64,000 nt of DNA from an uncultured Gemmataceae bacterium (GTDB lineage: Bacteria > Planctomycetota > Planctomycetia > Gemmatales > Gemmataceae): positions 32,001 to 96,000 of the forward strand of contig CAVVPN010000004.1 in NCBI GenBank assembly GCA_963750165.1, read 5' to 3'. Made by a program: the position numbers and the translations under genes. Of the stretch, positions 1-64,000 are shown in pieces; within the stretch, counting starts at the first letter, position 1; every line of letters begins with the position of its first letter. Under the pieces are notes generated by a model. The model had not been told where the DNA came from and ran no database searches. It was given only the letters and a program-made list of their open reading frames with translations.

Positions 1-1239
1 CGGCGAACTGCGGCAGATGACGCGCGCCGGGGCCGAGGTCGTCGTCGAGAGCCGCTGGTTCCTGGTGCGCGACGAGCAGGGCCAGCCGCGCACCTCCTTG
101 ATGCTCAACACCGACGTGACCGAGAAGCGGCGGTTGCAGGAGCAGGCGCTGCGGGCGCAGCGGCTGGAGAGCATCGGCACGCTGGCCGGCGGCATCGCCC
201 ACGACCTCAACAACGCCCTGACGCCGATCAGCATGGCCATCGAACTCCTCCGGACGCCGCAGCCGGAAGAGCAGCGGCAGGCGCTGCTGAGCGTCCTGGA
301 GAGCAGTACCGCCCGCGGCACCGAGCTGGTCCGGCAGGTGCTAGCGTTCGCCCGCGGGTCCGGGGGGCGCCGCGCCCGGTGCAGCTCTGGCACCTGCTCG
401 GCGACCTGGAGCGGATGCTGCGGCAGACCCTGCCCAAGTCGGTGGTGATCGAGACGGCTGTGGCCCGCGACCTGTGGCCGGTGCTGGGCGACGCCACGCA
501 GCTGTACCAGGTGCTGCTGAACCTGTGCGTCAACGCCCGTGACGCGATGCCGCACGGCGGTCTGCTGACCCTCCACGCCGCCAACCGCCCCCTGGACGCC
601 GCCGGCCCGCACGTGCTCGTCTCGGTCGCGGACACCGGCGGCGGCATGTCGGCGGCCGTGCTGGAGAAAATCTTCGACCCCTTCTTCACGACCAAGGAGA
701 CGGGCACCGGCCTCGGCCTGTCCACGGCGCTGGGCATCGTGAAGAGCCACCGGGGTTTCATCACCGTTCACAGCGATGTCGGAAGGGGGTCGCGGTTCAT
801 GGTGTATTTACCGTCCGCCGAGGCCGTCGCGGCCGAACCAGCCCCCGCCGCCGCCGCCCTGCCCGCCGGCAGCGGCGAAGAGATCCTCGTCGTGGACGAC
901 GAGGCGCCCGTGCGGCGGATCGCCCAGGCCGTGCTGGAGGCTTACGGCTATCGCGTGCTGACCGCCCGGAGCGGCGAGGAGGCGTTGGCGACGCTCGCCG
1001 GGCGCCGGCGCGAGGTGCGCGCGGTGGTAACCGACATCATGATGCCGGGCATGGGTGGCGTGGCTGCCATCCAGGCGCTGCGGGGGTTGGCTCCCGGCGT
1101 CCGCGTGTTGGCCATGACCGGTCTGAGCCTGTCCGGCCCGCAGGAGGTGGGGGCGGACGCGGTACTGCCGAAGCCGTTCACCGCCGCGAGCCTGCTGACG
1201 GCCCTGCGGAAACTGCTCGGCGAAGGCGGGGCCGAGTAG
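1..1239 (+). CDS. Hybrid sensor histidine kinase (PAS-HisKA-HATPase-REC); 5'-partial, frameshift near 375
   Basis: H-box GTLAGGIAHDLNN in ORF 17..448; N-box QVLLNLCVNARDAM, G-boxes DTGGGM / FFTTK-GTGLGL and receiver ILVVDDE...TDIMMP...KPF in ORF 379..1239. Confidence 0.9.
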   Translation, partial: RRTAADDARRGRGRRREPLVPGARRAGPAAHLLDAQHRRDREAAVAGAGAAGAAAGEHRHAGRRHRPRPQQRPDADQHGHRTPPDAAAGRAAAGAAERPGEQYRPRHRAGPAGASVRPRVRGAPRPVQLWHLLGDLERMLRQTLPKSVVIETAVARDLWPVLGDATQLYQVLLNLCVNARDAMPHGGLLTLHAANRPLDAAGPHVLVSVADTGGGMSAAVLEKIFDPFFTTKETGTGLGLSTALGIVKSHRGFITVHSDVGRGSRFMVYLPSAEAVAAEPAPAAAALPAGSGEEILVVDDEAPVRRIAQAVLEAYGYRVLTARSGEEALATLAGRRREVRAVVTDIMMPGMGGVAAIQALRGLAPGVRVLAMTGLSLSGPQEVGADAVLPKPFTAASLLTALRKLLGEGGAE

Positions 1240-1539
1240 AGGCTACCCGTTGGTTTCACGTCAAGCCGCCAGTGGCAGAACAGCCCACAACTCCAGGGCC
1301 GTTTCCTTTTGTCGTAAGTGCGTTCGGAAACAAAGACGATTCGCCCGAGCAGACGGCCGCTTACTCCGCGCGTACGCTCCGTGCGCGGCTCGGCGGCGCT
1401 CCTTGCTTCCGAACGCGCTTCCTGAGAGAGCCAGAAGCGGCTTGACACAAACCAGTCATGGACTTACTGTGCGTCGTCGCCCGAGGGAACCGGGACCAGC
1501 CCCCAGGAGGCGGGGTTGGGTGGAGAAGGGAGTCGGCTC

Positions 1540-2691
1540 ATGTCCACGACGCTCGGAGTGCCACTGTGCGATCTGCAAGGTCAATTTCGCGAACTGGAGC
1601 CGCAACTGCTCGAGGCGGTGGCGCGCGTCCTGCGGTCGGGGCAGGTGATCCTCGGCCCGGAGGTGGAGGGCCTCGAACAGGAGCTGGCCCGCTACTGCGG
1701 CGCTGGCTACGCAGTCGGCTGCGCTTCCGGCACCGATGCGCTGCTGCTGGCGCTGCACGCCCTGGGCGTCGGCCCCGGCGATGAGGTGATCCTGCCGCCG
1801 TTCACCTTTTTCGCCACCGTCGGCGCCGTCTGCCGCACCGGCGCCCGGCCCGTCTTCGCCGACATCGACCGGGCCACCTTCAACCTCGACCCGCTTCAGG
1901 TCGAGAACAAGGTCACGCCGCGGACGCGCGCGATCATCGCCGTCCACCTGTACGGCCAGTGCGTGGACATGGAACCGCTGTGGCACGTGGCCGAGCGGCA
2001 CAACCTGCCGATCGTCGAGGACGCCGCCCAGGCCCTCGGCGCCGAGTACCAGAAGAAGCGCGCCGGCACTCTGGGGGCCATCGGCTGCTTCAGCTTTTAC
2101 CCGAGCAAGAACCTGGGCACTTACGGCGACGCGGGCATGGTTGTGACCAATGATCCGGACTGGGCGACGCACATGCGCTGCCTGCGCGTCCACGGCATGC
2201 AGCCGAAGTATCATCATCAGTTCATGGGTTGGAACGCCCGTCTGGACGCCCTGCAAGCGGCCCTGCTGCGCGTGAAGCTGGCACACCTGGACCGCTGGAC
2301 GGAGCAGCGTCAACGGGCGGCCCAGCGCTACGACGCGCTGATCGAGGAAGGGCATCTGGGCCAGTATTTGCTGCGGCCGGTGGTGCGGCCGCAGCGGCGA
2401 CACGTGTTCAACCAGTACGTGGTGCGCGTGGCCGATGGCCAGCGCGACGGGCTGGTGCGGCACCTGCAGGCGGAGAAGATCGGCTGCGAGATTTACTACC
2501 CGATCCCCCTGCATCGGCAACCGTGCCTGAATTACCTGGGTTACGCGGAAGGGGACTTCCCGGCCAGCGAGGAGGCCAGCCGCTGCGTGCTGGCGCTGCC
2601 AATGTTCCCGGAACTCACGGCCGAGCAGCAGCGGCGTGTGGTGCAGAGCTGCGCCGCCTTCGCCCGCAAGCGCTCGCGCATGGCAGCGTAA
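1540..2691 (+). CDS. DegT/DnrJ/EryC1/StrS family PLP aminotransferase
   Basis: SGTDALLLAL, VHLYGQ, EDAAQA, SFYPSKNLGTYGDAG motifs; GGGAG RBS before ATG 1540. Confidence 0.93.
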   Translation: MSTTLGVPLCDLQGQFRELEPQLLEAVARVLRSGQVILGPEVEGLEQELARYCGAGYAVGCASGTDALLLALHALGVGPGDEVILPPFTFFATVGAVCRTGARPVFADIDRATFNLDPLQVENKVTPRTRAIIAVHLYGQCVDMEPLWHVAERHNLPIVEDAAQALGAEYQKKRAGTLGAIGCFSFYPSKNLGTYGDAGMVVTNDPDWATHMRCLRVHGMQPKYHHQFMGWNARLDALQAALLRVKLAHLDRWTEQRQRAAQRYDALIEEGHLGQYLLRPVVRPQRRHVFNQYVVRVADGQRDGLVRHLQAEKIGCEIYYPIPLHRQPCLNYLGYAEGDFPASEEASRCVLALPMFPELTAEQQRRVVQSCAAFARKRSRMAA

Positions 2692-2694
2692 GAG

Positions 2695-2831
2695 TAAAAC
2701 CACGGAACCCACGGAACACACGGAAAAAAAGACAGAAGAATGAGTGAGTCGGGTGAAGTCCCTGGATTCAACCCTCGCTCACCCACTCTTCTGTCTTTTT
2801 TTCCGTGTGTTCCGTGGGTTCCGTGGTTTTA
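2695..2831. repeat. 45-bp perfect inverted repeat (REP-like, possible bidirectional terminator) between convergent genes
   Basis: taaaaccacggaacccacggaacacacggaaaaaaagacagaaga at 2695-2739 and its reverse complement at 2787-2831. Confidence 0.9.
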
Positions 2832-2836
2832 GTCCC

Positions 2837-4771
2837 TTACTTCGAGGCTCCCCACAGCCGGACGCTCCGGTCCATGCTGCCGCTGAGGAGCTGCTGGCCG
2901 TCCGGCGCGACCGCCAGGCCGTAGACGCCGCCGTTGTGGCCGTTCAACTGCCGCAACTCCCGCCCGCTGTCCACGTCCCAGATGCGCACCGTGCCGTCGT
3001 CGCCGCCGCTGACCAGCTTGCGGCCGTCGCTGGCGAACGCCAGGCTCACCACTGCCCCCTTGTGGCCGCGGAACCGCCGCACTTCCTTGCCGGTGGCCAC
3101 CTCCCACAGCAGAATGGTGTGGTCGTTGCTCGCGGAGGCCACGCGGTCGCCCTCCGGCGAAAACGCCACCGACCAGACCGGCAGCGTGTGGCCCGTGAAC
3201 TGCTTCAGTTCCTTACGGGCCCCCAGGTCCCACAGCCGTACCGTGTCATCCGCGCCGCCCGAGACCGCCTGGCGGCCGTCCGGCGAGAAGGCGACACGGT
3301 TCACGCAGCCGCGGTGCCCCGTCAATTTGGCCAGCTCGTTGCCCGTGCTCACGTCCCAGAGCCGCACCGTGCCGTCCGCCCCGGCCGTCAGCGCCCGCAG
3401 CCCGTCCGGCGAAAACGCCACCTGGAACACCGGCTCGTTGTGGCCGCTGAACTGCCGCAGCTCCTTCGCCGCCGACACGTCCCAGAGCCGCACCGTGCCG
3501 TCCTGGCCGCACGACAACAGGAAGCGGCCGTCCGGCGACCAGGCCACGCCCTCGACTCCGGCGCTGTGGCCCTCCAGGCGCTGGGCCTCGCGCCCGCCCA
3601 CCAGGTCCCAGACACGGATGCTGCGGTCCCAGCTGGCCGAGGCGGCCCGGTGGCCGTCCGGCGCGAACGCCACACTCAGCACGGCGTCGCCGTGGCCGTT
3701 GAAAACCTGCACCGACACGGCCACGTCCGCCAGCGGGGCGGTCAGGCCCGGCGGCGTGTGCTGCAGATCCGGCGGCACCTGGGCCAGCAGGAGCTTGATT
3801 TCCGTCTCGACCGAGCGCCGCGTCAGGCCCGCCGTTTTGTCCAGCGCCTGGCGATACCAGTGGACGGCGCGCAGCAGCAGGTGTGCCCGGGCGGGCTCCT
3901 TCTCCTGCTTGTGCAGGGCGGCCCAGTCCTCGGCGAGGGTCATCTGCTCCCGGGTGTCCTTGGGGGTGGCCAGGTCGCGCCGGGCCAGCTTCCGCAGCTC
4001 GCCGTCCTTGCCCCTGGCCAGCAGAGGCAGACCCTTCTCCCAGCTGCCGCGCGTCAGGCAGAAATACCGGCCGGCGGTCTGGTTGGCGTCCGCGTTGTCC
4101 GGGTTCTTCTTCAGCGCCACCAGGGCCGGCTGCACGTTCTGATACCCCGTTCGCATGGCCTCCACCTGCTCCGCCCGCTTCTTCACCCGGCCCAGCAGCG
4201 GCAGCGACTTGCTGCGGATGGCCGCCTCCTCGGCGATGCGCAACAGCTTCTGCGCCGCGTCGAACCGGTCGGCGGCCACGGCCTCGCTCACGAAGCGCAG
4301 CGTCACCTCGGTCAATTGCCGCAGCGGGAACTCCCCCTGGACGTTCTTGGCCGCGCCCTGAAGCATGTCGATGCGCATGGCCGCGGCGTCGATCACATAA
4401 AGCTTGTTCAATTCGTCGATGGCACTGAACGCCAGACGCAGGTCGCCGGCGGACGCGGCCAGGTCGCGGGCCTCCAGGTAGCCGATGTAGCGCAGCACCG
4501 GATCCTCGCGGGTCGCCCGGCTCTCGTTGAACACCTTCAGGGCCAGGACGCGGCGCGCGGCGTCGGACTTCTGGGCCTCGGCGTAGCTGTCCTGGAAGAT
4601 GCGCTTGACGGCGGCGCGGGCCTTGGCCTGGGCCGCCTCGCCGGGCGGCGGCAGTTTGGCCTGCTGCTTGCCAGTGTCGCCGGCCGGCGCTAACGTCGCA
4701 GTCAGCAGCGCCACCAGGCCGCCACACCACCACGCCAGACGCCCGGGCCGACAGAGTTGATGGGTTCGCAT
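2837..4771 (-). CDS. Secreted protein with helical N-terminal region and C-terminal WD40 beta-propeller
   Basis: Signal-like MRTHQLCRPGRLAWWCGGLVALLTATLAPA; seven GH...WD-type repeats (e.g. GHSAGVEGVAWSPDG...VRLWD). Confidence 0.88.
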   Translation of the reverse strand: MRTHQLCRPGRLAWWCGGLVALLTATLAPAGDTGKQQAKLPPPGEAAQAKARAAVKRIFQDSYAEAQKSDAARRVLALKVFNESRATREDPVLRYIGYLEARDLAASAGDLRLAFSAIDELNKLYVIDAAAMRIDMLQGAAKNVQGEFPLRQLTEVTLRFVSEAVAADRFDAAQKLLRIAEEAAIRSKSLPLLGRVKKRAEQVEAMRTGYQNVQPALVALKKNPDNADANQTAGRYFCLTRGSWEKGLPLLARGKDGELRKLARRDLATPKDTREQMTLAEDWAALHKQEKEPARAHLLLRAVHWYRQALDKTAGLTRRSVETEIKLLLAQVPPDLQHTPPGLTAPLADVAVSVQVFNGHGDAVLSVAFAPDGHRAASASWDRSIRVWDLVGGREAQRLEGHSAGVEGVAWSPDGRFLLSCGQDGTVRLWDVSAAKELRQFSGHNEPVFQVAFSPDGLRALTAGADGTVRLWDVSTGNELAKLTGHRGCVNRVAFSPDGRQAVSGGADDTVRLWDLGARKELKQFTGHTLPVWSVAFSPEGDRVASASNDHTILLWEVATGKEVRRFRGHKGAVVSLAFASDGRKLVSGGDDGTVRIWDVDSGRELRQLNGHNGGVYGLAVAPDGQQLLSGSMDRSVRLWGASK

Positions 4772-4899
4772 AACCACCTCGCAGAAAGAGGCCGCCGTCC
4801 TCGTCGCGGGACCGGTCCGTTCCGCTATCGTATAACGAACCCGACGCGCAAGCGAGGGTTCTGTTTCCCTTGCTTGCGCGTCGGGTTGCTGGGATGGAT

Positions 4900-7040
4900 T
4901 CAGGAAGGGAGCGGCCCGCCCGTCAGCTCGACGCCAAGGGCCCTGAGGCGGCGTTCCAGTTCGGCGGCGTTCTCCTCGCTGACCACCAGCGCGGTCGGCC
5001 CCAATCGCGCCTCGATGAACGCCCGCGTGCCCGGCCATTGTTGCAGGCCATCGGCGAGGTCGGGCGTCGGCACGCTCAGCACCAGATAGCGCTGCAGTTG
5101 CACCGGCGTCTCCGGCCCGGCCTGGAACAGCAACCGGCCGGCCGGCGGCAGCGGGTGGCCGCTGCGCTGGGCGAACCATTGTTCGAGCGCCGCCAGACTG
5201 AGGCCGCCCTGACGGGCCGCGGCGACAGACTCCGGCGTCAGGCGATACCAGCGCCGGCCGCCGTCGCCGCGGTCGAGCGGTTCGGCCAGCCGCTGCACCT
5301 CCGTTTCGATCAGCAGGTCCGACCGCGCCGGGTCGATGCTCAACGTCACACCGTCCGCGTCTACCTCGACGCACTTCTCCGGCGGCAGGGCGTAGTCGCG
5401 CGTTGCCGTCAGGCGGAAATGGCGGTAGTCGATGGCCTGCTCGTTGGCGACGATGGCCAGGCGGTCCGACAGCCGCACTGCCGGCACGCCGCGCGCCAGG
5501 GCGTCGTTGAGGTCCTCGGCGCTGTTGAACTCGAACAGGGCACCGGCGGCGAAAACCTGAATGCGGTCGCGCTTGTCCGCCCAGGTGCGCAGGGCGTTGA
5601 TGACCGCGTCCGGTGTCGCCTTCATGCCGTGCCGCTCCAGCGCGGCCAGGATCGTCTCAAAACTCTCGCCGGCCTCCAGCGCCCGGTACACGGTCTCGGG
5701 TTGGAGTTGCAACGTGCAGGCGGCGCCCAAATTTTTCCAGGCGGCGAAGCGGCCGAGGCGCAGAATCAGGGCTGGCGACAGGCCCTGGCGGTACGCGAGG
5801 ATTTCCAGGTTGGGCTGCACCAGCAGCGTTTGCGGAAACGCCGGCTCCGCGGCGCCGGCCCTTGCCCGAGCAGCCACCGGCCCGTCGCCGACAGCCGCAG
5901 CACCCAGCCGCCTTCGCCGGTTCGGACCGCCTGCACCAGACGCAACTGATAAACCAGGCCGAGCAGGAACGTTTCCAGCTGGCCCCTGTCTTCCCTGTCG
6001 CCGGTGCCGTGCCAGAACGGGTGCCGCTCCAGCAACCAGGCTTCCAGGTCGCGCGGCCGCGCCCAGCCGTCGGCCGGCAACCGGCTCAGCAGCAGCAGCG
6101 CCAACAAGTAGAACGACGGATACGGGTTGGCCGCCTGCGTGGCAATGTGCCAGCCCTGCCGCGGGTTCCACGACCGCAGCCGCAGCAGCCCCGCCCACAG
6201 CGACGCGAGGCCAGCAGCCAGCCCCTGTTCCCAGGTCGCGGGCGGCTCACCGGCGGTCAGTTCGCCGTCGGCCTCGCGGAGCAGCCCTTCGCTGCGGGCC
6301 AGAGCCACGGCCAGCAAGCCAGCGTCCGGCGGTGTCGCCAGTTCGTCCGGCGCCGCGGCGTTCAGCAGCGGGTCGGAGCGCAGGCGGTCGAGGTCGCGCT
6401 TGAAGAAATCGCCCTGCTGGGTGCGGCGCAGCGGGCCGTGGACCGCCACCTGCTGCCACAGCACCGCCAGCCGCAACGGCCATTGCAGCCCGTCCGCCTC
6501 GGACACCGCCTGCGCCGCCGGCAGCGTCACGGCCCCCGGACAGGGCGGCAAATCGAGGTCCAGCCCGACGGCTCGTGCGGTGACCAGCGGGTGCGCGAAC
6601 ACCGCCAGTTGCTCCGGCGCCGACTGGGCGAGCCACTGCCGGAAGTGCCGCACCCGGGCGCCGTTCGTGGGGTGCGCCGGCGGGCCGAGATCGGGGCAGA
6701 GCAGGCCCGCCTCCAGCAATTCGATGACGGGTTCCAGGCCGTCCGCCTGGCCGAGTGTGACCAGCAGTTCGACGAGGTTGCCGACCTGCCAGCGCGGCTG
6801 ACGGCTGAGGCCGATGAGCGCGAGCAGCCGGCGGGCGGCCGATCCAACCTCGGCGAGGCGGCGGTCGAGGACGGCGGGGTTGTGGACGGTGGCGACGCTG
6901 CGCTCGACGAGTTCCTCGACGGGCCACTGGTTGCGCGGCTTGCACAGGCGGCCGGCGACCTGGCGCAGCAGCGGTTCGTCATAGGCGCGCAGGGTCTGCC
7001 GCAGGTGTTCGGACCAGGGGGTTGGGTCGGCGGTTATCAT
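4900..7040 (-). CDS. XPB-associated protein with helicase-associated (Helicase_C_3-like) domain; frameshift near 5850
   Basis: N-part MITADPTPW... in ORF 5766..7370; C-part LLVQPNLEILAY...LQPETVYRALEAG...LRTW in ORF 4900..6198; lies downstream of XPB. Confidence 0.75.
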
Positions 7041-7255
7041 GTGACCACCTGGGGTGTGTGGCCCATGCGGCGCAGTTCCTGGACCACCGCCTCGACGCGG
7101 CCGGCGCGGACCAGCAGCACGCGCTCCGCCAGGCGGCCGGCCACGTCCTGCGCCAGGCGGCGGTTGGCCAGCAGTTCCTCGGCCAGCACCACGTCCTCGG
7201 TGCAAATCAGCGAGACGCGGCGGTGCAGTTTGACGGGGATGCGTGCTTTTTCCAT
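7037..7255 (-). CDS. Small hypothetical protein of the XPB cluster (72 aa)
   Basis: MEKARIPVKLHRRVSLICTEDVVLAEELL...; its TGA overlaps the next ATG (ATGA at 7037-7040). Confidence 0.65.
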   Translation of the reverse strand: MEKARIPVKLHRRVSLICTEDVVLAEELLANRRLAQDVAGRLAERVLLVRAGRVEAVVQELRRMGHTPQVVT

Positions 7256-7320
7256 CCGCGGTAGCCTCAGAAATTCTGCCCCCTCGCCCCCTTCCAGGGG
7301 ACGAGGGGAGCAAGACCACC

Positions 7321-9023
7321 TCAACCGACCGTACACGGCTGCGGTCCGAGCAGGTCGGCGCCGTCCGCAATGCTGTAACTGTAGCCCTGCTCGGTCAGAA
7401 ACAGCTGCCGGTGGTGGGAGAAGTCCAGCTCGCGCGTGTCGCGCGTCACCAGCGTGTAAAAGTGGGCGGCTTCACCGTTCGCCTTGGGCCGCAGGATGCG
7501 CCCCAACCGCTGCGCTTCCTCCTGACGCGAGCCGAACGTGCCCGACACCTGGATCAGCACCTGTGCGTCCGGCAGATCAATGGCGAAATTGCCGACCTTG
7601 GACAGAATCAGGTGCTTGATCTCGCCGCGACGGAATTTGTTGTACAAATCCTCGCGCTCGGCGTTGTCGGTCTGGCCGGTGATGAGCGGCAGCTCGAAGC
7701 GGTCGCGGAGGGTGCGCAGTTGTTTGAGATACTGGCCGATGACGAGCACGTTCCTGTCGGCGTACTTCTCCAGCAGGTGGGCGACGACATCGTCCTTGGC
7801 CGGGTTCTCGCTGGCGATGCGGTACTTGTGGCGCCACTCGGCGACGGCGTACTCCATGCGCAGCGGCTCCGGCAGGGCCACGCGGACCTCCGTGCAGGTC
7901 GCCTCCGCGATCCAGCCGCGCGACTCCAGTTCGCGCCACGGCACATCGTATTTCTTCGGCCCGATCAGGCTGAACACGTCCTCCTCGCGGCCGTCCTCGC
8001 GGACCAGCGTCGCCGTCAGGCCGAGCCGCCGCCGCGCCTGGATGTGGGCGGTCACGCGGAACACTGGCGCCGGCAGCAGATGCACCTCGTCGTAGATGAT
8101 GAGGCCCCAGTCGCGCTCGTCGAACAGCTTGAAGTGCGGGAACTCTTCCTTGCGGTCGGGCCGGTGCGTCAGAATCTGATAGGTCGCCACGGTGACGGGG
8201 CCGATGTCCTTGGTCTCGCCGGTGTACTCGGCGACATCCTTCTCTTTCAGATCGGTCTTGTCGAGGATTTCGCGGCGCCACTGCTTGACGGCGGTGATGC
8301 TCGTGGTCAGCACCAGGGTGCTGCGCTGCACCTGGGCCATGGCCGCGATGCCAACGATGGTCTTGCCGGCGCCGCACGGCAGCACGATGACGCCGCTGCC
8401 GCCGCGCACGTCGCCGCCGGCGTAAAACACATCGGCCGCCTCGCGCTGGTAGTCGCGGACGTGGAACGGCAGCCCCGAGGCGGCGACGGGCGCAGGGCGG
8501 TCGGCAGCGGCGCGCCTTCGGTGTAGCCGGCCAGGTCCTCGGCGGGGTAGCCGACGGCGATCAGCGCCTGCTTGATGACGCCGCGGAACGCCGGATCGAT
8601 GGCGAAGCTGGTGGGGCCAAGGCGGTCGCTGAGGTAGTCGCGCACCTTCGGCTGGCGAGCCAGTTCTTCGAGCAGCGGCCGGTCGGGACAGGACAGTTTC
8701 AGGCGGTCGCCGTCGCGCTCAAGCTTGACGCGGCCGTAGCGGCCAACCAGCTCGGCGATGTCAGCGAGCAGGTTGTTGGGCAGCGGGAACTTGCTGAAGC
8801 GGCGGAGCACGTCGATCATGGCGTCGGCGGTCAGGCCGGCGGCGGCGGCGTTCCACAGCGACAGTGGCGTCAATCGATAGGTGTGGATATGTTCAGGACT
8901 TTTTTCGAGTTCCGCGAAGGGGGCGAGGGCGTCGCGGGCCTCGGCATAGCGGGGGTTGTCCACCTCCACCAGGACCGAGCGGTCGCCCTGAACGATGAGA
9001 GGGTTGCTGGGGTCGTACTGCAT
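7321..9023 (-). CDS. XPB/Rad25-family DNA repair helicase; frameshift near 8480
   Basis: NPLIVQGDRSVLVEVD, LEKSPEHIHTYRLTPLSLWNA, LPCGAGKT, DEVH, LGLTAT, GSRQEEAQRLGRILR. Confidence 0.92.
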
Positions 9024-9309
9024 GCTGCGCTGAATCCTTCCGATGGACCGTCGAGGCTGCGAAAAGGGGCAGTGTAGTGGTTGCCCCGGAGCGCTGCAAG
9101 GCGAAGTGGCGTTTGGGTGGGCGCCTTCCGGGGCACGGGAACTTCACCAATCAAGCAATTATACTCCAGGGTGGCGGCGGGAAAAAAGAGCAGCCCGCTC
9201 CTGCACTCGGACGGGAGGGGTTGCCTGGCGCCCGACACACACCACCGCCCACGCACGCCGAGATGGAGCGGTTGGCGGGTTGGCACGGCGGGGCGTCCGC
9301 TGGCGCGGC

Positions 9310-9376
9310 TTGCCACAGCAAGAACGCCAAGGACGCCAAGAACGCCAACTTTTTCATACGTCGAGAATCGGCGCCC
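9310..9376 (+). repeat. Dispersed repeat, copy 1 of 3 (core gccaactttttcatacgtcgaga)
   Basis: Same core preceded by caagRRcgc-type sub-repeats also at about 42464-42530 and 42573-42630. Confidence 0.85.
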
Positions 9377-9471
9377 TTGGCCCGGGTTGGTCGCGGCCGC
9401 GCAGTCCAATACAATCACGCGGTCGAGGACGGTCCCACCGGCTAATACCAAATCGCCTTGATGATTCGCGT

Positions 9472-9531
9472 TACCAACCCGGAGCGCCAGCCACGGGTCG
9501 AGTTCCTCCGCGCTGGCGCTCCGGGCTGGTA
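9472..9531. repeat. REP-like palindrome (gagcgccagc family)
   Basis: taccaacccggagcgccagc / gctggcgctccgggctggta; related palindrome at 51008-51056. Confidence 0.75.
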
Positions 9532-9615
9532 CGGACGAGATAGGCACGACAGCTCGAACGTGCTGTGCGAAGCATCCTGAGCTGAAGCACGTTTCTTGTC
9601 TTGGGGGGTTGTTCC

Positions 9616-11300
9616 GTGGACAAGCTGGATCCGGGCGGAGTGGTCAAGCCGCAGAACGGCGTGGCTGGGTTGAAGCACTGGCGGTACGACCTTGTTGCCG
9701 GCCTCATGGTGTCGATGGTGTCGCTGCCGTTCTCGCTTGGCATTGCGGTGGCTTCCGGCGCGCCGCCGGTGGCCGGGCTGATCTCGGCGATCATCGCCGG
9801 CCTGATCTACCCGTTCCTGGGCGGGTCCTACGTGACCATCAGCGGGCCGGCCGCCGGGCTGGCCCCGGCACTGCTCGCGGGCATGATCGCCCTCGGCGCG
9901 GGCGACCGGGCCGTCGGCTACCCCTTGCTCCTGGCGGCGATCTGCATGACCGGCTGCGTGCAGATCGTGCTGAGCGCGGTCAAGGCGGCCCGCTTCAGCG
10001 CCCTGTTCCCCTCCTCGGTGGTGGAGGGCATGCTCGCCGCCATCGGCCTGCTCATCATCGCCAAGGAACTGCCGCTATTCCTCGGACAGCAGTTCGCGGC
10101 GCACGAGTTCTTCGAGATTCTGCTGGAGGTTCCGGCGGCGCTGGGGCGCCTGGACTGGCGGGCCTGCGCCGTGGGCGCGCTGTGTCTGGCACTGCTCGCC
10201 TTCCTGGGGGCGACGCGGTTTCGCCGGCTCCGCGCCGTGCCGCCGCCGCTGACCGTGGTTCTGGTCGGCATCGGCCTGGGGCTGGTGATTGGGTTGGATC
10301 CACGCCAGCGCATTCATGTCCCCGACAACGTCCTGGAGCATGGCCTGGTGCTGCCGAACTTCCAGGTCTTGCTGGCCACCAGCGCATTGTGGTGGACGGT
10401 CATCACGGTGGTCATGACCCTGACGCTGATCGACGGGGTCGAGTCGCTGGCCACCATCGCCGCCATCGACAAGATCGATCCGTTCAAGCGCAAATCGTCG
10501 CCGAACCGCACCCTGCTGGCGATGGGCGTCTCGAACATCTGTTCAAGCCTGGCGGGCGGCCTGACCATCATCCCCGGCGGCGTCAAGAGCACCGTTTGCA
10601 TCGTCACGGGCGGCAGGACGCTGTGGGCCAACTTCTACAATGCGATGTTCCTGCTGCTGTTCCTGCTCTGTGCCGCGAGCCTGATCAACCTGATCCCGCT
10701 GCCCGCGCTGGCGGCGGTCGTCATCTACATCGGCTACAAACTGTGCGCGCCCCGCGTCTGGATGCACATTGCCCAGATTGGCCTGGAGCAGTTGTTCGTG
10801 TTCAGCGTGACCGTGCTGACGACCCTCGTGACGGACCTGCTGGTGGGCATCTTCGCCGGCATGATCGCGAAAATGGTGGTGAGCACGACGCTGTCCTGGT
10901 CGTCCGGCCGCGCGGCGGCGAAACCAGGCGGGGTGGTGGGCGCGGCGCTGCGCTGCGTGGGCCGGCTGTTCCGCGACCCGGTGGCCGGGAGTGACCTCGC
11001 GACGGACGGCACCTATCACCTGTACTTTAACGGGCCGTTGGTCTCGTTCAACTTGCTCCACGTGCGGCGGGCGCTGGCGGCTGTGCCGGAGGAGGCGCAG
11101 CGGGTTTCCCTGCACTTCGGGGCTGGTGTGAGCCTGATCGATCACACCACCTATGTGAACCTGCTCGACTTCGCGCGGCGCGCAAGCAAGGCCTGGAGGA
11201 GCGCGTCGAATTCCTTGGCCTGGAGCGCTTCGCCGGTCGCTCCGAGCACGAGGCCTGCATGCGCGTCAGTGCCGCCGTTGCGGTCAAGCCCGCGACGTAA
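9616..11300 (+). CDS. SulP family inorganic anion transporter; frameshift near 11185
   Basis: DLVAGLMVSMVSLPFSLGIAVASGAPPVAGLISAIIAG, SGPAAGL, NRTLLAMGVSN; STAS-like tail continues in another frame (ARKQGLEERVEFLGL...KPAT) to TAA 11300. Confidence 0.88.
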
Positions 11301-11377
11301 CCCCAGTGGCCAACGGTGTCGCGACGCGGTTGCCGTTGGTCAGCGACGCCTCGCCCCAACATCCGTGACGGTTCGCT

Positions 11378-12580
11378 TCAACCAGTTCGGTGCTTTTCGA
11401 TCAGATACTGCGTCAGCGTCAGGAACAGCAGCGAGTGGGCCACGTCGCCAAGTTTCCGCTGAGCCCACCTGGTCCCGCGGGCATCGACCAGCCGCACACT
11501 GCCGGACTGCACCTGCATGTTGCCGACATCGCGCCAGCGCAGGAAATCGTCCCGGTATTCGATGCCCCTGTCCGTCAGCACGAAGGGGTAGAAATCGACC
11601 GGCTTGCCCTCCTCCAACGCCTTGATGGCCACGGTGAACAGCGCGGAACTGCTCTCGCGCTGAATGCGGTCGCCAATCGCCTTGACGGCCCAACCAAAGC
11701 TGCCGCTGTCGAAGCGCAGCCGGCGACCGTCGCGGTCCTCGATCTCCATGCAATAGGTCCAGGTGGTGCCGGTGAAGACGCCGTTGGTGTAGTGGTCGGT
11801 CTTGGTGACCTGGTTGTAAAAACCGGGGAAGCGTTCCCAGGGCAGACACTCCACCTGGGCGCCCGCCTGCAACACCACGCCGCCCGGGCACAGCCACAAC
11901 CGCTTGCCGGCATTGCGGATCAGGCTCCACAGGCCGAGGCCGGCCATCAGCGCGCCTCCGCCGATGCTGATGAGCAGCACGGCAACGCCCGATCCGATGT
12001 TGTCCCGGCCGCGCGGCCCCGCTGCCGGCGCCGCCAGTAAAAGAACGCCGATGAGCAGGCCGACCACCATCACCAGGACGCCGATGACGATGAGCACGAT
12101 GCGGCCGACGATCCTGGGCTTCAGCGTCGCCTGGGGTTCGCCCAGGGCGGCGACTGCGGGCGGGCAGTGCTCGGGCAGCGGGTCCAGCGGCATCCGGTTG
12201 AGCGCGGGGGTCGCCGGTTCGCCCGGCTGGCGGCGGATGTCCGGCGTCCAGGTGGGGCCCAGCAGCGAGGCGATGGGGCGGTCGTAACCACGGCGAACGT
12301 CCTCGTCGCGGTCACGGTCCTCCTCAACGGGCAGCACCGTGGGCACTTCCTCCGGGGCCACTTCTTCCAGCTCCGACAGGGCCGCGTTCGGCCTGGCGCG
12401 GGCGGTGAATTCCGGAGGCAGGGGCGGCGGTTGCGGCACGGGCGGCGGCGCCGGCGGCGCGGTGGGCGCGGCCGGCACGCGCATGGCCGTCTGGCAGGAG
12501 GGACAGCGCACCGCGGCGCCGGCCTGTTCGTCGGGAACGCTCAGGGGATTGCGACAGCCGGGACAGAGGATGCGTATCAT
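11378..12580 (-). CDS. Zn-ribbon, proline-rich, two-TM membrane protein (possibly DUF6585-like C-terminus)
   Basis: MIRILCPGC...VRCPSC; two hydrophobic helices; soluble C-terminal domain. Confidence 0.7.
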   Translation of the reverse strand: MIRILCPGCRNPLSVPDEQAGAAVRCPSCQTAMRVPAAPTAPPAPPPVPQPPPLPPEFTARARPNAALSELEEVAPEEVPTVLPVEEDRDRDEDVRRGYDRPIASLLGPTWTPDIRRQPGEPATPALNRMPLDPLPEHCPPAVAALGEPQATLKPRIVGRIVLIVIGVLVMVVGLLIGVLLLAAPAAGPRGRDNIGSGVAVLLISIGGGALMAGLGLWSLIRNAGKRLWLCPGGVVLQAGAQVECLPWERFPGFYNQVTKTDHYTNGVFTGTTWTYCMEIEDRDGRRLRFDSGSFGWAVKAIGDRIQRESSSALFTVAIKALEEGKPVDFYPFVLTDRGIEYRDDFLRWRDVGNMQVQSGSVRLVDARGTRWAQRKLGDVAHSLLFLTLTQYLIEKHRTG

Positions 12581-13077
12581 GGGCCAAGACCTGTGAAACC
12601 TGGGACCAGGGCCAAAGGTTACCAAATGGCCGTCGAGGGGGAACGTCAAGGGGAAGGGCGCACCTGCTGCATTGCGCTTTTCGGCAGCGGTACGGCCCGC
12701 CCTTTGCATGATCGTCCGCCATGATTTCATCAATCCTTGATAATTTGCCTGGACGATTCTACATCTTTACTTATAATGCTAATATGGTTCGCAACCAAAA
12801 ACTCGGCGAACCGGAATTCGAGAATGGACAAACTCTCCAACAAACTTGCCCCCGTCATGCTCTCCAAGGGCCGGGTGGAGTCCGCAAGGACGTCGAACCT
12901 GTGTAGCACTCCGGCCGTCCAGTAACTGACAATGCCCAAAACCCGGCCACCGCGGTCCCCAGGGAACGCGGCCGGGGTGAACTTAACCCTTGCAACCCTG
13001 ACGGCTTCGTGAAAGCCCCAGAACGCGTTTCCGGGGCGGTCGTCGGGTAGTCTTTAAGAGGAGGAGTCGGTCGGTCG

Positions 13078-15213
13078 GTGGCACAACCACGCCGGCTACA
13101 ACCCATGCTCGACAAATTGCGCAACATCGGCATCATCGCACACGTGGACGCGGGCAAAACCACCACCACGGAGCGCATCCTCTATTTCGGCGGCAGCAAG
13201 CACAAGTCCGGCGATGTCGATGAGGGCAACACCACCACGGACTTCGACCCCCTGGAGAAGGCCAAGGGCATCACCATCAACAGTGCCGCCGTCACGGTGG
13301 ACTGGGGCGACGTGCGCATCAACCTGATCGACACGCCCGGCCACGTCGATTTCACCGCCGAGGTCGAGCGCTCGCTGCGCGTCCTCGACGGCGCCGTCGG
13401 CGTCTTCTGCGCCGTCGGCGGCGTCGAGGTGCAGAGCGAGACGGTGTGGTATCAGGCCAACAAGCATCGGGTGCCGCGCATCGCCTACATCAACAAGCTC
13501 GACCGTATGGGCGCCGACTTCTTCAACTGCATCGAGGAGATGAAAACGAAGCTGGGCGTCGTGCCGGCCATCTGCGCGCTGCCGGTCGGCCAGTCCGGCG
13601 AGTTCCAGGGCGTCATCGACCTGATCGAGATGAAGTTCATCGAGCGCGACAAGACCGACAAGGCCAACCGCCGCTTCACCCTGGAAGAGATTCCCGAGTC
13701 GCACAAGGCCCAGGCCGAGGAGTACCACCAGCACCTGCTCGAAGCCGCGTCGCTGGTGGACGATCACCTCGTCGAACTGATCCTCGATGGCAAGCCCGTT
13801 TCCAAGGAGCAGCTGAAGGCGGCGCTGCGCAAGGGCACGCTGGAGGGCAAGTTGACGCCGATCCTGTGCGGCTCGTCGAAGAATTTCCACGGCGTCGAGT
13901 TGATGCTGGACTCAGTCGTGGACTATTTGCCGTCGCCGTTGGACCGGCCGCCCGTCGAAGGCCTCCACCCCAAAAAGAAGGAGAAGGAGCAGCGCAAGGC
14001 CGATCCGAAGGAACCGCTGTCGCTGCTGGCGTTCAAGACCGTCACCGAGCCGACCGGCGACCTGGTATACGTGCGCATCTACTCGGGCGAGCTGCATCCG
14101 AAGGACGACGTGCTGAACACCACGACGGGCCGCGGTGAGCGCATCGCGCGCATTTTCCGCATGTTCGGCGAGCGCCGCGACAGCCTGGAAGTGGCCGGCC
14201 CTGGAGACATCGTGGCCGTCGTGGGCCTGAAGCAGACCTTCACCGGCAACACGCTCTGCGCCAACGGTGCGCCGATCACGCTGGAAGAGATTCGTTTCCC
14301 CGAGCCGGTCATCAGCCAGGCGATCATCCCGGATCGGACCACCGACGAGACCAAGCTGGCCGACGCCCTCGGCAAGCTGGTCCGCGACGATCCGACGCTG
14401 AAGATGAAGACCGACCCGGAGACGAAGCAGCTCATCATCAGCGGCATGGGCGAGCTGCACCTGGAAGTCTCGGTCGAGAAGTTGCAGCGCACGCCCGGCG
14501 TCAAGGTGAGCGTCGGCAAGCCGCTGGTCGCTTACCGCCAAACGCTGTCGAAGCCGGTGGACATCGAGACGCGCTTCATCAAGCAGACGGGCGGCCGCGG
14601 CAAGTTCGCCGTGGTGAACATCAAGTTCGACCCGCTGACCAAGGAGCAGGTCGAGGAGTGGACCGCCTACCAGGAGGAGAACGGCGAGAAGAAGGACCCG
14701 AACAACATTTACTTCATGGACAAGATCGTCGGCGGCGTGGTCCCCAACGAGTACATTCCGTCGGTGGAGCAGGGCTTCCGCGAGGCGTGCGTCAAGGGGG
14801 CCAAGTACGGCTTCCAGTGCGTGGACATCCAGGCCACCCTGCACTTCGGCAAGTACCACGACGTGGACAGTTCGCAGGATGCGTTCAAGCTGGCGGCGAT
14901 GGAATGCACGCGCGACGCCATGATGAAGGCCGGCATCACGCTGCTGGAGCCGATCATGAACGTGGTGGTGATTGCGCCGGAGAAGTATCAGGGCGACCTG
15001 GCAGGCGACATCAACCGCCGTCGCGGCGAAATCCTGAACTTCAGCAGCGACAAGGGCCGCTGCCAGCTGCACGCTTATGTGCCGCTGGCGGAGCTGTTCG
15101 GCTACACCAACGAACTGCGCAACTTCACGAGCGGCACAGCGTCGTTCAGCATGGAGCCGAGCCACTACGCCCCGGTGCGCGAGGAACTCGCCGACCTGCG
15201 GGCCGCCAGCTGA
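13078..15213 (+). CDS. fusA: Elongation factor G, stand-alone copy outside the str operon (alternative start ATG 13105)
   Basis: AHVDAGKTT, KGITI, DTPGHVDF, NKLD, GMGELHLE, KQTGGRG, HDVDSS, LLEPIM. Confidence 0.92.
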   Translation: MAQPRRLQPMLDKLRNIGIIAHVDAGKTTTTERILYFGGSKHKSGDVDEGNTTTDFDPLEKAKGITINSAAVTVDWGDVRINLIDTPGHVDFTAEVERSLRVLDGAVGVFCAVGGVEVQSETVWYQANKHRVPRIAYINKLDRMGADFFNCIEEMKTKLGVVPAICALPVGQSGEFQGVIDLIEMKFIERDKTDKANRRFTLEEIPESHKAQAEEYHQHLLEAASLVDDHLVELILDGKPVSKEQLKAALRKGTLEGKLTPILCGSSKNFHGVELMLDSVVDYLPSPLDRPPVEGLHPKKKEKEQRKADPKEPLSLLAFKTVTEPTGDLVYVRIYSGELHPKDDVLNTTTGRGERIARIFRMFGERRDSLEVAGPGDIVAVVGLKQTFTGNTLCANGAPITLEEIRFPEPVISQAIIPDRTTDETKLADALGKLVRDDPTLKMKTDPETKQLIISGMGELHLEVSVEKLQRTPGVKVSVGKPLVAYRQTLSKPVDIETRFIKQTGGRGKFAVVNIKFDPLTKEQVEEWTAYQEENGEKKDPNNIYFMDKIVGGVVPNEYIPSVEQGFREACVKGAKYGFQCVDIQATLHFGKYHDVDSSQDAFKLAAMECTRDAMMKAGITLLEPIMNVVVIAPEKYQGDLAGDINRRRGEILNFSSDKGRCQLHAYVPLAELFGYTNELRNFTSGTASFSMEPSHYAPVREELADLRAAS

Positions 15214-15218
15214 ACAGG

Positions 15219-15319
15219 AAGAAAGCTGACGCAAAGGCACAAAGACGCCGAGCGGCGCAAGGAACGAGCATGGTTCCTTGCGCCGCTCGGCGTCTTTGCG
15301 CCTTTGCGTCAGCTTTCTT
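15219..15319. repeat. 47-bp inverted repeat, terminator-like, after fusA
   Basis: aagaaagctgacgcaaaggcacaaagacgccgagcggcgcaaggaac and a near-perfect reverse complement at 15273-15319. Confidence 0.85.
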
Positions 15320-15455
15320 TCATTGTCGATGCGTCTTTCCAGGCGATGGGCGTGGTGCGGGTAGTCTGCGTGGAATGCACCGCCAGGCCGTGGCCGTAAC
15401 CCTCCTGTGCTTGCGGCTATTTCTCCCCCGCGGTACACTACAGGTGGAGGTTCCC

Positions 15456-15890
15456 ATGCAACGCAAGCCCGAAGACAAGATGAAACCCAAGGTGGTCGCC
15501 TTCAAGGTGGAGGCGGAGCTGGCGGCGTTTCTCAACAAACTCCCCAATAAGAGCGCCTTCATCCGCAAGGCCATCGCGGCGCAGATGAGCATCGCCTGTC
15601 CGCTCTGCAACGGCGCCGGCACCGTCAACCGCGCCGTCCACGACCATTTTTTGCCGCTGATCCGCGAACACGCCCAGCGCAGCTGCGACGGCTGCGGCCA
15701 CGATCAACCGCTGCCGCGCGACCCCGGTGAACTGACCACCGAGGATCGCCAGCGCCTGGAGCAGTTCTTCCACGGCGGCCCCTTCTACTGCGACGGCTGT
15801 TACGAAAAAGCCCCGACCTGCGACGACTGCGGCTGGCACATCGCCGAGGACCGTGTCGCCGAACACCAGCGCCAGGCCCACACCCATTGA
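15456..15890 (+). CDS. Hypothetical protein with ribbon-helix-helix-like N-terminus and four CxxC motifs
   Basis: KVVAFKVEAELAAFLNKLPNKSAFIRKAI; CPLC, CDGC, CDGC, CDDC; GGAGG RBS. Confidence 0.7.
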   Translation: MQRKPEDKMKPKVVAFKVEAELAAFLNKLPNKSAFIRKAIAAQMSIACPLCNGAGTVNRAVHDHFLPLIREHAQRSCDGCGHDQPLPRDPGELTTEDRQRLEQFFHGGPFYCDGCYEKAPTCDDCGWHIAEDRVAEHQRQAHTH

Positions 15891-17344
15891 GCCCCACCGA
15901 CCTCCACCACCTCCGGGCCGACCTGGCGCAGCCGCTGCCGCACCCCGACCTGGACGCCCTGCGCCGCTTCAGCGCCCTGACCACCGACTGGCTGCTGCGC
16001 GACTTTCACGCGCTGCCGGAGCAACCCGTCGGCAGAACCGCGTCCCGACCGGAGATGGAGGCGCTGCTGCGTGAGCCGCCGCCGGAAATCGGCCGGCCGT
16101 TCGAGCAGGTGCTCGCCGAGTTCGGTCAAAAAGTTGCGCCGCACACCTTCCGTCCCAATCACCCGCGCTTCTTCGCGTTCATCCCCAGCGCCCCAACCTT
16201 CGTCTCGGTGCTCGGCGACTGGCTGTGCGCCGGCACCAACTATTTCGCCGGCGTCTGGCTGGAGGCGGCCGGGCCGGCGCTGGTCGAGCTGCTCGTGCTG
16301 GATTGGTTCAAGCAATTTCTCGGCTACCCCGCAGAGGCGCGCGGCATCCTCACCACCGGCGGCTCCGAGGCCAACCTGACCGCGCTGACCGTCGCCCGCC
16401 AGCGCCTGAGCCACGACGACCGGCCGCGCGCGGTGCTCTACGAATCGGAGCAGCGGCACTGGTCGGTGGACCGCGCCGCGTTCGTCATCGGCCTGCGCCC
16501 CGAGCAAATCCGCCGCCTGCCGGTGACCGCCGACCTGCGCTTCGACGTGGCCGCCCTGCGCCGCGCCGTCGCCGAGGACCGCCGCTCTGACCGGCAGCCG
16601 TGGCTGGTGGTCGCCAACGGCGGCGCCACCAACACCGGCACGGTCGATGCGCTCGCGGACCTCGCCGAGGTGTGTGAGCGCGAACGGCTGTGGCTGCACG
16701 TCGATGCCGCCTACGGCTGGCCGGCGGTGCTGTCGGCGGCGGAACGGCCGCAGTTCGCCGGCATCGAGCGCGCCGACTCGATCACGCTCGACCCGCACAA
16801 GTGGTTCGCCCAGACGTTCGAGGCCGGCTGCCTGCTGGTGCGCGACGGCCGCCGGCTGGCGGAGACGTTCGCGCTGCGGCCGGAATACATGCAGGATGTG
16901 ACGCCGGACGCCGACGAGATCAACTTCGCCGACCACGGCCTGGCGCTGACGCGGCGCTTCCGGGCGCTGAAAATCTGGCTGTCGCTGCAGGTGCTGGGCG
17001 TCGGCTGGTTTCGGGCGCTGGTCGAGCGCTGCTGCGGCCTGGCGGCGTACGCGGAGGCACTGCTGCGGCAGCGGCCGGGCTTCGAGGTTCTGCACCCGCG
17101 GCAGCTGAGCGTCGTGACGTTCCGCTACGTTGGCGGCGTGACCGGGGAGGATGCGCGGGATCGGTTGAACCTGGCGATTTTGGAGGCGCTGCGCGATGGC
17201 GGCCGGGTGTTTTTGTCCTCGACGCGGCTGGGCGGCCGGGTGGCGCTGCGGCTGTGCTTCGTCAACTGGCGGACGACGGCGGCGGATGTGGACGAGGCGC
17301 TGACGCTAATCGAACAGGCGGCGTCCAACCCCTCCAACCGCTAA
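15887..17344 (+). CDS. Group II PLP-dependent decarboxylase (aromatic L-amino acid decarboxylase-like)
   Basis: HPRFFAFIP, GGSEANL, GATNTGTVD, WLHVDAAYG, SITLDPHKW, LTRRFRALKIW. Confidence 0.9.
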   Translation: MSPTDLHHLRADLAQPLPHPDLDALRRFSALTTDWLLRDFHALPEQPVGRTASRPEMEALLREPPPEIGRPFEQVLAEFGQKVAPHTFRPNHPRFFAFIPSAPTFVSVLGDWLCAGTNYFAGVWLEAAGPALVELLVLDWFKQFLGYPAEARGILTTGGSEANLTALTVARQRLSHDDRPRAVLYESEQRHWSVDRAAFVIGLRPEQIRRLPVTADLRFDVAALRRAVAEDRRSDRQPWLVVANGGATNTGTVDALADLAEVCERERLWLHVDAAYGWPAVLSAAERPQFAGIERADSITLDPHKWFAQTFEAGCLLVRDGRRLAETFALRPEYMQDVTPDADEINFADHGLALTRRFRALKIWLSLQVLGVGWFRALVERCCGLAAYAEALLRQRPGFEVLHPRQLSVVTFRYVGGVTGEDARDRLNLAILEALRDGGRVFLSSTRLGGRVALRLCFVNWRTTAADVDEALTLIEQAASNPSNR

Positions 17345-17501
17345 CACCTGCCCCACGGTCCCGCAAAAAAAAGTCGCGCGTTCGCTTGTCGCCGGAGGAA
17401 GGGCTATAATAAAAAGTAGTAATACTGTTGGTGGCGGTAGCCCTGAGCCGTAACCTTCAATCCAGGATGGAGCGCCCAACCTTTTCGCAGAGAGGCCTTT
17501 C

Positions 17502-18401
17502 ATGAAAAATGCCGCCGTGCTGGTCGAATACGGACAGCCCATCGACCCGCAGTTCATGGTGACGCCGCCGGACGCGACGGAACTCGAGCTGGAAGCCGGG
17601 CACCCCGGCCTTGGGGATGAAGCCTACATCCAGCGCCGCAAGGATCTGTTCGCGCTTTGCCGTCGGAACCGCCTGGCGGGCCTGGGACCGCCGCTGATCG
17701 ATTACACGCCCGAGGAAACGCGCATCTGGCGCGAGGTCAGCCCGAAACTGGATGAACTGCACGTCCCGTACGCCAGCGCCTGTTATCTCACCGGCAAGCG
17801 CGCGTTGGCGGTCTCGCGCGACGAGATTCCGCAACTTGGCCTCCTCAGTGAACGGGTGCGGCGGGAGACCAACATGCACCTCGTGCCCGCCGAGGGAGCG
17901 CTGCCGTACCGGACCTTTTACCAGTACATCGCCGACCGCGGTTTCCCGGTGACGCAGTTTATCCGGCACGGCTCCCACCCGGAGTTCACGCCCGAACCGG
18001 ACATGATCCACGACTGCCTCGGCCACGTGCCGCCGCTCATGAACCAGGACTACGCGGAATTACTCACGCTCATCGGCAAGGCGGTCGCCGCCACCACCCA
18101 GGGCGAACAGGTGCTCGCCCTGAAGCGCTTCAGCTGGTTCAGTATCGAATTCGGTTTGATCGAGGAAGCCGGAGAAGTCAAGGTGTTCGGGGCCGGTATT
18201 CTTTCTTCCACCGGTGAAATTCCGTTCTCCCTGCACGCGCGCGAGGTAACGCGGCGGCCGTTCGTGACCGATGTGGTGATCGCCACCGACTATGACCCGT
18301 CGCGGATGCAGGACCATTTGTTCATTGCCCCGTCGCTGCCGTTTCTGCGGCGAGAACTGGAGAATCTGGTCCGCCGCTTTGGCATCCCAGTAATCGAATG
18401 A
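17502..18401 (+). CDS. phhA: Phenylalanine 4-monooxygenase (pterin-dependent aromatic amino acid hydroxylase)
   Basis: FPVTQFIRH, FTPEPDMIHDCLGHVP, WFSIEFGL, GAGILSS (2-His-1-Glu iron motif). Confidence 0.9.
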   Translation: MKNAAVLVEYGQPIDPQFMVTPPDATELELEAGHPGLGDEAYIQRRKDLFALCRRNRLAGLGPPLIDYTPEETRIWREVSPKLDELHVPYASACYLTGKRALAVSRDEIPQLGLLSERVRRETNMHLVPAEGALPYRTFYQYIADRGFPVTQFIRHGSHPEFTPEPDMIHDCLGHVPPLMNQDYAELLTLIGKAVAATTQGEQVLALKRFSWFSIEFGLIEEAGEVKVFGAGILSSTGEIPFSLHAREVTRRPFVTDVVIATDYDPSRMQDHLFIAPSLPFLRRELENLVRRFGIPVIE

Positions 18402-18502
18402 AGAAGGGATCCACAGCTGGCACAGAGGAAAGACAAAATCGAATTGATCTTCTATCTGTGACATCTGTGACATCTGTGGATTCAGAAGAGGAGTTTCGTC
18501 GG

Positions 18503-19609
18503 ATGAGTGGAGACCTTTTGGCGCTGCGGCGGATCGACCACGTGCGCTTCTTCGTGGGCAACGCTCGCCAGTCCGCATACTTTTACCGTAACGCCTTTGG
18601 CTTCGACGTGATCGCCTACGCCGGCCTGGAGACGCGCATGCGCCACGAGGCCGGTTACGTGCTGCGCCAGGGTAACATCACGTTCGTGCTGATGTCGCCG
18701 CTGTCCGCGCAGCACCCCGAGAGCCAGCGGCTGGTGACGCACGGCGACGGCGTCATGGACATTGCCCTGGACGTGGCCGATGTCAAGGCCGCATATGAGG
18801 AGTCGGTGCGGCGTGGGGCGGTCGGCGTCGCGGCACCATCAGCCCAGGAGGACGAGCACGGCATCATTGAAACCGCGACCATCCGCACCTACGGCGACAC
18901 GACGCACACCTTCATCAACCGTGATCGTTATAGCGGAGTGTTCGCGCCTGGCTTCAAACCAATCGACCCGGAGCGCTACGACCCAAGGACGTTCGCGCAC
19001 GTCGGCCTCAAGGCCATCGACCACATTGTCGGCAACGTCGAGCTGGGCAAGATGAACGAGTGGGTCAAGTTCTACGAGGACGTGCTCGGCTTCAACCAGC
19101 TGGTGAGCTTCGACGACAAGGACATCAGCACGGAGTATTCGGCGCTGATGTCGAAGGTGGTGCAGAACGGCACTGGCCGCATCAAGTTTCCGCTGAACGA
19201 GCCGGCGACGGGCAAGCGGCGGTCGCAGATCGAGGAGTATTTGCAGTTCCACGGCGGCCCCGGCGTGCAGCACATTGCGATGGCGACCGGCGACATCATC
19301 GAGACAGTGCGGGCCATGCGGCACAACGACGTGTCGTTCCTGCGCGTGCCGCAGAGCTATTATGATGTGCTGACCGACCGCGTCGGTACAATTAAAGAGG
19401 ATGTGGAGGAGTTGGCCGAACTGGGCATCCTCGTGGACCGTGACGACGAGGGCTACATGCTGCAAATTTTCACGAAGCCGGTGGCGGATCGGCCGACGCT
19501 GTTCTTCGAGATCATTCAGCGGCACGGCTCGAAGAGTTTCGGCAAGGGCAACTTCAAGGCGCTGTTCGAGGCCATCGAGCGCGAGCAGGCGCTGCGCGGC
19601 ACACTGTAG
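18503..19609 (+). CDS. hppD: 4-hydroxyphenylpyruvate dioxygenase
   Basis: HGDGV, IDHIVGNV, SALMSKVV, GPGVQHIA, LQIFTKP, FGKGNFKALFEAIE. Confidence 0.95.
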   Translation: MSGDLLALRRIDHVRFFVGNARQSAYFYRNAFGFDVIAYAGLETRMRHEAGYVLRQGNITFVLMSPLSAQHPESQRLVTHGDGVMDIALDVADVKAAYEESVRRGAVGVAAPSAQEDEHGIIETATIRTYGDTTHTFINRDRYSGVFAPGFKPIDPERYDPRTFAHVGLKAIDHIVGNVELGKMNEWVKFYEDVLGFNQLVSFDDKDISTEYSALMSKVVQNGTGRIKFPLNEPATGKRRSQIEEYLQFHGGPGVQHIAMATGDIIETVRAMRHNDVSFLRVPQSYYDVLTDRVGTIKEDVEELAELGILVDRDDEGYMLQIFTKPVADRPTLFFEIIQRHGSKSFGKGNFKALFEAIEREQALRGTL

Positions 19610-19897
19610 TCCGAGCCGGAGCAGGATGACCCGTTTGTGCGCGTGATGGTGGGCAGCGTCAGCAACCAGCGGGACGGTTTATGCGCGATTCACCGGGGGG
19701 CTGGGCAACCGCGGCGTCCTGGGCCAGGCGATTTCCTTGTTAACAAGCGGAGAGGTTTCTATAATTATACAGTGAACCGAGTTGACCTCCAGCCCCATGC
19801 TAGCCGCTCCGCCCGCGGTTGCAGGGAGACTGTCGCCACGGGAACGGCTTGCCCGGGCGCGTTGATCGACCCTCGTTTCTCCAGGAGTGGTTCTTCG

Positions 19898-21484
19898 ATG
19901 GCCGAGTTGCACCACGAATGTGGCATCGCCGCACTGTACCACCTGGAGAGCCCCACCCCAACCACCCTCGACGCCGCCCCGGACCCCGAGCAGATTTCGT
20001 GGCTGATGCCGCGCATCCTCCTGGACCTGCAGAACCGTGGCCAGCTGGCGGCCGGCTTCACCACCTACAACCCGCACCGCGACAAACTGCTGGATACGCA
20101 CAAGCAGGTCGGCACGGTTATCGAGGCGTTCCGGCTCAACCACCAGGCAAAGTTCGACAGCATCATGCGCGAGTTCGCCGGCCGGGCCGCCATCGGCCAC
20201 GTCCGCTACGCCACCTGCGGCCAGAACGAGCGCAGCCACGCCCAGCCGTTCGAGCGGCACCACGGCTGCAAGTGGAAGTGGTTCAGTTTCGCCTTCAACG
20301 GCCAGCTGGCCAACTTCGCCGACCTGCGCGACGAGTTGCTCACCAAGGCCGACTACCACCTGACGCGCAACCTCGACACCGAGGTCATCCAGCACTTCCT
20401 CAGCTACGAACTACGGCACGACGGCCGGCCCGACCTGGTGGACGTGTTCACCAACCTGGCGCGGCGTTTCGACGGGGCGTACAACATTGTCTACCTGAAC
20501 GCGATGGGCGACCTGGCGGTGGTGCGCGACCCGAAGGGGTTTCGGCCGCTGTGCTACGCCCAGAACGGGCCGTTATTCGCCGCCGCCAGCGAGAGCGTGC
20601 CGCTGCTGAACCTCGGCTTCACCGACATCCAGTCGCTGGAGCCGGGCGAGATGATCGTCATCCAGAACAACCAGATCCGCCGCGTCCGTTACGCCCCGAA
20701 GCAGCCGACCGCGCACTGCTTCTTCGAGTGGATCTATTTCGCCAACGTGGCCAGCACGCTGGACGAGCGCAGCGTCTACCTGTCGCGGTCGAGGCTGGGC
20801 AAGGAGCTGGCGACGCAGGAACACCGCCTGCGCCTGGTGCCGCTGGACGACGACACCATCGTGGTGCCGGTGCCGGACACCGGCAAGGCGGCGGCGGACG
20901 CGATGGCGTTCGAGCTGGGCGTGCCGTCGGTCGAGGGCCTGATCCGCAACCGCTACATCGGCCGCACCTTTATCGAGGGCCAGAACCGGGCCGACCGCGT
21001 CCGCATGAAGTACACGCCGCTGCGCGAGGTGCTCGAGGGCAAGCGCGTGTTGCTGATCGAGGACACCATCGTCCGCAGCACGACGCTGAAGTCGCTGCTG
21101 CACCACGTCCGCGAGCGCGGCGGGGCAAAGGAGATCCACGTCCGCATCGCCTGCCCGCCGATCGTGGCACCATGCTTTTACGGCATCGACATGTCCACGG
21201 TGCGCGAGCTGTTCGCGCTGCGCTTCATGCACGGCAACCGGCCGACGGTGGACGAGCAGTACGCGATGGCGAAGGAGTTGGGCGCGGACAGCCTGTTCTA
21301 CCTGCCGCTGGAGGCGGTGGCGCGCTGCATTGGTCTGCCGGGGGACAAACTGTGTCGGGCGTGCCTGACCGGCGACTACCCGACGCCGACGGGCAAGCAG
21401 CTGTACGAACTGGCGCTGGTCAACCGCGGCGAGCCGGCCGCGAACGGACGCACCTATGAGCGGGCGTCCGCGGTGGCGCAGTAA
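19898..21484 (+). CDS. purF: Amidophosphoribosyltransferase
   Basis: HHECGI propeptide and catalytic Cys, LQNRGQ, IGHVRYAT, CFFEWIYFA, IEDTIVRSTT, PCFYGID. Confidence 0.93.
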   Translation: MAELHHECGIAALYHLESPTPTTLDAAPDPEQISWLMPRILLDLQNRGQLAAGFTTYNPHRDKLLDTHKQVGTVIEAFRLNHQAKFDSIMREFAGRAAIGHVRYATCGQNERSHAQPFERHHGCKWKWFSFAFNGQLANFADLRDELLTKADYHLTRNLDTEVIQHFLSYELRHDGRPDLVDVFTNLARRFDGAYNIVYLNAMGDLAVVRDPKGFRPLCYAQNGPLFAAASESVPLLNLGFTDIQSLEPGEMIVIQNNQIRRVRYAPKQPTAHCFFEWIYFANVASTLDERSVYLSRSRLGKELATQEHRLRLVPLDDDTIVVPVPDTGKAAADAMAFELGVPSVEGLIRNRYIGRTFIEGQNRADRVRMKYTPLREVLEGKRVLLIEDTIVRSTTLKSLLHHVRERGGAKEIHVRIACPPIVAPCFYGIDMSTVRELFALRFMHGNRPTVDEQYAMAKELGADSLFYLPLEAVARCIGLPGDKLCRACLTGDYPTPTGKQLYELALVNRGEPAANGRTYERASAVAQ

Positions 21485-21520
21485 GCCGCGCCAGGTCGCC
21501 CCACTGGGGAGGGGTCGGAC

Positions 21521-22113
21521 TTGAGCGACACCGACAAGGAATTACGCTTCGCCTACAAGGAATGGGCCGCCATCTGTCTGGCGCTGTGCGCGGCGAACAG
21601 TCGCTGCTGCTGCGCAAGGGCGGCAGCGCTGAATCCGATGGCGATTTCGCCCTGGAGCACGCGCGCTTCTGGCTGCTGCCGACCTACACACACCAGCAGG
21701 AGCAGGGCGGCCTGCAAGAAGACGCCGCGCCGCTGCTGGCCGAGGCGCTGGCGCAGCGGCCGCCGACGGGCGTGCTGCGGCTGACGCACTTCGCGGAGGT
21801 GCTCGGCGTCTACCACGTCAAGGCGGTGATGCCGGCGCTGCTGCTGCAACACCTGCACTGCTGGTCGGCCGCCACGGTGGAGAAGCGCTTCCACTACCGC
21901 ACGCCGGGACTGTTCGTGCTGCCGGTACGTGTCTGGAAAGCGGCGGAGGTGTATGAGTTGCCCGACCGTGCCGAGTACGCGGGCTGCCGCACCTGGGTTG
22001 AGCTGGAGCGGCCGCTGTCCACCGCCGGCGCGACGCCAGCGCTGCCGGAGCAGTCGATTGCCAACCTGCGCGACAGTCTGGATCTGCTCCTGAACCCGAC
22101 CGCGTTCGTGTGA
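21521..22113 (+). CDS. DUF1802 family protein; frameshift near 21590
   Basis: AYKEWAAICLAL + GEQSLLLRKGG, FWLLPTYTHQ, YAGCRTWV. Confidence 0.8.
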
Positions 22114-22150
22114 ACCCGTCGGTTTCGGCGTTTTTTTCAAGGAATCGACC

Positions 22151-23008
22151 ATGCCCGCCCGCTGCCCCACCTGCAACGTGCCGCTCACGATCGACGAGGC
22201 CCGTCAGCCGACCTGCCCGGTCTGCGGCGAGAGCCTGGAGGTGCGCACGCGGATCACGGAAGAACCCGAGAGCCGCCGCTGGTCCGAACCCAAATCCCCG
22301 CTCGCCTGGGACGAGCGGGAGGACCGCCGCGATTCCTTCCGACTCGGGGAAGGCGAGCGCCGCGACACCCTGCCTGGCAAGGGACTCACCCACGCCACGA
22401 TCCTGATGCTGATTCTGAGCCTGGTGGTGGAGCTGGCGGCCATCGGCGTCAGCCTCGTGGCCCTGCCCGCGGCGACCGGCCGCGTGGCCGGCGCAGGATC
22501 AGCCGCTGGAGGCCCTGGACCCGATGGACCTGCTCCGCGGTATTGTGGACTGCTTCCTGCTGTTGGTGCGACTGCCGACGGGCATTGTGTTCCTGTGCTG
22601 GGTCTACCAGTCGTACAGCAACCTGGAAGTCCTGCGGGTGTCGGGCCTGGAGCACTCGCCGGGCTGGGCAGTCGGGTATTTCTTCATCCCCATTCTGAAT
22701 CTGTTCCGGCCCTGCCAGGTCTTTCAGGAAATGTGGCGGGCCAGCAACCCGAACGACCTGACTCACGACTGGAACCGGGGCAGCGGCAGTGGCTTGATTA
22801 CCTGCTGGTGGCTGTTCTGGCTGGCTTCCGAAATCGCCAAGGTATCGGCGGCGTGGCCGGGTCGTCGCCCACAGCCCACCTCTCGACCGTCATCCTGCTT
22901 ACCCTGGTGGCGGACGCCTTGACCATCGTGGCGGGGCTGCTGGCGATTGCCGTCGTCTGGAGCCTGCGGGCGCAACAGGAGCAGAAGTTCCAGGCGGAGC
23001 GGTTTTGA
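22151..23008 (+). CDS. Zn-ribbon plus DUF4328 membrane protein; two compensating frameshifts (about 22465 and 22845)
   Basis: CPTC/CPVC; FLCWVYQSYSNL...SPGWAVGYFFIPILNLFRP...EMWRAS lies in ORF 22524..22922. Confidence 0.75.
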   Translation: MPARCPTCNVPLTIDEARQPTCPVCGESLEVRTRITEEPESRRWSEPKSPLAWDEREDRRDSFRLGEGERRDTLPGKGLTHATILMLILSLVVELAAIGVSLVALPAATGRVAGAGSAAGGPGPDGPAPRYCGLLPAVGATADGHCVPVLGLPVVQQPGSPAGVGPGALAGLGSRVFLHPHSESVPALPGLSGNVAGQQPERPDSRLEPGQRQWLDYLLVAVLAGFRNRQGIGGVAGSSPTAHLSTVILLTLVADALTIVAGLLAIAVVWSLRAQQEQKFQAERF

Positions 23009-23134
23009 GGGCCGCGGAAGGGGGCACCGTTTTCACCGGAGCGGGTTGCCGTGGCTGAAGGGCGTTAACGCTGGCGTTTGACACGGTCAACTCAGGAGAA
23101 AGGACCAGGGCTCGACAATGTGGCCGCCGGTTTC

Positions 23135-23415
23135 CTTCCTGCCAGCCACCGGCGTTCGCCAGACGCACGGCCAATTCCTCAAGCCGCTCCAGGTCTTCGG
23201 TGTTCTCGATCAACGCGCGCACTGCGGCGTCCGGCGGCCCGAATTTGCTCTCCCCAATCAAAAAGAGCATGCGGCGGGCCTCCTCCGCGCGACCCCGACG
23301 CACAATGGCCTGATAGGTCGAAGACTGTTCCATTCCCAGCACCTCCTCGAAGAAGACGTGCGCCAGCGCATCGGAATAGCGTAGTCCCAGAAGCACATAC
23401 GTCGCCGACCACAGG
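23135..23415 (-). pseudogene. Fragment resembling the C-terminal half of an Rpn/DUF4351-like protein
   Basis: LWSATYVLLGLRY...MEQSSTYQAI...KFGPPD...DLERLEEL; no N-terminal nuclease domain. Confidence 0.55.
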
Positions 23416-23480
23416 GGCGGGCGCTGCCGCTGATGCGCCGACTGCTGGGCTCCCTGCTCAAGTCGCGTCGCTGTTCCGGG

Positions 23481-23828
23481 TCAGCGGTTTGCGCCCTTTT
23501 TCCCGCCGAAGTAGACCTGTTCCAGCAGATCGCGCAATTCCTCGGCAATTTCCTCCGGCGGGTTGCCGGACAGGGCGGCGGCGATCAGCCGTTCGGCCTC
23601 GCGGAGGGCGCCGCATTCCAGGGCCAGGGAGGCGGCGCTGTGGTGTAGCACCGAGCGCGTCGGCTCCAGGGTCAGGTCCGCTGCCGCCACCGCGGCCGCT
23701 TGCCGTTCCTGCTCGAAGGCCTGGCGCAAGTGTTCCCGGGCCGCCTGGGGGTTGCCGCCGCGCCGCAACCGCTCCGCTTCATCGACCAGGCGCATCGCCT
23801 GGTGATGGAGGTCGTGCATCGGACTCAT
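23481..23828 (-). CDS. Small helical hypothetical protein, second gene of a coupled pair
   Basis: LHHQAM...EPTRSVLHHSAASLALEC...PPEEIAEELRDLLEQ; ATGA overlap with the upstream gene. Confidence 0.75.
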   Translation of the reverse strand: MSPMHDLHHQAMRLVDEAERLRRGGNPQAAREHLRQAFEQERQAAAVAAADLTLEPTRSVLHHSAASLALECGALREAERLIAAALSGNPPEEIAEELRDLLEQVYFGGKKGANR

Positions 23829-24220
23829 CGCTGCACCATCCTTGCTTGCGGTTTGCCGAACTCAACGACCACGACGTGGGCCGGCAGGTGCCCGCTATCG
23901 GACTTTTGGGTTTGTTTGGTTTTCGCCGACAGCCTCACGGCGTACGCGCCTTGCTCCGTGGCTTCGTCGAAATCATTCCAGAACCGCTGCATCGGCTCAG
24001 TGACGCGATCAGACCAGTGGAGGGAGTACACGGCGCTGGGCGTGCCGCTGACGGTAAGCGTCACCCCGGAAACGTGGCCCTGCTTATCGAGGCACAGGAT
24101 CGCCGCCTGGGCTAACATGGTTCCGCACGCGGGTGGAATGTGGGGGAACTCGACCGCCAGAGCGTCCAGGAGGAGTTGCCCCTTGGTGTCCTCTGAGGGT
24201 GCATCGGGCATGGCCGCCAT
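23825..24220 (-). pseudogene. Hypothetical protein, probably internally deleted (possible PD-(D/E)XK-type toxin)
   Basis: EATEQGAYAV runs directly into RLSAKTKQT...LPAHVVVVEF; recalled homologues carry a longer central segment. Confidence 0.5.
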
Positions 24221-24384
24221 TGGGTATCCCCCTTTCCCGAATTACGCCGGGTGCCATGCTTTCGCGGCCCGTGCAGCGTCAGGCGTGCGTTTCAGAATAC
24301 CCCCTGCCGCGGTCAGGACAAGGAAATAACGGCTCAGGTGGCACTGCTACGCCACCAAAGAGGAGACCTTCGGTCGCAGCCGTG

Positions 24385-24445
24385 GACCGGTCAGGAGACC
24401 GGCCCACAACAAGTGGCGCACAACAGGAGACCGGCCTACAACAGG
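24385..24445 (+). repeat. Short direct repeat / REP remnant (caggagaccggccYacaaca x2)
   Basis: Two near-identical 20-mers about 30 bp apart in an intergenic region. Confidence 0.6.
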
Positions 24446-24647
24446 GGAGTTGCAGTTGTCTGGCGGTGGGTACTACGGTTATTACAGAGTCAGGGGCTGC
24501 CACCCTGGTCCCGAGGCAGGCAAGATCAATAGTTTGAGTAGGGAATCTCCGCTCCCCGCCACGCAAAGTGGGGGGTCTGTGAAATGATATGAAACGAAAC
24601 GGCCTCCTGCCCCTACTTCCATTATACGCGAGCAACCGAGGCACGAC

Positions 24648-25781
24648 ATGACCCACGATCCGATGGCCGCCATCCGCGACAAGGTCGAGGCCGGCGAGCG
24701 CCTGTCCTTCGCGGACGGCCTGTACCTGGAGGAGCACGCCGACCTGCTGGAGCTGGGCCGGTTGGCCAACACGGTGCGCGAGCGCCAGCACGGCAACCGC
24801 GCTTATTACAACGTCAACACGCACCTGAACCCGACCAACGTCTGCGTCTACCGCTGCACCTTCTGCGCTTTCCGCGCCGACCTCAAGAGCGACAGGGGCT
24901 ACGTCATGAGCGACGCACAGCTCCTTGAGCGCGCCGCCGAGGCGGAGGGCCGCGGCGCCACCGAGTTGCACATCGTCGGCGGCCTGCACCACCAGTTGCC
25001 GTATGAGTGGTATCTGAACGTGGTGCGGATCATCCATCGGGCGCACCCGCGGCTGCACCTGAAGGCGTACACGGCGGTCGAGTGGGACTGGTTCGCACGG
25101 CTGACCAACCGGCCGACGCGCGACCTGCTGGCGGAGTTCAAGGACGCGGGCCTCGGCAGTCTGCCAGGCGGCGGCGCCGAAATCTTCCACCCCGAAATCC
25201 GCGACCAGATTTGCGAGCACAAGGCCGACGCCGACGGCTGGCTGCGTATCCACCGTGAGGCGCACGAACTGGGGTTGCGCTCCAACGCCACCATGCTCTA
25301 CGGCCACATCGAACGGCCGGAGCACCGCATTGACCACCTGATCCGCTTGCGTGAGTTGCAGGACCAGACCGCCGGGTTCCAGACGTTCATCCCGCTGGCG
25401 TTCCACCCGGACAACACGCGGCTGAGTCACATCCAGAAGCCGAGCATCCTGCGCGACCTGCGAACGATGGCGGTGAGCCGGCTGCTGCTGGACAACTTCC
25501 CGCACGTCAAGGCGTACTGGATCATGCTCGGCATCCAGACGGCGCAAATCGCGCTGGGCTTCGGAGCGGACGACATCGACGGCACGGTGGTCCACGAGAA
25601 GATTTACCACGACGCCGGCTCGGACACGCCGCAGGAGTTGACGGTGGCAGAACTGCGGCGGCTGATCGCGGAGGCGGGCCGCGTGCCGGTGGAGCGCGAC
25701 ACGCTGTACCGCGAGGTGGTGCGACAACAGAACGACTGGCAGATCGGCCGGGCAATCCCGCTGACACTGGCCAGTATCTGA
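24648..25781 (+). CDS. mqnE: Aminofutalosine synthase (CofH/MqnE radical SAM)
   Basis: NPTNVCVYRCTFCAF (CxxxCxxC), ELHIVGGLH, KAYTAVE, PGGGAEIF, NATMLYGHIE, HVKAYW, EKIYHDAG. Confidence 0.9.
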   Translation: MTHDPMAAIRDKVEAGERLSFADGLYLEEHADLLELGRLANTVRERQHGNRAYYNVNTHLNPTNVCVYRCTFCAFRADLKSDRGYVMSDAQLLERAAEAEGRGATELHIVGGLHHQLPYEWYLNVVRIIHRAHPRLHLKAYTAVEWDWFARLTNRPTRDLLAEFKDAGLGSLPGGGAEIFHPEIRDQICEHKADADGWLRIHREAHELGLRSNATMLYGHIERPEHRIDHLIRLRELQDQTAGFQTFIPLAFHPDNTRLSHIQKPSILRDLRTMAVSRLLLDNFPHVKAYWIMLGIQTAQIALGFGADDIDGTVVHEKIYHDAGSDTPQELTVAELRRLIAEAGRVPVERDTLYREVVRQQNDWQIGRAIPLTLASI

Positions 25782-25808
25782 AAACAAAAGACGAATCGCG
25801 AAAACACG

Positions 25809-25853
25809 AAAAAAAGCTGACCGTCACGGATTTTGGGGCGGTCAGCTTTTTTT
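25809..25853. terminator. Bidirectional intrinsic terminator-like hairpin
   Basis: A7-gctgaccg ... cggtcagc-T7 between convergent genes. Confidence 0.75.
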
Positions 25854-25955
25854 ACGCCTGGATTGGCTGGTTTCAGCATAGCTCCCGCCCACACGGTCAA
25901 GCACTTCCAGGGCTTTTCCGTATTGCTCAGGGCTGGTCATGGGCACGACGGGCAT
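25842..25955 (-). CDS. 37-aa ORF, small protein or truncated remnant (below the ORF-track cutoff)
   Basis: MPVVPMTSPEQYGKALEVLDRVGGSYAETSQSRRKKS; GGAGAGG RBS; TGgTAGGAT extended -10-like upstream. Confidence 0.4.
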   Translation of the reverse strand: MPVVPMTSPEQYGKALEVLDRVGGSYAETSQSRRKKS

Positions 25956-26089
25956 GGCAGTTCCTCTCCATTGCAGCTTCGCGCGCTTCTCACACGAATC
26001 CTACCATCCCCGCCCGCGCGCCCCCAGGGCAATCCCAGCAGCCGCCGTCGGGAGGATTGCAGCGCATCAAGCCGCCAGCGAGAGAAGTC

Positions 26090-29000
26090 TCACGCCGACA
26101 ATCGCAGCGTCGCCTCGGCCAGCGCGTTGTCGCGGACGTGCTTCAGCAACCGCTCCCACGCCTCGGGGTTGACCGGCACTTCGCCGCCCGCGTGGTCCAG
26201 TTCCTCCAGTAGCTGTGCCGCGCTGACGATGCGGCGCTCGGCCGCCTTCGGCCCGAGCCGGTCGAGCAGATCCAGCAGCGGTTCCGGCAGAGTCGGCCCG
26301 CGCGTCCCCTTGCGCCGGGCGCCGCTCCACTCCGACGCGATCCGCCCCAGCGCCTCCAGGTCCGCGGCCACGTCCTCATGCACCTCCGCGTCCGTCAGCC
26401 ACGGCGGCTCGCCGGCGCCGCACAGTTTCAGCGTGCCGTCGGCCGTCAGCAGGAACAATTCCGGCCGCAAGTGGCCGTGGACCAGGCCCGCTTCGTGGAC
26501 CGTGTGCAGACCGAGGGCCGCCTGGCTGAGCAGGCGGAACCACACTCCCGGCGCCGCGGCCGGCGGCGGCCAGTCGTTGCCCGGCAGGCCGGTCAGCCAT
26601 TCCTGGATGGCCGCGGGACGGCCCTTGATGTCGAGCACCTCCAGCGTCGCCGCCACGTTCGGGTGCAGGATCATCGCCTGGCGGAAGCGCTGTCGGAACT
26701 CGTCCGGATGCACCGCGTCCTCCAGTTCCGCCTCGGCCAGCCAGCGCAGCACTGCGTCCTCGCCGCGGCGCGGGTCGAAAACGCGGTAGACCTGCTCGCG
26801 CGGCGTCGCGCGCAGCCGATCCACCACGCGCACCGGCCCCAGCATCAGGCCGTCCAGGTTGCCTGCCTCGATCAGCGCCAGCTGGTAGAGCGTCACGGCA
26901 CCGCTGGCGAGCAGCACCTGGCGCAGCGACCGCCGCTGCCGCCGGGCCTCGACCCATAGCGCCGTCAGCGTGTCCGCCTCGACCAGGCCCAGCGAGCGCA
27001 GCAACTCGCCCAGCTGCCGGTCGGCCGGCTCCACGTCGCCGGTCAACGACAGGATGTCGCGGTTGCCGTCGGCCGCCGGCGCCGCGGTCGCTTCGCTCAC
27101 TCGCGCCTCTTCCGGGATGCCGGCCAGTTCGCGGAGCTTTTTACGATACCACTCGCGCATGTCCGCCAAATGACGCTCGACCTCGCCGCGGCGCTCGGCG
27201 ACGGCACGCTGTTCGTGTTGCAGTTGCTCGGCCTGTTGCGCCAGGCGCTGGGCGTCGGCGTCGATGCGGCGGGCCTGCTCGTCCACCTGCGACTTCTGTC
27301 GTTGCAACCGCGACTCGTCGCGCGCCAGCAGTCGCTTCAGGTCGCCGATCTGGCCCTGCCAGTCGATCAACTGCTGGCGGAACGCGACCACGGCCAGGCG
27401 CTGCTCGTCCTGGTGGCGGCGCAGCGCCAGCTCCTGCTGCTGCAACCGCTCCGCCTCCGCCTGCAACTGCGCCCGGATCGCGTCCAGACCCTCCTGACAC
27501 TGCTGGGCGTAATTGTGGACCTCGGCCAGGTGCTCGCGCAGCTGCTCCCGGGCGTGCGTCAGCCGCTCCAGCGCGGTGCCGGCGCAACTCCAACTCCGGC
27601 AACTGCTGTTGCAGCGTCAGTGCCTCGCGCCGCGCCTGCTCCAGCTCCGTCCGGGCCTGCTCCACATCAGCCAGCGCCTGCTGCCGCTCGGAGTCGAGGC
27701 CGCCGCGCTCCTGCGCCAGCGCCTTGCGCTCGGTGGCGACACCGCGGCCAACCTCCTTGAGCTTGTCCTGCTGCCGCCGCAGCGTCTCCTCGCGGTCGTT
27801 CAGCAATTGTTGCAGCCGACTCACTTCCGCCGTCTGGGCGTCCAGCTCGCGCCCCGCCGCCGCCAGCGCCTCCTGTCCCGCCTGCCGTTCGCGCTCCAGC
27901 TCCGCCCGCTGCTCCTCGACACGCTCCAGCGCTGCCTCGTGCTGGCCGGCCTGCTCCGCCAGCGCCTTCTGCCGCGCGGTCAACTCCTCGGAGCGACGCC
28001 GCAGCTGTTCCTGCAACGCCTCGCGCGCCTGCTCCGCCTGCGTCAGCAGGTTCTTGCGCTCGCGTAGCCCCTCGCGCTCCGCTTCCACCCGCCGCTGCAA
28101 GTCGTCCAGCTGCGTCTTGCGCGCCTCGACCAGGCTGGCAGCCTCGGCCTGCTCCGCGACCGCCGTGTCCAGCGCCAGCGCCTGCGCCTGCAACCGCTCC
28201 TCCTCAGCGCTGACTTTTTCCTGTGCCTGCCGCAACTGACTGACCGCCGCCTCCATCACGGCGCCGCGCTCCGCGAGCTGCCGCCGCTCCTGCTCCAGCA
28301 AGGTGCGGTCGCCGTCGAAGTCCGCCCGCAACCGCTGCGCCGCCTCCAGCTGCTGCCGTGCCTCCGCAGCCAGCGTCTCCTGCCGCTCGCGCTGCTCGGT
28401 CAACTCCTGCTCTTCCTTGCGAACTTCCTCGCGCATGCGCTCCAGGCGCGTGCGCAACGCCGCCAGCGTCGCTTGCTGGCCCTCCAGCGCCGCGGCCCGC
28501 TTCGCCAGCTGGGCGGCGGCCTCATCCTGCTCCGTCTTCTGCTTCGCCAGCTTCTCGCCGACGGCGCACAGCTTCGTGTGCCATTCGTCCAGCTGCACCA
28601 CCTGCTCTTCCAGGTCACGCGTGTCGTGCTGCATCTGCTCCAGCTTTTGCTCGACTTCCTGCGACCGCTGCTGCACCTGCTGCTCGCGCTCATCCAGGCT
28701 GCCCTGCAGGCGGTCGAGCCGCACCAGGTCGTCGCGGTACTGGGCCTGGTCCTGCTCCAGCTTTTCGCGCTCCGCCGTCAACTGATCCTCGCGGCGCAAG
28801 ATGTCGCCGAGTCGATCCGTCAACTCCTGCTGCAACTGGGCCTGCTGCGCCTCGAAGCGCGCACGCTCTTCCTGCAACTGCTGCCGCTGCTGCTCCAGCT
28901 CGGCGGCGCGGCCGTCCAGTTCCGCCAACCGCGGTGACTCCTCGGCGCGGCGTGCGGCCCAGCGCTTCTCTTCCTCCTCGATCGCGCGCCTGCGCTCCTG

Positions 29001-29876
29001 CACTTTTTTGGCGGCCTTGTTGACGGCCTCCTGCAGACCGGCCATACGGTCGCGGCGTTCGCGGTAGCGCTCGTACAGCTGGCGGCGCAGGTCCGCCAAC
29101 TCCTGCCGGGCCGCGGTCAGTTCGAGCCGCTGTTTCTCCAGGTCCGCGGCCCGCGCCTCGACCGCGTGATATTGCAGGTTCAGTTCCGCTTCGCGCTCCG
29201 CCAGCGCCTCAGCGTGACCCTGAGAACCCCCGGTCGGGGCGGCGTGCTCCGGCTGCTTCAGTTCCTGCTCGATCTCCTGGCGGCGCTGATACCAGACGGC
29301 GCGGTCGTTCTCCAGGTCGCTGATTTGCTCCTGCACCTGCTGGCGCTGCCGCTCCAGCTCGGCAGTCTGGGCGGCGAACGCCTGGCGCTGCTTCTCGAAG
29401 GCGACGACCTCCTCACGGAAGCGCTGGGCCTGTTGTTGCAGGTGTTCGCGCACGGCCTCCAGGTTCGGCGGCAGCGGCGCGGCCAGGGCGGGCGCGGCGG
29501 CAGCGGGCTGGATGTGAACGGTGACATCGGCGCCGCCGAGGGTGATGTGGTCGCCGTCGCGCAGCGGCGTCTGCGTGGCGGGCCGGCCGTTGAGCAACAC
29601 CTGCTGCGTCGCGGCAAGCTTGCGCAGGCTGGCCCCGCTGGCGTGGCGGCCGACCAGGCATAGCAATGGTGTCAGTTCGCCGCCGGAGACGCGCAGGTCG
29701 CAGCCCGGCACACTGCCGATCAGGAAGCTGACATCGGCGACGGCGTACCACGTGGGGCGGTTGCTGCCGTAGCGGACTTCCAGCTTGACCTCGGCCAGCG
29801 GCCCGTCGGTGGTCGGCGGACGTGAGGGGGGTGAGGACACTTGTGCCATCCCGGCAACCTGCGCGGCCTGGGGCAT
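26090..29876 (-). CDS. Large FHA / coiled-coil / kinase-like protein; frameshift near 27585
   Basis: FHA-like FLIGSVPGCDL...LNGR...LRDGDHITLG; long Q/E/R-rich heptads; kinase-like HPNVAATLE, VHGHLRPE, LKLCGAG. Confidence 0.8.
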
Positions 29877-30100
29877 CCCGGCCCCGGCCTGGATCACGAC
29901 GCTGGCGCTGATAAGACACGATCTGTGGTTTTTTTTGAAGAGCGAAACGCGGGGGTAGCTCAACTCACGGAAAGATGCTTCGGGTCGCTCTTGGTCAAAC
30001 CTGGGCGGCATGGTACAGTGGCCGGCGCCCGGGGCGGGCTGAGGAGGGCTCGCCCGCGCCGTCGTCCTTGGAACGGATTCCCTCGGGGAGGCTTCCGCTC

Positions 30101-30634
30101 ATGTCCACGCAGCCGCCGCAGTCGCCGCAGCCGGCGCCGAACACCTCCACCCGCCAGCTGCTCGACGAACTCGACGACCTCATGCAGCGCATGCTGGCAC
30201 TGCCCGTCCACCATCTGGACGATGAACCGGCGCCCTCCGAGGCCGCCGTCGTGCCGACCGTGGCGCCGCCGCCGCCCCTGAGCGCGCCCGTCATGCACGC
30301 CCTGCTGCCGGCGCCCCCCGAAAACGACCCGCCCGACCCGCCGGCTGACCCGCCTCCGCCGCGCCAGGAAGCACCGCCCGTGGCAGCGCCGCGTCTGCCG
30401 CGGGTCTACGCGCCGCGCGGCCGGCACGTGGGGCCACCGGTTCGGGCTGCGGTCCCCGCCTGGTTCCTGTGGCCGCTGATCTGGGGCAACCGTGCCTTCG
30501 ACCGCGGCACGGCCTGGTTCGGCGGCCCCGGCCGCTGGCTGCGCAGCCCCGCCGGCCGTACCCTGCTCGGCTGGGCCGGTCTGCTGCTGCTGGGTCTCGC
30601 CATCGCCTGGGGCATCCTCAAGTGGATCGGCTAA
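30101..30634 (+). CDS. Proline-rich hypothetical protein with C-terminal TM helix
   Basis: TRQLLDELDDLMQRMLALP; LLGWAGLLLLGLAIAWGIL; GGGGAGG RBS. Confidence 0.7.
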   Translation: MSTQPPQSPQPAPNTSTRQLLDELDDLMQRMLALPVHHLDDEPAPSEAAVVPTVAPPPPLSAPVMHALLPAPPENDPPDPPADPPPPRQEAPPVAAPRLPRVYAPRGRHVGPPVRAAVPAWFLWPLIWGNRAFDRGTAWFGGPGRWLRSPAGRTLLGWAGLLLLGLAIAWGILKWIG

Positions 30635-30733
30635 AGGTCCACTTCCCCCGATGGGCGGCCTTCTTTAGAATACCAGGATCGCGGACAACCGCGTCCGCAC
30701 CGCTGAGGTTGCCCCGGAGAACGGATCGTCACC

Positions 30734-31315
30734 ATGCCTGACGCCGCACCGCCCACCAACACCGCCCCCCGTTCGCTCAACCCCACCGCTGCGCTGCTGA
30801 GCTACCTGGTGCCGGGCCTGGGTCAGATTTCGCAGGGCCGCGTCGGCAAGGGCGTGCTGTTCCTGATCTGCCTGCTCGGGCTGTTCTTCTACGGCATGTA
30901 CCTGGGCAACTGGCGCAACGTCTACATCGAGGGCGTGCCGCCGCCGCCGCCGGGCAAGGTGGCACGGGTCAACCCCGTCGATGCGCTGGTGGCGAACGCT
31001 CGCTTCTTCGGCCAGTTCTGGATCGGCGTCGTCGCCTGGCCGGCCGTCATCCAGTACGCCACCGCCCCGGAAGGCGTCGTGCCGCCCCCCGAACACTCAC
31101 TGTTCGGCAAGTTCCAGAGCCGGCCGACCGAAACAGAACTGAACGACCTGCTGCGCAACACGGACAAGAGCCCCGATCTGGGCTGGACCTACACGGTCAT
31201 CGCCGGCGTCCTCAACATCCTGGTGATCTACGACGCCCTGGCCGGCCCCGCGTTCGGGGCCGCGGTCGCGCCCCGGCCGGCGCCGCCCGCCTCTCCCGAA
31301 AAAGTCGCCGTCTGA
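30734..31315 (+). CDS. Membrane protein (DUF6677-like)
   Basis: LLSYLVPGLGQISQGRVGKG; LGWTYTVIAGVLNILVIYDA. Confidence 0.75.
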   Translation: MPDAAPPTNTAPRSLNPTAALLSYLVPGLGQISQGRVGKGVLFLICLLGLFFYGMYLGNWRNVYIEGVPPPPPGKVARVNPVDALVANARFFGQFWIGVVAWPAVIQYATAPEGVVPPPEHSLFGKFQSRPTETELNDLLRNTDKSPDLGWTYTVIAGVLNILVIYDALAGPAFGAAVAPRPAPPASPEKVAV

Positions 31316-31326
31316 GGATTCGGCCC

Positions 31327-31611
31327 ATGAACCACATTTACTGGCAACTGCCGCCGCTGCTGGTCGTCATCAGCCTGGTGTACAGCGCCACCCGGCACGA
31401 CGACTGGCCCTCGATCTTCCGCGAGGCGTTCCGCTGGGGCTACCGCATGTTCGGCTTCCTGCTGCTCATCGGACTGTCGCTGTACGTCTTCGCGCGCTTC
31501 GGCTGGCTGGGGGCGATTGTGCTGGCCGGTGTGCTGCTGCTCATGCTGACGGGGAGCTACATTGGGGCCTGGCTGTGGGAGCGGCACAAGAGCCCCGCGG
31601 TGCCGCGATGA
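31327..31611 (+). CDS. Small membrane protein
   Basis: VISLVYSATRHDDW; three hydrophobic segments; ATGA overlap with the next gene. Confidence 0.7.
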   Translation: MNHIYWQLPPLLVVISLVYSATRHDDWPSIFREAFRWGYRMFGFLLLIGLSLYVFARFGWLGAIVLAGVLLLMLTGSYIGAWLWERHKSPAVPR

Positions 31612-32938
31612 CCGAGCCCGCGCCGCCCGCCGGCCGCTTCTGGCGGCGCATCTTTCAGCACACCGCCGAGCCTGTCTTCCTGCTCAACCGCAACCGCCGC
31701 CTCATCTTCGTCAACCGCGCCTGGGAGGAGCTGACCGGCCTGTCCTTCGCAGCGGTTCGCCGGCTGCCCCGGGACTGGCGCCGCCGCCCCGTTGCGCCCG
31801 GCTCGGCCGAGGCCGTCACCCTGGCGCTGCGGCCGCCGCCCGAGGTGCTCGCCGGCCAGGTCGTCCACGTCCGCCGCCTGTTCCCTGTGCCCGACGGCGC
31901 CCCGCACCGCTGGCGCGTCACCTTCATGCCCTTCCGCGACGCCGCCGGCACCGTCGGCGTGCTCGGCAAGATTCAGCCACTGCCGGCCACCGCCCCGGCT
32001 GACCGTCAGCCGCTGCCGGAAAAATTGATTGCATTGCGTGACCGACACACACACAGCTTCACGCCGGACTACCTCGACAGCGACCTGCCTGTTTTGCAGC
32101 GGCTGGGCGATCAGGTGCGACTGGCGGCGCAGACGTGCGTGCCGGTGCTGTTTGTCGGCGAGACGGGCGCCGGCAAGCAGTGGCTGGCGCGGCTGGTCCA
32201 CCAGCAGGCCGGCACGGATCGTCCCTTCGTGGCACTGGACGCGGAACGGCTGCCCACGGCGGTGCTGGCGGCGCTGCTGTTCGGCGAGCCGGGACTGCTG
32301 CGCCGCGGCCACGCTGGCACGCTGTACCTGCGCGAGCCGGCGGCGCTGCCGCGCGACCTGCAGGAGCAGCTGAGTCAGTGGCTGCACGCCGGGACGGCCG
32401 CCGACGCGCCGCGGCTGCTGGCCGGTTGCCGCGGCGACCCACGCGCCGACGTGGCCGAGGGCCGGTTGCTGGAGGAACTGTACTGCGGCCTGAGCACGCT
32501 CACTGTCGCGGTGCCGCCGCTGCGCGACCGGCTCGCGGACCTTGACTGGCTGTGCGAGCGCTTGCTGGAGCGGGCCGCGGACGGCACCGGGGCAGTTCCC
32601 ACGGTGTCGCCGGCGGCGCTGGACCTGCTGCGCGGCCACCGCTGGCCGGGCAACCTGCGCGAACTGTTCAACGTCCTGGCGGACGCGGCCGGCCGGGCTG
32701 CCGGCCGGGCCATTGAGCCGGGCGATTTGCCGATGTATCTGCGGCCGGCGCCGCCGCCAGTCGAGCGGCGCTGCCGCTGGACCCGATTCTGGAGCAGGTG
32801 GAGCGGCGGCTGTTACAGCTGGCGATGGACGCGGCCCGGCAGAACCAGACGCGGGCAGCGGAACTCCTGGCGATCTGGCGGCCGCGGCTATCGCGGCGGC
32901 TGAAGGCGCTGGGGCTGGAAGGCAGCGAACCGGGCTGA
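31608..32938 (+). CDS. PAS / degenerate sigma54-activator AAA / Fis-HTH regulator; frameshift near 32775
   Basis: VNRAWEELTG; GETGAGKQ; VPPLRDR; WPGNLREL; HTH NQTRAAELLAIWRPRLSRRLK in the shifted frame, ending TGA 32938. Confidence 0.8.
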
Positions 32939-33083
32939 TACACGGTCGGGTTGCTGCTGACCGATTGATCGGTTCGCGCTCGTGCTCCAGACACATGCGC
33001 GAACCGTCGGCATAGTCCGTCTTGCACCGCCGCAGTTCCGCGGGTAAAGAACGCCTCCTATCCGAAACACAGGAGGCGGAGTC

Positions 33084-34093
33084 ATGCGCAGGCGCATCCC
33101 GGGCTGGGCGGTGGCGGCAATCCTGGCGAGTCTGGGCATCCTGGGCGGCTGGCCAGCCATCGGGCCGACGCGCGCCGCGCCGAATTGCGCTTCACGCAGA
33201 CGACGTTCGAGGTGGGCGAGGTTCGCACCGGTGTCGTGCTGACGCCGCGCTTCGCCTTCAGCAACGTCGGCACCGCGCCCGTGGAAATCACGGAGGTGCG
33301 CCCCGGCTGCGGCTGTCTGAAACCACGACTGACGCGGCGGACGCTGGCCCCGGGCGAAACCGGACAAATCGACCTGGAAGTGGACACGCGCCGCGAGTCG
33401 GCAGGGCCGCACGTCTGGCAGCTGGGCGTACGCTGGCAGCGCGGCACGGCGGTCGAGGAAACCACTCTGCGTGTGGTCGGCCATGTGGTCACCGAGGTGA
33501 CGGTGCAGCCAGCGACCGTGACGCTGCTCGCAGACGAACCCGGCGACACCGCCGTCGTCGTCACCGACCTGCGGCCGACGCCGCTGAGCGTCCGGGCCGT
33601 GACAACCACGTCACCACGCCTGCAGGCGCTGGCCGGGCCGCCGCGCCAGTCGCCGCTAAAGCATCGGACCTGGAACATCAAGCTGGAAGTGGACGCCGCC
33701 TGTCCGCCGGGCCGGCACGACGAGGTGCTGACCGTCCACACCGACGACCCCGGCTATCCGACGCTGGAAGTGCCCGTCACGGTGGTCAAACGGGCGCCGG
33801 GGCGCGTGCAGGTGCAACCGAAAAGCATCGTGTTCCTGCTGGCCGCGGGGCAGGACAGCCGGCGGTCGGTAGTGCTGAGCGACGGCCAGGGCCAGCCGGT
33901 GGTCGTGGAAAGCGTCAGCGCCGACCACGAGGCGCTGGCGTGCGCGGTGTCGGCGGGGCCGCCGGCGACGGTGACCATCCGCGTGGACGGCGGCAAGCTG
34001 CCGGCAGGCGGCCTCAGCAGCACGGTGCGCGTGCGGCTGAGCGCCCCGGTGCGAGAGACGGTCGTCATTCCGGTGGATTGCGTGGTTGATTGA
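33084..34093 (+). CDS. Secreted DUF1573 (Ig-like) domain protein; frameshift near 33175
   Basis: AGGAGG RBS and signal peptide MRRRIPGWAVAAILASLGIL; FSNVGTAPVEITEVRPGCGC...LAPGETG. Confidence 0.8.
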
Positions 34094-34094
34094 A

Positions 34095-34239
34095 CTGGGC
34101 CTCTCCGCAGCAGTCCGGGGCGCAGTTCGACCTGCTGTTGCGCCAGGTCCTCCAGGGTTCCAATGCAGTTCAGCCGTAACCGGCCCTGGGAATCCGCGTT
34201 GTGGAAGTCGGCATACACTTTCGGCTTGGGGTTCACCAT
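34095..34239 (-). pseudogene. 5' fragment of a small conserved hypothetical gene, cut off at the end of the DUF1573 gene
   Basis: GGAGGG RBS; MVNPKPKVYADFHNADSQGRLRLNCIGTLEDLAQQQVELRPGL then runs antisense into the neighbour. Confidence 0.45.
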
Positions 34240-34571
34240 GTCGGCCCTCCGTTCGTCAAGTTTTTGGCGGAGCGCCCAGCCTTGTCCCCCGCCTTGCTTT
34301 GTTTGGACCACACCGCTACAATGCTAACAGCACCAGCTTCTCGGCTCCTTCGCATCATGTAACATCTATCCGGGGCACCAGTTAGGACGGCCCCTGGTGG
34401 AGTGTCAGCGCGAAATCGTTTGGACGAGGCACCCTCTCCCCTTCGTCCACCTGGCGGCTGGGTTGAATCGAACACGGCACTTGGATCCTCTAACCTTTGG
34501 CAATCTCCCTAACGTTGGCGGCCGGCCGCGCGGCTGGCTGTGGAAGAAACACTCAGGCGGAGACGGCTGGA

Positions 34572-37079
34572 ATGTATGAACGTTTTACCGACCGGGCTCG
34601 CAAGGTGATGCAGCTCGCCAACCAGGAGGCGCAGCGCTTCAACCATGAGTACATCGGCACGGAGCACATCCTCCTCGGCCTGGTCAAGGAGGGCTCCGGC
34701 GTCGCCGCGAATGTCCTGAAAAACCTGGACATCGACCTGCGGAAAATTCGTCTGGAGGTCGAAAAAATTGTGCAGGCTGGCCCCGACATGGTGACCATGG
34801 GCAAACTGCCCCAGACACCGCGGGCCAAAAAAGTCATCGAGTATTCCATCGAGGAAGCTCGCAACCTCAACCATAACTACGTGGGCACGGAACACCTCTT
34901 GCTCGGCCTCCTGCGCGAACAGGAAGGCGTGGCGGCTCAGGTCCTGATGAACCTCGGCCTCAAGTTGGAAGACGTGCGGGAAGAAGTTCTTAATCTGCTG
35001 GGGCACAATATGGACTCAGGTGAAAGCGGCGGCGGCGGCGAAAGGACTGCCAACAAGGGCAAATCCAAAACCCCCGCCCTGGACAGCTTCGGGCGTGACC
35101 TCACCGAGTTGGCCCGGCAAGGCAAACTCGACCCGGTCATCGGCCGGCAGAACGAAATCGAACGGGTCATTCAGGTGCTCAGCCGCCGCACCAAGAACAA
35201 CCCGGTGCTGCTCGGCGAGGCCGGCGTCGGCAAGACCGCCATCGTCGAGGGCCTCGCCCAGATGGTCGTGGACTCCAACGTCCCCGAGTTGCTGCGCGAC
35301 CGCCGCATTGTCGTCCTCGACCTGGCCATGATGGTCGCCGGCACCAAGTACCGCGGCCAGTTCGAGGAGCGCATCAAGGCCGTCATGAACGAGGTGCGCC
35401 GCGCCAAGAACACCATTCTGTTCATCGACGAATTGCACACCCTCGTCGGTGCCGGCGGTGCCGAGGGCGCCATCGACGCCAGCAATGTTCTCAAGCCCGC
35501 CCTGGCCCGCGGCGAGATCCAGTGCATCGGCGCGACGACGCTGGACGAGTACCGCAAGTACATCGAGAAGGACGGCGCCCTGGAGCGGCGCTTCCAGCAG
35601 ATCATCGTCAATCCGCCGTCCAAGGAGGAGACAGTCGAAATTCTGCGCGGCCTGCGTGATCGCTACGAGGCGCACCACCGCGTGCAGATCAAGGACGAGG
35701 CGCTGTCGGGGGCGGTCGAGCTGTCGGACCGCTACATCAGCGGCCGCTGCCTGCCGGACAAGGCGATTGACGTGATCGACGAGGCGGGCGCTCGTGTTCG
35801 GCTCAAGGCCATGACGCGGCCGCCGGATCTCAAGGAGATCGATGCCCAGGTGGAGCAGCTCAACCAGGAGAAGGAGGCCGCCGTCGCCGAGCAGGACTTC
35901 GAGAAGGCCGCCCACCTGCGCGATCAGGCCGACAAGCTCAAGAAGAAGAAGGAGCAGATTCAGCGCGAGTGGCGTGAGAAGGCCAAGGAGATCGATGGCG
36001 TCGTTGACGAGGAGGTCATTGCCGAGGTCGTCAGCAAGATGACCGGTGTGCCGCTCAAGCGCATCGGCGACGACGAGACGCAGCGGCTGCTCAAGATGGA
36101 AGACGAACTGCACAGGACCGTCATTAGCCAGCGCGAGGCGGTGTCGGCGATTGCCAAGGCGGTGCGCAAGAGCCGTGCCGGCCTGAAGGATCCGAAGCGG
36201 CCGATTGGCTCGTTCATCTTCGCCGGGCCCACGGGCGTCGGCAAGACGCTGCTGGCCAAGCAGCTCGCCAAGTTCATGTTCGGCGACGAGAATGCCCTGG
36301 TGCAGATCGACATGTCGGAGTACATGGAGAAGCACAACGTCAGCCGGCTCATTGGGGCGCCGCCGGGCTACATCGGCTACGAGGAGGGCGGCCAGTTGAC
36401 GGAGAAGATTCGCCGCCGGCCGTACAGCGTGGTGCTGCTCGACGAGATCGAGAAGGCGCACCCCGATGTGTGGAACATGCTGCTGCAGATCATGGAAGAA
36501 GGCCGGCTGACCGACAATGTCGGCCGGATCATCGACTTCAAGAACACGATCCTGATCATGACGACGAACATCGGGGCGTCGGAGATCACGGGCAAGACGC
36601 ACTTCGGCTTCAGCAAGAAGGACGACACGACCAACTACCTGAAGATGAAGGAGACGCTGAAGCAGGCGATGGAGGCCAATTTCCGGCCCGAGTTCCTGAA
36701 CCGCGTCGATGACATCATCGTCTTCCGCAGCCTGATGACCGAGGACCTCAAGCAGATCATCGGCATCGAGCTGTCGAAGGTTATCAAGCGGCTCAAGGAT
36801 AAGAATCTGACGCTGGTGATGACCGATGAGGCCAAGGAACTGCTGATCGAGAAGGGCACCAACACCGAGTACGGTGCGCGGCCGCTGCGCCGGGCGATCG
36901 AGCACTACCTCGAAGATCCGCTCTCGGAGGACCTGCTCCGCGGCGCGTTCAGCGGCAAGGACACCATCACGGTGCGTGTCGGCCCGAATGAGACGGGCGA
37001 GAAGAGGTTGACCTTCGAGGCGACGCAGGGTGGCGGCGTCCCGACGCCGGACCTGGCCACCGCCATCAAGGCGGACTGA
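34572..37079 (+). CDS. clpC: ATP-dependent Clp protease ATP-binding subunit ClpC
   Basis: [12 protein letters not shown], double Clp-N repeats, [11 protein letters not shown] domain [27 protein letters not shown]. Confidence 0.95.
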
Positions 37080-37096
37080 GCGGTTCGTTCGGATAG

Positions 37097-37141
37097 ATTC
37101 ACCACAGAGAACGCGGAGCGTTCTCTGTGGTGAATTTTTTT
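37097..37141 (+). terminator. Intrinsic terminator after clpC
   Basis: 18-bp stem attcaccacagagaacgc / gcgttctctgtggtgaat followed by a T-run. Confidence 0.85.
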
Positions 37142-37148
37142 CACCGAG

Positions 37149-37872
37149 TTAGTTCCCCGAGGTCGGCATGGGCGCGGCCTTGGCGGTGGTGCGCGCCGCG
37201 GCCGACAGCGCCTCGACCGCGGCCAGGCGCTCGACTCAGCGTCTGCACGCGCGTCAGCAGCTCGCGCCGCTCGTCGTCGAAGGATTTGCGCTGCTCGTCG
37301 ATCTTACGCTGCAGTTCGCGGCGGTCGTCGTCGCAGGACTTGCGCTGCTCGTCGATCTTACGCTGCAGGTCCGTCCGGTCGGTCTGGATGGCCTGGCGCT
37401 GCTCGGTCAGCGTCTGCTTGATGTTCGTGCGATCCTCCTCAAAGTTCCTGGCGACGTGGTTCACCTGCTGGTCGAGCACCTTGACGCGGTCGCCGACGGT
37501 GCTGAGCGCGCCGGTGGTGTTCTGCATCTCCTTGATGGCGGCCCACTGCGCGGTGGACCGGCTGGTGAGGTCGTCCTTGCGGGCGAACTCGGCGCGTTTC
37601 TCGATCTCCGTGTTGAGGTCGCGGCGCAGGTCGCTGATTGAACCGGACATGCTGCTGTAAACGGTCATGATGACCAGGGCGCCGATGCTCAGCAGGGTGC
37701 CGCCGAAGACACGCCAGAAAACGGAAATTTTCTCCTCGCCCCTGGCCTCCCTGGCGGGAGCCTCGTCCTTGGGGGCGCTGACACTGCGCAGCGTCTCGGC
37801 GACAACGAAGCTGTTGCAGCTGGGCGAACCGTCACCCTCCCTGTCCTCGTACTCGGGCCGATCCTTGGCCAT
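37149..37872 (-). CDS. Single-TM coiled-coil protein; probable frameshift near 37235
   Basis: FWRVFGGTLLSIGALVIMTVY; heptads; 54-bp tandem duplication at 37261-37368. Confidence 0.7.
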
Positions 37873-38177
37873 GACGTGCCTCCTTTCCATCCCCCACCAG
37901 GAAGCCCGGTTCCGTGTGCGGGATAGCGCCTGGGGCGGGGTTGACTGCGGGAAACCAACCGCACAGCACGGCGCTCAAGCCGGGCCGTGCGGTGGAGGGC
38001 TATAACGCGGCCGCGCCCGAATTACAAGGCCAGAACGCTCTTGACTCCAGCAATCATTATCGCTATGGTCCCGGCCCGTGCAATCGAGATGGTCCTGGGT
38101 GATTTCAACATTCACGCCGCGCCGGCCGGGGCTCAGGGGGAGCCCGCGGTTTGCCCGCAAGGGGGAGGAATCCTTAG

Positions 38178-39845
38178 ATGTCCGCGAAACGTCTATCCGC
38201 CAGCGCCCTGCGGCGGGCGCTGGCCGTGGGCCGAACCGCCCGCCGCCGCCTGGCCCTGCTCGCGCTGGCCGCTGCGCTGGCGGCGCCACTGGCCGCCGCC
38301 GCCCAGCCGCCGCCGTTCAGCCCGGCGCCGCCCGCGCCGACCAAGTTCTACTGGAACAAGAAGAGCTTCTCCTTGCCGGTCCAAATCGATGACCGCAACC
38401 GTGCCAATTTGGCCGAGGTGCAGCTGTACGTCAAGGATCACCCGACGCATCCCTGGGTGTGCTGCGAGAAGGGGCGGCCGAGTCAGAACGCCTTCAGCTT
38501 CCGGCCGTTGCAGGACGGCGAATACTGGTTCGTGGTCGTCACCGTGGACAAGCAGGGTCGCGCGACGCCGCCGGACCTGAACGCGCCGGGCGTCAGCATC
38601 ATGGTGGTCGTCATCGACACGCGGGCGCCGCAGATCGAACTGCTGCCGCAGGCGCCGGTCGGCGCCGGCCAGGTGGTCGAGTGCAAGGTCATCGACGCCA
38701 ACCCCGATCCGTCCAAGACGCACTTCGAGTACCAGACCTGGGACAGGAAGTGGCGGGCCGCCGAGCCGGTCGCCGACAGGCAGGAGTTGTACCTGATCCC
38801 GTCGCAAGCGCGGACCACCGGCCTGGTGCGCGTCACCGTCTGCGACCTGGCCAAGAACCCGAACGTGCGCGAGGCCAACCTCGCCAGCACCACGGTGCCC
38901 CTGGTCCACAACGCCGCCGCCCCGATGCCGCCGGCGTTGCGAACCGGCAACGGTACGCCGCCGCTGGTCTACAACCTTCCCACGCCACCGGTCGCCCTGG
39001 AACACTCGGGCTCGTCGGCACCGGGCAAGGCGCCGGAGGCGCCCGTGGCGGTCAACCCGCAGGCCCCGAGCGGCCCGCCGCTGCTGCCGAACATCGGCGA
39101 GGCGCACGTCGCCGCGTCGCCGGGCGTCGTGACGACGGGCCACACGGAGCCGGCACCGGCGGTGAAGGCGCTGGGCGGTTCGGTGACGACGCCGAACTGC
39201 AAGGCGCCGGGCGCGTGCCATCTGGTCGGCCACTCGCGGCTGGCGCTGGAGTACCAGGTCGAGAACGTGGGCCCGAGCGGCATCGGCAAGGTGGAGGTGT
39301 ACATCACCAACGACCGGGGCCGGAGCTGGCAGCGGTTGTGCGAGGATGCGGATCGCAAAAGCCCGGTGGAGATCGAGTTGACGGGCGAGGGCCTGTTCGG
39401 CGTCAGCCTGGTGGTGAGCAACGGTCGCGGCGTCGGCGATGGGCCGCCGCGCTCCGGCGACACGCCGGACTGGTGGATCGAGGTCGATAAGACGCGACCG
39501 GCGGCGACCCTGACGAGCGTGCAGGCGGGCGGCGACGGCAAGGCAGTGGCCATTCAGTGGGAGGCTCGCGACAAGAACCTGGGCGAGCGGCCGGTGGACC
39601 TGTACTTCGCCGCGAGCCTGCAGGGCCCCTGGACGCCGATCGTCCGGGGCCTCAAGAACGACGGCTCTTACAACTGGTGCTTGCCGCCGCAGGTGAGCGG
39701 CCAGGTGTACGTGCAGCTGGTGGTCACCGACCAGGCGGGCAACATCTGCCAGTGTGAAACGCCGACGCCGGTGATGCTCGACGACCAGACGCGGCCGCGA
39801 GCCCACGTCATCAACGTGGTGCAGCCGACGCCGCACGGGAACTGA
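38178..39845 (+). CDS. Secreted hypothetical protein with two beta-rich (Ig/FN3-like) modules and a Pro-rich linker
   Basis: Signal RRRLALLALAAALAAPLAAAAQ; DGEYWFVVVTVD; VEVYITNDRGRSW; GGGGGAGG RBS. Confidence 0.75.
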   Translation: MSAKRLSASALRRALAVGRTARRRLALLALAAALAAPLAAAAQPPPFSPAPPAPTKFYWNKKSFSLPVQIDDRNRANLAEVQLYVKDHPTHPWVCCEKGRPSQNAFSFRPLQDGEYWFVVVTVDKQGRATPPDLNAPGVSIMVVVIDTRAPQIELLPQAPVGAGQVVECKVIDANPDPSKTHFEYQTWDRKWRAAEPVADRQELYLIPSQARTTGLVRVTVCDLAKNPNVREANLASTTVPLVHNAAAPMPPALRTGNGTPPLVYNLPTPPVALEHSGSSAPGKAPEAPVAVNPQAPSGPPLLPNIGEAHVAASPGVVTTGHTEPAPAVKALGGSVTTPNCKAPGACHLVGHSRLALEYQVENVGPSGIGKVEVYITNDRGRSWQRLCEDADRKSPVEIELTGEGLFGVSLVVSNGRGVGDGPPRSGDTPDWWIEVDKTRPAATLTSVQAGGDGKAVAIQWEARDKNLGERPVDLYFAASLQGPWTPIVRGLKNDGSYNWCLPPQVSGQVYVQLVVTDQAGNICQCETPTPVMLDDQTRPRAHVINVVQPTPHGN

Positions 39846-39914
39846 GACAGAATCCGCAGGATGCGTGCGCCGCACCGGTCAACCCGACGCAGCGCACGCA
39901 CCCTGCCGGCCAGG

Positions 39915-40084
39915 TCACAGAAGTTTGCGAAATGCGTCGTTCGTCAGTCCCGCGTCCCGAACAATGTTACCCATGGTGATCGCGTTGACCGGGTTGTGCC
40001 TTGGAATGGTCACCACCCGATTTCCGTCCGTCATCACGATGGGTTTTCCCTGGCGGAGTGGTTGACGCCCGGCAATTTGGGCAT
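39915..40084 (-). pseudogene. hicA: HicA toxin, internally deleted
   Basis: MPKLPGVNH joined out of frame to RQGKPIVMTDGNRVVTIPRHNPV...IVRDAGLT. Confidence 0.7.
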
Positions 40085-40086
40085 GA

Positions 40087-40282
40087 TTAAACTTCGACTT
40101 CTGCTTCACGGCCTGTCCCGCCCCGCGCTAGCTCCGCGGTGACTTCGGTATTCGCGGATGGCGTCGGTGATATTCTCCAGCGCTTCCTGTTCGGTAGCCC
40201 CCTGCGAATGGCAGCCGGGCAACCCGGGAACGGAGACGGCGAACCCCTCGTCGGACTCTTCCAGGATGACCTTGTATTTCAT
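40087..40282 (-). CDS. hicB: HicB antitoxin (short type); frameshift near 40145
   Basis: MKYKVILEESDEGFAVSVPGLPGCHSQGATEQEALENITDAIREY; GGAGG RBS. Confidence 0.85.
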
Positions 40283-40322
40283 AACACCTCCCGCAACGGA
40301 TCGTTTGCTTCATTCTCCAGTG

Positions 40323-41864
40323 TCACGAGTTTTCTATCAACTCCGACAACACCCAGTGCTGCCAGTCCGCGGTCGGCCGCGCCCGGCCCTCGCGTTGCAA
40401 CTTCAGCAGCCCCGCCTGCGTCTGCAGCCGGGCGAAGCGCATCACTTCTTGCGGCAAACCACGGTACAACTCCGCCGTCAACTCGTCCAGCTCGCGCGGC
40501 CGCGCCGCCAGCGCCGCCAGCAACTGCTCCTCGCGCTTGCGGCGGTGCTCCACGCACTCCGTCAGCGTCGCCGCCGGCCGCGAACTCACGTTGCCGTGCC
40601 CCGGCAGCAGCAGCCGACAGTCGAACGTCTGCAACCGCCGCAGCGATTCCAGGTACTGCGTCAAATCCCCCTCCGGCGGCGCAATCACCACCGACGACAA
40701 CGTGGACACCATGTCGCCGGCGAACAGCAGTCGGTACGTCGCCTCGTAAAATGCCAGGTGACCCGCGGCGTGGCCCGGCGTGTGGACCGCCTCCAACTCC
40801 CAGGTGCCGACGCCGGAGGGGTGCGCGCCGAGCGGCAACCGTTGACCGTCTTCCAGGAAGCGGGTCACGTTGACCTTGCCGCGCAGCGCGGCGGCGGTCA
40901 GCGGGTGGGCGAACACGGGAACACGATAGCGCTCGGCACACGCCGCCGCCGCGCCGACGTGGTCGGGGTGCTGATGCGTCAGCACGACGCCCGCCAGGCG
41001 CTGCCCCAGGTCGCGCTCCGCGTCGAGCACGTCGAATAAGCACTCCTGTTCCCCTGGATCAATCGGGCCGGGGTCGAGCAGGTACGCGGGGTCGTGGCCG
41101 ACCAGATAGGCGTTGGTGTGCGTGCCCGGCGCCAGGGCCTGCGTGCGCAGCGGGATGAGCCGCACCTGCGGCGCGAAGAAGATGGGGTGCATGTCCCCGC
41201 TGGCCAACCGCTCCAGCAGCGGGCCGAGCCGGGCGGGCGCCTCGTCGGCGGCGCGGCCGCGAATCGACTCCAGCGTCATCACCGTCGGCGGCGACACCAG
41301 GCAGTCGCCGCGCTCCCAGCGCCGCAGCATGGCGTCGGCGCTGAGCCATTCCGCCTGGTCGAGTTCGCCGGGGATCAGGTGCGCGTCCTGGCCGGGCGGC
41401 AGGTGGGCGACGAAGAACGTCGTGTCGAAGCGCACCGGAGCGAAGGCGGGGGTGGTGACGTGGCCGATCAGCCGCAGGTCCGCGGCGTGCAGCGTGACGC
41501 CCAACTGGCGCAGCACGTCGGCGTAGGCCACGCGCTCGGCCAGCAGTTCGCCGCGCAGTGCTTCCAGTTCGGGGCCGGGCGGCGCGGCGGAGCCGTCGGG
41601 CCGGCGGCCGAGATGTACGCCGGTCTCCTCAAACAGTTCGCGGGCGGCGGCGACGCGGCGGAACGCGAGCCCGTCGGCAATGATTTCGGAGTCAATGTCC
41701 CAGACGAGCGGCACCGCGGCGTCGCTCGCGTGGACCTTGCCGCCGGGGAAGGCCCAGAAACCGCCGAAGAAACGCAACTCCGCGGCCCGGCGGACCAGCA
41801 GCACGTCCGGCGAATCCGGCCCGCGCGTCAGCAGCACACTGGCGGCCTCGGCGATGGCACTCAC
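40323..41864 (-). CDS. NUDIX plus metallo-beta-lactamase-fold hydrolase fusion
   Basis: FPGG...RELFEETG and RFDTTFF; THQHPDH, HTPGHAAGH, FAGD, LPGHG; GTGA overlap with the upstream gene. Confidence 0.88.
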   Translation of the reverse strand: MSAIAEAASVLLTRGPDSPDVLLVRRAAELRFFGGFWAFPGGKVHASDAAVPLVWDIDSEIIADGLAFRRVAAARELFEETGVHLGRRPDGSAAPPGPELEALRGELLAERVAYADVLRQLGVTLHAADLRLIGHVTTPAFAPVRFDTTFFVAHLPPGQDAHLIPGELDQAEWLSADAMLRRWERGDCLVSPPTVMTLESIRGRAADEAPARLGPLLERLASGDMHPIFFAPQVRLIPLRTQALAPGTHTNAYLVGHDPAYLLDPGPIDPGEQECLFDVLDAERDLGQRLAGVVLTHQHPDHVGAAAACAERYRVPVFAHPLTAAALRGKVNVTRFLEDGQRLPLGAHPSGVGTWELEAVHTPGHAAGHLAFYEATYRLLFAGDMVSTLSSVVIAPPEGDLTQYLESLRRLQTFDCRLLLPGHGNVSSRPAATLTECVEHRRKREEQLLAALAARPRELDELTAELYRGLPQEVMRFARLQTQAGLLKLQREGRARPTADWQHWVLSELIENS

Positions 41865-42304
41865 GATTTGTCGTCCGCGCCGCCGGCCTTCTTCGGGGCG
41901 GGCTTTTTGGCGTCCGCGGCGTCCTCTTTCTTGTCGCCGGCCAGGCCGCGATGCACCGCCTCCATGAGCTTTTCCATGGCGAACGGCTTGCGGATGTACT
42001 CGACGACACCGAGGTATTCGGCGTAGGCCTTGTGGCGGCTGCCCTCGTTGGCGGTAATCATGATGATGGGCGGTGCCTCGGGCTTGTCGCGGAAGTGCTC
42101 CAGGACGGGATAGCCGCCCATGCGCGGCATCATCATGTCGAGGATGACCAGATCGGGCTGATGCTGATAGATCATCTGCTTGCCGTGCTGGCCGTCGCGC
42201 GCCTGCAGGACGCGGAAGCCCTGCCGCTCCAGCATGGTGCGCAGCCCGTCGCTCAACTCCATGTCGTCGTCCACCACCAGAATCGTCTTGTTTGCCTCGG
42301 CCAT
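41861..42304 (-). CDS. Single-domain response regulator
   Basis: ILVVDDD, LDMMMP, MITA, YIRKPF. Confidence 0.92.
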   Translation of the reverse strand: MAEANKTILVVDDDMELSDGLRTMLERQGFRVLQARDGQHGKQMIYQHQPDLVILDMMMPRMGGYPVLEHFRDKPEAPPIIMITANEGSRHKAYAEYLGVVEYIRKPFAMEKLMEAVHRGLAGDKKEDAADAKKPAPKKAGGADDKS

Positions 42305-42463
42305 GTTCAGGGCCCTCTTGCTGGTGAAAAATCTTCAATGGTTTCAGAGTAACAGGCGAAGGCGGTCGCGACAAGTTGACGGCACCACTCCGACCGCGCA
42401 GCCGTGTCTGAGCACCAGAACCGGGTTGCCTGGATGGCCCCGGGAGTCGCCCGCTGGCTGCGG

Positions 42464-42630
42464 TTGTCAGAGCAAGGGGGCCAAGGAGGCCAAGGGGGCC
42501 AACTTTTTCATACGTCGAGATTTGGCGCCCTGGCAGCGTGCGGCTGGCACGGCGCGACCACCACCGGCGGCGGTTGCCACAGCAAGGACGCCAAGGACGC
42601 CAACTTTTTCATACGTCGAGAATCGGCACC
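42464..42630 (+). repeat. Dispersed repeat, copies 2 and 3 (core gccaactttttcatacgtcgaga)
   Basis: Identical 23-bp core twice here and once near 9345. Confidence 0.85.
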
Positions 42631-42686
42631 TTGCCCGACCTTGCAGGGCCGTTCGCTGTTTCCTGCTGCGGTCGGAGGCCGCTTTC

Positions 42687-42744
42687 GTGGGGCGGGCTTT
42701 CCAGCCTGCCGAGCCGCTACGGCAGGCTGGAAAGCCTGCCCCAC
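42687..42744. repeat. REP-like palindrome
   Basis: gtggggcgggctttccagcctgccg / cggcaggctggaaagcctgccccac. Confidence 0.8.
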
Positions 42745-42871
42745 GTTCCCCAACCTGGAAACCGCGAACGTCCCTGCCGTGGGATACGATAATTCTTGCC
42801 CGGCGGGCGGAGTCGTGGAATGCTGGAGCAACCGTGAGAACCACCACACACTTCGCCCCGGAGGAACCCCC

Positions 42872-43873
42872 ATGAGCAGCGCCCACGCTTTGAAAGTCCG
42901 CTGGTTCGCCGGCGGCGTCGTGACCGCCGTGCTGGCTGCGGTCTTGCTGGGCGGCATGGCCGGCCAGTCGCAGCCGGACCCGAACGCGCCCGCCCCCAAA
43001 TTGCGGCAGCCCCCCGCCGCCAAAATCCCCGATGACGGCAAGCTGCGCATCATCGCCTTCGGCGCCCACCCCGACGACTGCGAACTGAAGGTGGCCGGCA
43101 CGGCGGCGAAGTGGGCAGCCCTCGGCCATCACGTCAAGTTCGTCTCGGTGACCAACGGCGACGTGGGCCACTGGGGTCAGGCCGGCGGCCCGCTCGCCAA
43201 CCGCCGCCGCGCCGAGGTCGAGAAATGTGCGAAAATCCTGGGCACTCACGCGCAGGTGCTGGACATTCACGACGGCGAACTGCTGCCGACTCTGGAACAC
43301 CGTCGCACCATCACGCGGCTGATCCGCGACTGGAAGGCCGACCTGGTGCTCAGCCATCGGCCCAACGACTACCACCCCGATCACCGCAACGTCGGCATTC
43401 TGGTGCAGGACGCGGCCTACATGGTCACGGTGCCGCACTTCTGCCCGGACACGCCGTACCTGAAGAACAACCCCGTTTTTCTCTACTACGAGGACCGCTT
43501 CACCAAACCGACGCGGTTTTCCGCGGACATCATCGTGGCCATCGACGACGTGATCGAGAAGAAGTTCGCGGCGGTGGCGGCGCTGGAGTCGCAGTTCTAC
43601 GAAGGCGGCTGCAACGGCGGCCCGCAGCTGGTGCCGGATCCCAGCAACAAGGCGGCCGTTGCCCTGCGCCGCAAGCAGGTACGCGATGGCTTCGACCAGC
43701 GCTTCCTGGCGACTGCCCAGCGCTTCCGCCTGCCGCTGCTGGAGTGGTACGGCGCCGATGCGGGAAAGCAGGTTCGCTACGCCGAGGCGTTTGAGATTTG
43801 CGAGTACGGCCGGATGCCGGGCAGGAAGGAGATCCGCAAACTGTTCCCGTTCCTTCCGGCGGCAGGAAAATAA
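42872..43873 (+). CDS. PIG-L/LmbE family deacetylase, secreted
   Basis: GAHPDDCE, VTNGD, YHPDH, AEAFE; N-terminal signal peptide. Confidence 0.9.
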   Translation: MSSAHALKVRWFAGGVVTAVLAAVLLGGMAGQSQPDPNAPAPKLRQPPAAKIPDDGKLRIIAFGAHPDDCELKVAGTAAKWAALGHHVKFVSVTNGDVGHWGQAGGPLANRRRAEVEKCAKILGTHAQVLDIHDGELLPTLEHRRTITRLIRDWKADLVLSHRPNDYHPDHRNVGILVQDAAYMVTVPHFCPDTPYLKNNPVFLYYEDRFTKPTRFSADIIVAIDDVIEKKFAAVAALESQFYEGGCNGGPQLVPDPSNKAAVALRRKQVRDGFDQRFLATAQRFRLPLLEWYGADAGKQVRYAEAFEICEYGRMPGRKEIRKLFPFLPAAGK

Positions 43874-43930
43874 AAGACGAATCACGAAAACACGACAGGA
43901 CGAAAACACGACAGAGAAAAAAAGGAGGGG

Positions 43931-44581
43931 ATGATGGACGTGCTGGCGGGGCTGCGCGCGGCGATGGTGGAGGTAGAGGCGTTCTACAAGGAGCGCGGCA
44001 TTTTTCAGGACAGGTTTGGCTTTGGCAGGCGACCGGCGCTGGTGGTCATCGACATGGCCTACGGCTGGACCGACCCGGCCTACGCCGGCGGCTCCGCCCG
44101 GCTCGATGCGGCGGTCGCGGCCCTGCAGCGGTTGCTGCCGGCGGCCCGCAGCAAGGACGTGCCGATCTTCTACACCACCTCCGCCGTGACCGGGCCGATG
44201 CTCAAGTCCGCCGCGGATTTCTCGCCGAAATTCCGGGCGTGGGATCAGCGCGCCTGTGAGATCGACGAGCGCGTGCGGCCGTTGCCGACGGACATCGTAC
44301 TGTTCAAGGAGCACGCCAGCGCCTTCGCGAGCACGCCGCTGGTCGGACACCTGATCGGCCACGGCGTCGATACGCTGCTCATCAGCGGCTGCTCGACCAG
44401 CGCCTGCGTCCGCGCCACCGCCACCGACGCCAAGAGCATGCAACTGCGGCCGATCATCGTCCGCGAGGCGGTGCAGGACCGCTCCGAGGTCGCGCACGAG
44501 TGGACGCTGTTTGACATTCAGGCGCGCTTCGCGGATGTGGTCAGTTTGGAGGAGACGCTGGCGTACCTGAAGGGATTGTAG
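43931..44581 (+). CDS. Isochorismatase/cysteine hydrolase family protein
   Basis: RPALVVID, KEHASAF, GCSTSACVRATATDA. Confidence 0.9.
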   Translation: MMDVLAGLRAAMVEVEAFYKERGIFQDRFGFGRRPALVVIDMAYGWTDPAYAGGSARLDAAVAALQRLLPAARSKDVPIFYTTSAVTGPMLKSAADFSPKFRAWDQRACEIDERVRPLPTDIVLFKEHASAFASTPLVGHLIGHGVDTLLISGCSTSACVRATATDAKSMQLRPIIVREAVQDRSEVAHEWTLFDIQARFADVVSLEETLAYLKGL

Positions 44582-44648
44582 ATCGCTTGCCCGCTTCATC
44601 GGTTCGCGCTGGCCAGCGCGAACCGATGAATCGGGCAAGCGATCTACA
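44577..44648. repeat. 72-bp near-perfect palindrome with GTAG ends, containing the stop codons of both flanking genes
   Basis: tgtagatcgcttgcccgcttcatcggttcgcgctgg / ccagcgcgaaccgatgaatcgggcaagcgatctaca. Confidence 0.9.
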
Positions 44649-46981
44649 GCCGCGCCCGCCGCAGCCGCAGCGCGTTCGCCACCACCGACAGCGAACTCAG
44701 GCTCATCGCGACACTGGCCCAGATCGGGCTGACGAGCACGCCCAGCACCGGATACAGCACCCCCGCCGCCACCGGCACGCTCACCACGTTGTACACGAAC
44801 GCCAGGACCAGGTTCTGCCGGATGTTGTTCATCGTGGCCCCACTCAGGCGGCGAGCGCGGGCCACCGCCCGCAGGTCGCCGCGCACCAGCGTGACGCCGG
44901 CGCTCTCCAGCGCCACGTCAGTGCCGGTGCCCAGCGCGATGCCCACCTGCGCCTGTGCCAGCGCCGGCGCGTCGTTGACGCCGTCGCCCGCCATCGCCAC
45001 GAAGCGGCCCTCCTGCTGCAATCGCCGCACCACCTCACGCTTCTCGGCTGGCAGTACCTCGGCGATCACCTCGTCAATGCCGAGTCGTCGCGCCACGGCC
45101 TCCGCGGTAGCGCGGCTGTCGCCCGTCAGCATGATGATGCGCAGCCCGTCCGCGTGCAGCAGCTGGAGGGCCTCCGGCGTCGAGGGCCGAATCGGGTCGG
45201 CGACGCGCAGCAGCCCGGCGAAGCGGCCGTCCACCGCCGCCAGGAGCACCGTCTCGCCGTCCCGGCGCAGGGTGTCCAGGCGCTCGCGCAACGGTTCGGC
45301 GTCAACGCCGTGCTCCGCCAGCAGGGCGGCGTTGCCCAGCACCACCGTGCGACCCTCGACCCGGGCCAGCACGCCCTTGCCCGGCACCGATTGAAAGTCC
45401 TGCGCCGTCGCGGGCTGCAGGCCGCGCGCTTCGGCACCCTTCACGATGGCCGCCGCCAGTGGGTGTTCGCTGCCGCGCTCCACCCCCGCGGCCAGGCGCA
45501 GCAGTTCCTCCTGCGAAAAGCCCTCGGCCGGCTCAACGCCCACCAGTTCGGGCTTGCCCGCGGTGAGCGTGCCGGTCTTGTCCACGACCAGCGTGTCGGC
45601 GCGGTGCAGCGTCTCCAGGGCCTCGGCGTTGCGGAAGAGCACGCCCGCCTCGGCGCCGCGGCCGGTGCCGACCATGACCGCCAGCGGCGTTGCCAGCCCC
45701 AGCGCACACGGACAGGCGATGATGAGCACCGCGACCGCGCTCACCAGCGCATGCGCCAGCCGCGGCGCCGGCCCCCACCCGGCCCAGGCCGCGAAGGTCA
45801 CGACCGCGACGCCGAGCACCGCCGGCACGAAAACGGCCGCCACACGGTTGACCAGGCGCTCCACCGGCGCCCGGCTGCGCTGCGCCTCGCCGACCATCCG
45901 GACGATCTGTGACAACAGGGTGTCACTGCCGACGCGCTGCGCTCGCATCAGCAGACCACCGCTGCCGTTGACCGTACCGCCCGTGACTGCGGCCCCCGCC
46001 GCCTTTTCCACCGGGATCGGCTCGCCGGTCAGCATCGACTCGTCCACGGCGCTGCGACCCTCGACGACGGCACCGTCCACGGGGATTTTCTCGCCGGGCC
46101 GCACACGTAGCAGATCGCCGGGCTTGACGCGGTCCAGCGGGATGTCTTCCTCGCGGCCGTCGGGGCGGACGAGGCGGGCGGTCTTCGGAGCCTGGCCGAG
46201 CAAGCGGCGAATGGCGCCAGTGGTCTGCGCCGCGCCCGCAGTTCCAGCACCTGGCCGAGCAGTACCAGCACCGTCACCACCGCCGCGGTGTCGAAGTACG
46301 GCTCGACGGCGCCGGCCAGCGTGCGGAAGCCCTCCGGGAAGGCGCCCGGCGCCACCGTGGCGGCGACGCTGTAGAGGAACGCGGCGCCGACGCCCAGCGC
46401 GATCAGCGTGAACATATTTGGGCTGCGGTTCACGACGGACCGCCAGGCCCGCACGAAGAACGGCCAGCCGCACCACAGCACCACGGGCGCTGTCAGCGCC
46501 AGCTGCAGCCAGTTGAGCGCCTGCATGTCGAGGTGGTGCAGCGGACTGCCCGGCAACATGCCGGTCATGGCGATGAGGAAGGCCGGCAGGCTCAGCATCA
46601 GGCCGACCCAGAAGCGCCGGCTCATGTCCGCCAGCTCGGGGTTGGGGCCGGCGTCCACGGTCGGCGTTTCGGGTTCGAGGGCCATGCCGCACTTCGGGCA
46701 GGCGCCGGGTGGTCCTGGCGTACCTCCGGGTCCATCGGGCAGACGTAGACGGTGCCGGGCGCGGGCGGCGGCGCCGGCGTGGCAGCGGCCGGGGAGGGGT
46801 GCAGGTAGCGCTCGGGGTCGGCCTGGAATTTCGCCAGGCAGGAGGGGCAGCAGAAGTAATAGCGCTGACCCTGGTACTCGGTGGACGCGCGGGCGTCGGC
46901 CGGATCGACCGACATGCCGCACACCGGGTCCGTGGCCAGGTTTGACGGGCGCAGCGACAGTTGCAGACGCGGCGGTTGCAT
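44644..46981 (-). CDS. copA: Cu(I)-translocating P1B ATPase with YHS domain; frameshifts near 46710 and 46230
   Basis: DPVCGM...YYFCC (YHS), [43 protein letters not shown] and MSLSS. Confidence 0.92.
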
Positions 46982-47224
46982 GGCGGTCCTCCTCTTCCTG
47001 GGCGCGGGCGACGTGGCGCTCACACCGCCCTCTATCAGTGTAGGGGCCGCGCTGCTTGGTAGCGGAAGTCGCCAGACTTCCGGAGCGGCGCCGCACAGGG
47101 CCGAGTCGCGCAAGGGGTTCAAGGCGCTCGACGTGCGCGGGAGCCTCTGACTGAGCTTCACCCGGCGTCGTGAATTTGCTCTGACCGTCACGGATGGTGG
47201 GGCGGCCCTGTCTTTACGCCGAAG

Positions 47225-47401
47225 CAGTGGTGCCAGGATCTTTATTATGAAGCGGGAGGCTCGAGCCGGGTGATCCGGGGCGGGAGTTGGGGCGGCCATG
47301 GCGTGGACTGCGCAGCGTCGTACCGCAGCAGGGACGAGCCGGACGGCAGCAGCTACTTTGTGGGCTTCCGCCTCCTCGCAGTTCCGTCCGGGAAAAAGTA
47401 G
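47225..47401 (+). pseudogene. Orphan C-terminus of an FGE-sulfatase/CLec-fold gene
   Basis: QWCQDLYYEAGGSSRVIRGGSWGGHGVDCAASYRSRDEPDGSSYFVGFRLLAVPSGKK-stop; no in-frame start or N-terminal part. Confidence 0.75.
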
Positions 47402-47537
47402 AGCAAGCAGGGCCGCACGGAGCCTGGAGCGGAGGCCGCTGGTCGTCGCCGCGAGCGGAGCGAAGCCGACGACCAGCGTGCCGCAGCGACAGGCGGAAAG
47501 CGCCGCATAAGTGGTTCAGCCGTGCGGGGTCGGTGGA

Positions 47538-47566
47538 TTGCGGGGCAAGCTTGACCGCTATATACT
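47538..47566 (+). promoter_or_regulatory. Sigma70-type promoter, probably producing a leaderless transcript
   Basis: TTGCGG-N17-TATACT, ATG 6 nt downstream, no RBS. Confidence 0.6.
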
Positions 47567-47572
47567 GGGCGA

Positions 47573-47869
47573 ATGAGCCAGGCCATCCGCGAGGTCGATC
47601 CGGGTGAGTTGCGGCTGCCGCCGAGCCGGGCCAGCGGCGCCGATCCGTGGAAACTGCACCAGCAAATCCGGAAGTTCGGCGCTTCCCGGGACGGGATGCC
47701 CCCCATCTTCGTGCAGGAGGATCCGGATGGCGTTCTGGAGATCTCCGACGGCGTGACTCGGGCCACCCGGATCGCGAAGCTCGCGCCGGGCGAGACGGTG
47801 CCCGTCGTGGTGATCGGACACTATCGCCGGAGCCGGGCCAGTTCCCCGCGCGTAAGGGACCGGATATGA
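47573..47869 (+). CDS. Small ParB/Srx-like domain protein
   Basis: MPPIFV...LEISDGVTRATR resembles the ParB PI.V...IDG.R motif. Confidence 0.6.
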   Translation: MSQAIREVDPGELRLPPSRASGADPWKLHQQIRKFGASRDGMPPIFVQEDPDGVLEISDGVTRATRIAKLAPGETVPVVVIGHYRRSRASSPRVRDRI

Positions 47870-48100
47870 ACGAGAACGACATCCGGGCGGAGTTGTTCGC
47901 CGCCCTGCGAGAATTGTCCGAGGTCGTCCCCGAGATGCGCCGGGCAACTCGTGGCCGCCGTCGGGGAATTGTGTGCCGACCTCCACGGGCGCGGCCTGTG
48001 GGACGCCGCCGACGCCGAGTTACTGGAAGCCGTCTGGCAGTTCCGCCGCAATTTCGAGTCGGCCACGGCCAGCGCGGAAGGGAAAAGTGAGTCGGCGTGA
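47866..48100 (+). CDS. Small helical hypothetical protein; frameshift near 47940
   Basis: MNENDIRAELFAALRELSEVVPEMR + GQLVAAVGELC...LWDAADAELLEAV; overlaps both neighbours by 4 nt. Confidence 0.6.
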
Positions 48101-48597
48101 ACTTGTCGCACACTTTACCCCAGGATGAGTTGCAACTGGCCCGGTTGACGGCCGCGAAACTGGCCCGGGTGATGCACGGCCTCATGTCGGTGGGCACGGC
48201 CTCTCTGGAAATGGCGTCGCCGACGGATTTCCTCGCGGGCCGGGAGCAGGTGCCCCTGGGCTTCCTGGAAGTGCTCCGCTGCGTCGGCGTGAAACCCGGG
48301 CATGCCGACAAGGTCGAATTGCTGCGGCAGCCGGTGCAGCAACTCACCGACCTGGCGAGGCAATTTCACGGCAGTTTCCTGGAACTGGCTCACTGGCGCA
48401 GCCTGCCGCCCGAGGATCTGCACGCCGCGCTTGACCGCCTTGGCGACTGCTACCTTCAGTTCTGCCGCGGGTTAGAAACGTTCTGCTCCCTGCTGGGGAT
48501 GGAGGCGAACTACTCCGATCAGGCACGGCAAGATCGCGCCCTGCTGGAAGGCTTTTTCCAGACACTCCCCGTGCCGCAGGCGGCACCCACCACTTGA
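48097..48597 (+). CDS. Hypothetical helical protein
   Basis: 166-aa ORF with GTGA overlap and coding-like codon use. Confidence 0.6.
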   Translation: MNLSHTLPQDELQLARLTAAKLARVMHGLMSVGTASLEMASPTDFLAGREQVPLGFLEVLRCVGVKPGHADKVELLRQPVQQLTDLARQFHGSFLELAHWRSLPPEDLHAALDRLGDCYLQFCRGLETFCSLLGMEANYSDQARQDRALLEGFFQTLPVPQAAPTT

Positions 48598-48661
48598 GGC
48601 GTCGCTCGGTAGCCCAAGTCGTGCGACCGCGGACAGCGCGTCCGAAGTCGCACGACTCCGG

Positions 48662-50035
48662 CTACCCGGGGCGCTGCTGCGGCGGCGGCGCCGGCGGCTG
48701 CTCCAACCGCACCAGCGTCCACTGCTGCGTGCGGTCGGTGCCGAAATGCACGAGCATGTTCGTCTGCGGCTGCGTCAGGTTGCCGATGCCCGTCTCGTAC
48801 ACCACGTCCTTGCGGTCGCCGATGATCCAGGCGGCCCGCTGCGTCTTCGGATCAACGCTGCCAAACACCGGCAATGAGGTGTCGCTCAGGGCGTTGTAGT
48901 AGTTGCCGCGGAGGACGCCGTTCGCGTTGATCGCCAGCTGGAAGATGTGCGTGGCCTCCTTCTCGTCGCTCTGGATGGCGCCGAAGACGCCCAGCGGCTC
49001 CCACGGCCCGTTGTCCGGCGCCGGTGCCTGCACGCCCTGCTGCGCCAGGGCGGCGGCCTGCTGGGCGTACTGGTCGGCGGTGGTGATCGGGGCGCCGTTG
49101 TAATATACGTTGTTGCCCTGATACACAAGGGTGCCGCCGTAGTCGTAATAGATGGGCACCACCGGGAAGCGGCAGAAGTTCACCAGCCGGTTCCAGTTCA
49201 CGAAGTTCCAGTAGGCCAGCGGGCTCCAGCCGAACGGCCGCCAGGCGCGCGGGTGAGCAGTGTACCACGTCGGCGAGAAGTAGTGGTAGTGCGCGAAGTT
49301 TCGGCGGACGTAGTTGGCGCGATTGTACAGCGCGTAGTTGTTGACGAAGGTGGTGTGGTGACCGACCGCGACCGGCCGGGCGATCGGGTAGTGGACACCG
49401 TGGTAGGGCCCGACGGTGACCCGCGGCGTGATCACGACATGGCTGCCCGGCCCCACTACCGCGGGCGGCCTCGGCGTGACCACGGGGCGCGGCGTGACCA
49501 CCGGCCGCGGTGTGACCACCGGCCGCGGTGTGACCACCGGCCGCGGTGTGACCACGGGGCGCGGCGTGACCACCGGCCGCGGCCCCGGCCCCACGACTGT
49601 GACCGGGCGGTGGACCGCGACGCCGCCGCCGTGGGGGCCGACCACGACGCCGCGGCGCTGGTGAACGACCGGGTGATGGACCACGACGCTGTGGCTCTCG
49701 TGAACGACTGGGTGGTGGACCACGACGTTGTGGCTCTGGTGAACAACCGGGCGGTGGACCGCGACGCCGCCGTGGGGGCCGACCACGACGCTGTGGCTCT
49801 GGTGAACGACCGGGTGATGGACCGCGACGCTGTGGCTCTGGTGAACGACCGGGTGATGGACCGCGACGCTGTGGCTCTGGTGAACGACCGGGTGATGGAC
49901 CGCGACGCCGCCGTGGGGGCCGACCACGACGCTGTGGGCCGGGCGGTGGACCACGCGCTGACCGCGCAGTTCCGCGTCCGCCGCGAAGAACGCCGCCGCC
50001 AGCAGCCCCGCCACCACGAGTAAGCGCTTGCTCAT
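48662..50035 (-). CDS. Secreted protein with His/Val-rich and TPRPVV repeats and a conserved planctomycete C-terminal domain
   Basis: Signal MSKRLLVVAGLLAAAF; WEPLGVF...FQLAINANGVLRGNY...TQRAAW...YETGIGNLT. Confidence 0.8.
   Translation of the reverse strand: MSKRLLVVAGLLAAAFFAADAELRGQRVVHRPAHSVVVGPHGGVAVHHPVVHQSHSVAVHHPVVHQSHSVAVHHPVVHQSHSVVVGPHGGVAVHRPVVHQSHNVVVHHPVVHESHSVVVHHPVVHQRRGVVVGPHGGGVAVHRPVTVVGPGPRPVVTPRPVVTPRPVVTPRPVVTPRPVVTPRPVVTPRPPAVVGPGSHVVITPRVTVGPYHGVHYPIARPVAVGHHTTFVNNYALYNRANYVRRNFAHYHYFSPTWYTAHPRAWRPFGWSPLAYWNFVNWNRLVNFCRFPVVPIYYDYGGTLVYQGNNVYYNGAPITTADQYAQQAAALAQQGVQAPAPDNGPWEPLGVFGAIQSDEKEATHIFQLAINANGVLRGNYYNALSDTSLPVFGSVDPKTQRAAWIIGDRKDVVYETGIGNLTQPQTNMLVHFGTDRTQQWTLVRLEQPPAPPPQQRPG
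49474..49955 (-). repeat. Intragenic tandem repeats: 18-bp (TPRPVV) and 39-bp (HHPVVHQSHSVAV) units
   Basis: Directly visible in both DNA and translation. Confidence 0.9.
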
Positions 50036-50060
50036 AGATTCCTCCGTTGGGGTTGGGGCT

Positions 50061-50977
50061 TCATTTGACGCGGGTGACCTTGACGGGCGCGATGTTCGGC
50101 AACTCCTCGCCATCGGAGGTGCGGTCGATGGACTGCCAGGTGAAGCTGTCGCGGTCGAGTGGGATCAGCAGGTTCGTGGCCTTGATCTCGGTGCCGTCGG
50201 CGTGGACGCCCGTGGCCTCCTGCGTCCAGCGTTTGCCGTCCCAGGTCCAGACTGCCTCGCCGAAACCGCCCTCGCTGTCAAACACCCACGAGCGCACCTG
50301 GCCGGTGCGCGGATCGCGGCCAATGCGCTGCGTGCCGGAGACGCTGTGGTCGGGGCCCTTGACGGTGAACTGCGCGATGAGGAATTTCTTGGGCTCGTCC
50401 CACGCATAGGTGGTCTTGACCTCCGTGTCCTTGTTTTTGGCGACCCAGCTGCCGACCAGCCAGTTCAGGTCGTTCAGGGAGTGCGGTTCGGTGGGCCAGT
50501 CGCGCAGCACCGCGATCAGCCATTTGCCGTTCTCGCGGACGTGCAGGATGCTGTACTTGCCGGAGGTGATAAAGTCTTTTTTGCCCTGGACGCGGGCATG
50601 ACCCTCCTCGATGGCACTGTCCTTGCTGACGAAGCGCACGGAGTCGGTGGTCATCTCGACCCGCAGACCGGGCGTTTTGGCGAAGTGGTCCTTGTAGGCG
50701 GCCTCGATGGCGGCGCGGCCGCGGATGGTGGCGCCGTTGTCGGCGATGTACTCGCCCTCCGCGGTCCACAGGGCGGCCAGCTTTTTGGCGTTGCTCTTCT
50801 CGACGGCGGCAGCGAACGCCTGCGTGGACTTGACGATGGCTTCACGGTCGGCCTTGCGCTCCTGTTCCTGGGCGCCGGCGCGGCCGTCGGGGGCGTCGGT
50901 TGCGGCAGGGCGCTCCAGCCAGCGGCCAGCAGGCCGACCAGCGCCACCACTGCCCACCTTGAACCTCGGGTGTTCAT
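50061..50977 (-). CDS. SgcJ/EcaC-like (DUF4440/SnoaL, NTF2-fold) secreted protein; frameshift near 50870
   Basis: Signal MNTRGSRWAVVALVGLL; LAALWTAEGEY...GRAAIE...GKWLI; LNWLVGSW; RSWVFDSEGGFG. Confidence 0.8.
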
Positions 50978-51007
50978 GACGATTCCCTCCGGGGCGATGG
51001 TGATTGT

Positions 51008-51056
51008 CCGAGCCCGAGCGCCAGCGCGGGGCCACCGCGCTGGCGCTCGGGCTCGG
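51008..51056. repeat. REP-like palindrome (22-bp arms)
   Basis: ccgagcccgagcgccagcgcgg / ccgcgctggcgctcgggctcgg. Confidence 0.8.
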
Positions 51057-51063
51057 CCAGGTA

Positions 51064-51492
51064 TCAGTCCCGGGGCAGTTCCTTGCCGTTGACGGTCTTG
51101 ATGCCGTCGCGACTGACGGCGCCGATGACGTATCGGAAGCCCGGCGCGAGGTCGCGGGTCGATAGGCCGAACGTTACCAGGTTGCCCTTGTCGTCGAGCA
51201 CGGGCTGCAGCGACAGCCTGCTGCCGCGCGTCGTGCTGACGACCAGGATTTCCTTGGTGAAGTCGATCTCCGGCACCTTGCCCGCGACCTTCCACTCCTT
51301 CCACACTTTTTCAAGGGTCTTCGGACCGACGATGACTTGCGGGGCCCCCTGCATCAGCTTCTCGTCCGCGACGGAACCCTTCCACTCCTTGCTGGGTTTG
51401 AGCTTCTTCTTCTGGGCAGGCGCCTCGGATGCCGCCAGCGCGATCAGCGCGACGGCACAGACACCGGCCAGCATGACGGACAAGCGCTTCAT
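51064..51492 (-). CDS. Small secreted hypothetical protein
   Basis: AGGAGG RBS; MKRLSVMLAGVCAVALIALAA; PEIDFTKEILVV. Confidence 0.75.
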   Translation of the reverse strand: MKRLSVMLAGVCAVALIALAASEAPAQKKKLKPSKEWKGSVADEKLMQGAPQVIVGPKTLEKVWKEWKVAGKVPEIDFTKEILVVSTTRGSRLSLQPVLDDKGNLVTFGLSTRDLAPGFRYVIGAVSRDGIKTVNGKELPRD

Positions 51493-51727
51493 GATGCCTC
51501 CTGGGTTTGGATGGGGGAAGGGCCGCCCCTGGGGTGTGAGACAGGAACGATACCCGCGGTGACGATACGGATGGGATAGCGGGAACGGGGCGCTTTTCAA
51601 GGAGGAAAACGCCGCTGGCGGTGGGCACCGCTTGCCCGCGCCGGCCGGGGCGTATAATGGGACACCTTCGTGGCACGGCTCTGGAGAGCCGTGCCACGAA
51701 AAACCAAACCCACAGAGAGTCGCTCGC

Positions 51728-53509
51728 ATGGCCCACAGTTCGCGCCCCGAAACCGTCACCCTGGCGCAGGCCCGGGAAATCCTCCGCTGCATGGCCGACC
51801 AGCACAGCATCCTGTTGCTGTCCGGGCCGGGCGTCGGCAAGTCGGACATCGTTTACCAGGCGGCCGCCGATGCCGGGCTGCCGTGTCGCTCCCTCGTCGG
51901 CACGCAGATCGCACCGGAGGACGTGAGCGGCATTCCGCGCATCATCGGCGAGCGCTCGGTCTTCTGCCCGCCGCGCGTCCTGCTACCGGAGCAGCCCGAG
52001 CCGTTCTGCCTGTTCCTCGACGAACTGCCCGCCTGCACGCCGGACGTGCAGAAGGCGTTCTATTCGCTGCTGCTGGAGCGCCGCCTCGGTGAGCACCCGC
52101 TGCCGCCGGGCACCTGGGTGGTGGCCGCCGGCAACCGCGTCGAGGATCGCTCGCTGGTGCGTGCCCTGAGCAGCGCCCTGGTCAACCGCGTCATCGTCCT
52201 GCAAATCCGCGTCGATGTGGAGGAGTGGCTGGCCTGGGCGCGCGGCCAGAAACTGCGGCCGGAGGTCATCGACTTCATCGCGGCGAATCCGCAGCTGCTG
52301 CACCGGCCCGTGCCGGATCGGCCCGCACCGTTCTCGACGCCGCGGGCCTGGGCGTCGCTAGCGCAGGCGCTGGACCTGATGGAAGCGGCCGGTCATTTGA
52401 CGCCCGCCATCCGCCTCGCCCTGGCGGTCGGGCGCGTCAGCGCGCCGGACGCCGCGGCGTTCTGCCGATCCGCCGAGGTCAAGGACGCCGCCCAGGTCAC
52501 CATCAGTTTGGGCCAGGCGAAAGCGCTGTTGAAAGCGCTGGCCCACCAGCAGAGTTTGCTGTTGCAGGCGCCGCCCGGCGTCGGCAAGACCGCCATCGTG
52601 GCCCAGGCGGCGGCGGACGCGGCGCTGCCGTGCCGCTCACTGCTGGGCACGCAGATCGCGCCGGAGGACGTGAGCGGCATCCCGCGCATCGTCGGTGAGC
52701 GGTCCGTCTTCTGCCCGCCGCGCGTCCTGCTGCCCGAGCAGCCCGAACCGTTCTGCCTGTTCCTCGACGAACTGCCCGCCTGCAGCGCCGACGTGCAGAA
52801 GGCGTTTTATCCGCTGCTGCTGGAGCGGCGGCTGGGCGAGCACGCGCTGCCGGCCGGCAGCTGGGTGGTGGCGGCCGGCAACCGCGTCGAGGACCGGGCG
52901 CTGGTGCGCGACCTCAGCGCCGCGCTGGTGAACCGGCTGTTCCTGCTGCAAATCCGCGTGGACACCGACGAGTGGTTCCACTGGGCCGAGGCGGAGGGGC
53001 TGCGCCGCGAAGTGGTGCTGTACCTGCGGCACATGCCCGAGGCGCTGCTGCGGCCAGTGCCAGCCGAGCCGGTGCCGTTCTCGACGCCGCGCGCCTGGGC
53101 CATGCTCGCCCACGCCCTCGACCTGGCGGAGCGCGGCGGTATCCTGACGCGCGCGGTCCGCCGCGCCCTGGCGTTTGGCCGCGTCTCGCCGGAGGACGCC
53201 GCCATGTTCTGCGCCATGACCGAGACGCCCATCGCCGACCTGCGCCTGGCCGAGCACTACGTCGAGCACCCCGAAGAGCTGCCGGCCGCCGAGACGCCGC
53301 GGCTGTTCATCCTGGGTCGCATTCGCCGCCTGGCGGAGACGGGCAAGCTGAACGGCCACGCGCCGGCGGTGCTCAACCGCTTCCTGCGCGCGCTGTCGCA
53401 GGAGCACCGCTTGACCATGCTGGTGGACCAGGTGCCGCTGTGGGGCGCCCTCGGCGCCGACGATGCCATGCTGGAGACATTGTGGGAAGTCACGGGGGTG
53501 AAGCCATGA
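51728..53509 (+). CDS. MoxR-type AAA+ ATPase with two tandem AAA domains
   Basis: Each half has Walker A (GPGVGKS / PPGVGKT), CLFLDE, AAGNR, ALVNR and FSTPRAW. Confidence 0.88.
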   Translation: MAHSSRPETVTLAQAREILRCMADQHSILLLSGPGVGKSDIVYQAAADAGLPCRSLVGTQIAPEDVSGIPRIIGERSVFCPPRVLLPEQPEPFCLFLDELPACTPDVQKAFYSLLLERRLGEHPLPPGTWVVAAGNRVEDRSLVRALSSALVNRVIVLQIRVDVEEWLAWARGQKLRPEVIDFIAANPQLLHRPVPDRPAPFSTPRAWASLAQALDLMEAAGHLTPAIRLALAVGRVSAPDAAAFCRSAEVKDAAQVTISLGQAKALLKALAHQQSLLLQAPPGVGKTAIVAQAAADAALPCRSLLGTQIAPEDVSGIPRIVGERSVFCPPRVLLPEQPEPFCLFLDELPACSADVQKAFYPLLLERRLGEHALPAGSWVVAAGNRVEDRALVRDLSAALVNRLFLLQIRVDTDEWFHWAEAEGLRREVVLYLRHMPEALLRPVPAEPVPFSTPRAWAMLAHALDLAERGGILTRAVRRALAFGRVSPEDAAMFCAMTETPIADLRLAEHYVEHPEELPAAETPRLFILGRIRRLAETGKLNGHAPAVLNRFLRALSQEHRLTMLVDQVPLWGALGADDAMLETLWEVTGVKP

Positions 53510-54744
53510 AGACCGACGCCGATCAGGCATTGCTTGAGAAAATCCAGGAGGGCTTCCGCCGGGTGGGGCTGACGTTCCCGTACCTGCAGGGGCTGATCGA
53601 GATTGTGCGCGCGCGTGTGCAACTGGATCGGCGCATCGAGACGATGGGCATCTTCGCGTCGGGCCGGTTGCTGGTGAACCCGGATTTCGCGGCGGCGCTG
53701 TCGGCGCGCGACCTGGTGTTTGTGCTGACGCACGAGCTGTTCCACCTGACGCTGCGGACGCACGAGCGCGGCGCGGGCACCGACCTGCGGGCGTTCAATC
53801 ACGCCCACGATTACATCATCAACGACCTGCTCCGCGAGGAGCTGCAATACGACCAGGTGCCGGCCGGCGGCCTGGACTGGCCGGGGGCGCGGCTGAAGTC
53901 GGCGGAGCAGATTTTGGGCGAGATGGAGCGCGAGCCGTGGCGGCAGTCGCAGGCGGCGGGGGGCGGCTGGTTCGTCGAGGGCCAGGGCGGCGACGGCCCG
54001 ACCCTCGACGCGCCGGGCGACGTGCTGGACGCCGCGACGGAGAGCCAGTTGTTCCCGAGCGACGCGCCGGGGGCGCGACAGGAAGCCACGCGCGCCGTGG
54101 AGGAGCAGGCGGCGCGGGCCACGGCGCTGCAGGCGCTGATGGATTCGATGCGCGGCCACGGGCGCGGCACCGAGGCGGGCGGTCAGCAAGATGCGGTCGA
54201 GGCGCTGCGCGGCCTGTACCGGCCGCCGTGGGAGCTGGCGCTGCAGCGCTGGCTGGAGTCGGTGGCGCCGGGCGCGCGCAGTTATGCGCGGCCGTCGCGG
54301 CGCGGCGCTGACCGCAGGGACGTGGTGCTACCCGGCCACAAGCGCGAGGGCTGGACGCTGCACGTCGTGCTCGACACCAGCGGTTCGATGGTCGAGGAGT
54401 TGCCGCGTGCCCTGGGCGCCATCGCCGACTTCTGTGAGGCGATGGGCGTCGAGCAGGTCCACCTGATCCAGTGCGACACGGAAGTCGGCAGCGATGAGGT
54501 GCTGGCGCCGGCGGAGCTGGCGCGCTGGCAGGTGACCGGCTACGGTGGCAGCAACCTCAGTCCCGCACTGCTGCGGTTGGCCGAGGACCGTGAGGTCGGC
54601 GCCGCCATTGTGCTGACGGACGGCGACATTGAGTATCCCGAGGAGCCGATGCCGTACAGCGTGCTCTGGGTGCTGCCGGCGTGGAAGCGGCCGGAGGAGT
54701 TTACGCCGCGCTACGGCAAGGTCATCGGCATGACGCACGGATAG
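53506..54744 (+). CDS. DUF2201-type putative metallopeptidase plus vWA domain protein
   Basis: HELFH (HEXXH), FNHAHDYIIN, SYARPSRR, MIDAS DTSGS, LTDG; ATGA overlap with the ATPase. Confidence 0.88.
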   Translation: MKTDADQALLEKIQEGFRRVGLTFPYLQGLIEIVRARVQLDRRIETMGIFASGRLLVNPDFAAALSARDLVFVLTHELFHLTLRTHERGAGTDLRAFNHAHDYIINDLLREELQYDQVPAGGLDWPGARLKSAEQILGEMEREPWRQSQAAGGGWFVEGQGGDGPTLDAPGDVLDAATESQLFPSDAPGARQEATRAVEEQAARATALQALMDSMRGHGRGTEAGGQQDAVEALRGLYRPPWELALQRWLESVAPGARSYARPSRRGADRRDVVLPGHKREGWTLHVVLDTSGSMVEELPRALGAIADFCEAMGVEQVHLIQCDTEVGSDEVLAPAELARWQVTGYGGSNLSPALLRLAEDREVGAAIVLTDGDIEYPEEPMPYSVLWVLPAWKRPEEFTPRYGKVIGMTHG

Positions 54745-54867
54745 CGCGCTAACGCCGTCTACCATTAGCGCGTTCCTACTTCGCCGGGGGTTGCTGGGCC
54801 TTGCGCGCCTGGGGCCGAGGTCGAGCCGTCGCGGCTCTCCAGCCGCTGCGGCTCCCCATGTGGCCCC

Positions 54868-56686
54868 TTATTTTTCCGCCGACCACAACTTCACCGTCCT
54901 GTCCGCGCCCCCTGACGCCAGGGTGCGGCCGTCGCTGCTGAAGGCCACGCAGTGGACCACCCCCTTGTGCCCGGCGAGCGCCGCCAGCTGCTTGCCCGCA
55001 GCCACGTCCCACAGCCGTACTGTGCCGTCGTCGCCGGCGCTCGCCAGTACCTTGCCGGCCGGGTCCACCGCCAACATCCGCACCGGCCCCTTGTGCCCCT
55101 TCAGGGCCGCCCGTTCCTTGCCGGTGGCCGCGTCCCACAATTTCACCAGCCCATCCTTGTCCGCCGACGCCAGCGTCTTGCCGTCCGGCGTCAAGGCCAC
55201 CGCCAGCACCTCCGCCGCGTGGCCGCCGCGGAATTTCTCTTTTTCCTTGCCGCGCTCCCACAGCCGCACCGTCTTGTCGGCGCTGCCCGTCGCCAGCACC
55301 TGCTCGTCCGCGGAGAACGCCAGCGCGTGGATCACCCCCGTGTGGCCTTTGTAAACCTCGTTGGCACGGTTGGGCACCTCCCGGCCTTTCAGGGGACGCT
55401 CGATCAGGTGCAGCACGTGGTCCTTCGCGACGCCCGCCCAGACCTGGGGATCCTGCAGGACTGCCAGCAGTTGAAGTCCCTTGCCGCTGCCGCCGTTGCC
55501 CACATTTTTCGCCAGCTTGTAGAGCGCCAGGTTGAACACGTCTCCCCGTTGCCAGCCGACGCCCAGGTAGCGATCCTGGTCGCGCAGGGCCACCACACGA
55601 ATCACGCCGCGCTGCATCTTGCCGAAGAGGGTCCGTTCTTCCTTGCCGGCTCTGGCGTCCCACACCTTGACGACACCGTCCTGATCGCCGCTCGCCAGGA
55701 TTTTTTCCCCGAACGTCAGCACCTGTACGGCCTCCTGGTGTCCCTGGAGGGTGGCGCGTTCCTTCCACACCGGCGCCGGCTGCACGACAGGGGCCGCCGC
55801 GGCCGGCAGGATCACCGCGACCGGCGGCTTCTCCGCCCGTGCCGGCTGCGCCCGGGACGACACCCACAGGCCACACGCCAGCGCCGCCAGCAGTCCCAGC
55901 GCCGCCGCCAATTTGAGCTTGGTTAGCCACATGATTCGTATCACCCCTTCCGCCAGGGCAGCGACCTCCGCCGAGACCGCCGCGCTCCCCGTGTCCACCG
56001 CCGCCCGTGCCGTTGCCGCGGCCAGCGCCGCCGGCACCGCCGCCCCCGCGTGCCCCGCCAGCAGTCCCCCCAGGAGCCCGCCCGACACCGCCAGGCCGTG
56101 CTGCCGCAACCGTTCCGCCAGCAGCTTGCGGCCCGCGGCCAACCGGCTCGACAGCGTGCCCTCCGGCACCGCCAGCTGCCGCGCCGCCTCCTTGCGCGGC
56201 CGGCCCTCCAGGTCGCACAGCACCAGGGCGGTGCGGTACTTGTCCGGCAACCGGGCCAGCTCGGCGTCGAGCAGCGGTTGCAGGTCGCTCCAGAGGTCCG
56301 CCGCAGCGCGGGCCGAGTCGTGCGTCTCCCTCATGGTCTGCTCGTGAGTCCGCCGTCGGGCGTTCCGCTTGCGCGCCTCCAGGGCGGTGCGCCGGGCCAC
56401 GCCGTACAGCCAGTTGCCGACCTGTTCGCGCGGCCGCACCGCCGCCGCCCTGCGCCAGCACCAGGAATGTTGCCTGAAACGCATCCTCCGCGTCGTGGGC
56501 GTGGCCGACGATGCGACGACAGACGCCGAGTACCATCGGCCCATGGCGCCGCACCAGGGCCGCGAACGCCCCCTCATCGCGCCGGCGGACGAACGCCTCC
56601 AGCAGATCGCCGTCGGCGGCCGCGTCCCCACAGAGCGCGGCGCCGCACAGGTCCTGGATCACCCGTGTCAGGGAATGGGTCGCCAT
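54868..56686 (-). CDS. ECF sigma factor with TM helix and C-terminal WD40 repeats; frameshift near 56450
   Basis: [12 protein letters not shown]...[29 protein letters not shown]...[28 protein letters not shown]...WD repeats. Confidence 0.88.
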
Positions 56687-56803
56687 CGCGTTCGCTCCGG
56701 GGGCCGGCCGTGCTTCTGCCTTCTATTGGTCGGAAACCCGGCGGCGCGTCGGTGGGTGCGGGAATTTTATCGATTTGTTCCGCCAGCGGCGGAAGCGGGG
56801 AGA

Positions 56804-59480
56804 TCAGTCAGCCGCGTCGGGTAGCTCGCGCAGCCAGCTCAGCCGATAGCCCGCGGGCAGCACCTTGGCGGCCGCGGCCGCGCAGGCGGCGCGGGCGGCG
56901 GCCGCCGACACACCGGGGGCGAGGTTGGCGGTCACTGTCGCCATCGGCTCACCGTTGAAGCGCTGCACGACCATGGGGCAGGTGTACTCGCGGATGCTCG
57001 CCACGGCGCGAAGCGGCAACAATTTACCCTTGTTGGTGCGGACCTGGAGCGACTCGAGCCGCTCGGCACCCTGGCGAACCTCCTTCTTCACGCTCACGTT
57101 GATCTGCCAGGTGCGGCCGAACTTGTTGAAGTCGTTGATGTAGAAGGAGCCAAAGACGGCCTGCAGTGGCTTGATGACCTCGTCCATCGAGACGCCCAGG
57201 CTCTTCAGCTTTTCCGGGTCGATGGCCAACATCAGGTTTGGGGCCTCGCGGTCGCCGGGGCCGCAGCCCACGTCGGTCAACTGTTTGCTTTCGGTCAGCA
57301 GGGCGGCGAGCTGCTGCGCCAGTTCGTTTACGCGCTGCTCGTCGGGGCCGTGGACGGCCAGGGCGACGGCGTACCCTTCCTGCGACAGCTGGCCGGGTCG
57401 CGCCGGGTCGCCGACCCGCACCAGCGCTTCGGGAAGCTCGCGGCCGAGCAGCTGGCGGAGGGCGACCGCCACGCCGGCGCGGCCGCCCTCCGCCAGCTCC
57501 AGTCCCACCAGCACGCACCCCTGGTTGGAGCCGGGCGCCGCCGGCGGCCCGGACAGTTCCAGCACGTCGCACACCTCGTCCACGCGGGCCAGCAGCCGCG
57601 CGCACTTTTCCAGGGCTGATTGCGTGCGCTCCAGCGAGGCGTCGTCCGGCAGCCGCACGTCCAGCCGCAAATAGCCAGGCGCGGCGCCCCCGCCAGAGGC
57701 GTCAAAGCGCACAGCCAGGTGGACGCCCTTGGGCAGCTTTTCCCGGAGCTGCGCCAGCCGGGACCGCACCGCGGCGCTGACCGCGGCCGGCTGAGCCGTT
57801 GCCACGGGGGCGACGCCGAGGACGACCGCGGCCTGGCCGTTGCAGCGGGCCTTCCCCGCCGACGCGGTCGGGCCGCGCTCGATTGTGCCCACGTCCCGGA
57901 TACGGACCTGCCTGCCTTCCGGGTTGGTCTTCAGGGGGATGTTCTCGAGTTCGGCCGTGGTTTGTAGCGGGCTCGTCGTGTTCAGGGTGAAATCGAACCC
58001 CTGGCCGGCGGGGACCGGCGGTTGGCCGAGTTGGCCCGCAGCAGCCTGGGCCCCGTACTCCTGCACCACCAGCAGGACCTCCTGCACGGTGAGGTTCAAC
58101 GCCTGCAGCAGGTCCGGGTCCAGGTGGACGCGCACCGCCTGGTCGGGCGCGCCGAATAGCTGCACATCGCCGACGCCCGGCAGGCGCGTCAGGTCGCCGC
58201 GCACCATCTTGTTCGCGACCTCGCTGAGGGCGCGCGCGTCCTGCCGGCCGTCCGAGGTCAGCACGACGAACAGCAGCACGTCGCCGGCCTTCGGGCGGAC
58301 GATCAACCCGCCCTTCCAGACCGCCTCGGGCAGGACCGGCTGCAACAGCGTGACGCGGTTCTGCACCCGCACCTGGGCCTGCTGGGGGTCCGTGCCGGCC
58401 GCGAACGTGACGGTCAGGGCGTAATTGCCGGCGTGGTCGCACTGCGAGGTCATGTGCGTCATGCCCTCGACGCCGTGGACCTGCTTCTCGATGTGGGCGC
58501 CGACGGTGTCGGCGACGACCCGGGCGTTGGCGCCGGGGTAGGCCGCCTTCACGACGATGACGGGGCCGAAACCGGGCTGGACCGCGGCAGGCTGCGTGGG
58601 GCCTGGTTCCGGCGTCGGGTCGCCGAGGAGCGGCGGCACCACCGCGGCCGCGGCCGCGCCCAGCAGGCAAATGGCCAGCAGCGCCAGCGCGGGCAGCCGC
58701 AGCCGCGCCAGCAGTAGCCGCCGCAGCGCTCCCTGCACCATGGCCGCCACGGGCGCCGTCACGGCCTGGCCCGCGCCGGCCGGCAGCGCCGCCTGGAGGA
58801 TCGCCTGGACGAGCGCGGCCGGCACCGGCGCCAGGGCCGGGGCGGCGGGCAGCCCACCGACGGCCGCGGGCGCCAGCGTGACGCCGCGCCGGCTCAGCCG
58901 CCCGCGGAGCAACTGTTTGGCCCGCGCCAGCCGGCCCGAGAGTGTGCCCTTGCTCCAGCCCAGCAGTTGCGCCGCCTCCTCGTTGGTCTTGTGCTCCAGG
59001 AAGCAGTACACGAGCGGATCGCGGTACTTCTTCGGCAGCCGCTCCAGCTCCTCGTCGAGGACCGCGCAGGTCGCGCCGGGCTGCTTCCTCGGCGGGGTCG
59101 GCCGGCGGCGTCCCGGCGACGCGCTGCTCCCGGGCGCGTCGCCGGGCGGCACTGGCCCGCTCCTTGAGGGCGATGTGGGTCGCCACTTCGTGCAGCCAGC
59201 CGGCCACGGACATCCTGCCGTCCAGGGTACCGCCCTTGCGTGCCAGCACCAGGAACGTGGCCTGGCAGGCGTCCTCGGCGTCGTGGGCGTTGCCCAGGAC
59301 GCGCCGGCAGACGCCAAGCACCAGCGGGCCGTGCCGGTCCAGCAGCTGTTCAAAGGCGGCCTGGTCGTGCCGGGTGGCGTAGCTCCGCAGCAGCTGGCCG
59401 TCGGTCGCATGGCCGGCGACGGGCGTCCCGGTCAGCCGGCGGCAGTAGTCCACCACGTTATGCAATGGCTCGTTACTCAT
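56804..59480 (-). CDS. ECF sigma factor / TM / AcrB periplasmic-domain fusion, paralogue A; frameshift near 59065
   Basis: Sigma region 2 in ORF 57702..59480; region 4 and AcrB-like YPGANARVVADTV...VQNRV...LPGVGDV...NDFNKFGRTWQ...QRFNG in ORF 56804..59410. Confidence 0.85.
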
Positions 59481-59649
59481 GGCTCCCTACCTCCAGGGTT
59501 CGGCGCCGACGATACTGTCGCTTCCAACCGACCGTCACTTTACATCCACGCGCAGCAAACGCCGGCGACGTCTCGGCTGGTCCCTCCCTTCGCCGGCGTT
59601 CCCTCCCAGCTGGATCGTCGCCCGGTTGTGATGCACGGCCAGGCCGCCG

Positions 59650-62313
59650 CTACTCCGCCGTGGGCAGGTCGTGCAGCCAGTTCAGCCGATAGCCTGTGGG
59701 CAGGACCTCCGCGGCCAGGGCTTCGCACAGGGCGCGGGCAGCGGCCGGCGACACGCCGGGGGCGAGGTTGGCGGTCACCGTCGCCATCGGCGCGCCATTG
59801 AAGCGCTGCACGACCACGGGGCAGGTGTGCTCGCGGATGCTCGCCACGGCGCTGAGCGGGACCCATTCTTTCTTGTCATTGCGGACGAAAAGATTATCCA
59901 GGTCTTTGGGGAGACGGCGTCCCGCCGCGTAGACCTGATAGATGTGGCCGATCCTGACAAAACCCTGTTCCTCGGAGGAGCCTATGGTGATCTGCAGCGC
60001 GTCGAGGACCTTGTTTATCGAGAGGCCGTGGCGCTTCACCTTTTCCTCATCGATGTCCAGTCTAAAGACTGGGTTTTCGGTGTCGCCGGGGCCCCAACCC
60101 ACGTCCGTCAACTGTTCGCTCTTGTTCAATCGGTTGGCGAGTTTCTGCGCCAGGTCGCGCACTTGCCGCTCGTCGGGGCCGTGGACACCCAGGACGACGG
60201 CGTAGCCTTCCTGCGACAACTGGCCGGGTCGCGCCGGGTCGCCGACCCGCACCTGGGCCTCGGAGAACTCGCGGCCGAACAGGTTGCGGATGGCCGCCAC
60301 GCCGGCGCGGCCGCCCAGCGCCGGCCCCAGGCCCACCAGCACACACCCCTGGTTGGTGCGGCTCGCGACGGGCGGGCCGCACAATTCCAGCACGTCACGC
60401 ACTCCCTTGACGCCAGCCAGCCGCTGTACGCACTTTCCCAGGACCGTCTGCGTGTATTCAAGCGTGGCGCCTTCCGGCAGCCGCACGTCCAGCCGCAGGT
60501 AGCCAGGCTCAGAGTCGCTACTTGAAGCGTCAAAGATTACCTCCAGGCGGACGCCCTCGGGCAGCTTTTTCCGAAGCTGCGCCAGCCTGGATCGTACCTC
60601 GGCGCCGACCTCGGTCGGCCGGGCGCTCGCCAGGGGGGCGACGCCGAGGACGACCGCGGCCTTGCCGTTGTAGCGGGGCAGGCCCGCCGCCGCGGTCGGG
60701 CCGGTCTCGATTCTGCCCACGTCCTTCAACCGGATCAACTCGCCTTCCGGGTTGGTCCTCACGGGGATGTTCTCGAGTTCGGCCGCGGTTTGCGGCCGGC
60801 CCTTCCTGATCAGCGTCAAGACATTCTCCAAGCTTTGGCTTTTGACGCCCGTGGCCTGGCCGAGGCGCCCGGGCGAACCGATCACACTCTGTTCCGACAG
60901 TGCCTTCATGACGTCTTCGGAGGAGATTTTGTAGGCCCGCATACGGTCCGGGTTCAGCCAGACGCGCACCGCCTGGTCGGGCTCGCCAAACACCTGCACG
61001 TCGCCGACGCCCGGCAGGCGCGACAGTTCGTCGCGCACCCTCTTGTTCGTGACCTCGCTGAGGGCGAGCGCGTCTTGCCGGCCGTCCGAGGTCAGCACGA
61101 CGAACAGCAGCACGTCGCCGGCCTTCTGGCGGACGGTCACCCTGCCCTTCCAGACCGCTTCGGGCAGGACCGGTTGCAACAGGGCAACACGGTTCTGCAC
61201 CCGCACCAGGGCCTGCTCGGGGTCCGTGCCGGCTGTGAAGGTCACGGTCAACGTGTAGTTACCGGCGTTGTCGCACTGCGACGCCAGGTGCGTCAGGCCC
61301 TCGACGCCGCGGAGCTGCTGCTCGATGGGGACGGCGACGGTGTCGGCGACCACTCTGGAGTTGGCGCCGGGGTAGACCGCCTGCACGACGATGGCGGGGC
61401 CGAAGCCGGGCTGGACCGCGGCAGGCTGCACGGGGTTGTGCTCCGGCGCCGGGTCACCGAGGAGCGGCGGCACCACCACGGCGGCGGCGCCCAGCAGGCA
61501 CACGACCAGCAACACCAGCGCGGGCAACCGCAGCCGCGCCAGCAGCAGCCGCCGCAGCGCCCCCTGCACCAGCGCCGCCACGGGCGCCGACGCGGCCTGA
61601 CCCGCGCCGCCCGGCAGCACCGCCAGGGCGGTCGCCTGGACGAGCGCGGCCGGCACCGGCGCCAGCTCCGGGGTCGCGGGCAGCCCGCCGACGGCCGCCG
61701 GCGCCAGCGTGGCGCCGCGCCGGCTCAGCCGCCGGCGGAGCAACTCGCGGGCACGCGCCAGCCGGCCGGAGACTGTGCCCTTGCTCCAGCCCAGCAGCTG
61801 CGCCGCCTCCTCGTTGGTCTTGCCCTCCAGGTAGCAGTACACGAGCGGGTCCCGGTACTTCTCCGGCAGCCGCCCCAGCTCCTCGTCGAGGACCAGGCGC
61901 AGGTCGCGCCGCGCCGCTTCCTCGGCGGGATCGATCGGCGGCGTCCCGGTGACGCGCTGCTCCCGGAGGCGCCGCCGGGCGGCGCTGACCCGCGCCTTGC
62001 GGGCAATGTGATAGGCAACCGTGTACAGCCAGCCGGCCACGGACTTTTGGCCGTCGAGCGAACCGGCCTTGAACGCCAGCACCTGGAACGTGGCCTGGAA
62101 GGCGTCCTCGGCGTCGTGGGCGTTGCCCAGGACGCGGCGGCAGACGCCGAGCACCAGCGGGCCGTGCCGGCCCAGCAAAAGCTCGAAGGCGGCCTGGTCG
62201 TTCCGGGCGGCGAAGCTGTGCAGCAGCTGGCCGTCGGTGGCGTGGCCGGCCACGGGCGCGCCGGTCAGCCGGCGGCAGTAGTCCACCACGTTGTGCAATG
62301 GTTCGTTACTCAT
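59650..62313 (-). CDS. ECF sigma factor / TM / AcrB periplasmic-domain fusion, paralogue B (intact, 887 aa)
   Basis: One uninterrupted ORF: sigma2, sigma4, [21 protein letters not shown], AcrB loop 1, short linker, AcrB loop 2. Confidence 0.88.
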
Positions 62314-62393
62314 GGCTCCTTACCCCAAAGCTCAGCCGCCGGACCGCCCGCCGGCACTCACCCGAAACGACCCGGTCCGGGTTCAACCCCTGG

Positions 62394-62702
62394 TCACTTC
62401 CTCTGCCTGCTCCTCATTTCCTGACTGAAGGCGTTCAAAATTTCAAATTCTTTCGCCCGTCTTTCCGTGAACTCCTTCGCGGCTTGCTCCGCGGCTCTCC
62501 TCAGTTCCCGTTCGCTGACCCGCTGCATGCGCTTCTCCATCCTCTGGACTTCTTTCTCCGCCTCTCGTTTGCATTCGGCCTGGAAGTGATTCCAGTACCA
62601 GATACCTCCGATGATCAACACGAGCAAACCAACGCAGCCCAGAAGCCACTCAGGCACCTCTGGTTCGTTCTGACCCGGGTCTTTTTTCATCGTGTCGCTC
62701 AT
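62394..62702 (-). CDS. Small single-TM protein with charged helical tail
   Basis: WLLGCVGLLVLIIGGIWYW; GAGGGG RBS; ATGA overlap with the upstream gene. Confidence 0.6.
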   Translation of the reverse strand: MSDTMKKDPGQNEPEVPEWLLGCVGLLVLIIGGIWYWNHFQAECKREAEKEVQRMEKRMQRVSERELRRAAEQAAKEFTERRAKEFEILNAFSQEMRSRQRK

Positions 62703-63076
62703 GGTACTGTCCCCTCGTTCGATGAACTGTCCCTGACACGCTCCGTCCCCCCGACGTTCGTGGAGCTGACCAGCAAGCGTATCCCGCCGATAAACACCCT
62801 GAGCGCAAAGATACACATCGCTCCCTGACACGCCAGGCCAGCGATGCTAAACGGATTGATCAGGAGGGCGATGAGAACGAACCCAAGGATGGGCAGGGCC
62901 AATCCGGAGAGCACGAACAGGATGCCGCCCCAGACGGGAGTCGGAGGCGAATAGCGCCGGTGGCAAACCTTGCAAACGCGGTCGTCGGCAAAAGCGACGA
63001 ACGACTGAGGCTTCCGCAAGGTGTGCTCCTTGCTGCCGCACTGCGGGCAAACCCTGCTGACCGGGAAATTGGTCAT
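62699..63076 (-). CDS. Zn-ribbon, two-TM membrane protein
   Basis: CPQC...CKVC...YSPPTPVWG followed by two hydrophobic helices. Confidence 0.7.
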   Translation of the reverse strand: MTNFPVSRVCPQCGSKEHTLRKPQSFVAFADDRVCKVCHRRYSPPTPVWGGILFVLSGLALPILGFVLIALLINPFSIAGLACQGAMCIFALRVFIGGIRLLVSSTNVGGTERVRDSSSNEGTVP

Positions 63077-63203
63077 GGGCACAGCTCCACTTCGCCGAAG
63101 TCCAGTTCTGGGCCTTTTTACAGGTGCCGATCAGGTCGGCCCCTACTGGATACAGCCTGCCGCCGTGCCCACGCATACACTTTTTCGGAATTTTTTTTGC
63201 CGC

Positions 63204-64000
63204 TCACCCCGGCCAGCACTGCGAGCCGCCATCGACACGCAGCACCTGGCCGCTGACAAAGCCGCCCGCGTCCGACGCCAGGAACGCCACCGCCGCCGCC
63301 ACCTCCGGTGGCCGGCCGTAGCGCACCAGCGTCCCCTCCTCGACCAGCTTGTCCTGCTCCACGTCGTGGATGACCAGGAAGCGGTTCGTCACGGTGCCGC
63401 CGGGGGCAATGCAGTTGACCGGCACGTTGTACGGCCGCAGTTGCACGGCCAGGCAGCGCGTGTACTCGTGAACGCCCGCCTTGGCCACCGAGTAGATGGC
63501 GCCGTCGTCGCGGCCGAAGCAGCCGGCGATGGAGCCGATGGTGATGATCCTCCCCGATTTCCGCCGCATCATCTCCGGCGCGACCTCGCGGCAACAGAGA
63601 ATGCACGACAGCAGATTGCGGTCGAGCACGGCGCGGATGTCCGCCAGCGGGATGCCGACACAATCGTCCGGGCTGGGCCGGCCGCCGCGGCCGACGCCCG
63701 TGCCGCCCGCGCCGATGTCGCCGCCGGCGTTCGCCACCAGGATGTCAATGCGGCCGAACTGCGCCCGGACCGCGTCGGCCATGCGCTTGACCTCCGCCTC
63801 GTCCATGACATCGCCCCAGACCGGCATCGTCACGCCGCCGGCCGCGCGGGCCACATCGGCCGCCACCTGCTCCATCGTGTCGCCCTCGCCGAAGGACCGC
63901 GGCGAGTCGAAGCGCGTGCCGTGGAGCGCCACCCGGGCGCCCAGCGTACACAGCTTCGCCGCGATCACCCGGCCCAGGCCGCGCGACGACCCCGTCACCC
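63204..64000 (-). CDS. SDR family oxidoreductase (5'-partial at window edge)
   Basis: VTGSSRGLG, DILVANAG, YSVAK, VNCIAPG, GQVLRVDGG. Confidence 0.92.
   Translation of the reverse strand, partial: VTGSSRGLGRVIAAKLCTLGARVALHGTRFDSPRSFGEGDTMEQVAADVARAAGGVTMPVWGDVMDEAEVKRMADAVRAQFGRIDILVANAGGDIGAGGTGVGRGGRPSPDDCVGIPLADIRAVLDRNLLSCILCCREVAPEMMRRKSGRIITIGSIAGCFGRDDGAIYSVAKAGVHEYTRCLAVQLRPYNVPVNCIAPGGTVTNRFLVIHDVEQDKLVEEGTLVRYGRPPEVAAAVAFLASDAGGFVSGQVLRVDGGSQCWPG

Follow-up and report, generated by a model that had tools for sequence, protein, structure and literature searches.

The window analysed here, a stretch of 64,000 nucleotides from an uncultured Gemmataceae bacterium, carries two adjacent paralogous genes, copies A and B, which raise the question of why the periplasmic head of an RND efflux pump should be joined to a sigma factor. 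Profile searches, hydropathy and alignment confirmed in both copies the architecture proposed in the initial annotation, namely sigma regions 2 and 4, one hydrophobic helix and two joined RND loops (Table 1), and copy B is indeed one intact ORF.

Table 1. Features of the two sigma-head genes and their neighbour (positions in the window)
Feature	Position	Strand	Remark
Copy B: ECF57-type sigma, one TM helix, TM-less HAE1 RND head	59650..62313	-	intact 887-aa ORF
Copy B sigma region 2, residues 47-112, conserved Cys58	61978..62175	-	Pfam Sigma70_r2
Copy B sigma region 4, residues 141-192, conserved Cys160	61738..61893	-	Pfam Sigma70_r4_2
Copy B sole TM helix, residues 263-281, Arg-rich N-terminal flank	61471..61527	-	Kyte-Doolittle
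Copy B periplasmic loop 1 (PN1, PN2, DN), residues 306-597, AcrB about 38-330	60523..61398	-	
Copy B DN segment, about residues 451-495, protruding trimer loop inside, low GC, imported from another pump subfamily	60829..60963	-	
Copy B six-residue linker in place of TM2-7	60505..60522	-	
Copy B periplasmic loop 2 (PC1, PC2, DC), residues 604-880, AcrB about 567-869; stop ahead of TM8	59674..60504	-	
Copy B DC segment, about residues 746-820, low GC, imported from the subfamily that supplied the DN segment	59854..60078	-	
Copy A: paralogue of copy B, ATG at 59480, 2-nt deletion after codon 139	56804..59480	-	
Copy A sigma region 2, reading frame one	59142..59345	-	
Copy A frameshift site	59063..59064	-	
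Copy A sigma region 4, reading frame two	58907..59059	-	
Copy A TM helix	58637..58693	-	
Copy A periplasmic loop 1, full-length trimer loop	57695..58564	-	
Copy A six-residue linker in place of TM2-7	57677..57694	-	
Copy A periplasmic loop 2	56813..57676	-	
Neighbour outside the system: third ECF57-type sigma, WD40 tail, also frameshifted	54868..56686	-	

The ACR_tran profile matches copy B in two stretches, and alignment placed residues 294-595 on pump residues 30-331 and residues 599-880 on pump residues 573-866. Because these stretches skip the intervening and following pump regions, TM2-7 and TM8-12 are missing, as had been claimed, and the head therefore has no proton relay. The linkers are SSDSEP and GGGAAP, one per copy, as originally given. 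Only one segment of copy B exceeds a Kyte-Doolittle value of 1.8 (maximum 2.93, residues 263-281), two weaker windows reaching 1.54 and 1.58. Against the NCBIfam HAE1-pump models copy B scores 370 versus 1250 bits, far under the cut-off, and its sigma part lies above that of TIGR02937. The head contains all of the porter (PN1, PN2, PC1, and PC2) and docking (DN and DC) domains of HAE1 transporters such as AcrB, MexB and OqxB, which, unlike it, possess TM2-12 and a pump operon.

The predicted fold of the copy B head, modelled as a monomer, is that of the AcrB periplasmic part (pLDDT 88, Z 45.6, rmsd 3.1 Å over 534 residues). Its top Foldseek match is AcrBper (PDB 5EN5 and 7B8R; PMC8617272), a construct of the same two loops with nearly the same cut points, which aligns to residues 306-880 in one stretch with 29% identity. 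AcrBper is engineered and soluble, whereas the copy B head is natural, membrane-anchored and sigma-fused, with pocket columns that appear remodelled. Crystallised with DARPin, AcrBper is a trimer, and its ligands include doxycycline, fusidic acid and levofloxacin (PMC8617272). The protruding DN trimer loop, which in AcrB enters the DC of the neighbouring subunit and makes up 46.9% of the inter-subunit interface (PMC3230630, PMC8277102), is 33 residues long in copy B and 31 in copy A (pump median, 31). It is of full length in 38 of 39 pumps, 48 of 124 heads and 6 of 12 sigma-fused heads, and because it is shortened in so many heads, trimer formation is not family-wide.

Planctomycete ECF57 sigma factors were reportedly described by Jogler in 2012. 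Copy B contains sigma regions 2 and 4 without region 3, and a C-terminal extension with one TM helix; a Cys pair, one in each region, occurs in every one of the 12 sigma parts examined. Database names place the sigma relatives in Gemmataceae or Planctomycetes, and among 10 heads looked up, the four with NCBI names comprised three Gemmataceae and one Planctomycetota. Judged by these features (region composition, Cys pair, TM extension, and planctomycete host), copies A and B are assignable to the ECF57 type. ECF57 proteins as treated by Casas-Pastor 2021 (PMC7826278, supplement) likewise combine these two regions and the Cys pair with a long C-terminal extension bearing TM helices, about two on average as compared with one in copy B, and release from the membrane has been proposed as their mode of activation. 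Their described tails are WD40-like or homeodomain-like, with RND heads unmentioned in the accessible part of that work, whereas copies A and B carry an RND head. Among 7106 ECF57-type matches, ACR_tran was present in 10 of the best 120, and very many unrelated tails were found.

Relative to copy B, copy A lacks two bases between positions 59064 and 59063, which cuts sigma region 2 off from region 4 onward, a defect newly added to the description of the locus. Frameshifts occur in 9 of 76 control genes as well; since this background rate suffices to explain the one in copy A, the deletion is probably an assembly error. The dN/dS values between the two copies are 0.39-0.81 in the sigma and porter segments, in keeping with purifying selection on the conserved fusion.

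The full sigma-helix-joined-head architecture recurs, with an identical junction, in ten proteins of other assemblies, so that the fusion is neither a chance product nor a misassembly. The head itself is far more widespread. Complete TM-less heads make up 115 of the best 150 clusters and are mostly sigma-less with a leader, a hydrophobic leader being present in 85 of 99 unfused complete heads. In the head tree, 124 of 125 heads group in a single clade, in which the junction is fixed. Together with the homologues elsewhere and the dN/dS values, this single clade rules out random decay or misassembly, as the initial annotation had argued. MFP fusions were found in 14 of 24 odd-length family members scanned (nine C-terminal and five N-terminal). 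A second family of TM-less heads derives from CzcA/CusA pumps (16 proteins checked); once it had emerged, the idea that the head of P0016 is a recent deletion product of a resident pump was dropped. The TM-less head is an older module, and the TM deletion did not take place in the genes studied here; most examples lack a sigma factor, fusions to MFPs recur, and the sigma fusion is one of the uses of this wider module.

TM-less RND heads apparently constitute an undescribed protein family. The literature searched contained no description of the sigma-RND-head architecture, although supplements of earlier planctomycete surveys may list it, and ACR_tran has 0 mentions in the accessible parts of the Pinto 2020 and Casas-Pastor 2021 supplements. 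An ESM Atlas search with the head returned ACR_tran clusters only, and matches in metagenome- and genome-contig scans were apparently ordinary pumps.

Occurrence is patchy: at least 20 of 252 family genomes contain heads, sigma-fused in this genome only. Terminal branches of the head tree are long (median, 0.58), and partial heads exist, e.g. P0015 and P0198. Along with the copy A frameshift, these features could suggest near-neutral debris, i.e. recurrent pump-gene deletion products carried on a mobile sigma cassette with a functionless head. That explanation is largely refuted and very improbable, given the single clade with its fixed junction, family-specific invariant residues, the confident predicted fold, the dN/dS range, and a background rate that accounts for the frameshift.

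The heads may instead be captured cargo: an ECF57 sigma-helix cassette would have taken the place of the leader on an already existing secreted TM-less head, which would not control the sigma factor and would act as in the sigma-less family, e.g. by capping or positioning MFPs or by gating a passive MFP-OMF vent. Such a capture route was proposed by Pinto et al., who ascribed ECF tail diversity to fortuitous capture (PMC7671368), and about 20 ECF57-like genes of this genome combine the same sigma-helix cassette with unrelated tails. The predominance of sigma-less, leader-bearing heads also fits, as do the eight changes of sigma label needed on the head tree and P0129, in which a sigma-like first peptide is still joined to the helix and sigma loss appears to have occurred. 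However, one sigma lineage has held an RND head across deep divergence: all 12 members of its clade carry one (SH-aLRT 97), 112 relatives with other tails fall outside, and the single replacement within the clade was again an RND head, of the CzcA/CusA type, and no other tail. At least two more sigma lineages acquired TM-less heads independently. On balance, we regard simple capture as rather unlikely.

With respect to ligand binding, PC1 and PC2 show, of all subdomains, the highest conservation in the head family relative to pumps (ratios of 0.84 and 0.90, respectively), and Pro648 (90%), Leu659 (83%), Cys657 (77%) and Asp609 (85%) are head-specific conserved residues. Disulfide pairing among four family Cys columns was rejected, as no clear co-occurrence was detected (best p 0.046 of 6 pairs). 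In alignments made via MexB, the pocket columns F615, F617 and F628 are occupied by P, V and L in copy B, and the planctomycete parent pumps likewise depart from AcrB at several of these columns. By the same mapping, the switch-loop Gly is found in 100% of 34 pumps versus 27% of heads, the next conserved Ser is changed to Pro, and the F628-equivalent aromatic residue, present in 92% of pumps, is Leu, Val or Ile in 97% of heads. Remodelling appears to have affected the C-terminal part of the porter as well as the columns of the switch loop and the deep pocket, while the docking domain is still pump-like and is exchanged with pump genes.

A small-molecule receptor, in which the porter would bind a periplasmic ligand (drug-like for HAE1-type and metal for CzcA/CusA-type heads) and change conformation to release the sigma factor, would agree with drug binding by AcrBper (PMC8617272), with the conserved PC1/PC2 residues, and with the recruitment of heads from drug-type and metal-type pump families alike. 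This reading is nevertheless unlikely: the switch-loop Gly, the following Ser and the F628-equivalent aromatic are mostly lost, and MFP fusions and docking-domain exchanges are left unexplained. The original proposal of a repurposed pump head holds for a transport-dead head on a tethered sigma factor, a plausible one-component regulator, but not for a deletion arising in these genes, and its drug-receptor aspect is weakened by the remodelled porter and pump-like docking domain.

The docking domain behaves differently from the porter. In comparisons of 30-column windows across 124 heads, the best match was a full pump rather than another head in 175 of 944 DN and 141 of 955 DC windows, and in 4 of 1105 PC1 and 4 of 1115 PC2 windows; all 15 strong pump-match windows lie in DN or DC. 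Residues 466-485 of copy B are identical to the resident pump C11:1712906 at 18 of 20 positions and to copy A at 5 of 20. Identities of copy B to this pump and to copy A are 0.60 and 0.45 in DN, 0.41 and 0.41 in DC, and 0.16-0.35 and 0.69-0.76 in the porter subdomains, respectively. The GC contents of its two docking segments are 0.60 and 0.55, versus 0.70-0.76 elsewhere and 0.60 in the pump, and P0127 provides a second case of a paired DN and DC pump match. The two docking segments of copy B thus came from another pump subfamily. Pumps of other genomes outdo the resident one as a match to the DN segment (27 of 30).

The idea that heads as a rule co-evolve with resident pumps was unsupported in five other genomes, where own-genome pumps ranked 1, 4, 4, 3 and 5 (DN) and 6, 1, 6, 3 and 2 (DC) of 6 for sigma-less heads. 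The pump-likeness of DN and DC could partly reflect less remodelling on the family stem rather than ongoing selection. The docking domains of the three head-bearing sigma factors in this genome belong to three different pump classes, and each sigma factor would therefore report on a class of its own. A split pump with a separate TM-only partner was discarded, as all TM2-7 and TM8-12 matches in the genome sit in full pump genes.

No MFP was found on the contig of the window, and OMF matches are confined to contigs C1 and C11, which bears out the reported lack of MFP and TolC-like genes in the window; unlike HAE1 pumps, copies A and B are not encoded with an MFP and OMF. This does not imply independence from MFPs, because TM-less heads are repeatedly fused to them. 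An MFP is fused or directly upstream at 5 of 20 genomic loci of heads, the other 15 lacking one in either position, and the 20 loci contained no pump or OMF gene and no conserved neighbours besides MFPs. In the present genome, an orphan MFP at C3:2664830 lies 412 kb from any RND gene and shares 63% identity with the MFP that belongs to pump C11:1712906. The genome has three genes of the sigma-head type, one that joins a sigma factor to a hairpin, and one for a secreted hairpin-MFP, whose subtype is that matching the copy B docking domain. An ESM Atlas query with the OMF-like hairpin retrieved hypothetical clusters only, below 0.9. No promoter shared by the sigma genes and pump operons was detected (the best bipartite 4-mer pair occurred in 4 of 9 regions, which is also the mode obtained at random), nor was a sigma70-type promoter in 56600-62700.

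The explanation we tentatively prefer, at somewhat less than an even chance, is that these genes encode ECF57-type regulators whose head mimics a pump and binds an MFP or pump protomers, thereby gating sigma release. Each product would be tethered to the inner membrane with the sigma factor inside and the transport-dead head in the periplasm. The head would retain MFP-binding surfaces and, in copies A and B, the loop-and-tunnel pair linking protomers. Whether the head has bound a free MFP, a pump protomer or nothing would decide if the sigma factor is freed from the membrane, most likely by proteolysis. MFP fusions, DN/DC exchanges, the large share of the DN loop in the AcrB interface, the orphan MFP, the pure 12-sigma clade, the membrane release proposed for ECF57 proteins and that shown for IutY argue for such a mimic; shortened trimer loops, the lack of general resident-pump matching, MFP-less loci, the lack of a promoter, the variety of ECF57 tails, and PC1/PC2 conservation, which also fits a ligand site, argue against it.

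Transporter folds have been reused for signalling elsewhere, as in UhpC and, among RND relatives, Patched. These proteins keep their membrane domains, whereas in copies A and B the membrane domain is deleted and a transcription factor lies in the same chain. In IutY (ECF243) and the ECF48/52/53 sigma-anti-sigma fusions, the sigma factor is likewise tethered by its own C-terminal TM extension, and release by RIP was shown for IutY (PMC8999054); those extensions are anti-sigma-like, whereas that of copies A and B is a pump head and its cleavage is a proposal.

A broader and more speculative possibility, which we consider improbable as a whole, is that Gemmataceae rebuilt the tripartite pump, minus its proton motor and outer-membrane barrel, as a periplasmic signalling kit. 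RND heads, orphan MFPs and an OMF-like hairpin would be fused to one another and each used as an ECF57 tail, their assembly would gather or release sigma factors, and docking-segment swaps with real pump genes would reset specificity.

The RND periplasmic head thus emerges as a free-standing and repeatedly reinvented module with at least two natural families (HAE1 and CzcA/CusA), which mirror AcrBper, a form previously known from engineered proteins. TM-less heads carry database annotations as ordinary efflux permeases, and resistance-gene counts in planctomycetes are therefore inflated. Because the structure, partners and ligands of the RND tail are well understood, the control of a sigma factor by an ECF57 extension becomes directly testable. 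If the pump-mimic explanation is true, these genes would represent a new coupling of efflux-machine assembly to transcription, and the heads may inform the cell about the status of its efflux machinery.

The initial annotation had described copies A and B as sigma regions 2 and 4, one hydrophobic helix and AcrB-like loops lacking both transmembrane (TM) blocks, and copy B as one intact ORF; Pfam, hydropathy and pump alignments agree with this description. Copy B is uninterrupted (887 aa), with sigma region 2 at residues 47–112, region 4 at 141–192 and ACR_tran in two stretches. A check for multiple TM helices in the C-terminal part found a single outstanding hydrophobic segment, residues 263–281 (mean 2.93), two others peaking at 1.54 and 1.58. 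The positively charged flank of a TM helix stays cytoplasmic (positive-inside rule) and, because an Arg-rich stretch lies just N-terminal to this segment, the sigma part of copy B is probably on the cytoplasmic side. Residues 294–595 and 599–880 align with residues 30–331 and 573–866 of solved pumps, respectively, and because only these parts are matched, TM2–7 and TM8–12 are missing. AcrBper, an engineered soluble fusion of the two AcrB periplasmic loops (chains 5EN5 and 7B8R), gives one uninterrupted match to copy B 306–880. The head is predicted to adopt an AcrB-like fold: modelled alone (93-row alignment; pLDDT 88.1, pTM 0.87), it superposes on residues 38–869 of AcrD/AcrB with a Z of 45.6 and an rmsd of 3.1 Å over 534 residues. 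Confidence reaches its minimum in the protruding loop, an expected result when a monomer is modelled. The full-length prediction (18 rows) has a pLDDT of 74.2, and its top Foldseek match is AcrBper, yet with an rmsd of 11 Å.

Locations of sigma-head genes and other genes discussed in the text
Feature	Location	Strand	Description
Copy A	window 56804-59480		Start at 59480; two bases missing after codon 139
Copy B	window 59650-62313	-	Single ORF, 887 aa
P0016	C11:1472288-1475482 (L091:6288-9482)	-	Third sigma-head gene of the genome
Orphan MFP	L252:6829-8283 on C3	+	Secreted OEP-like helical hairpin + membrane-fusion protein (MFP)
Hairpin-tailed sigma	C12:905064-906515 (L095)		ECF57-type sigma with hairpin tail
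WD40-tailed sigma	window 54868-56686	-	ECF57-type; WD40 tail; immediately downstream of copy A; frameshift near 56455
ATPase and following gene	window 51632-54744	+	Double-AAA (MoxR-like) ATPase, then DUF2201 metallopeptidase/vWA gene
Secreted protein	window 48662-50113	-	483 aa; His/Val-rich and Pro/Thr-rich repeats
Tandem MFP-heads	L156:7250-13115		MFP-head, MFP-head in tandem; another genome of the host's family
Low-GC operon	L138:5811-12857		MFP-RND-OMF (outer-membrane factor); RND with ~200 extra C-terminal residues beyond TM12

When proteins of related genomes were mapped onto the host assembly (G000) as a control for the frameshift in copy A, 9 of 76 genes (100.5 kb) were frameshifted, approximately one frameshift per 11 kb; a smaller first set of 17 loci contained one, and sigma2 and sigma4 lie in different frames in 5 of about 20 ECF57-like genes of the genome. 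Because a 2.7-kb gene would be hit approximately once in five times at the control rate, an assembly error is the likely, but unproven, cause of the loss. The surrounding sequence of the deletion, CCTGG, is consistent with a long-read error, a type of error that is linked to methylation motifs. The dN/dS ratios between the copies (Nei–Gojobori method, biased upwards by high GC3) were 0.39–0.68 for the sigma regions, 0.39–0.81 for the porter segments and 0.85 for the linker; DN and DC, whose segments differ in origin, gave ~1.2. The neutral ratio that the initial annotation had named as a counter-indication was therefore not seen across the sigma and porter segments, and it is very improbable that the genes are debris.

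A profile of 18 heads was searched against a 50%-identity protein library, and the best 150 matches comprised at least 115 complete joined heads, 19 partial heads, 11 full pumps and 5 others. Among the 99 complete heads in this set without sigma or MFP, a leader of hydrophobic character is present in 85 and a lipobox-like motif in 12; MFP fusions were found in 14 of the 24 odd-length members scanned (nine behind the head and five in front). P0013, P0014, P0026 and P0125 have a three-helix leader, and P0026 begins, ahead of this leader, with a zinc-ribbon-like CxxC stretch. A tree of 169 rows built with FastTree covered 125 heads, 43 full pumps and P0016 (partial heads omitted); 124 of the 125 heads form a single clade (support 95), with P0249 nesting among pumps. 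By these sequence comparisons, the TM-less head is a family in its own right, the named members of which belong to Gemmataceae or Planctomycetota and are annotated in databases as efflux permeases. Of 252 genomes from the host's family, at least 20 contain joined heads (three candidates scored per genome, with 467 further matches beyond those listed), and none appeared among the matches listed in 400 genomes sampled phylum-wide (E 1e-125, three candidates per genome). At 20 head loci from 19 other genomes, an MFP was fused or directly upstream in five, and neither a sigma fusion nor a nearby full pump or OMF was found; the host genome contained no TM-only partner gene.

A search with the sigma part only yielded 7106 relatives among 8000 candidates, with ACR_tran in 10 of the best 120, including the top five. 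The search for the same architecture beyond this genome, as suggested by the initial annotation, gave 10 proteins from other assemblies with the complete arrangement and the same junction. The 11 intact HAE1-head sigmas form a pure clade of 12 with P0016 (SH-aLRT 97) in a quick tree of 134 sigma parts built without bootstrap, 112 other-tailed proteins falling outside; support for the head-bearing clade was 80 in a smaller tree. All 12 sigma parts contain the Cys pair described as a conserved ECF57 feature in the supplement to PMC7826278. The sigma cassette of this genome bears WD40, LRR, DUF1501 and cytochrome c peroxidase tails, and Pinto et al. (PMC7671368) argue that planctomycete ECF extensions originated by fortuitous capture; passive capture of the head by the sigma cassette is rather unlikely in our estimation. 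Explaining the distribution of sigma fusions over the head tree takes eight changes, at least five of them forced, and both one sigma gain with several losses and head exchange fit. P0129, in which a sigma-like first peptide is joined straight to the helix, looks like a sigma loss.

The sigma part of P0016 is sister to an HAE1-head sigma, whereas the head of P0016 comes from another TM-less family, one of CzcA/CusA-type pump origin. This family comprises 16 proteins, none with more than two hydrophobic segments, that have a junction of the same kind; five are sigma-fused. In five more proteins, other sigma lineages are joined to an incomplete TM-less head from a third pump subfamily. The membrane domain was therefore lost more than once, and sigma fusion likewise arose repeatedly. 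P0010 and P0011 (HAE1-head sigmas) and P0372 (a CzcA-type-head sigma) each have a longest listed contig of 45918 bases and may therefore share one metagenomic contig.

In RND pumps, MFPs dock on DN and DC. Heads resemble pumps more than one another in PN1 (0.54 versus 0.51), DN (0.39 versus 0.36) and DC (0.35 versus 0.31), and one another more than pumps in PN2, PC1 (0.36 versus 0.24) and PC2 (0.40 versus 0.21). Pumps were the best match in 175/944 sliding windows of DN, 141/955 of DC, 77/989 of PN1, 69/1479 of PN2, 4/1105 of PC1 and 4/1115 of PC2, and all 15 strong pump-like windows, from six proteins, lie within DN or DC. Family-specific conserved residues in PC1 and PC2 could form a new ligand site; we regard a small-molecule receptor as unlikely. 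Copy B, judged by residue identities, is the clearest mosaic among heads: residues 466–485 are identical to the resident full pump C11:1712906 at 18 of 20 positions (copy A, 5/20), DC matches this pump more weakly (11/20 and 9/20; copy A, 6/20 and 4/20), and GC is low in the DN and DC segments alike. Mapped by MexB alignment, the protruding loop falls within these segments, as do the residues corresponding to the tunnel that receives it, a pair accounting in AcrB for 46.9% of the inter-subunit interface (PMC3230630).

The reading that we favour over its rivals, at somewhat below even probability, is that the head is a pump mimic whose docking domain would engage an MFP or a pump protomer and that this engagement would control release of the tethered sigma factor. 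Controlled release is proposed by analogy with IutY, a fused sigma for which release by proteolysis is shown (PMC8999054), and with the release proposed for ECF57; partner binding, cleavage and target genes of the sigma-head proteins are all putative. Against the pump mimic, the trimer loop, intact in copies A and B, is full length in under half of the heads (48/124) and in 6/12 sigma-fused heads versus 38/39 pumps. Sigma-less heads of five other genomes, with incomplete pump sets, displayed no preference for their own genome's pumps, and foreign pumps match DN of copy B better than the resident pump. The conserved PC1 and PC2 residues, the negative promoter screen and the capture argument of Pinto et al. 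likewise speak against the pump mimic.

The orphan MFP shares 63% identity with the MFP that belongs to pump C11:1712906, and its nearest RND gene is 412 kb away. Its N-terminal helical hairpin weakly matches PF02321 and shares 37% identity with the tail of the hairpin-tailed sigma; a shared hairpin is a lead, as coiled coils can yield such weak matches. P0284 and P0303 contain the same OEP-like hairpin in repeats. Three operons (L090, L140 and L141) each combine a single MFP gene with a tandem pair of HAE1 RND genes, an arrangement that suggests heteromeric pumps, and L140 and L141 have a common palindrome upstream of the MFP, which we take to resemble a TetR operator. The motif screen detected no promoter motif common to sigma genes and pump operons.

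Neither natural TM-less RND heads nor sigma-RND head fusions were found described in full-text literature, mostly outside subscription papers, and the accessible parts of PMC10269533 and PMC8277102 contain nothing on such fusions. Sigma-pump-part fusions are already on record as annotations, since the annotation RND periplasmic adaptor subunit is given to two Fimbriiglobus ECFs in the Pinto supplement. The sigma-head proteins follow the known membrane-tethered ECF57 design, here built on an apparently undescribed family of natural RND heads.
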